DNA of 64,000 nt, taken from positions 53,754,001-53,818,000 of the forward strand of contig OX597824.1 in the NCBI GenBank assembly GCA_951406725.2. Reading direction: 5' to 3'. Of this stretch, positions 1 to 64,000 are shown piece after piece. Each line of letters begins with the position of its first letter. Within the stretch, counting starts at the first letter, position 1. The DNA is from Octopus vulgaris. Lineage: Eukaryota. Position numbers and translations under genes: made by a program. The notes under the pieces are model-generated. The model did no database searches. It saw only the letters and a list, made by a program, of their open reading frames with translations, and was not told the origin of the DNA.

Positions 1-169
1 ATACAATACAAAGAAAAACTTTCAGCAAAGAAAGATGTGCAATCAAGTAGAACAAAGCATATATGTACAATGATAAAGAAGAAAGAAAATGTGAATGCAG
101 TGTCCCTAGCAGCAAAAGTCTATTCTCCAGAACAGTCACTGGCAAGGTAAAGTTAAGAAATGTAGATAG

Positions 170-2990
170 TCCGAGACAATTTATTTGGCCAATGAACCAA
201 TCAGCCAGATGTCCTGTAAGATGAAAAATGTGTTTATGCTGTTGATGTTTTGGTGAGTGGAGGTGGTGCTTGTGGGGTGGGGGTGGCAGTGTTTGTGGAA
301 TGATGGGTGTGACAGCAAGTGGCATAAATTTTTCGGAAAAGGCCTTTTTTTACTCTGTCAATAGAGATAGTCTCTTTTTTTCCATGAATGTCCACAGTGA
401 ACAGTTTTAGTGTGCTTTTAAGAATGTGATAGGGTCCAGTGTAGGGAGGTATGAGCGGTCCCTTGATGGCATCACTTCTTACAAACACGTGAGTCCAGGT
501 AGAAATATCCGGAGGTACTGCAGAGGAAATAGACAGGTCATGAGGAAGCATTAGTGGCAGGTCAGCAAAGAATGACCTGAGTCACATGACGTAAAATGTA
601 GGGTCCGCATTCAGTAAGTTGACGGGCACCAACAGTTGTCCAGGAAGTGCTAAGGTGTTGCCATACAGGAGTTCAGCGGAGGAGTAGCCTAAGTGCTCCT
701 TGACAGCTGAGCAGCACCTAGCAGAACAATGGGGAGAAACTCGGGCCAACGATGAGGGTCAGGAGCTGTGCAAATAGTGGCTTTAAGCTGTTGGTGGAAC
801 CTTTCCACCATTCCATTTGTGGCAGGATGGTAACTGGTGGTGTGGATTGCTGAAAGCTCATGGAACAGACAAGCTTCAAATTGGCGTCCATGATCGGTAG
901 TAATTCTAGAGGGTACTCTGAAGCGAGATATCCACCTAGAGATGAGTGCTCTGGAGACAGCTTCCGTGGAAATGTCCACGAGAGGGATAGCTTCAGGCTA
1001 TCTGGAGAAATGGGTGATGCAGGTCAATATACAAGTAAATTTGCAACTGACTGGTCAAGGACCAACCAGGTCAATGTGTATGTGATAGAACTTGGTGTCT
1101 AATGGCTGGAATTGTCCAAGAGGTGCTCTCACATGACGATGCACTTTGGAACGCTGACATAGTAGGCAGGCATGTGACCAAGCAATAGACCGTCGCATAT
1201 TCAAGCAGAAAAAATCGGCCAAGATAAAGCTTTACTGTTGTGACAGCTGTCTTTGGCATGTCATCGGGGTTGATGGGGATTTGATGATATGCATGTACCA
1301 AATCGATCTTGGAAAAAATCTTACATCCATGCAGGGCAGACGAAAAATCCTGAACATTAGGGAGGGGATTACAATCAGCAATAGTGATGATGTTAAGATG
1401 TCGAAAATCTCCCACTGGTCAGAAATCAGCATCATTCTTCCTGGCCATATGTAGGGGCGTTGCCCATGGGCTCATGGAAGGATGAATGAGGCCCAGCTGG
1501 AGCATGTGCTCAAATTCAGCCCGGACAATCCGGAGTTTCTCTGGAGACAAATAGCGCGGTTGGGAAAAGACTGGAGGCCCCTTGGTCATGATGAAATGTC
1601 TCATAGAATGGGCTGGATTCAACAGATGAAACGACAAATCAGTCAACTCTGGAAACGAAGTGAGTAGCTGTTAGTAGGAGTCACCCGAAGCTGCCATGAA
1701 GAAAGAAGGGCTCACAAAGGAGACAGCGAGTGAAGTGGTGTTATCAATGAGAGAATAGTGGTGTAAGAAATCAGCACCAAGAATAGAATGGAGCAGGTCT
1801 GCAATGACAAAAATCGACTTCAAATCCCTACGGAGTGACAAATCCAGAGTGAGTGATATTTCCCCATAGATCTTGATGGCGGAGTGATTCCCCACATAAA
1901 GAGTGATATCCGAAAGAGCAGGATTGGTAGAAGTAAACCGTCGAGGCCAAATACTTAAACTGGCATCTGTATCCACCATAAAGGACTTTGAAGAATTGGC
2001 ATCTCTGATAAAGAATGCATGATAGGGTGAATGGATGGGGGCAATGATTGTCGTGCCCAGTGTCTCCCTGCCTGATTTCCCTGAGAAGAGTAATAGGGCT
2101 GTGTACATTTCTTGGCCTGGTCCTTGAACTTCCTGTGGTACCAGTAGACTGAGGAAGCAGGAAGTGCATGTGTGCGTGAGAAGGAGCGGTGCCTGGTTCT
2201 CCCTTCAGAATGAGTCCATAAAAACAAACGGTCCTTGCACAAGCATGTGACTCAATGGGTCAGTTCTGCAATAGCCTGCAAGATTTCCGAGGATTGCATT
2301 TCATCCAGAGCAGAAGAAGCACAGGCTCGTGAGGGAAAGGAAAAGGACTCATTTTGGACAATAATAGGAAAATGGAACAGCATGAAGAACAACTGGTTGA
2401 AGAAACACCGTTAGAAATGGCAGTCAAAACAGTTTAAAGAAGACACAATGAGCAGCAAACTAGGAAAAAAAATTTTTTTTTCAATAGCAGAGGTTTAAAA
2501 TAGAAATCCTTGCTAGTTGATAAGGAACAAATTATGGATGATGCGTAGATAATCCGGGTGGTTCAGAGAAAGAAACTCATACCTGGCACAAAAGACAATT
2601 TTCTGTCCATGTGAATTCTGGAGAAAATTTCCAGATAATTTTTTTTTGCCTTTTTCCATAAGCAGAAGGAAATTCTCTGGGACGCTGTGTCTTCAAATGA
2701 CCAAGTTGTATTTTCAGTTGCAACCTGAGGAAAATGATTTGCAGTTTCCCACTTGAAAATGGCGCCAAAATTTTCCTGGTGAAGAAGACAATATGGCAAG
2801 AGACATCAGTGGTTGTGTTCCTATGTGATGAGAGGCGATTTGGTTGCGTAGCCAAAGTCGCAAAAGAGAAAAGGGAATATGTATTCACTGGTCTGTATTC
2901 ACCTGGTGTTCACCATTTTAGATGAATATGTTCATCTCCCATGGTGGCTTACCATTTTAGAAGTCTGTGTTCACCTTGGGGCACCATTTT
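170..2990 (-). mobile_element. Degenerate Ty3/Gypsy LTR retrotransposon (protease, RT, integrase fragments)
   Basis: Frameshifted ORF pieces: FMVDTDAS (protease), SKIDLVHAYHQIP (RT), ITTDHGRQFE...YHPATNGMVERFH (integrase), PPYTGPY. Confidence 0.9.
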
Positions 2991-3000
2991 AGATGGATAT

Positions 3001-3255
3001 ACTCTTTTACTTGTTTCAGTCATTCGACAGCGGCCATGCTGGAGCACCGCCTTTAGTCAAATCAAATCAACCCCAGGACTTATTCTTTGTAAGCCTAGTA
3101 CTTATTCTATCGGTCTCTTTTGCCGAACTGCTAAGTTATGGGGATCTAAACACTCCAGCATCGGTTGTCAAGCGATGTTGGGGGGACAAACACAGATACA
3201 CAACATATATACATATACATATATATATATATATGCATATATATGACAGGCTTCA
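3001..3255 (-). mobile_element. tRNA-derived SINE, 3' part
   Basis: Reverse complement matches the body and tail of the SINE at 33297-33676 (ggtgctccagcatggccgc...gactgaaacaagtaaaagagt). Confidence 0.85.
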
Positions 3256-3347
3256 ATGGAATGATAAATAGAATAGTTGGTGTGTAAAGGCCGTGGTCTT
3301 CTGTGCTATGCTCCTATCTGCTAGTTGGTGGGTGTTAAGAGAGGCTT

Positions 3348-3432
3348 GATCACATCCTTACAGTTCAAGGTCCCAGTGCAGAAAGAGGTTAGATCACATC
3401 CTTACAGTTCAAGGTCCCGGTGCAGAAAGAGG
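3348..3432. repeat. Tandem duplication, period 44 bp, about 2 copies
   Basis: gatcacatccttacagttcaaggtccc(a/g)gtgcagaaagagg occurs at 3348 and 3392. Confidence 0.9.
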
Positions 3433-3619
3433 AAGAGATAAGGTCACGTGTCTGAACCATAATGCTGTGTAATGCCCTCTATCTCTGTATAGCCAGCTTG
3501 TTTATCCACTGTCAAGTGGGGTAATGCACCTACACATTCAAGAGCCATTCCATCTTACAGTTAAGAAAAAGTAAGGTCTGAGCAGTTAGCAGCGTAGCTT
3601 GTTGAGCACTTAATTTTCT

Positions 3620-4085
3620 CTGCATTATCATATATTGTTCTCACTGTAGAAACTTTAATGTTTTAACAATATGACTGATTTTTTCTCCAACATCAAACTT
3701 TTTAAAACGTGTAACCCCTTTATAATTCCTTCTCGCACTACTGCTTCCAGTTCAACTCGATGGCTTCTTTCTAGACGTCTAGAATCATAGGTAAATCCAA
3801 CTGTGATGGCAAACAACACCTGTTGTTGTTCTTGCAATTTGAGTAAACCAGCCAACATTTCTTCCATAATTTTACAATTTTGTATACCATAAAATTCACA
3901 TGAAAAACTTTTGTCAGTTTCATAACTCTTTGTGAGTTTATTTAATCCTCGTTGTCACTGTTGTAACATCCACTCCAGTATGGCAGTATAGTTACTTAGA
4001 CAAGTAAGGCATAACTATCTATGACCAACTTCTCTCACTTCTCAACTTCCTATGTCACAGTATTTGTAACTAGCATATACCACTT
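3620..4085 (-). mobile_element. Gypsy remnant (gag N-terminus, PBS-like site, possible LTR)
   Basis: ORF MEEMLAGLLKLQEQQQ resembles the gag start of the element at 5933-11418. A PBS-like site (cctcgttgtcact) lies near 3950. Confidence 0.5.
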
Positions 4086-4329
4086 GTCATGTGGGAAGGG
4101 TGTTCCATTATTATTATTATTGTTATTATTATTATCCCCATAACAGAAATACAGGTGCTACTCATTTTTGCCAGCTGAGTGTGTTTGTTATAACCAACAG
4201 AGTACTATTTTTTTCCCAATGTTTAGCCCCAATACTTCCTGATAAACCACAGTTGTTGGCTATGCTTGACTGAACATAATTCAAAACTTTCTTTGAGTGT
4301 AAACTTCCTTTTAGCACAGGAATACATTT

Positions 4330-5110
4330 CTGATGAAAACTTAATTTTCTTTAACAATGAATATTATTATAAATAACACTCATAGACTTTGATTATATTG
4401 CCATTGTTGGATTTCTCCAAATAATAGCAACAGAAAGGCTATATCTTGTTGAACAATGGCATCTTAGATAAAATTGTCAAAGCCATCACCATCATGTACA
4501 AAAACCTATCAACTTCTTTTGTAAAGCATAGACAATTCAACTAAAGAGTTTCTAACAGATGGAATCCTTCAAGGAGATATCTCAACCCCTTTTCTTTTTG
4601 TGGTTCTGGTAGACTACATTCTTAAATAAAATCTTAATCTCATCTAAGACAAAGGCCTCATTATCAAGCAGAAGTGATCAAGGTGTCAGCAGAGCATGTA
4701 TCCCTCTGGTGTTTACTCTGTTGATAAGCTTGTCCCCACATCTCATCAACTGTCAGACTTGTTAACATTCTTAGAGAAGGTTACAACAAAAGTAGGTCTG
4801 TTGTACAATGCAAAGAAGATGGAATGCAAGAACATCAATGAAGATGAAAGTCACCTCTATATCTTTTCCAATGAAGGTACTGTCTATTTACAAGTTTCAA
4901 AACATCTGGCAATCAAATATTTCCGAATCAAAAATGCTTGCCTTCTACAGGGAATATGTAAAGAGCATTCTTCTTATTGGAACTGAAACTTGGACTACAA
5001 AGATGAAACTTCAAGATCACCTTGAAAGTATATACACCGGACCAAAGGAGATTTATGAATACATTTATAAAAATTCTAACAGAAAATTAACAAGATATAT
5101 CACAGATTGA
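4330..5110 (+). mobile_element. Highly degenerate RTE-like LINE RT fragment
   Basis: Translated motifs GILQGDISTPFLFVVLVDYI and LLIGTETWT. Confidence 0.65.
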
Positions 5111-5359
5111 TATAAGAGTTGGTATATATAGTTGTAGAGAAAAAACATTTGTTAAATGAATGGCAACCTTCATAACAAACTTGAAGATCAATGGATCTTC
5201 CATGAACTCATCAATATAAAGGTTTCTCCCAAGTCTTATATTAAACTAAAAAGATGGTTGTCAATTTTCAATAACACTGTGAGGATTCATCTTTACAAAT
5301 TGGTTAAGAACACTAATCAGAAATTTAACTCGATTGTTTCATATTGAAAAATAAAACTA

Positions 5360-5593
<234 letters not shown>

Positions 5594-5932
5594 TTAAAAA
5601 TCAGTAATAAAACAGATATACTGTAAATAAAAATTATATACTTATAGAGTGAAGTATGAATGGAATCTATTGTATCAATAAGCAGTTTAATAAATTATAA
5701 AAGCAGACAAAAGATGGATGACAGACAAATGGTTATATTTCAGAAGAGTCATACAAATAAAGCCTATAAACATACCCATCTATCTTTCTTTTCCTAAAAA
5801 TATTTTTCAAAATAACTAACCAGTAGCCCTCTCAATGGATGTATATTTTCAAATACTTTAGATTTAACTGATTCTTATATTAGATCTCAATGGCAAATAT
5901 GTGAGCTGATGACATATTATAATATTAGAGTT

Positions 5933-8900
5933 TGTTTTATATCCTGGTGTTGGATATATAATTTAATGAAGCAGGGGGTTAAAAGTATTTGCACAACACA
6001 ATACGATTACTAATACATGAGACTCAATGTTCTCAATCAAAGGCTCACAGCCAACTACTAACCAATGCAATCTGCCAATCGCTCACAGTTCTTTACACAC
6101 TCTGATTTTATAATTCTTTTTCTTAAAGTACACAGCTGGTAATACCCACTAACTATATTCCCCTTTTTGAATAACTCCAATTTCTTCTAGTCTCTCTAAC
6201 TTTAAGTTTATCTGTTCTAATGCTGCGAATGGCACAGTTTGTTTTTGTTTAAATGTTGGTATGACATTTTCTTTTATTTGAAACTTCACCTTTGTTTTGG
6301 TGCACACCTAATTTATCAGACAGAAGCTCAAGAAAAATCTTTAAAAAATTTTTTTTCAATTTGTCTGACAAGTTATTTGTACTGGTGGAAAGACCATTCA
6401 CATTTTTACAGAAAAGATTTATGGAGAGATCCCATAAGTTAAATAATTCCATCCAGTCAGTTCCAAATAAATTTGTTGTATATTATTCAACACAAAAACT
6501 TTGGCTCTGAAGGTTTTTCTCACGAAATGTAATGTCACTTATCGGTTTGCCCTTGAAATATAATTTTTCCTGAAACGCAACAGGCAATTTTTGAAGTTTC
6601 TTTTAATCTAGGACTCCTGATTATTTCCCATGTACCTGTATCAATTATCAAGTTATCACTGCCTGTATCCAATTGTAACTTTACATTTATGTTATTAATT
6701 TTTACATAAACAACTTTCCTGTGGGGCTCATTTGTATTTCTTGCCACCGATAAACCTGTTTACGTGATTTTTTTCTGTCGAACCATTTTTTAGGTTTTGT
6801 TTTAGTGTGATTTTTTATGACCTATTTTACCATACTTGAAGCATTTTATATTTTTAAACATACAGTTACTTTCAAAATGTAGACCACTGTACTTATAACA
6901 TGGATCCAGTCCTAAGTGAGGTGGAGAGGAGGTTCTGCTAGGTTCCTCACAGGCAAAGAACACAGGTACAAGATTTTCTGGGCTAGGAACACTGACGGGG
7001 TCGGGGGCGTGGGTATACTTCTCGCTGAAAAATGGGTAAATACGGTAATTGAGGTAGTCAGAGTATGCAACAGAATACTTAAGATTAGCAACCATTATAT
7101 TGGCCTATGCCCCTCAGCCAGGGCTACACAATGGACAGAAAGACCAATTCTATGAAACCCTACTGCACTCTACCTCGTTGACAAACAACAGGGACCTTCT
7201 CTTTGTGGCTGATGACTTCAATGGGCATGCTGGACAACATGCTGGGGGCTTCCATGGCGTACATGGAAGCTACGGTTATGGTTCCCGCAACGAGGAGGGA
7301 ACCAGGCTGCTGGAGTTCTGCGATGCAAATGATCTTATGGTTTGCAACACTAACTTCAGGAAACCTACCAGCCACCTAGTCACCTACCGATCAGGCCGAC
7401 ATACTAGCCAAATTGACATCCTTGCCAGAAAAAGGGAAAGATGGCTGCTTATAAATGCCAAAATCTTCCCAGGCAAAGAATGTAGCCCACAACATAGACT
7501 GGTAGTTAGTGACATTAGGATCAGGACTAAGAGGACGACCAGAAGATGACCAGCATGGAGAAGAAGGGTCTGGAAGCTTAAAGATCCTGCGAATGGACAG
7601 AGATTTAGAGACATATTACTTGAAGCCTTTGTCGAAATAGATGGGGATATAGCTTCACATGGGGTAGAAGACAACTGGAGGTCTCTAAGGGACAACCTGC
7701 TGAGAGCCACTGACCAGATCTGTGGTTGGTGCAAAGTCCCCTCAAGACCCAAAATAACGTGGTGGTGGAACAATATTGTTGACAGGGCTATTAGACAAAA
7801 GAAACAGGCTTGGAAGGACTAGAAGAACGGTGGTAGCAGGGAAGTGTATCAGACTGCCAGAAGTGAAGCTAGGAGGCAGGTGTATTTAGCCAGAGGGGAA
7901 GAAGATAAGAAAAAATTTGCCAATGTTCTGTGCCGTGAGGATGAAAGACTTGAGGTATTTCGTGTTGCAAGACAGTGTGTGAGAGAGAATCGTGATGTGG
8001 TAGGAGAGAAATGTGTCCGCATGGATGATGGTTCACTTGCGCTAAATGAGGATGCAAAGAGAGTGGTTTGGAGACACCACTATGAAAGGTTGCTGAATAA
8101 AGAAAATGTATGGGATAAAGAGAGTCTACCGAATGTCGACCCAACAGAGGGACCGGCTATCTGAGTTGACAGTTCCTTGGTAGTCAAGGCAATTAAAAGC
8201 ATGAAGACAGGGAAAGCCCCAGGCCTATCAGGAATTACAGCAGAGATGCTCAAAATATCTGGCAGTGTCGGCTATAGCCTAGTCACCCGTATAGTTAACC
8301 AGGTGATACACGAAGGAGTCATACCCAATGACTGGTGTAGCAGCATAATAGTTAACTGCTACAAAGGTAAAGATGACGCCCTAGATATAAATAATTACAG
8401 AGGTATCAAGCTGTTGGATCAGGTAATGAAGGTTACGGAGAGGGTCATAGCCCAACTGATTAGGGAGAGAGTCAACTTGGATGAGATCCAGTTTGGTTTC
8501 GTGCCAGGGAAAAGCACCACTGATGCCATATTTCTGGTAAGACAGTTGCAGGAGAAATACCTAGCCAAAGATAAGTCCCTGTACCTGGCTTTCATTGACA
8601 TGGAGAAAGCCTTTGACAGGGTTCCCCGATCCCTTATCTGGTGGTCAATGAGGAAACTAGGGATAGATGAATGGTTAGTGAGAGCTGTGCAAGCCATGTA
8701 CAGGGACGCTGTAAGTAAGGTAAGGGTTGGCAACGAGTACACTGAAGAATCCAAGGTAGAGGTTGGGGTCCACCAGTTTTCAGTCCTCAGCCTCCTCCTA
8801 TTTATCATAGTCCTCCAGGCAATAATGGAGGAATTCCAGACAGGATGCCCCTGGGAGCTCCTCTATGCTGATGACCTTGCTCTAATTGCTGAGTCGCAAT

Positions 8901-11418
8901 CAGAACTAGAGGAGAAGTTTCAAGTGTGGAAATAAGGATTAGAATCGAAGGGCCTTAGAATCAACCTAGCTAAAACCAAAGTCCTAATAAGTAGTAAGGC
9001 AGGCAAACCACAAATCCCTTCAGGTAGATGGCCCTGCTCGATCTGTAGTAGAGGTGTAGGTAGAAACTCTATAAGATGTACCCAGTGTAAGCTATGGACA
9101 CACAAGAGGTGCAGTAATATCAAAGGAAGGCTAACTAGGAAGATAGTTTTTGTATGTGGCAAATGCTCGGGAGCAATAAACACTGAAAATGCGCAGAGAC
9201 CAACTTCCGCCACATTCCAGGGTGAAAAACTAGAAGTAGTTGATAGCTTCCATTATCTAGGTGACCAAATCAGTAGCAGAGGAGGGTGCACTGAAAGTGT
9301 AGCTGCTAGAATAAGAATAGCTTGGGCAAAGTTCAGAGAGCTCTTACCTCTGCTGGCGACAAAGGGCCTCTCGCTCAAAGTAAAAGGTAGACTGTATGAT
9401 GCATGTGTACGAACAGCCATGCTACACGGCATTGAGACATGGGCTGTGACTGCTGAGGATATGCGTAAGCTCGCAAGGAATGAAGCCAGTATGATCCGAT
9501 GGATGTTTAATGTCAGTGTGCATACTCAACAGAGTGTAAGTACCTTGAGAGAAAAGTTGGTCCTAAGAAGCATTAGATGTGGTGTGCAAGAGAGACGACT
9601 GCGTTGGTATGGTCATGTGGTGAGAATGGATGAGGATAGCTGTGTGAAAAAGTGCCACACCCTAGCCGTTGAGGGAACCTGTGGAAGAGGTAGACCCAGG
9701 AAGACCTGGGATGAAGTGGTGAAGCACAACCTTCGAACATTAGGCCTCACCAAGGAAATGACTAGCGACCGAGACCTTTGGAAATATGCTGTGCTCGAGA
9801 CGACCCGGCAAGCCAGATGAAACCATAACCCATGGCCTATGCCAGGAGCATAACCAGCCTGCTTATGTGCAGCTTTTCCTTCTTTGGTCACTAAACTTTG
9901 CTTGCGAAGACCTGTTGAGGCAAGTGAAATCAAAATCAAAATCAAAATCATTCCAATGACTGGCATCCGTGCTAGCGGGGTGCAAAGAGCACCATACAAG
10001 TGTGATCGTTGACAGAGAGGCTATTCGAGTAAGATCGTTACCAGTGTCGCCTTACTGGCACTTATGCCTGTGCTTAGTAGGGTGCCAATAGACCATCCGA
10101 GCGTGATCACTATGATTGTTGCCAGAACAGCCAACTGGCTTCCGTACCCGTGGCATGTAAAAGGGCACCATTCAAGCGTGGTCATTACCAACGTCACTTC
10201 ACTGGCACCTGTGTTGGTGGCACGTATAAAAAGATTCGAGCGAGGTTATTGCCAGTACTGCCTGACTGGCCCCCATGCAGGTGGCACATAAAAAGCACCC
10301 ACTACACTCTTGGAGTGGTTGGCGTTAGGAAGGGCATCCAGCTGTAGAAACTCTGGCAGATCAAGACTGGAGCCTGGTGCAGCCATCTAGTTGCCAGCCC
10401 TCAGTCAAAACCGTCCAACCCATACTAGCATGGAAAACGGACGTTAAATGATGATGATGATGATGATGATACCAGTTGACGCATGAATATGAGAGCAATC
10501 TTTTTCTTCAATTTTATCTGCATCATGTCATAGATTTATAATCCTCTGACATTCTTCTGTTACTGCCTGTAAAGTTAAATCTAGGTCCTGTTCTAGTTTT
10601 GACAATATCTGGAAACGTATATCTGCATCTTTGCTTGCAGTAAACTCTTGAACAAAAATTAAATACTTGAACATGTCTGGGGTCAACTCATTCAATTTGA
10701 ATTTCTTACGTTCTCTGTTAACCACTCTGGCATGGGTGACATAATCTTCATCATCTTTTTTGACCAAATTTAAACATTGCCAGTGAGTATTGAACAGGGA
10801 ACTTCTTGCACTGAAGATTTTTGATTAAAAATTGTTTCATTGAAACAAATCTCACCTGGTTCCTTCGGCAGAATTTAATTACTATATTTTTCATGTTTGG
10901 CAGGGGATAACTTTCTTAAAAGTAGTTGTACTTTTTCCTCATCAGACCAACTTTTACATTCTTCGCTGAAGATTTCTTTGTATCATCGAAATTATGCAGA
11001 GAAGGTAATCCTTTCTTCTGGATTACAGCTGAATTCTTCAATTGAGTTTGCTATGCTGTCTGGCAAGTATGAACCTGAAGTATTTTCAGACTTCTTCAAC
11101 ATTAATTCCAGCAACTGTTGGTTTTGTTGTTGTTGCCATTGTAGTTATTGTTGCTGCAGTTGCTGTTGTAATTGCACCACAGAGGCAAATAAATCTTCCA
11201 TATTAAAACGATTTTTTTCTTTGGTTTCATACCAAGAAAAAAATTTTAAATGTCCAATGCAAGCTTCGAACAACTTGTCACCACTTTTATATCCTGGTGT
11301 TGGATATATATATTTAATGAAGGTTGAGGAGTGGGGTATTTACACAATGCAATACAATTACTATTACACAAGGCTCAATGCTCTTAATCAACAGCTGACA
11401 GTTCTTTATTTTATAACA
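5933..11418 (-). mobile_element. Internally deleted Gypsy element with two diverged LTRs (~5933-6114, ~11286-11418), interrupted by an RTE LINE
   Basis: Both LTRs share tatcctggtgttggatatata...ctcaatg...ttttataa. PBS-like TGGTGAC at 11278-11284. Gag with polyQ, a degenerate zinc knuckle (KCFKYGKIGHKKSH) and protease QLDTGSD. Confidence 0.8.
6911..10471 (+). mobile_element. Nearly complete RTE-clade LINE (APE endonuclease, RT, PHD-like finger, repeat-containing 3' UTR, (GAT)n tail); inactivated
   Basis: APE motifs (DFNGH, QHRLVV) and RT motifs (YRGIKLL, QFGF, DMEKAFDRV, LLYADD). Several stops and frameshifts. Probable TSD ccagt at 6906-6910 and 10472-10476, and the Gypsy gag sequence resumes across it. 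Confidence 0.95.
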
Positions 11419-11580
11419 ATGCCAGTGGCATGTAAAAAGCACCCACTACACTCTCGGAGTGGTTGGCATTAGAAGCTGTAGAAGGCTCACCATATCAGCC
11501 TACTGATTTGCCAGTCCTCAGTCAAACCATCCAACCCATGCTAGTATGGAAAGCAGACGTTAAATGATGGTGATGATGAT
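11419..11580 (+). mobile_element. 5'-truncated RTE 3' tail
   Basis: Matches 10280-10470 and ends in (GAT)n. Confidence 0.85.
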
Positions 11581-12620
11581 GAATGAATCAGTCCACTTTT
11601 AGTCACTTGGTGGGTGGTTGGAATCCTTCCACAACAGTTTATTTATTTCCATCTGTTTGTTATAACCAAAATAAGAACATGTACAGTGGGAGGTTGACCT
11701 TAGTTTTATTGTTCCCTTACTCTTGTATTAGTGATGTTGAGTTGTGATTAGGGTATTCATTACACCATCCATTGTTTGTATTATTTAGTGTGCGGAATCT
11801 GCTTCTTGTATTTGTACAGCCTCTGTAATCTGTCTTAGTTGGGTCTTTTGGATATTTGGAAATGAATTTTTACTTCAGCATTTTTTATCAAGCTATTGTG
11901 TTACTGTTATTGATAACAATAACTATTATTGAGTGTTTAATTATTTCTTTCTCATTTCATATTTCATTGTATTCTCACCAGTGTTCTGCAACCTTTTCAT
12001 ATAAACTGAAGGCCATTTTGCATATACAAGTTGTCCTTCCATACATTTCATATAGGACACAATGTTTCTTTGGTTGTATACACTCTGCAGTTGTTGTCAA
12101 GTGCAAGGTGTTTCCTTAAATGGGTACTACCTTGTGCAGTGATTTTAATCACAATGCTTATGCCATCAACATGACAAGAATGCATTACTTGAGAAACAGA
12201 TTTCTCCATTAGGCACTGTTTGATTGTTTATTTCACAATACCATGAACAGGTTAGCTACATTTCCAACAATGCAGACACCAATGGTTTCACCCTCCTCTT
12301 GATTATATAACTGATTGTTAAATTTAAATATGCTCTCCTTCAGTGTCATTTTTATGTTAGCACCAAAGTTTACAGCTTATACAGGTCTCTTTTGAATTTA
12401 TTTTGTTCTGTTTAGAATGTGTGAACTTTTTCATGAGCTATTTTCTTCTGAGATTTCATTCTTCAAAATTAGGCCTTTTATGAATACATATGGCAGTTAG
12501 GCAGGACAGAGAGAAGTCAGTAAGATAAAAATATAAAAAGATACAACAAAAAGAAAAGTAATTAGAAAAAAAAATGAAAGAAAGGAAAAAGCAATAAAAT
12601 GTAAGAATTTACTGACTTAC

Positions 12621-12890
12621 CTTCTGTCTATATTTGAAGAGACACTGTAATTCCCTAACTAAAGCCAGGAGTAATGCACAAGGAACAGCTGAATCAGTGG
12701 CGCCAATGAATTCAAAGTCATAAAATTTCTTAGAGTCATAATGGCAAGCCAGGACGACTTGCTTGTGTGCCTTTGGATCTAAGGTAGCAATGATGTCTGA
12801 AAATTTTACTTTTCCATTTGGAGTTTGTTGCACAAATTTATCCTCTGTTATTGTCCAACTTTTTAAACTTTCAAGTCGAGAAATAATATG
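12621..12890 (-). CDS. QPCT: QPCT coding exon 3 (HIISRL...LACHYDSK...FIGATDSAVPCA...YRQK)
   Basis: Acceptor ttttgcag, donor AAG|gtaagt, 270 nt, phase 0/0. It contains the QC motifs ACHYDSK and GATDSAVPC (Zn-ligand Asp, conserved Cys pair). Confidence 0.95.
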
Positions 12891-13446
12891 CTGCAAAAGA
12901 AGAGATGATCATTGTAGTCATATTTAAATTAACATTTTTTAAAACTCTTTCCATACCCACATGTTGAAACTGCTTCTTGTTCTATAATACAAGGTTACCA
13001 TATTAAAAGAAAAGACCTTCACTATACTTTAATATTAAGACTCACATGTTCAAATACTAGATAAATATTAGGGAAGTTATTTTACTAAATCCCTCCCAAA
13101 GTTTCATCTCTCTCTCTCAATCACACACTCACACACATATATATATGTATATATAGATATACATACACACATGTAAGTACATTTGTGAAAAACAAGGAGA
13201 AAATAGTACTCAAATACCAAAGAGGGAATAAAATAATATTTTACTGTTGCTAAAAAGACTTCACAAGCTGTTACTGAGTTTCACATAACTGATCATTAAG
13301 CAGTCATAAGTATTGAGAACAATGTGTGTGTGTACATACTTGAGAGAAGATAGAGGGAGAGAGAAGAGGTGGGAAAGCAGAGAGAGGAAGGAGAGAGCAG
13401 AAAGAACAGAGGGAAAGAGGAGAGAGTTAAGTATGTGAATGTGTGT

Positions 13447-13830
13447 AGGCACAACTGTGGGTTAGTGGTTAAGGAGCTCAATTCCCAACCATGTAGTTTT
13501 GGGTTCAGTTCTACTGTGCAACACTGGGCAAATGTCTTTTACTATAGCCCCAAGTCGACCAAAGACTGGTGAATATATTTTGCAGATAGAAAATCAATGA
13601 AGCTCATGATAAATGTGTGTGTGTGTGTGTGTGTATATATATGTGTGCATGTGTGTGTGTACCTTTGTCTTCACATCACATGTTGGTTGTAAATGAGCAT
13701 CACCAACATACAAATGTTGTTCATTTCCAGCCTTTCTGGCTATGGAGACATTTTACCTTACCTGGAAACAGATGAGGGTTGGTGACAGGAAAGGTATCTA
13801 GCCATAGAAAAATCTGCATCAACAAATTCT
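13447..13830 (+). mobile_element. tRNA-derived SINE, degenerate
   Basis: A/B-box-like head (gtgggttagtggtta...gggttcagttc), tgggcaaatgtc core, internal (TG)n and an RTE-like tail. Confidence 0.7.
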
Positions 13831-14112
13831 ATCTACTCATGAATAGGTCTATGTGATCACATGATATATGAAAAGGAGTTAAAGATAATGGTAATGATAT
13901 CTTGTAATAATCCTTATTATTATTATTATTGTTGTTGTTGTTAATAATAATAATAATCCTTATTATATATATATATATATACAGTCCACCCTCGTTATAC
14001 CGCCACCAGTGGGACCATGACAAATTGGCAGTTTAACAGGAGTGGCAGTAAATTGAGGGAGGCTTTCTGCAGTAGATATAAAGCCAATCATATAGTAAAT
14101 TTTATTATAACA

Positions 14113-14295
14113 CAGTGGCGTAGCTAACTTTTGGGAAGTGGGGAATGGGAAAAACCAGATTTTTGATGTGTAAACAAAATTTTCACATAAAAACTTCAAA
14201 AAAAAAAAAAGAAAAGGATAAATTTTGGAATTTGAGAGGAGAAGAAAATAGAAGATATTGCTCTCCCCCTCTCCTCTCTGCTAGTTATGCCCCTG
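14113..14295. mobile_element. hAT-family MITE
   Basis: TIRs cagtggcgtagcta / tagttatgcccctg and an 8-bp TSD ttataaca/ttatgaca. Confidence 0.8.
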
Positions 14296-15187
14296 TTATG
14301 ACATCAATTATAATGTAATGTGATTATCTTTTAGATTTTAGTTGAAATATTGGATCTTTTCGGTTTGAACAGCAGTTTTTAAAAATAATTTCCACATAAC
14401 TAAACACTTTTAAACTTCGTATACTGGTAGAATTTGTTTATAGAACATCTTTTTCTCTTGGCTTTATTGAGAAAATTCTATAGTTTGTAAGATATTTGTT
14501 GTTTTTTTTTTCTTCAATTTCTGCAATTTCAACCAATCAATGATGTCAATTGAGGTGAAAACATTCTGTGCCGTATGAAAATGTTCCTCGTTTAAGAAAC
14601 AGATTGGGTTTATTTACATTTCTGAAGAAAAAAAGATACCCTCCCCCACCCTAACCCTAACCCTTTGGTAAAATCTTTTGTTGTAAGCGATTTATTAGGT
14701 AATTGGCGAAAAAATAAACTTGTTTCATTGATATTAAAAATATTTCTTGGTTCAAATTTCTTTATTTTCTCTTTAGCATGCTAAAAACCAGCAGTAATGA
14801 GTTGTTGATCTGTACCAGCACTTTCACCAGGAAGAATGTGATATTTAATTGAGTATCTCTGCTTAAATCTATGAAGCCAACCATCGGAATAAGTGAAATC
14901 TTTTATATTCAATTCTGGACCAAGTTTCTTTGCATTGTTTCTCAAAATTTCATCTGTTATAACACCGTTGTTAGTACGACTACCAGCAAACCATAGAAAA
15001 AGAGCTTCTTCTAAATCTGTGTGTTTGGCAGTTTTTTGACATTTTTGCCTCTGGATCTTCAATAGCTTTCCACTTATCTTTCTGCTGAATAATGTCACCT
15101 ATAGTTCTTCGTTTGATATTTTCTCGCTATGCATTACTGAAATAATCTGCAATACTTTGTTGACTAGCTTTTGGATGAACTTCATAA

Positions 15188-15884
15188 TCTTTATATATAA
15201 AACTGAGAATGTGTGTCTGTCTGTCTGTGTGTTTCCCTAAAACTTGAGAACTACACAACCAATTTCATTCAAATTTTACACATGCCTTACTTAGGGTCCA
15301 TGTAGTTTCATGGGCAAAAAAAAAAATGTTCAACTTCTTGCCTAGAGCGAGCCCATAGCAATATCATATCTTCTCCACTATTTCAGTATTACGTGTTAAA
15401 AGTGAAACAAAAATATTTCTCCATTTTATGTCAGATACTTTCACTTTAACAATAAAAATAATAACAACAATTGAATTATATGTAGTAAGTAATATTTAAA
15501 ATCAAACTAAAGTATAATATAATCGTAACATAACAAAAGTAAAAATAGCAATTGGTATAAAATTACATCAATGACTTGAACTTGAATAAGTGGTTTCACA
15601 TGAATGGGAATAAATTAAAAATAAAATTAGCATGCAGAACTGGAATAGTCCAGATGGATAATAAAAAATTAAATTAAAGAAAAGACTATTGTCTATAAAA
15701 TATACAATGTAGAGAAAAAAGAAGATTTGAACACATGGAGGAAAGCACCTTCGAAAAGTGTCTTGGTGCGACTATGAAAGATATCTAATCAGTCTGTTAT
15801 ATATTTTGAGTATTGTTATCACTAGCGATATCAAGATATATGCACTAGCACTATGACCCGGCAACGACGAGTCTTTAATGCTAG
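15188..15884 (+). mobile_element. Non-autonomous Helitron
   Basis: 5' TC, 3' CTAG with a subterminal hairpin, inserted between A and T with no TSD. Removing it restores the Tigger frame (..VIKY/YEVH..). Confidence 0.85.
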
Positions 15885-16599
15885 TATTTAATAACTTCTT
15901 GTTTCTGTGATACTGTAATAGTACAGCATTTGCATTTATATGAAATAGCATTCATGTTGAAAAATGATACTGTAAAGAAAATAATCTCTTTTATAAACTT
16001 GTTCATCAATAAATTATGACCCAATTTTATGAGCAGAGAATATCAACTTATTGTCATTAGCAGATGCTAAATCAATTAAATGCTCTACTTTCCCAGTCTT
16101 GCTATTGTCTGTTAGCATGCTTAACTTGAAAGTTTGTGCCCTCTACATTTCTATCATGCATACATCTTTATAAATGCTATTCAAGTATGACAAAATTGTT
16201 TTAGTGGTAAATTTGTTGTGATTTGGCGGAGTTTTATGCTATTAAGGAACATTTGTGTCGCAAACTGCGTTGGTAGATGGTAGACATTGAGGGGCATAAA
16301 ATCGGGGGGAATTAAACGTTAGTTAACAACAATGGTGGAAATCAGGTCTGAATAATTTTATGGCAGTAAGTGGGGTTGGCAAAATATCAAGGTGACATAA
16401 GAGCAGGGGTAGACTGTATATACACACATACTTACTTGTGCAAACATGCTAGCTTTAAGATAGCATATTTTACATTGATTTTACATCATTGTATCACATA
16501 TTCCTATAGTGTATATGCATAAATATACACATTGCATGCAGGAGGGAACAGTGTTCAATGAAGGATGGTGTCTGTAGAGTAGGGAAATTTGGCTGCTAT

Positions 16600-17400
16600 T
16601 GAAAGGAATACTATGTGCATTATTAAAGTATACTGGAATTATTACTGAATATATTTTTCATGTATATCGTTACTGCAACATAGGTTTTCTTAGATTATTG
16701 TATAATCCCCAGGTTATTCCTGACATTTTAGTGAGTCCTTTCAGGTACATTTGTTGCATTGGAAAATCCTACAAATTATGCTCTGAAAGTCTGGTGTCTT
16801 CATAATGGCTATGATGGCTCTGCATTGTTTGTTCTTTGTGTTCAATCAGTGAAAACATTTTAAAAATCTTGTAGATGAATGGGTTGCCTGTACTGATGTT
16901 CTAAGTATTTGTTTAGTGTACTTATGGGGGATGAAATTGTTTAATGCTGAACTTTTTCTCTTAAAATAAGTTCAGTTTTATATAATGTATGTTGTATACT
17001 ATCATTGATATCTTCTACCACTAAAGCAATCATTTGATCTTCTGAAAGTTGTCATTCAAAGGCTGTAAATAACTTGTCAGAGTAGAAAAGTTTTCATGAT
17101 CATCATGTGCTGAGCCCAGTTTTATTGCAGCATCTTAGTAAGTGTGATAAACTACACCATTGACAGTTCTCATATCTTCAAATGATGTAGTTCCAGAAAA
17201 ATGATGCAATGCTGTGTTTGCTTGATCAGAGCTGACTCATTCATCTGAAATTGTTTTTGATGCTTTTCAAAATATTTAAAAGATTTTAAGGCTAGTTGTG
17301 CTGATATGTTTTATTAAACCTGTCACAAATTAGTCACTGCTAAGCATCCCCACTCTCTCCCCAAGCATCGTACATTTATTGTGAAACATGGTTAAACAAT
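16600..17400 (-). mobile_element. Degenerate Helitron Rep/helicase fragment
   Basis: Minus-strand translation GTTSFEDMRTVNGVVYHTY*DAAIKLG..DD matches the RepHel SFEDLRTV motif. Confidence 0.7.
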
Positions 17401-17846
17401 TCTGTATGTCAGATTCATTCTATAAATTTACTGATATTTAATAGCAATGTATGATGAAAAGAAAAATACTAAATTACATTAATTAGATGTACTAATCAAA
17501 TACTAATTAGATTTACCATTGTTCAAAACAATGAAATATGCATTTTTAATACTGTATTCATTACTAAACACAGTATCTTCATAAATAGCATTATTCTCTC
17601 TACATTTATGTGTAATGAAAAATTAAGCCCATCACATTTACATTATCGTCACCCTTTTGATGCAAACAAAATGAAAGAAATGCACCGCATCTTAAATGCA
17701 TACAAAAAAAGAATGCACAAACTGTAGTCCAGTCATGAACATCTCTCCAGCTCAGTATAAAAGCAGTCAATAAAAACATGTGTTACCAGACATGTATCCT
17801 TTAAAATTATATTGATGTGTCTGTGTGTGTGTGCAACAATATATAA

Positions 17847-18027
17847 CAGTGCTCTGCAACGATTTTTCATTTGTGGTTACATTTTTTTCAAAATTTGGCA
17901 GCACACCTGAACTAAAAATATAACTAAAAGTATAGGGAAAAAAATTATATTGAGGTTACACTGAGGGACACCTAGCATCGTCTCATGTAATACCAGTGTG
18001 TTATGGCATACCAGTTGTGGAGCACAG
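17847..18027. mobile_element. hAT/Charlie-like MITE
   Basis: TIR-like ends cagtgctctgcaac / gttgtggagcacag with a degenerate 8-bp TSD. Confidence 0.55.
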
Positions 18028-19157
18028 ATACACAAGAGTAAGATCTAGGGAACCAAAAGCAGGAAGTTTGAAGCTTCAAGCAGTCCATGGCAGATTATTG
18101 GCATTCAAGGTAAAACACTTTTCCCCATATTGAAGATATGAGGAAATTTAATAAGTTGCGTTTCTTTATAGCATTATAGCAACTAGAATTGCTACTAGTG
18201 CAAATAAAAATCCAAACTGAGAGAATGGAATGGGTAAAATTCAGGCTACATATGTTTCTTAACTAGCTGATCCTCTGATGTAATAGTTACTCAATGAGGG
18301 ATGCTCAACTTAGCTAATCATCAGGCTGAGATTATCTTAATGAAATGAAGATTACATTGTCTCTTGGAATTTCCAAGTTAAATCACTACAGATGTGAAGT
18401 GAAATGAATAGTGAAGCTGGAAGTACAGAATAAAAAAATTAATTAAATAAATATAAAAAAAAAAGATCAAGTGCTACGAAAGGAAAGGATGGGGTCAGAT
18501 ATGTGGGAGTTGTATAGAGTTGATAGGAATGAAGTAAAAGAGAGAGGGAGGAAGAAAGAGGAAAGAGATAGGAGTGGAGTGTCGCTGTCTTTAGGGGGAA
18601 AACATAGTAGTTATAAATACTTAACTGAGAAGGGTGAAGTTAAAGACTGGCTGACTGCTTAGTGTTGATCTCCTAGTGGATAACTGGTGGTGCTGGTACT
18701 GCAGACCATTGGTCTACATTGCAGTACACATACATGAAAGATATCATAATAGATAAACAAACGAAGCAACCTTATAATTAACTGTAAACACAAATTACAT
18801 AACACATTCTTACCGTACAACTGCTAGTGTCTCAGCCTGATATCTCCCTTGCTAATCTTCCTACATCTTCTCTACTTTGATTTCCCTTAAGTATTTATAA
18901 TCATAATCTTTTAGTATACCTTTATATATTTCATTTATTTCATTTGTGGTCTCTTCATATTCTCTACTTTCCAACTTTCCCTTACTTGTTTTATATAATC
19001 TCCCATTTTTCTCTACTTTTTTCTTTTCGCTGATGTACATTTACACCTACCTTTAAGTGAGAGAATCGCCTTTTGTAAACTTAGAAACATCAAATTATTA
19101 AAGTGGAAAAATTATCAGAAAAGCCATTTCTATTCATTTTTACAAATATATATAGAG

Positions 19158-19463
19158 ATAAAATAAAAAAGGGTGAAAAAACTACAGAAGGCTTGTATTA
19201 TAAGGTTAAAGAATATATCTAAGTTAGAAAAATGTTAGAAAATGTTTGTGTATAGTAACATAGTTTTTGGAGAAATAACCGGTTTCGTATTTTCTTTTCA
19301 AATTTCTCAAATTTGTTTATCTACATCATGTCAATGATTTCTCCAAAAACTATGTTACTATACACAAAAAATTTTCTAACATTTTTCTAACATAACAACT
19401 TAAATATATTCTGTAACCTTATAACACAAGCCTTCTGTAGTTTTTTCACTCTTTTTTATTTTT
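19158..19463. repeat. Imperfect ~120-bp inverted repeat (foldback) around a hammerhead-like motif
   Basis: Arm 19158-19276 is the reverse complement of arm 19337-19463, with scattered mismatches and one short indel. Confidence 0.9.
19273..19314 (-). ncRNA. Degenerate minimal hammerhead ribozyme motif (U3-A8 variant)
   Basis: Minus strand reads AAAT-TTGAGAA-(ATTT..AAAT AC)-GAAA-CCGG-TT-ATTT. Helix I has 4 bp, helix III is the palindrome ACCGGT, and helix II is damaged. Confidence 0.5.
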
Positions 19464-19517
19464 TATACATCCAACCACATGCTTTCACACACCAACTTTT
19501 TCACCTATATATATATA

Positions 19518-19811
19518 TGGAGGCACAATGGCACAGCAGTTAGGGCAGCGGACTCGTGGTCGTAGGATTGCGGTTTCGATCCCCAGGCAGGGCGTTGTGT
19601 TTATTGAGCGAAAACACCTAAAGTACCACAAGGCTCCAGCAGGGGGTGGTGGCGATCCATGCTGTACTCTTTCACCGCAAATTTCTCTCACTCTTTCTTC
19701 TGTTGGCCTGCTCACTTAGCCAGCAGAGTGGCATCATTTGAAGGCTAAAACAATGCGCTTTGCATTGCGACCAGCGATGTGTAGCAACATCTGATATCCT
19801 GGTCGGTCACA

Positions 19812-19815
<4 letters not shown>
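19518..19815 (+). mobile_element. tRNA-derived SINE (second family)
   Basis: tRNA-like head (tggcacagcagttagggcagcggactcg...ggtttcgatccc) flanked by (TA)n. Confidence 0.7.
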
Positions 19816-19849
<34 letters not shown>

Positions 19850-19912
19850 ATGTCGGTGCTCCAGCATGGGTACAGCCTCAAGGCTGAAACATAAAAGAAT
19901 ATATATATATAT

Positions 19913-20509
19913 ATCATCATCATCATTTAGCATCCGCTTTCCATGCGAGCATGGGTTGAACGGTTCAACTGGGGTCTGTGAAGCCGGAAGGCTGCATCAG
20001 GCCCAGTCTGATCTGGCAGTGTTTCTACGGCTGGATGCCCTTCCTAACGCCAACCACTCCGTGAGTGTAGTGGATGCTTTTTATGTGCCACCCGCACAGG
20101 TGCCAGACGGAGCTGGCAAACGGCCACGAACGGATGGTGCTTTTACGTGCCACCGGCACAGGGGCCAGGCAAGGCTGGCAACGGACACGAACGGATGGTG
20201 CTTTTACGTGCCACCGGCACGGGGGCCAGGCGGGGCTGGCAACGGACACGAACGGATGGTGCTTTTACGTGCCACCAGCACGGGGGCAGGCGAGGCTGGC
20301 AATGGACACGAATGGATGGTGCTTTTTACGTGCCACCGGCACGGAGGCCAGACGGGGCGGCGCCGGCAACGGCCACGATCGGATGGTTCGCTTAATCAGA
20401 GCTGCAATTTCCACTGATGTTGATTGACCTCAATTTTGGTTCTGCTTTCTGATATCTGATTTGATTTGGTTTGATTTTGATTTTGACTGTTCTCACTGGT
20501 CTTGCTGGG

Positions 20510-20510
<1 letters not shown>
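19913..20510 (-). mobile_element. RTE LINE 3' UTR copy with a 61-bp minisatellite
   Basis: (CAT)n end and reverse-complement match to 9900-10470. About 5 tandem units at 20072-20390. Confidence 0.85.
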
Positions 20511-20546
<36 letters not shown>

Positions 20547-20559
20547 CACACACACAAAT

Positions 20560-21330
20560 AATGAATCCCAGCGTTGTCAGGGTGTTATGATCTACAGTCA
20601 CATTGTATTATTTGTTCTTTTCTTATGGGCAGAATCAGCACAGTGCTGATATATATAGTGAACTGGATTACTGGAAGTTATTGTTTGTTTAAAAGTGAAG
20701 GGGGGAGGGTACAATTTGCATGGGTTTTCATGAAAGTGCTTTCTGTTCTTAAGAAGGATCAAAAACTATATATTGTTTCATCATATAAAAGGAGGTTAAT
20801 ACGGTTTTGTCCAGAAATCATGTTTTCAAAATTTAAATTTCCCCCCAAACCCACCGCAATTTCTTAATTTGCAACTTGTCCCCTTTTGGTTCAAATTGAA
20901 AGTGTGAAACTATTTACACTTTCTAATGAAACCTGGTTGTTGTAGAGCAGTGTATTTCAAATAACTATAGCTGGTTGTTGAGATAATGAGGAAAATATGT
21001 AAATGAAAATAAAGTTCATTTGACATGTGTAATTGATTTGATTGTTGGTAAGAATAGAAGTCATTTGACGACAGCTTTTTGTTTGTAATTGGCTCTTCTG
21101 TTGCAGGTTCAATCTATGAAATATTGAAACGATACCCATCTTGTGCATTTCACAGAATAAGAGGATACTGGAGAGCATCATAAGAGGGACGAGTCTGTGA
21201 AACAAGTTTAACCCTTTCATTAACATATTTATTTTGAGATGCTCTGTATTTCTTTCAATTAATTTTAAATATAACAAAGAATTTAGTAAAATAACTTAGT
21301 TGTTATTAAGCTAGTGTTAGGAACAGAAAT
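20560..21330 (-). mobile_element. Non-autonomous Helitron-like element, same family as 33749-36130
   Basis: About 300 bp near-identical to 33765-34050, starting at the terminal hairpin (cccagcgttgtcaggg). Confidence 0.6.
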
Positions 21331-21332
21331 TT

Positions 21333-21482
21333 GGCGTTAGGAAGGGCATCCAGCTGTAGAAACATTGCCAGATAAGACTGGAGCCTGGTGCAGCCTTCTG
21401 GCTTCCCAGATCCCCGGTCGAACCGTCCAACCCATGCTAGCATGGAGAACGGACGTTAAACGATGATGATGATGATGATGAT
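21333..21482 (+). mobile_element. RTE 3' tail copy
   Basis: ggcgttaggaagggcatccagctg...ggacgttaaacgatgatg. Confidence 0.9.
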
Positions 21483-21573
21483 ATATATATGTACTCATAT
21501 ATATATATATACACACACATATATATATATATAGATACACATATATATACACACACACATACATATATTATAT

Positions 21574-23150
21574 ATCTACTACATATGTGAAAAATCGGTG
21601 CGTGTTTGTGGCGTTCTTAGCTAACTCCTCCTGCATCGTTTTATTGATCTCCATGAAACTTGACATGTGAGTAGAACTCATGTCTGGAAATCTTGTGACA
21701 TATTTAGATTGTTGAGTAAATTGATAATATAGCCCCTGGAAGGGATCTTTATATCTACCTCATATAACTAATTTTTTTTAAACACCCAAAGGAAATAACC
21801 CACAAGACCAATATATTTTAAAACACTCAAGGGGAATAACCCACAGTACCTGCACTTACAGTTGTTAATTTTTAGCAAAGGAATCAATATTTGATTCTCA
21901 CGATCAGCAGACCAAATTCTGCATTTCACTACTCCATTTTCAACTGCTAAACCTTATTATTGCACTTTCTTAATGCATGTACAGTTTCATTGCCCATAAC
22001 TCCAATAATTCTGCATTTTTCCAGTTAAATTCTTTTGATGACAGTACATAAATTCTTGATTCCAATACAATGAACTCATACTCATACTATGAATGCTTAG
22101 AATTCTTAAAATATGAAACCAAACTTCCACACCACATTCAGTTGGGACACCGTGTATCACTTATACTTATTTTACAAATCATAATATTTATTGCTTATTT
22201 ACAGTTCATACAACATTTTCATGAAACATGATTTGTGAAAACGTACATAACGATGCATTAGAATATTTATAAACTCCATCCATTGAAACTGAAATCACTG
22301 TGTCCAGATGTGAAATTAACTCTAACCAACAAACAGGATTCAATCAAGGATTGATGATGTCAGCAAGCAATTAGCCATTCAGATGTCGTGTAGAAACATT
22401 AAGAACTAGTTTTTATCAGTATCTCATTGACCAGCAAAAAAAAAGAACAATAGAACCAGTAGATGCTTAACTCATTAGAATTTCAGTTATGATAAACAAC
22501 ATATTGAAATGTCATTAATGATCTTATCTTTGGCAACTTTTCTTTGACAGACCATGGCTATGTATAGATAGCTTGCCTGGTAACTGCACCTACTGGGGAC
22601 CTGAGAATATGCATATTACGGAGGAACATCATATTATGATGGCTCTTATCATCAAAAGGATGAATTAGATCATTCTTTTTTGACAATATTGTTACCAGTC
22701 CTATTTACTTGGAACTTGCTGCAATAATTTGTTATGCCAAGCATTCAAGAGGACTTTGCAGATGTGATGTTTTATTTCTACCAGGATGGGGCACTGTTAC
22801 GAAATTTTGCCAAGTAGATTGAATGGATGAGATTCAGTAGAAAACCATTTGTGTTCACCAAACATGACACTGCTAAACTCTCTTTTTTTAAGGGGATGAT
22901 TAAAAGATGAAGATTATGGTACAAAACTGGCAACAGTCAACGAATTGGGGGCAACCTTTGAACAAGAGTGTGCACAAATACAGAATGAAATGTTTCTTGA
23001 TGTTTGCAATTCCATTGCTTTGTGTTCAGCAGTGCCTGAAGCAGAAGAGTCATCAGTTTGAAAACAGATGTTCACCAAAACAATCTAACACTCTATATTG
23101 AAAATGAAATGTATTACAATGAACACCCAGTATATACATAAATACATTTG
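21574..23150 (+). mobile_element. Probable degenerate Helitron
   Basis: Helitron-type 5' end (atctactacatat...) followed by decayed coding-like sequence. No clean motif is recoverable. Confidence 0.35.
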
Positions 23151-23448
23151 TAAATGCATATATGTATGTTCATATCTGTAATTGCTTGTACAAAAGTGCA
23201 GCAAGCAGTGTTGCTGTCAGCTTCTCTCGTAAACAAATTGTCTTAGTCACTTCATGCTTTTAAAGCCATGCAGAATAAGTGATTCCATACATGTAAAACC
23301 TCAATATATTCATCCAACTCATGCAAGCATGGAAAATTTATCATAAAACAAATTAATAAAGCAAGCTAACAACTGTTACAGGACTACTAAAAGAAAACTG
23401 AAAACAAACATCTTCCAAAAGCTAAAAATAGAATATTATTTCACAAAC

Positions 23449-23586
23449 CTCTCGAACTTTAATGTTTCCAGGTGTCCCTGAGACTCGAGGTATCAAAATT
23501 GGTTCCAAGTCCAGATTCCAAAAGTCACTGAAATTTCCAAGTTTTGTTAAATTTTTCATTCCATTCTCACCATATAATTTTTTTTC
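23449..23586 (-). CDS. QPCT: QPCT coding exon 2 (EKKLYGENGMKNLTKLGNFSDFWNLDLEPILIPRVSGTPGNIKVRE)
   Basis: Acceptor tttcag, donor GAG|gtttgt, 138 nt, phase 0/0. It carries the QC motif L.PILIPRVSG.PGN..VR and an N-glycosylation sequon (NLT). Confidence 0.9.
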
Positions 23587-23899
23587 CTGAAATATCAAAT
23601 TATATACATATAGGTTCAAGCATAGATGTGTGGTTACAAAGCTCATTTTTTAGCCACATAGTTTTGACAAGCGTCTTCTGCTATAGCCCCAGGCTGAGCA
23701 ATGCCTTGCCAGTGTGTGGGCATACACATGGTGTGTGTGCATGCATGTGTCCCTCTCTCACTGCTTGATAACAAGTGTTGATTTGTTTAAATTCCCATAA
23801 GTAGTTGGTGTTCAGCAAAAGAGACTGATAGAATAAGTACAAAACTTAAAAATAAGTAACTGGGGTCAATTTGTTTGACTAAACCCTTCCAAAGACTAA

Positions 23900-24433
23900 A
23901 GTAAGTTTTCTGCTCACTCTCTCTCTTAGCCTTTGCTCTCCCCTCTGGCTGAGTAATCATGTATCTCCTCTACAGCAATAAACCTGTTTCTGCCCTCATT
24001 CTTGTTAACTCTCGCTCTCTTTCTCTTCCTCTCTCTCACTGGGTAACCATGGACCTCCTCTACAGCAAGACATCTGTTTCTGCCTCTCTGTCACACTAAT
24101 CTTTCATAATCTGACATAAGATCGCCTCCTCCAATGCTCCCTCCCTTCTCAAAAAGTCTTTGTCTTGCAAAGTCACTTGGTGAACCCACCAGTGCAGGTA
24201 CCACTTAAAAAGCATCCAGTCCACACTGTAAAAACCATGCCAAAACTGACCTCGCCTGTGCAAGTGCCACATAAAATGTACTCAGCCCACTTTATGGAGT
24301 GGTTGGTGTTAGGAAGGGCATCTAGCTGTAAAAACCATACCCAAACAGATGCAGAAGCATAGCACAGGCTCCCTCCTGTCAAACTGTCCAACTTATGCCA
24401 GCATGGAAGGAGAACATTAAATTATGATGATGA
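23900..24433 (+). mobile_element. RTE-related 3' UTR/tail copy
   Basis: ggagtggttggtgttaggaagggcatc...atgatgatg, similar to the reverse complement of 37445-38000. Confidence 0.75.
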
Positions 24434-24967
24434 TAAAAATATATGTAAGTGGAAAACAGCTCTTCTTTAAAACATATCCTACTGTAAACATTATTATATT
24501 AGTATTGTACTTATTGTCTGAAAGAAGTACTTGTTGTGAAATGCAGATATTGTTCACATACAATCTCAGCTATAGTTAACAACAATACTGACCATTGTAC
24601 AATTAGTGAAAGTTCTAAGCTTATATTTTATCATAGTTAAGTTTTATTTTCACAGATATTACCCCCACACTTACCATTGCATCATAACAAAATAAAATTC
24701 AAAGAATATTGTCTTTTCAAAAAGTTTTTATTTTTTTAATGTAAACTACAAGATTCCATAGGGCTAGTGTTTAACTCTAGTTTCTATAAGCAAATCAGAG
24801 AAATCCCATCAGTTATAAAAGGATGAGAATTGATTACATTTTAAATTTCTCAAAAGATTTAAACCATGAATTGAAGATTCAGATCTTTTATCCATTCAGC
24901 TATTTTGTTACTTTAGCTCGCATAAAATCTAAAATCAGACGCATCTAAAATATTGCTTAATATATAA

Positions 24968-25250
24968 GCACAGGCATAGCTGTGTGCTGAAAAGCTTGCT
25001 TCCAGACCATGTGGTCTTGCACAGTACCTTGGGCAAATATCTTCAACTGTAGCTGTTCCCTACCACTGCTCAACAACTGTTGTTGGTTTGTTTACACCCT
25101 GTAACTTAGTGGTTCAGCAGAAAAATACCAATAGAGTAAGTATCAAGTTTAAAAATAAATACTGGAGTCAATCTGTTCAGCTAAATGCCTCATAGCAGTG
25201 CTCCAACATGGCCACAGTCCAAAGACTGAAACAAGTAAAAGATAATAAAA
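24968..25250 (+). mobile_element. tRNA-derived SINE, degenerate
   Basis: accttgggcaa core and tail gtgctccaacatggccacagtccaaagactgaaacaagtaaaaga. Confidence 0.8.
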
Positions 25251-25443
25251 GATATAAAATGATTAACTTTCAACAGATGTTCATTATTAGAAATGAACTT
25301 TATGAGGCCTCATTTTTAACCAAGAAGTTCTCATCTAAATATAATCTATAAACTTCAGACTGAGCATATGTAGCACAGATTTTATCCTTTTAAATCATGA
25401 ATTCAGAACAGCAAAGGAAATCTTTGAAACTTTTAGTCTAATA

Positions 25444-25548
25444 TCTTCACCACAGTAACTACTATATAACAGTCTATTATTAAAAGCTAGGTACATGCAT
25501 GATTAACCAATATTTTTACTGGTAGCACAGCGACAGATAAAGCCCTAG
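25444..25548 (+). mobile_element. Miniature Helitron-like element
   Basis: TC...CTAG between A and T. The 3' ~80 bp resemble 41680-41760. Confidence 0.55.
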
Positions 25549-26106
25549 TTAGGATATAAACAGACTAAGCTCAAAATAGACCACATTGCTTATATCTTAA
25601 TCAATTTACTGTGTACATCTGATGTTTTCATGCAACACTAAAATTGTTTAATATTAGAATTAAAAATCTATTATACAAAATACTGAAACCCATCCTGAAA
25701 TCATATTTAGCCCTTTAGTATACAAATTGGTCATATCCAGCCATAATATTCTATTTGTTTTATGTTCAAACTGGCCAAATACAGTCTCCTACATCTATCC
25801 TATGTCATACTAAAAGTAAACAAACCCATAATTGAAATCCCAAAGCTACAAGATAATGCATGACTAATTCCAAAAAAGCAATACATTTGACAAACTAATC
25901 TGAATTCTAAAAGATTAAAATAAATAATATTCTTAAACTACATAACAAATAGTAACATTACTCTGTTACAATAAGTTTAAAATTTTTTTTATAAAACTTG
26001 TTAGAAGAATTAATCAACTGATTTTGAATATTTAATTTCTTAAGTTGATGGTTGTACTTTTGAGATGTAGGCACACTTACCATCTTGAGCTTCACACTGA
26101 TGTCAG

Positions 26107-26515
26107 ATGGATAATTAAATTATAACAGTTATTATAGTCCACTCTGCATTGTTGTGCCATTCAAGACACGTTATATTTTAAATGTTATAATTTAAAATGT
26201 GATCTGTTGGTTTAAAATAAAAATTTATGGAATTAATTGACTTCAGCATACTGCTTCAACACTCACCAAAATCCATCTACCTGGAAGTTCGTTAGCATAT
26301 CCACTCAACTAATTTGATCTATGATGCTAATGAACTTCCAGGTAGATGGATTTTGGTGAGTGTTGAAGCAGTATGCTGAAGTCAATTAATTCCATAAATT
26401 TTTATTTTAAACCAACAGATCACATTTTAAATTATAACATTTAAAATATAACGTGTCTTGAATGGCACAACAATGCAAAGTGGACTATAATAACTGTTAT
26501 AATTTAATTATCCAT
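26107..26515. repeat. 192-bp near-perfect inverted repeat with a 25-nt loop
   Basis: Arms 26107-26298 and 26324-26515. Only two mismatches were found by eye. Confidence 0.97.
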
Positions 26516-26589
26516 AGTCTGATATGATAATAATATTTTGAAATACAAAAATTCCTTCTTTTGATATTGCTAGGAATTGATCAAGTCAC

Positions 26590-27871
26590 TGCTATAATCG
26601 GTTTTCCAACAGTTTACTGAATTTTTTTTTTCTGGAAGCATCTCTGCAGTGGTCTCACAAAGCTGCTTCCGGAATTCCTCATGAGAAGTGAATGAGGGTG
26701 GCCATGTCTCAAGTTCGTGTGTGCTGGCACATCCATAGTGCTGCTTCTAAGTTATGTATTACACTTGCAGTTTTTTTTATATAAAATACATAAGCAAGTT
26801 ATCAAAAATGAACCTACATGCATCCAGATGTAGCTAAATAATATATTGATTGCCAACCTCCAGCCTGTTGTTAATTTGGGGCCCTAGTCTGTCTATAAGG
26901 ATAGCTTCCTTAATTCTTAGATTACCCAAATTTCTTTCATTGGCCTCAATTGTGACTGTTATGCTTTTGCCGGTGTTCCGGCATCTGTCTAGATGTTTTG
27001 ATGCGAATGTGTAACGGTTTTGTTGTGCTACCCACATAGAACTTGTTGCATTTGTTACATTGTATTCTATACACAACATTTACCTATTGGCATAAATTTG
27101 TGTCGCAGATGGGGCAGTTAGCTAGTGTGCATTGATTGTTGTCCCTTGCTCGTTTCTTTGCAAGGTGTCTTCTCAGAGAGGGGCCAGAGTGGGCCAATTG
27201 TATGTCTAGTCCTTCTTTTCTTATGGCTCTTCGGATGGCTGTAGTTATCGTCTCACTAAAATGGAGTATTTTAAGGAAGCATGTGTTGCAATGGATATAA
27301 GGTACCTGTTGGTTTTCAATATCTCTAGGAAGCATGTGGTGTGGGTCACCTTGTCCTCTGTCCTGCTGCACTTGCTCTGGATGTGTGCAAGTTCACTTCT
27401 GGCGTATCCTATTTTGGCACTGAGTGAAAGGGCTGAACAAACATATCTCTACTGGCCGCTTTCCAGTAGAACTCGGTGTGGATCTCTCCTTCTGTTATTT
27501 TCAGTTGGAAGTCGAGTAGGGATCCAGTGTTGTTGGGATGTTCTATAGTGAACTGTATGCTCATGTCCATGTTGTTGAATGTCATGAATATTCTGTGTGC
27601 CTCTTCATGGGAGGATGCGAGTATGAGCAAGGGACAGCAATCAATGCACACTAGCTAACTGCCCCATCCATGACACAGATTTGTGCCAATGGGTAAATGT
27701 TGTGTAAAGAATACAATGTAACAAATGCATCAAGTTCTATGTGGGTAGCACAACAAAACCGTTACACATTTGCATCAAAGAACATCTGAACACGAGAGCT
27801 TCCTCCTTCAGAAAACATCTAGACAGATACCAGAACACCAGCAAAGGATAACGGTCACAATTGAGGCCAAT
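26590..27871 (-). mobile_element. Penelope-like element remnant with an inverted 5' duplicate
   Basis: RT C-terminus (IQFTIEHP...LLDF), C-x-C linker (CTLANCPIC) and GIY-YIG tail (LRIKEAILIDRLGPQIN). 27638-27871 is an inverted copy of 26940-27137. Confidence 0.85.
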
Positions 27872-28789
27872 AAAGGTGACACAAGGGAGGCAGCTGATAC
27901 TCTTTCAATCAGTCTAGGAACTGCTTGATCTTCTATCAAAAAATTTGGCTGTTGGTGGTCAAATTGTTTTGATAGTCTGGTGGCTATGATCTTTTCAAAC
28001 AGTTTGTATCAGTGAGACATATGGGTCAACAGTTTCTCAGACCTTCCCTGTCACTCATCTTATAAAATAAGGTAGTGTTCCACAGTGAAGGTATTTTTGG
28101 TTTCCATCTTTCAAATATAAACTGTGATGCAGGACAAAGATTTCTAACTACTCTTTTCTACTCCTTGTTGCTGTACCATCTTTTCCTAGGGTTTTATCTC
28201 TTTTCCTCAATATTAATGCATTCTCAACTTCACTGAGCAGAATGTGTGACACTTCTTCCAACATTTATAATAATGGAGGATGGAGTATCACTGATAACTT
28301 TTAAAAAATGGTATAAAACATTTTCACAGATCTAATCTATTTCCTTTTCGTCCATCATCATGAGTACAACTTTGTTCTTGAGCACCACTACCTCAGACTT
28401 ATATAACAATGCCATCTCTCTTTTACATTTCTTTAGACTTTTCCACTCTTCTGCATCTTACAGAGGCTCATTCAATCTATAATTCTTGAAGTTTCTTTCT
28501 AGAGGCTGTCATATTATCTTGCAGAGAACACGATTTTTTAATATAATTGATCATTTTTAACTTAAGCAAATCTTTCTTCAAATATATGTGTGAAAGTATG
28601 TGCATGTATGTGTGTATGTATATTCATACAAGTGTACCTGTAGGTGTATAATACTTACATATAAAGATATGAATTCTTACTATGTACCCTCTTCTACTAT
28701 TGTTTCTTCTTGTTGGCCAGAAACCTAAACTCCCCACATCTCTATTGCTCCTTTCTTTTTTTTCCCTTCTCCTTGCAACCACTTGTCCA

Positions 28790-29720
28790 CTCTTTCTTTC
28801 AAGTGCACAACTTTAGAGCAGACACAATCAATGTTAGTAAAATGAAAGCTAGGATTGGTGAGATTACTGAAATGCTAGAACAGAGGCAACATAGACCTGT
28901 GCTATGTGCAAGAGTTAAAATGGAGAGGAGCTTCATATTCCTCATGGTCAAAGAACATAAGTATAAATTCTTTGGGGTAGGCACCCATAATGGAGTGAAA
29001 GATGTAGGCATACTTTTGGTAGAAAATGGGTAGATGAAGTGTTTCAGTCAGAGTGTATGATAGGATAATCATGCTAAGATTAGTCCCAGATAAAACAAGT
29101 TACATTTATCTCCTCTTATACATCAGTCTCAGTTGGCAGATGAACAGAAAGACCAATTTTATGAAGTCTTTTACAAATTAATTCAATGAAGAATAACAGT
29201 AACTTCATTATTGTGGTTAGAGACTTCAACTGACATGCTGAGCAGTGCACACTGGTGGATTTCACAGTGTGCATGAAGGTTATGGCTTTGGTACTAGAAA
29301 ATCAGGAGGGAACAAGAAAGCTGGAATTCTGAAATGATAATGACTTGATGGTTTGCAACACTAGGGAACCAGCTAGCCACATGATCACAAGCAAGATTGA
29401 CTACATTCTTACCTGAAAATGGGATAAACAGATGCTTGTAAATGCAAAGTTTTTCCCATGTGTTGAATGTATAACCCAGCATAGGTTAGTGATTGGTGAC
29501 TTCTAGAAGTAGGACTTGGAAAAACAATCAAGTTGGGAAAAGAAAAATATAGAAGCCCAAAGACCCAACAAAGTTAGAAATTTAGAGGAATTCTAGTCAG
29601 AGCAACCAATGAAAATGAGGAGTTAGAGATACATAGCATAAAGGACAATTGGAAGTTCCTATGAGTCAACTACTAAGGGTTACAGGCCGTATCTGTAGCT
29701 AGTGTAAAGCCTCTCAAACA
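28790..29720 (+). mobile_element. Degenerate RTE endonuclease region
   Basis: Similar to 6950-7740 (KEHKYKFF...VGILL, acagaaagaccaatt). Confidence 0.75.
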
Positions 29721-29729
29721 TTCTCTCAT

Positions 29730-29995
29730 GGGGCCGAAGAGATGATAGTCTAGTGATGAGGAAGTGAAAACTGTAGTGAAGTGTCTCAAAGAACAGTCAA
29801 CAGAATTTCAAGGGGCAGGGATACATGCTCTCATTCAAAGGTGGAACATTGCTATTGAGAGAAACAGTGACTATGTTGAGAAGTAGGGATGTGATCCACA
29901 GAAGACCAGCTTCATTTTGATATATGATACATGTTCCTGTGTTGGTAATTATACCTGTCCTAAACAAAATGGCATTACTTTTTGACTCACCCTCG
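29730..29995 (+). mobile_element. mariner 3' end
   Basis: GIHALIQRWNIAIERNSDYVEK* is a mariner C-terminus, followed by the TIR ttactttttgactcaccctcg|TA. Confidence 0.85.
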
Positions 29996-30099
29996 TATAT
30001 ATATATACAGTAGACCCCCACTTTATAAATCCATCTTGGGACCCCTATTTTAGATTTATTAAACGAGGTATTTATTAACAGAGGGAACAAAATTCGCAA

Positions 30100-31165
30100 A
30101 TAACAAGCGGTGTCCCACAGGGCACTGTCTTGGGGCCACTGATGTTCATAGTGGCCCTTTCAGACATGCCTTCAGTTGCTACGATGACCACCCTTGCTAG
30201 CTATGCAGATGACACAAAAGTCTCCCACGCAATACAAAACCCTGAAAATATTGCGCATCTGCAACATGAGCTGGACACAATATACAGGTGGGCTGAGGAC
30301 AACAACATGCAGTTTAATGCAGGTAAGTTCCAGGCCCTGCGCTACTGGCACACAAAGGTAAATGACGTGAAGACTGGATACACTGGCCCAGGAAGAATTG
30401 CAATCCCTGAGTCAAAATCAGTGCGTGACCTGGGCATTGACATGAGCAATGATGCATCTTTCCAAATGCATATTGCTAATCTGGTGATAAAATGCAGACG
30501 GCTAGCTGGATGGATTCTCCGAACTTTCAGAACAAGAGAGAAGGAGACACTGATGGTCCTATGGAAAACATTCGTCCTCAGCCGCTTGGACTACTGCTCC
30601 CAACTTTGGTCACCACACAATATAAAACTAACAGCAGAACTCGAAGCAATTCAGGGAAGCTACACAAAGAAAATCGTCTCAATGCAAAATATCAGCTACT
30701 GGGAAAGACTGAAGGTATTAAACCTCTTCTCCCTAGAGCGGAGGCGGGAGAGATATGCGGTGATATACATCTGGAAAATCCTGGAGGGTCTTGTCCCAAA
30801 CTTTGGCATTAAAAGTTACTCCAACCGCAGAACGGGGCGCCACTGCATGGTGCCAAGGATTCCAACATCACCATCAAAATACAGGTCCAGATACTGCAAC
30901 AGCTTGGGTTTCAGAGGACCACAGCTATTTAACATCCTCCCTAAATGCCTGAGAGAGTTACATGGTGTGGATGTGGGTTTCTTTAAAACTAAACTGAATC
31001 TCTTCTTGTTGGGAGTCCCAGATGAGCCTACCTCACGACAGGAGACATGGATGCGGGCAGCAGCATCGAACTCCCTTGTTGATCAAGTGCCACGTATCAC
31101 AAATTAGTGTAGCTCATTCAGCGGTGGTGCCCCAGCATGGCTGCGGCCTTCGGGCTAAAACATTT
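30100..31165 (+). mobile_element. 5'-truncated CR1-group LINE with an open RT C-terminal ORF (30130-31107)
   Basis: GVPQGTVLGPLMF, YADDTK, RDLG, LDYCSQLWSP and LFSLERRR motifs, a short 3' stem-loop and a repeat tail. Confidence 0.9.
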
Positions 31166-33296
31166 TTAATGATTTAATGATATTGATTAAACATGTGTAT
31201 TTATTAATATACAAACATGTGAATGCACAAATAAAAACATTATAAAAAATGTCATTGAATGAAAAATTTGTTGAGTGTTGTTTGCCTTACTGGATGCTTT
31301 GTTTGCAACTCTGCATTGATTTTTTTCCTTAAGAGTTCTAAAAAGAGCCATGTCACTGAAATCAAAACTTTCAAGGCCACTTTCTAATCAAGTTAGATAG
31401 CATCTCATTTCAAATGGTGTTGGAGGCTCCGGGACTCTTTCATCAACATTGGAATTGCCATCTTCTCCTCTGGTTTCCTTCTCAGATTGCCGAATGTCAT
31501 GAATGATCTCGTCTAGTTTTCTTCTTCAGTGATGATCCCTGGAGCAACAACAGCCCCATCATCTACAGACAGCTAGTTCTCGAATTGCTTTTTGGTCAAT
31601 CCAGTAGGCAGTAAAGGCAGGATCAAATCTTTGTTAATATCTATGGTTTCATTTGATTCTTTAGCAGAAACAAAACCAGCTTTGATTTAACAATGTTTGA
31701 TTGTCTGGCTAGAGACCTCCTTCCAAGTTACACTTAACATGTACATGGCAACCAAAATGGTGATCCGCTTTGCAAAAATGTCACGTTCAGTGTCTTCCAA
31801 AACATCAATGATCTTCTTGTGCATTTCATGTCTGAAGTAGGCCTCAAGGGCTTGATTATCCCCATGTCACAGGCCAGCAGCACTGACCTTGTGTTGGGAA
31901 GAAGAAATTTTAAAGTGATATTCTTGAGATCATCAATGACTACATGAGAAGAGCAACTGTCAAGTAGGACCACCAGTTGTCTTCCAGATTCCTGCAAACG
32001 ATGATCCCAAGATCTGAGCCAACTTCCATAGATTTTGTCATCTAAGCATTGGTTGAAAAGTCATACTGAATTGGAAGTGTTTTGACATTTTTGAAGTATC
32101 TTGGTGAACCAGCCTTTCCGATTAAGAGCAAGTCTTCTTTGTCTCCATTCATGTTGCAGGCCACCATCAAGGTCACATGGTCCTTTGCTGTCTTAACTCC
32201 TCACAGTTTTCTTGCATCTCTCGTAGACATACGTATTTCCTGGTAATGCACGAAAGTAAATCCCAGTTTCATTAGCATTGTAGATGTCCTGTGGCCTATA
32301 CAATTTCAACAGAAGCTGCATGATCATCTCATGAAATTGATGGGCTCCATTGACATCAGCTTCAGCCGCATCACCTGCAAAGTATGGGATGTTTAATTTG
32401 TGTTCTCTAAAGAGAAAAATGTGAACTAGTGAACTACAATGCTTACCTTTTAGAACCATAAGAAAGATTCTATGTCTTTTTTGCCAACAGCAAAACCAAC
32501 TTTCAGATACCTTAAAATCATGTCTACCAATTGGAGCAATGGTGTTGGCTTTGTGCATTAGGATCGGGCCATTGACAGGGACATTTCTCAAGTGAATAAA
32601 TTGAAACCAATCGTAGAGAGCACAGTCTGTCTGTTGGTCTTTTCCTTCTCGCTGGCACTTTCTCTTTGATGAACAGCCATCATGTTCTTTGGCACGAAGG
32701 TCATCCTCATTCTTTAGCAAATTCTGGAGCAGACCTCTTGAAATTCCTAAACTCTGTGCTGCTTCCCACTGAGTTGTTTTTCCAAGAGCTTTGTAACATT
32801 CTAACAATTGAATCTTTTCTGCCACAGATTTGTCTTGCCTCTCTCTTTTCATTTTGAACAACTTGTGTGTATGTCTGCCTCTCTGCACAAATGATGAATG
32901 ACATGTCTCTTTGGCCCTTAAATACTGACAGGTAGGCTCCATCAGCCACAACCAGCCAGCTGTCACGTGTCCACACCATTATGCAATGAATGAGAAGGAC
33001 ACACAATTTTGACAAGGTGTCTTGGAGCCTTTTTTTTTTGCTTGAATGACAGGGTTGTGTGGTAGACTTCAGCAGCCACTGTCAACTACTACATATTTAT
33101 TGATCTATTTTTGGATGATGGAATGTACTGCATGACAGCTGGCTGGCTGTGGCTGCTGGAGCCTACCTGTCAGTATTTAAGAGTGAAAAAAAGCACTTCA
33201 TTCATTCACTGCAACATGTTGAAACTTTAAGAAGGAGCAGTGACAATTAGATTTATTAAACTAGCGATTTTATGTGTAAAAATGTGTAAAAATTCC

Positions 33297-33676
33297 AGGC
33301 GCAGGAGTGGCTGTGTGGTAAGTTGCTTGCTAACCAACCACATGGTTCCGGGTTCAGTCCCACTGCGTGGCATCTTGGGCAAGTGTCTTCTGCTATAGCC
33401 CCGGGCTGACCAATGCCTTGTGAGTGGATTTGGTAGACGGAAACTGAAAGAAGCCTGTCGTATATATGTATATATATGTGTGTGTGTGCGTATGTGTTTG
33501 TGTGCCTGTGTTTGTCCCCCTAGCATTGCTTGACAACCGATGCTGGTGTGTTTACGTCCCCGTCACTTAGCGGTTTGGCAAAAGAGACCGATAGAATAAG
33601 TACTAAAAGGCGGTGCTCCAGCATGGCCGCAGTCTAATGACTGAAACAAGTAAAAGAGTAAAAGAGTAAAAGAGTA
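33297..33676 (+). mobile_element. Near full-length tRNA-derived SINE
   Basis: A/B boxes (tggctgtgtggtaag, gggttcagtccc), cttgggcaagt core, internal (TA/TG)n and a (AAAGAGTA)n tail. Confidence 0.9.
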
Positions 33677-33748
33677 TTCCGACCCATTTTGGATACATTA
33701 AATGGGTGGATTTATTATCAGTGAATTTATAAAGTGGGATCTACTCTA

Positions 33749-36130
33749 TTAGCAATGCATTCCGGTGTTGCCTGGGTGTTATGACCTACAGCCATATTGT
33801 GTTATTTGTTCCTTTCTTATGAGCAGAATCAGCAGAGCGCTGATATATAGTGAACTGGATTACTGAAAGTTATTGTTTGTTTAAAAGTGAAGGGGGGAGG
33901 GTACAATTTGCATGGGTTTGCATGAAAGTGCTTTCTGTTCTTAAGAAGGATCACTAACTATGTATTGTTTCATCGTTTGAAAGGGAGTTAATATGATTTT
34001 GCTCAGAAATCACATTTTCAAAATTTTAGTCACCCCCCCCCCCCATTTCCTAATTTGTATCTTTTTTATGAAATGTTTTTTTTTTATCCATGTAGAAAAA
34101 TATAGTGATTGCAAATCTGAGAAATTTTTTTTTTCAAAAGTTTAATTTTTCTTTAAAAAACGCCCCTTTCCCCACCCATCACCTACCTGCTTTCAAAAAG
34201 CTAAAAACACCCAGTGTTTCACTTTCATCTGATGTTTCATGTATGCATAGAATTGTACTGAAATAGCAGATGTAAAAAATATTAGAGTACCACTAGAAAC
34301 ACCGACATGCTAGAAACAACAGGTAAATGACAATATTTCTGAAGAAACTTCCCCGCTTTCCAAAAAGCTAAAAGTGAAACATTAGGAAATTGTAGCTTTT
34401 TGAAAGTGATGGGTGGATTCTTGGGAAGGAGATTTTAGTGTGTCTTTAAGAAAGAAGAAAGAAGAAAATTCATAAAGATTTGTACTCTCTGTTTTTTTTT
34501 CCTTGTGGATTACCAAGAAAAAATTCGAAAAAGTAAAAAATGAAGAAATTGCAAAGGGGAGAGAGAAAATTAAATATTGAGAACGTGTTTTTTGGCCGAA
34601 ATCCTTATCACTTGTATTGAAAACATAGGGATCAGGAAGAAATTTAGGGAAAAAAATCAGGCGGGAGGAGGCAAATGTCACCTCAGATTTGAGCAGTAAT
34701 TTTTCACTTGCAAATAGATAACATAATTCATACAGAAGTTTTAGCGAGAGAGTGTGTGTGTGTGTGTGTGTGAGTGTGCCAAAGGAAGTTATTTTATGGT
34801 ATTCTTTCATTTGAAGCAAGAAAGTTGTCAACTCATCATATGGGATCATATAATTGCTTGTTAATTTCCATAAAATTTTTAATTTCTTTATGCTTCAAAG
34901 AGAGCAGAAATTGAAAGAGAGAAAGTGAAAAGGCAACATTTGCTTTGAAGTGAGAGCAGAAAGTGAAAGAGAGAAGAAAGTGTAAGATGTATATATATGT
35001 ATATAAAATGGATATATGTGTGAGAGAGAGAGCGAGAGAGAGGGAGAGAAAGAGAGAGGAGGTGTGTGTTGTCATGTATGTATTTTTTGCATGTGTCATT
35101 AGCACCCACTTGCTCTTTCTCTCTCTCTTTGAAACACACATTATCTTTCATATACACATACATAAAAATATATGCATACATCTTTTTTGTATGTATGTGT
35201 GCGTGTGCATGTGAGAAAGAAAGTGAGAAACTGTATTTCCTCATAACATCATCATCATCATCGTTTAACGTCCGCTTTCCATGCTAGCATGGGTTATATA
35301 GAGAAATGGATATCTTTTAAGGTACACACTCATACAGAAAATGTGACGTTGTCAAGGTATAAAATGTCATTTAGGATAGTTGAATTATAGAAAGATGATA
35401 ATGTTAAATTTTTGTAATGCTAATATGTAAATGAAAATAAAGTTTATTTGTTAGCTGAAAGATTACTGAATCTTTTGATACCCCATACATCAAAATTGGT
35501 AACTCAGTTTTCAAATGTATTCGTTAAATTCTGTAAATTTTTTTTATTTCTTTATGCTTTAAAGAGAGCAGAAATTGAAAGAGGTGAAACTGTGACATTT
35601 GCTTTGAAGTGAGAGGAGAAAGTGAAAGATGTATGTACATGTATATAAAATGGACGTGTGTGTGTTTGTGTGCGAGATACAGAGAGGAGAGAGAGTAAAG
35701 GTGTGTTGTCATATACGTGTCAGTGGCACTTGCTCGGTTTCTCTCTCTCTCTCACACACACACATCTTTCATATACACATACATAAATACATATGCATAC
35801 ATCTTTTTTGTATATATGTGTGCATATGTATGTGAAAGAGAGAGTGATTGTATTTCCTCATAACACGTAGAGAAATGGATGTCTTTTAAGGTATAGAATA
35901 TGCCATGTCTTCATTGTATAAAATGTTTACAATAGTTGACTTATAGAAAAGATTATAATGTAAAATTTTAGTAATGCAAATATGTAAATGAAAATAAAGT
36001 TTATTTGGTAATTGTAAGATTACTGAATCTTTTGAAACTCAATACGTCAAAATTGGCAGCTCCGTTTTTTGAAAGCATAAGGAAGATATGCACACACATA
36101 CACATACAAACTCTCTTTTATATATATGGA
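33749..36130 (-). mobile_element. Non-autonomous Helitron-like element with an internal ~670-bp tandem duplication
   Basis: Terminal hairpin near 33765. 34860-35520 and 35530-36060 are diverged direct repeats, and an RTE tail is inserted at 35246-35296. Confidence 0.6.
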
Positions 36131-37444
36131 AGTGTCCCTGCCTGTCACTCACATTTCTTGTGTGTCTCTCTTCCTGTCTCCTCCCCTTCCCTGATATCAG
36201 CCACCCTCATTATGCCACATTTCCCTCAATCTAACATTTTTGCATCCCTCTCATTTTATCATGTACTAGCCCAACCCCCATAATCAATCCATTATTGAAA
36301 TCCAATTAGCCTATAATTGAACTGGGTGTTAGTTGAACATGTATACAAAGTTTGGTAAAGATTGGTTCCCTGGTTTGGGCAGCAAGATGGTAACAGACAG
36401 GCAGAAATTACCATTTATACATAAGATATATATATATTTGCGTGGCACCTTGGAAGGGTAGAATCAAAGTGATAAAAGGATATATATATGTATCAACAAG
36501 GATTGCGGTTAAGTCAGTACATTGAACAAATTCCCATTGTGGTTTTCAGTCCAAGTTATAGCTCATCATACTGAAACGAACTTAGCATTTCCTCCTTTAT
36601 AAAATTGAGAAAAGAAGTACCAGGCAATGTACTGAGGTTGTAACAATTGAGTACAAGCCTTGAAGACAATGTCTTACAATGGCTACAGCCCCCAAAAAAC
36701 TGAAACCAGTAAAAAAATAAAAATGGGGGGAAGGAAGTTTATTTCTGTTCTTTTTTCTTTTTCATATTTATATCACTGGAATGGGTTTGTTAAATAGAAC
36801 CATGTTTCTTTGGGAACTATCTAGAAATATGGAATTGTATCTGGTTTTATAATTGAACATCTTTCCTTTTACCATTTTACAATAAGTGATTTGCAGATAT
36901 ATCAGTTGCATCTGACTCTAGGACACATATATAAATTGGTAGTAATTCTGGCTCAATAAAATATTGCAAATTTTCAAAATTACAAATATAATGTGCAACA
37001 TAAAACAGAATAAGACTTTAATTTTTAAAATTATTATAATCAAAGAACAAGGTCCATTTATGAACTAAACAACAAACACTTTAGAAACAGTAGTTCACTT
37101 AATTATTAGACCTATAAAATGATTAAACATTCAGTTTTGACATTAAAAAGTAAATCTGTTTGAAGGATCACAATATAAAGAAACCTGCTCCACAAAAGTA
37201 AAGCAGTATAATAAATTTCTATTGAACCTGGTTTTAAACAACAGAGTCAAGAATTATTTCTTTGTTCTGATGCTAATTCAAAGGCTTCCACTTCTTCAAC
37301 CCTAATGCCTTCATGTATTACAAAGTATCATAAAAAAAAGGGAAATGTTTGTCAAAAAACAAAAGAATATATAATTTTCAGTGAAAATTATCATACAAAA
37401 TATGCACAGGCTGTTAGAAAATAAATACTAAAGCTTTCAGATTT

Positions 37445-39110
37445 CATCATCATCATCATCATGGCATGGGTCGAATGGTTTGACAGGAGCTGGCCAGGCA
37501 GGAGCCTGCACCAGACTGCTGCATCTGTTTTGGCACAGTTTTTACAGCTGGGTGCCCTTCCTAATATTAACCACCCAGCAGATGAACAGAGTGCTTTTTA
37601 CATGGCATAAACACAGGCAAGGTCAGTTTTGGTATGGTTTTTACAGCTGGATGCCCTTCCAAATGTCAACCACTTTACAGTGTGAACTGGATGCCTTTTG
37701 TGGGTCACCAACACTGGCAGTTTCACCAAGTAACTTGCAAGACAAAGATCCTTTGAGGGGAGAGGGGGAACTAGAAGAGGTGATCTTGTGTCAAAAGGTT
37801 TGAGTGTGACAGAGAGACATGGACAAGTGTCTTGTTGTAGATGAGGTACATGGTACCCAGTCTGAGAGAGAGAGAGAGTGATCAAGAATGAGATCAGAAA
37901 CAGGTGTGCTGCTGTAAAGGGGATACATGGCTATCCAACCTGAGGGAAGAGTTAGAGAAAGAAAGAAAGAGAGAGGGGAGGGAGAGAGATAGAGACAGCA
38001 AGAGTGCAAGACAGAGCAGGAGAGAGATGGTAGTGAAGTGCCGGGGCATACTCATAAGGAACAGGGATAGTAGAGAGAGATAGGTGGTGGCAAGTGCTAG
38101 AGCATACCCTCAAGCTATGGAAGTCATAGTATAAGTGGGAGTGTGTTACTAAGGAAGCATAAGGGCCAAGAGTAGTGCAGTGACTAGAGAAAACCTGGGT
38201 ATATAGAGGAGGTGGGGACTACAGGATAGCAATGATACAGTGAGAAGGGCCATGAGGATAGGATTGGGGAGTGAGAGATAAGCATAATGCATGAAGAGGA
38301 AATGTGAGAAAGAGAAGAGATGTAGTTTGGTTTGTTGGGATGGGGTGTATGGAAAGTTTCATTGTTACATGTGGATAGAACACAGCACTTCTAGAACTGT
38401 TTTGCTGACATAGGCAGTTCTTCTGAAAAACATCATATCGCCAGACATCTCGATCCATTGTCATTTCTTCCATGAGGCTCAACGACCTGAGACCAGTCCT
38501 AACCACATCATCCCATGTCTTCCTGGATCTCCCTCTTCCACAGGTACCATTCACTTTCAGTTATCAACACTTTATACAGCTGTCTTCATCAGTGTGTATG
38601 TACATACACACTGATGTTACACATCTAACAGAGCATACTGCCTTCATTTCCCTCTAATCTACACATGTCTTATGCATTCAGGCCCATGTCTCACTACCAT
38701 GGGGTATAGCCATCCGCACACAAGCATTATGCAATCTACCTTTCAGTCTAAGAGAGAGTTCTTTTGTTGCCAACAGAGGTAATAGTTCTCTGAACTTCCT
38801 CCATCCTATTCTTATTCTAGAAACAATACTTCCAGAGCTAATTTGGTCACCTAGGTAACAGAAACTATCTACAACCTCAAGAGAGCCTCCTGGGCATTTG
38901 AGACAGTCTAAGTCCTGTATGCCCTTGGTGTTCATTGGTCCTGCACATCTGCCACATACAAAGATGACTTCATCTGTCAATCTACCTGAGATTCCACTGC
39001 ACCTCTTATGTGTCCATAGCTTACACTGGGTGCAACGAATTACTTCCAACTCCTTTCCTACATATTGAGCAGGACCATTTACCTGACAGAAAGAGAGTCT
39101 TATCTGCTTT
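37445..39110 (-). mobile_element. Degenerate RTE LINE 3' portion
   Basis: CTQCKLWTHKRC...VDSFCYLG...HGSETW and GRGRSRKTW motifs, with a (CAT)n end. Confidence 0.9.
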
Positions 39111-57329: not shown

Positions 57330-59200
57330 TCAACCTGTTTGATTTTTCTTATCAGATTATTCTATGAATCTGCCTTCAACTTCAATGACTGCTTCAATGT
57401 GGGACCAGAATCATTGACATGCCTGCACTAAATTTAGACATCATCTGGCCAATGGTGGCTTTCAGTGAAGCAATGTCCATTAGTCCCTTTTAACAATTCT
57501 TAAATCTGGTGAGATTGGAGACCACAAGTTTGGTGTTATGTGATTGTAAAGATTGTGTGACATCCATTTTTGGATTATGTGGGATTTGTAAGGTGATACT
57601 GAGTTTTACATAACTGTAAGAAAAAGAATAAATCTATTTCATTAAATGCTGCAGAATTGCAATCTTTTAATAATATCAAAGAAAAACTAACTAAATTACA
57701 CTTTTGGCCGATCTGATACTAGTTTACAAGCTATGCCTTTGAAAGTCAAGATATACTACATCAACATATGAATGTTCTATATTGTAACTGCCATTTATGA
57801 TAGATGCATCTGATATTGGAATCTGCAGGGTATTGCAACAATTCATTCAGAATACCTGGCAATCACTTTTTTTTCCAAGTGCTTTCAACCAGCAGACACA
57901 AGATACAGCACTTTTGGAATAGAACTATTGACCACTTATTTTATCTGTGAAGCATTTTCAACATTTCTTAGAAAGGTGACACCAATCATAAGCCATTGGC
58001 ACATGCACTGCATTCTAAAACTGATAGGTACTCTTCTAGAGATATCAGACGCCTTGGTTTTATTTTGCAATTCACAATATTTCACAATATTTGTTATATC
58101 AAGTGTTATAATTCTGAAGTATGCTTTGCATACTACTGATACAATTGATCTGCAACAGATTGCATTAGATCAGAAGAACAATGAAGAATTATTACTTCAA
58201 ACATCAGAATCATTCTCTTTAAATTTTTTTAATTATCATTGCACTTTTCTGACTCACTTATATGATGTGATGACTCTACTGGTTTTTATTGACTGTACAT
58301 CCCAGAGAATCATATATGGGCTGTTTTCTTCACTCTACATAATTTATCTCATCCAAGTATTTCAGCAACAGCAAAATTAATTTCAAATTGTTTTGTTTGG
58401 TCTAATATACAAAAGGAGATTTGTAATTGAGTGTACCATTATATACCCTGCCAAAAAGCTATGGTTCAGAACCACATCAAAATACCTTTGCTACTCTTAA
58501 TGCTTGTTTTAAGTATATCCACATAGATATCATATGCTCTTTGCCAATAGTCCAAGATAAAATGTATTTTTTTATCTACATAGATTGTTTTTCCAGATGG
58601 CCTGAAACCATACCAATTAAGGACATTTTATCCCTTACTGTTGGCTGAGTGGATTTCATGTTTTCGAACTCCTTTAACCATAATGAACAACAGAGGTTGT
58701 CAGTTTGAATTCAGTCTTTTTGTTAATCTATCTAACCTGCTAGGTATGCATCTAATTTGTACTACAGCTTATCACTCTATGTCTAACAGAATGATAAACC
58801 ATTTTTATTAACAACTTAAAACAGCTTAGTGAGCACATTCCAATTCAGAGATGGTTAGAAGTCTTGTTGATCACTTTATTAAGTTTTTGTTCAGCTGTTA
58901 AAGAGGACCTAGGTAACTCCCTGGCAGAATTACTGTATGGTTCACCACTTACACTGCTGGTCAAATGATAGTAGCTATCAACAATATGATCCAACCATGT
59001 TCATTGGTTCTGAAATTACTTAGTAGAATTACCACCATTAATAACAAGATCACAGTCAATTTAAACTTTTGTTCTACTTGGACTTGTGTTCTTGTATGCA
59101 ATGATGCAGACAAGCATTCCTTATAGACAGTTTATACTGACCCTCACTGTGTGTTTAAAGCTAAACCTAAGTATGTAGTTTTGGACATTCTGGCTTTTGT
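57330..59200 (+). mobile_element. Highly degenerate Gypsy pol, related to the element at 170-2990
   Basis: DASDIG (RNase H), IHIDII..LP...IDCFSRWPETIPI and TTAYHS (integrase), AELLYG. Confidence 0.8.
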
Positions 59201-59889
59201 TAAATTTCTTCTTTATTAACAACAACCTTCTTCTTCCCCTGCCACACCCACACAATCTACACTTACACATTATCTAATAACAATACATCTTCTAACAGAG
59301 TTACATGGAGTGGCAGAAGTGTACATAGGCTGGCTAAACATGCATGCACATACTTTTATTAAACAATATGCAACAAAGACTGTGTTTTCTTTTTCTAAAA
59401 AGGAAAAAGAACTGTTGAACTTTACACTTACTATGAATCTTTTTGCATGAATATTTGTCAATCTTTTCTCAATGATCAATGTATATATTTTTATTTTTGT
59501 TTTTGTATCTCTGTTAGTTCTTTTCCCTTCTCAGGCTATATGAATTTCATTTTAATTTTTTTCCATTCTCTTACATTTTCAATGCAAAAGAGAATTGGAA
59601 AGGAACTACTTGTAGCACATTCAAAACCAAATCGTCAAGTTAAAGTCACGGGTTAGCCATAACCATTTCCTATTAACTGAACAGTCAACATTGAGCCATC
59701 ACATGATGCCATCTTCTACAATCATCAGGAATGTCTCCTAACAGGGCTTATAAAATAGACAAGTTTAGGCACAAAATCTCAGAATGTTGAAAATTGCCAC
59801 CATGGAAACCAATGCAAAGGCATCCATTTCAGGCATTTGTATAAATCTTGATGCCAAAGAAAGGTACTAGCATTTCTAGAAATTTTCAC

Positions 59890-60960
59890 TTGCATATTAT
59901 TACATATCTCGTGTCTTTGCTCTAGGGAGAAAAGTTGTTGCTCTTTCAGCCTTCCCTGTAGTTCATAGGCTGCACTGGGGTAATCTTTTTGTGTAGTAGT
60001 GTTGGATCACTTCAAGCTCCATTGTTAGTTTGGTACCATGCAGTGACCATTACTGAAAGCAGTAGTCCAGGTGGCTGAGAACAAAGGTCTTCCATAGTAT
60101 CAACATCACTCTCTTGTCCTGTGGGACCTTTGCATCCATCCTAAATATCTACACTTTGTTACCATCATGGTAATGTGCACATGAAAGAATGTATTATTAT
60201 ACATACTGTCTCTCCCTGTCTGTGAGTCTTGGATTGCAGTACCTTCAGGTCCTGTACAAGCGGATTGTGGTGCATTTGTGAGCCGATAGTGAAGTTCTGG
60301 AAATTTTCCAGTATTAAACTGCATGTTGTTTCGTTGAACCCACTAATATATTGCATTTAGATCCTGATACAAGCTTGCAACATCATCAGAGTTCTAAGTG
60401 ATTGTGGACATGATTAAGAGAGCTACTATAAACAGTAATGATTCTTGGGGAGTTCACTCAGAATTTGTATTTCCTTAGAGAGGGCACCATTGGTTGCAAC
60501 TGCCTGGCTTCTAACTTTTAAGAAGACATGTAGCCACTCTCCAGTTTACCAGCCATGACATATCAGGCCATGGTTCACTTTGCCAAAGACCTTTGAAAGT
60601 CAAGATATACAACATCAACATTTGAATGGTTGAGCCCAGTCATAGTGCTGTAAGAGCTGTATAAGGCAGCTTCTTCCCAGACAGAAATCATGCTGAGAAT
60701 CTTTCAGTAAGTCATTTTCTTCTTGAAACATTATCAATTTCCTTCTGATGATTTGTTCCATGACTTTGGGGACATATTAAGTCAGAGATGGGCCCATAAT
60801 TTTTAGTCCCTGCTCTGCTCCCACCTTCGTGGATAGAGCATATAATACCCTTTTTTTCAGCTTTCTAGGATGCTTATCACTTGCAAGGAAACTCTGGAAA
60901 AGTATCTATAGTGGTTTCACTAAAGCTTGCTTATAATGTTGATAAGGAGGATTTAATTCT
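59890..60960 (-). mobile_element. Degenerate CR1-group LINE RT
   Basis: MQFNTGKF... and LSHLDYCF-like segments parallel the ORF at 30130-31107. Confidence 0.75.
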
Positions 60961-61659
60961 GATGTTTTTGTATTATATTGTGACTGATACCTAGTGGTCA
61001 GATATAATACATATTATGTTCTGTTTTATGGTTTTTGATGACATATTCATCTATTCCATACTTATGTGCATTTGGGTTATGTTTGTATATTTTGTTTGTT
61101 TGCTTTTACTGGATGTGATATCTGTGGGAGTGAATTTATTGTTTTACAGCTTGCTCTAGTAGTTTAAGTATCAATTGTCAGCTGGTTATACAGCAGCTGA
61201 GTAATAGATATTTATTGTTGCAATTAAATGGAATTAAGATTTTAAATTCAGCAGTAGTGATACCAGATATATCATCCCTTGATTCTTGCCAATTACAATA
61301 AAAATGTGAGGGGAAGAGGAGGAGCAACAGCTATTTCATCTGAAGATAAAAAAAACTTGAGAGACTAAGGAATTTTACTGTTCCAAATAAATGTAAGGAC
61401 AGTTAAACATAAATGGCTAATACAAATCATTAATAAAAAAGATTAAACTCAAACACATATATCTTTAATGTTTTTGCATGTGTGAGAATATGTTTATAAA
61501 TATTCATACATCTTTGTGTATACATGAGTGTACAATTCCAATTCACAATTGTGTGTAAATTTATTGCTATATGTATACAGTCAAGCAAATATGGTTAATT
61601 GTCCAAGTATCTTTGTTTTTGTTAATTCCTGATAATCAAACTCAGCAGACAGGAAAATT

Positions 61660-62450
61660 AATAATAATAAAAAGACCTTCATTTTCTGTCTTTTTAGGAC
61701 AGAAGTTATTGAGAAAACATTAGCTGACATGGAGGACTGGAAGCCATCTGAATATTGGAAAAGAGTTACCTGTAATCATGCTGATTTGTGCTGGGTATCA
61801 AAATACCAGCATCATGACTGCTGCGCAATGCTCTGTGAATATTGTAAAAGCTGTAAGACATGACATGGACAGCTGCAACAGAGACTACAAAGCCATGGCC
61901 ATCAGGAAGGGATATAGCAGATAGATTGACTGTGTCTGCAAGCCAGAATTCATCCCCACATCTTTTAAGAGGGCCTTAGGCTCAATTCAGACAGCTATAT
62001 GAAGCTACTGTGGACTGTGGTCAATCTCTGTCTGGAGAGTGTTGCAGCTGAAAGGCCATATTATGTGGCAACAGGATTTGGTTCATTGCTATACATCTGG
62101 AAAGAGTCAGACATGGTTGTTGAAGAATTTCTACAACTTCACCAGCCCCAATTTCTGGCCTCCTAATTCCCCTGATTATAATTCCCATGGATTACTATGT
62201 GTGGGAAACGGTTGAGAAATATACTAACTGCTCTGTTTGCAACACCAAGGCTGAGCTGGTGGCCAAAATCAAGGAGGTGTCCAAAGATCTTCTCAGACAC
62301 ACAGTGAGGAACACCTGTGCCAGGTTCTGAAGCAATCTTGAGGCTGAGGGTGGCTACTTTGAGTAAACTGTTATCTCCCAGCTTTAATCTAGTTGATATT
62401 TTTTGGTGTTTTAAAATACTTTTATTTTTGGATAGGATATTGAGTTCTAG
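61660..62450 (+). mobile_element. Tc1/maT-like transposon remnant
   Basis: WQQD..HCYTSGKSQTWL..NF...FWPPNSPD..PMDYYVW motif near 62065-62205. Confidence 0.8.
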
Positions 62451-62764
62451 AAGTGTTGTGTTCCACCTATCCTAGCCTGACAAACCAACCTACATCTCCC
62501 TTTCCCAAACTGTTTCTCTTCTCTTCCTCACATTTCCTCTTTATACACTATGATTATCTCCCACTCCCAAATCTAGTCATCCTACTCTGCTCACTGTATC
62601 ATTGCTTCCCCCACTACCCGTCCTTTCCCCCTCTATATATCCAGATTCTCACTAGTCACAACATTCCCCATTCCCACTCCCTAGTCATGACTTCTTGACA
62701 ATACCATGCCAGCACCTGCCACCATTCATCTTTCTCTTCTTACTCTATCATCCCATCCATGCCT

Positions 62765-63570
62765 TGATCGCAGAATCTCATGGAAGGAACTTTGGGCTTG
62801 GGAACAAGCAAGGACACCCTTCCTGATCAAGTCTACCTTCGACGTTTTACCCTCACCAGCGAATTTAGTCCGATGGAACATACAAACAACTGGTGAATGT
62901 AGATGCGGAGAGAAAGCGACGGTGAGACATGTTCTGTCAAACTGCAGGCTAGCACTAGACAGATATGCATGGCATCACAATCAAGTCCTCGGCATCATAA
63001 GGAGAAGATTGAAGGATATAATAGGAGAGAGTACCCAAAAGTGGAAAAGTGCAGAAAAATATACTTCCTGAAGGAGGGAAAAGGACATAAGGCTAGGCCT
63101 TCAAATAAAATATACAAGACAGACGAAAGATGGAAGGGATACTGGGAGCTGGCCATGGATTTGGAAAGACTATTAATATTTCCACTCATAAAAACGGCAA
63201 AAAGACCAGACTTAATTCTATGGAACACAGAACAGAGAATTGGAATTTTGCTAGAGCTGACTGTAACATGGGAAGAGAACATCACTAATGCAGAGCAACG
63301 GAAGGAGAAGAGGTGCCAAAACTTAATCAAAGAGTGCAGAGAACAGGGATGGACTGTCAAGTATTACCACCTGGCAGTGGGGGCAGAGGCTTTATTGAAA
63401 AGAAAATGACAACATTATTCAAAAGAAGGTTTGCATTGTCGAGCTCAGAGTTGAGAAATGTAATAAGGAGGATACAAGAGGCAGTCAAAAAAGTCAGCTT
63501 CTATATATGGTTGAAGTGAGAAGACCAAAAATGGCTTGACAGCCATAACATGCCAGCTGGGAAATAGCAT
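62765..63570 (+). mobile_element. RLE-type non-LTR retrotransposon 3' end (Hero-like)
   Basis: CCHC (CRCG...HVLSNC), RYAWHHNQVL, RPDLILW...LELTVTWEE...RK and VG.RGF; frameshifted. Confidence 0.85.
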
Positions 63571-63599
63571 TGCTAGGTGAGATTGGCTGACACTTAAGC

Positions 63600-64000
63600 A
63601 TCATCGTTGATTGACAGGTGGCGGTCTCATTCATGGTGCCCCCTCCTCCTGGTTCGAAGACTTGTACCATCAAACAGCTGATTGGCTCTGGCTGCTGGAA
63701 CTGAAACTAACACAACACTGTTGGAAGACAGGTTCAGAGAGGGTGCGAACTAAGATTACGTGCTCTTCTTCCCTTTCATTGGTCAGTTGGAGTTTAGACA
63801 GTGTTACGTGACAGCTACCTGGTGCTGGCTGCTGGAGCCTACCAGCGAGTATTTAAAGGAAAATTTGGCAGGATGGTCAGTCGCCCACTGACACTTGTTG
63901 ACACTGCATCAAAGAGGCCAGGCAACAGAAGAATGAAGGAGAAAGAAGAAATGCACTCAACACCAGAGCTGAAGACACCTCCAAAAGGGGGTGGCCCTAC
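63600..64000 (+). mobile_element. Fragment related to the 5' region of the Tigger at 30008-33746
   Basis: gtgacagct...ggctgctggagcctacc..agtatttaa (63808-63858) matches 33133-33181. Confidence 0.45.

What the first reader, a model, noticed from the sequence alone, without database searches (positions are those of the whole stretch)
19158..19463. Foldback whose arm begins exactly at a predicted hammerhead cleavage site
Seen: a ~120-bp inverted repeat whose loop carries, on the minus strand, a U3-A8 hammerhead-like core (TTGAGAA...GAAACCGGTT). The predicted cut after GUU falls between 19277 and 19276, and complementarity between the arms stops precisely at 19276/19337. Established: Penelope-like elements and retrozymes carry minimal hammerheads and often integrate with an inverted partial repeat. 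Inference: this is a fossil of a short non-coding ribozyme-processed retro-RNA whose self-cleaved 5' end was copied in head-to-head orientation, possibly an undescribed cephalopod retrozyme/mini-Penelope family.
Basis: partly seen in the sequence, partly recalled or inferred. Interest (0 to 1): 0.72.

Follow-up and report, generated by a model that had tools for sequence, protein, structure and literature searches.

The report
Penelope stub starting at ribozyme cut
This hairpin is two back-to-back end pieces of a common Penelope-type jumping gene, and although most sampled copies start elsewhere, about five times more than expected start where the element's hammerhead ribozyme is predicted to cut, which likely records occasional self-cutting of its RNA in the germ line.

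Summary
The foldback is real, but it is not a non-coding retrozyme or a MITE. It is a head-to-head pair of 5'-truncated ends (pLTRs) of a protein-coding, high-copy Penelope-like retroelement (RT + Cys linker + GIY-YIG; Neptune-like), inserted in (TA)n, with a 38-bp tail on one arm only. Most junctions are scattered: of 183 arms sampled without regard to their 5' end, 11 start within 2 nt of the cut (2.2 expected, p 2e-5; the top of 75 bins), about 2x the neighbouring positions in a second, partly overlapping sample. Three loci carry head-to-tail units that restart at the cut. This likely records occasional cleavage in vivo; a transcription start or an RT pause at that base is not excluded. Cleavage does not build the foldbacks. 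The scan has noted similar peaks on other DNA, including this genome.

The parts
19146..19159 (.). left (TA)n-type target, slightly decayed; tail-less 3' end of the left arm
   Evidence: sequence; same arrangement in sibling copies
19160..19336 (-). left arm: 5'-truncated pLTR of the Penelope-like element, from about -57/-60 to about +123..+134 relative to the predicted cut, no tail
   Evidence: L001 minus, -57..+123; alignment with ORF-bearing copies
19270..19308 (-). minimal type I hammerhead, U3-A8 variant: helix I 19308-19302 / 19276-19270, core 19301-19295, G10.1-C11.1 19294/19287, GAAA 19286-19283, palindromic ACCGGT helix III 19283-19278, H17 = U 19277; predicted cut 19277/19276
   Evidence: activity not tested
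19337..19467 (+). right arm: second pLTR piece whose 5' end is the first base after the predicted cut (offset 0)
   Evidence: L001 plus, 0..+178
19468..19505 (+). 38-bp 'tail', present on this arm only; in full-length copies it continues into the element's ORF start
   Evidence: 81 of 85 head-to-head pairs have exactly one tailed arm
19506..19518 (.). right (TA)n target
   Evidence: sequence; same in sibling copies

Best explanation
The foldback is a head-to-head pair of 5'-truncated end pieces of a protein-coding Penelope-like retroelement in a (TA)n run, and its right arm likely copies an RNA that the element's own hammerhead had cut. Shown: family, anatomy, ribozyme motif, one-tail asymmetry, and the excess of 5' ends at the predicted cut. 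Inferred from PMC11167929: the RT-endonuclease nicks AT-rich DNA on both strands and starts two cDNAs at two internal RNA sites (about +134 and +176), which gives one arm without and one with the tail. Inferred: each cDNA usually stops at a scattered point and the two 5' ends are joined. In a minority of events (about 6% of sampled arms) the template ends at the cut, so the RT runs off there; sometimes the cut end is joined to another RNA end (template jump or ligation), giving head-to-tail units that restart at the cut. Confidence in the family assignment alone is about 0.95; in cleavage as the cause of the peak about 0.6; that this one arm came from a cut RNA about 0.5.
For: Family: dispersed copies with variable inner junctions; upstream sequence is the 3' end of a 655-736 aa frame with RVT_1 (E 1.2e-7), a CxxxxCxxC linker and a GIY-YIG-like end; 694 homologues at E<=1e-20 among 7,995 scored, many with PF00078 and PF01541; the tail continues into an ORF start in 6 of 16 long copies printed. 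Ribozyme: core and helix III invariant in the 19 recurrent variants aligned (these were picked by a core-matching pattern from 179 distinct copies); two pairs change on both sides (helix I G-C/A-U/G-U; helix II C-G/U-A), 92% of cells paired versus 36-56% for slid controls; H17 is C 78, U 61, A 39, other 1 of 179 (the pattern allowed G). Peak: 11 of 183 arms start at +2..-2 versus 2.2 expected (p 2e-5; 2e-4 with the worst simulated pile-up of 1.31), top of 75 five-nt bins, next bins 5-6. Pattern-captured arms: 30 in 5 positions at the cut, 31 in 11 downstream, 9 in 5 upstream (p 3e-4 flat, 0.027 worst case). Genome-wide, 31 of 705 arms (22 loci) lose homology at offset 0/-1. Head-to-tail units restarting at 0/+1 with the same junction in both arms: L137, L145, L279. 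No general ATT/AAT preference at other 5' ends (17 of 124 versus 18% background) and other ATTT sites hold 0-4 starts versus 11.
Against: The peak is modest: about 92% of arms that reach the cut pass the window, and against the nearest downstream positions the excess is only about 2x. Truncation is uneven elsewhere too (0.96%/nt at -58..-77, 0.6%/nt at +3..+35), so a Poisson null overstates significance. The two samples share some arms, the second tally was corrected by eye, and 2 of the 3 head-to-tail loci were selected by a cut-site pattern. Three of the 22 loci are inversions explained by helix I microhomology. In the window's own 22-mer class (189 copies) only this copy has a foreign C/G base at -1. 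This copy's subfamily has the weakest-looking ribozyme (GUU, no second helix II pair). Covariation reflects few events among related subfamilies (pairs changed on both sides: 256 of 500 shuffles reach 2). For an anole PLE, hammerhead mutants did not affect insertion in vitro and no RNA-seq reads began or ended at the cut (PMC11167929).
Confidence: 0.6

Rival explanations
1. Same Penelope-like insertion, but the peak marks a transcription start at offset 0; RT runs off a capped 5' end.
For: The C17 subfamilies read TCATTT across the site, which fits the initiator consensus TCAKTY (consensus recalled, not from a call); PLE pLTRs hold internal promoters (PMC2377424, passages); run-off and template jumps need no cleavage.
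Against: In D. virilis Penelope the start lies 46 bp upstream of a 75-bp intron whose end maps to the 5' end of helix I (PMC2377424, PMC4209133), i.e. upstream of the ribozyme. A second, broad hump of 5' ends at -58..-77 (18 arms) would fit such a start here. No excess of a cap-type G before offset 0 (2 of 19 loci; selected sample).
Confidence: 0.13
2. Same insertion, but RT pauses or switches template at helix I or at the intermolecular ACCGGT duplex of uncut RNA, or AT-rich microhomology piles junctions up here.
For: 5' ends are also raised at +3..+17 (0.63%/nt), the 3' strand of helix I; co-folding gives a stable dimer through helix III; simulated 3-nt microhomology gives a pile-up of 1.3-1.5 around the site.
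Against: The maximum is at 0/+1 (8 of 11 arms) with a drop just upstream (0.22%/nt at -3..-17); simulated pile-up is far below the 5x seen; three head-to-tail loci restart at the same base.
Confidence: 0.15
3. Ordinary Penelope-like stub; the coincidence with the cut is chance in an uneven truncation landscape.
For: Counts are small (11 arms); other bins reach 1.1-1.25%/nt versus 1.72; worst-case p 0.027 in the second sample.
Against: The site was named in advance and is the top of 75 bins; two samples and the genome-wide count (31 of 705 arms) agree.
Confidence: 0.1
4. A non-coding retrozyme or a DNA MITE.
For: No ORF of this family at the locus (one search finds only a distant PLE 26 kb away); terminal inverted repeats in TA.
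Against: Inner junctions differ in every copy, ends are asymmetric, siblings run into the RT ORF, and no tandem hammerhead-bearing monomers were seen in the loci mapped.
Confidence: 0.02

Closest known systems
Endonuclease-bearing Penelope-like elements, Neptune/Nematis type (PMC8557442, PMC3846280; passages read)
   Same: RT followed by CX2-5CxxC linker and C-terminal GIY-YIG; pLTR with hammerhead; inverted 5'-truncated copy head-to-head; 30-40 bp tail on one end; (TA)n targets.
   Different: No RT tree with named clades was built, so Neptune versus Nematis is open. The ORF start (MPQK..., 280 aa in L431) is separated from the RT frame by a stop and a low-complexity stretch in the copies seen: one broken ORF or two ORFs is unresolved. 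A peak of 5' ends at the cut is not described in the passages read.
Minimal type I hammerheads of metazoan PLEs, U3-A8 variant of Schistosoma Cercyon (PMC4209133; parts 1-2 of 4 read)
   Same: U3-A8 core, G10.1-C11.1 pair, palindromic helix III suited to dimers, location in the pLTR.
   Different: Helix II is 1-2 bp rather than 7-8 bp, there is no extra base between A9 and G10.1, and helix I is 7 bp or more. Very small variants may be covered by Lunse et al. (title seen in a reference list only; text not held).
PAc (Poseidon) of Anolis, in vitro (PMC11167929; parts 1-2 of 4 read)
   Same: Two RT start sites bounding the tail; AT-rich target; both strands extended; fits 81 of 85 pairs with one tailed arm.
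   Different: There the tail lies inside the ORF and no cut ends were found in RNA-seq; here the ATG follows the tail by about 27 nt and genomic copies show an excess of starts at the cut.
Non-LTR retrozymes (bioRxiv 10.64898/2026.07.22.740005; passages read)
   Same: Derived from PLE terminal repeats with type I hammerheads.
   Different: Defined as tandem repeats with a hammerhead in every unit; this is a head-to-head pair with one hammerhead, and the three head-to-tail loci found lack the ribozyme's 5' half.

Membership tests
EN+ Penelope-like element | PLE-type reverse transcriptase in the parent element | tested here: met
   RVT_1 E 1.2e-7 (above cut-off) in L082, 4.8e-6 (below) in L080; DKG and FLDD motifs; 694 homologues. 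Shown in sibling copies, not at this locus.
EN+ Penelope-like element | C-terminal GIY-YIG endonuclease with CCHH motif | tested here: met
   LIYVI-C-C-YVG...H...H at the ORF end; Pfam GIY-YIG only below cut-off, E 0.006-0.05; PF01541 on many homologues
EN+ Penelope-like element | pLTR: 3' end and 5' start of the element joined in circular permutation | tested here: met
   ORF end -> hammerhead -> tail; tail -> ORF start; both in L098
EN+ Penelope-like element | inverted 5'-truncated copy and optional 30-40 bp tail at one end | tested here: met
   38-bp tail; 81 of 85 pairs have one tailed arm
EN+ Penelope-like element | single ORF | tested here: inconclusive
   811-819 aa stop-to-stop frames are common; the upstream MPQK frame ends after 280 aa in L431
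Neptune clade | CX2-5CxxC linker between RT and EN; microsatellite targets | tested here: met
   CGRPNCATC; (TA)n flanks; the linker is shared with Nematis (PMC8557442)
Neptune clade | RT phylogeny grouping with named Neptune elements | not tested
   no named reference sequences were available from the tools
minimal type I hammerhead | core UUGANAA...GAAA...UH, G10.1-C11.1, helix I, palindromic helix III | tested here: met
minimal type I hammerhead | long helix II (7-8 bp) and extra base between 9 and 10.1, as in PMC4209133 | tested here: not met
   1-2 bp helix II, no extra base
minimal type I hammerhead | self-cleavage at H17 (dimer or protein-assisted) | not testable with these tools
   only contigs were available; genomic excess of 5' ends is indirect
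non-LTR retrozyme | non-coding tandem monomers, each with a hammerhead | tested here: not met
   head-to-head pair, coding parent; chains in L137, L145, L279 lack the ribozyme's 5' half
MITE | fixed length and interior, symmetric TIR ends, fixed TSD | tested here: not met
   variable junctions, asymmetric ends

The most novel reading that the evidence does not exclude
The genome holds a fossil record that the tiny U3-A8 hammerhead of this Penelope-like element cuts its RNA in the germ line: cut RNAs are copied as arms that start at the cut, and cut 5' ends are joined to other RNA ends to give small circles or jump templates that are copied into head-to-tail chains, a plausible first step towards retrozymes.
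Probability: 0.45. Interest if true: 0.65.

Novelty: new member of a known kind. Interest (0 to 1): 0.45.

Why it matters
Whether Penelope hammerheads cut in vivo is open: PMC4209133 states there is no in vivo evidence and finds low activity in vitro; PMC8557442 calls their function unclear; PMC11167929 found cleavage only with protein, no need for it in insertion, and no RNA-seq ends at the cut. A pre-specified excess of genomic 5' ends at the cut, plus chains that restart there, gives a cheap genome-only readout and a defined base to test by 5'-OH / cyclic-phosphate sequencing. It also indicates that cleavage is a side path (about 6% of sampled arms), not what makes the inverted structure. 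The locus itself is an ordinary stub.

Tried and rejected
Rfam scan: no hammerhead among 150 of 152 matches shown. First cut-site pattern gave 0 hits because this copy has T at -2; redesigned. PDB sequence search with the ORF: 0 hits. Sequencing runs: no RNA holder listed; only contigs of runs guessed to be RNA; laying 4 of them gave no joints or ends, which says nothing on starts, splicing or expression. First breakpoint run had a false pile at -31 from a missing subfamily reference; redone. One duplicate arm (L176) dropped. In one search, 11 of 60 A rows and 6 of 32 B rows were dropped (intact or internally deleted copies, duplicates, and the window's own copy), 5 B rows at -8..-20 lay outside the compared range, and several rows were re-read by eye; my first tally (33/10; note 3) was corrected to 31/9. 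Endonuclease ATT preference as the cause: not supported. A-type versus B-type share at the cut, 7 of 54 versus 4 of 79, is not significant (p 0.12). Tail status of cut-start arms: only 5 scorable. Lunse et al. could not be read. Paper searches listed no paper whose title or abstract start reports 5' ends of PLE copies at the cut or a cephalopod PLE hammerhead; subscription papers and Repbase are not covered, and supplements of PMC4209133, PMC8557442 and the octopus repeat library of PMC13282606 were not opened and may already hold this family.

Full report
Observation. The arms 19160-19276 and 19337-19462 pair with 5 mismatches and 2 gaps, and pairing stops at 19276/19337. The minus strand reads GAGAAAT TTGAAAA GAAAATAC GAAA CCGG TT | ATTTCTC. 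My descriptor finds this one motif in the window and none in 30 shuffles. Rfam shows no hammerhead.

What it is. A DNA search of the own genome (2.8 Gb, 227 contigs) gave 1,425 candidates, 40 scored. In 21 aligned loci the outer ends are fixed and the inner junction differs each time; one end carries 38 extra bases and both lie in (TA)n. Longer copies run upstream into an ORF end. A protein search with it gave 13,417 candidates; 20 fetched copies include frames of 655-736 aa with DKG and FLDD motifs, a CGRPNCATC linker and a GIY-YIG-like end; Pfam finds RVT_1 at 1.2e-7 and GIY-YIG below cut-off; homologues are RT/GIY-YIG proteins, those with names coming from bivalves or bivalve-associated assemblies. 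Frames of 811-819 aa are common, so the family has young members. The tail continues into an ORF start in 6 of 16 long copies printed, and L098 holds hammerhead, tail and ORF start in one piece. The element is thus circularly permuted, as PLE pLTRs are. Of 85 head-to-head pairs among the fetched loci, 81 have exactly one tailed arm. This is the structure described for endonuclease-bearing PLEs (PMC8557442 and PMC3846280, passages).

The ribozyme. 179 distinct copies matched a core pattern. Among 19 recurrent variants, core and helix III are invariant, while flanks differ between subfamilies (about 70-85% identity to this copy). Helix I's outer pair is G-C, A-U or G-U, and the second helix II pair is C-G or U-A, or unpaired as in this copy. 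These are few independent events. Monomer folding does not give helix III; co-folding of two copies gives the intermolecular duplex, as proposed for minimal PLE hammerheads, where U3-A8 is already known from Schistosoma (PMC4209133, parts 1-2).

Do 5' ends peak at the cut? (a) A 19-mer just 3' of the cut has 705 exact copies; 40 lack U16.1. All 40 were read: 7 point mutants, 1 deletion, 1 local duplication and 31 arms (22 loci) with foreign sequence upstream, including hairpins centred on the cut (L133, L149); 3 loci are helix I microhomology inversions. (b) Arms anchored at +90, blind to the 5' end: the first 83 listed of 1,011 A-type and first 100 listed of 206 B-type matches gave 82 + 101 rows after one duplicate was dropped. 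11 start at +2..-2 (1.72%/nt) against 0.34%/nt elsewhere (2.2 expected, p 2e-5). It is the top of 75 bins; the next are 1.25 and 1.11 in a broad hump at -58..-77. Simulated chance or microhomology extension inflates the window by 1.06-1.31. (c) All arms caught by two patterns spanning the site (61 and 32 matches): 30 in the 5 cut positions, 31 in 11 downstream, 9 in 5 upstream (p 3e-4; 0.027 worst case). Samples b and c overlap in part and c was corrected by eye. Other ATTT sites hold 0-4 starts and there is no general ATT bias. So the peak is likely real but small: 11 of 133 arms that reach the site.

Head-to-tail units. L137 holds units of about 459 nt (0 to +450 plus 9 unaligned bases), L145 of 233 nt, L279 of about 470 nt; each runs from the cut through the tail into the ORF start and restarts at 0/+1, with the same junction in both orientations. 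Two were selected by a cut-site pattern; L279 came from the blind sample. In L165 and L169/170 both arms start at 0 and share 377 and 237 nt of foreign flank. A junction shared by both arms points to the template (circle, repeated jump, or a transcribed donor locus); these cannot be told apart here.

Mechanism. In vitro, an anole PLE nicks and extends both strands and starts RT at two internal sites that bound the tail (PMC11167929, parts 1-2). Applied here (inference): two cDNAs start at about +134 and +176, stop at scattered points and are joined head-to-head. The left arm stopped near -57/-60, inside the upstream hump that may be the transcription start (in D. virilis the start lies upstream of the ribozyme: PMC2377424 passages; PMC4209133). 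The right arm stopped at 0, likely the end of a cut RNA. Rivals are a start site at 0 (G before the cut in only 2 of 19 loci), an RT pause at the helices, and chance. No raw RNA reads were available.

Novelty. The locus is a new member of a known kind. PLEs are already annotated in an octopus genome (PMC13282606, passages), and animal retrozymes are proposed to derive from PLE ends (bioRxiv 10.64898/2026.07.22.740005, passages). The searches listed under Tried and rejected showed no paper on genomic 5' ends at the cut. Earlier notes of this scan report similar peaks and chains on other DNA, one in this genome; these are unchecked notes, not support. A look-up by sequence found none for this stretch.

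Verdict. Observation partly confirmed, interpretation partly supported. Interest 0.45: an ordinary stub that carries indirect, testable evidence on an open question.

Noticed in passing
family-wide, offsets -58..-77 from the cut (window about 19334 and beyond, minus strand): Second, broad hump of 5' ends (18 arms, 0.96%/nt, mostly B-type) upstream of helix I; may be the transcription start. The window's left arm starts at its edge.
   Followed up: partly
family-wide, about +22 to +103 from the cut (window about 19359-19440, plus strand): Possible 5'-UTR intron: GTAAG/GTATG donor-like site in the A/C subfamilies, absent in the window's subfamily, with a pyrimidine tract and TAG near +103. No joint seen in contigs, which is not evidence either way.
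   Followed up: partly
L431 2284-3126 (minus); L098 from 2027: The frame that starts after the tail (MPQK..., 280 aa in L431) is followed by a long A/C-rich stretch before the RT frame; one long broken ORF or two ORFs is unresolved.
   Followed up: partly
L165; L169/L170: Both arms start at the cut and share 237-377 nt of foreign flank in inverted orientation: captured sequence joined to the cut site.
   Followed up: partly
window 45024-45792: Fragment of a different Penelope-like family (42-60% protein identity to this family's RT).
   Followed up: no
window 19519-19813 and 19998-20362: SINE-like repeats next to the foldback, one with four 61-bp tandem units; the SINE label is from recall.
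   Followed up: no
window 7058-9820, 30079-31107, 32193-32978, 38678-39199, 42588-43223: Broken LINE-like RT frames and a CENP-B/Tigger-like transposase frame (labels from recall).
   Followed up: no
window 47700-52100: About 4.4 kb of (TA)n / TACA-rich simple repeat.
   Followed up: no
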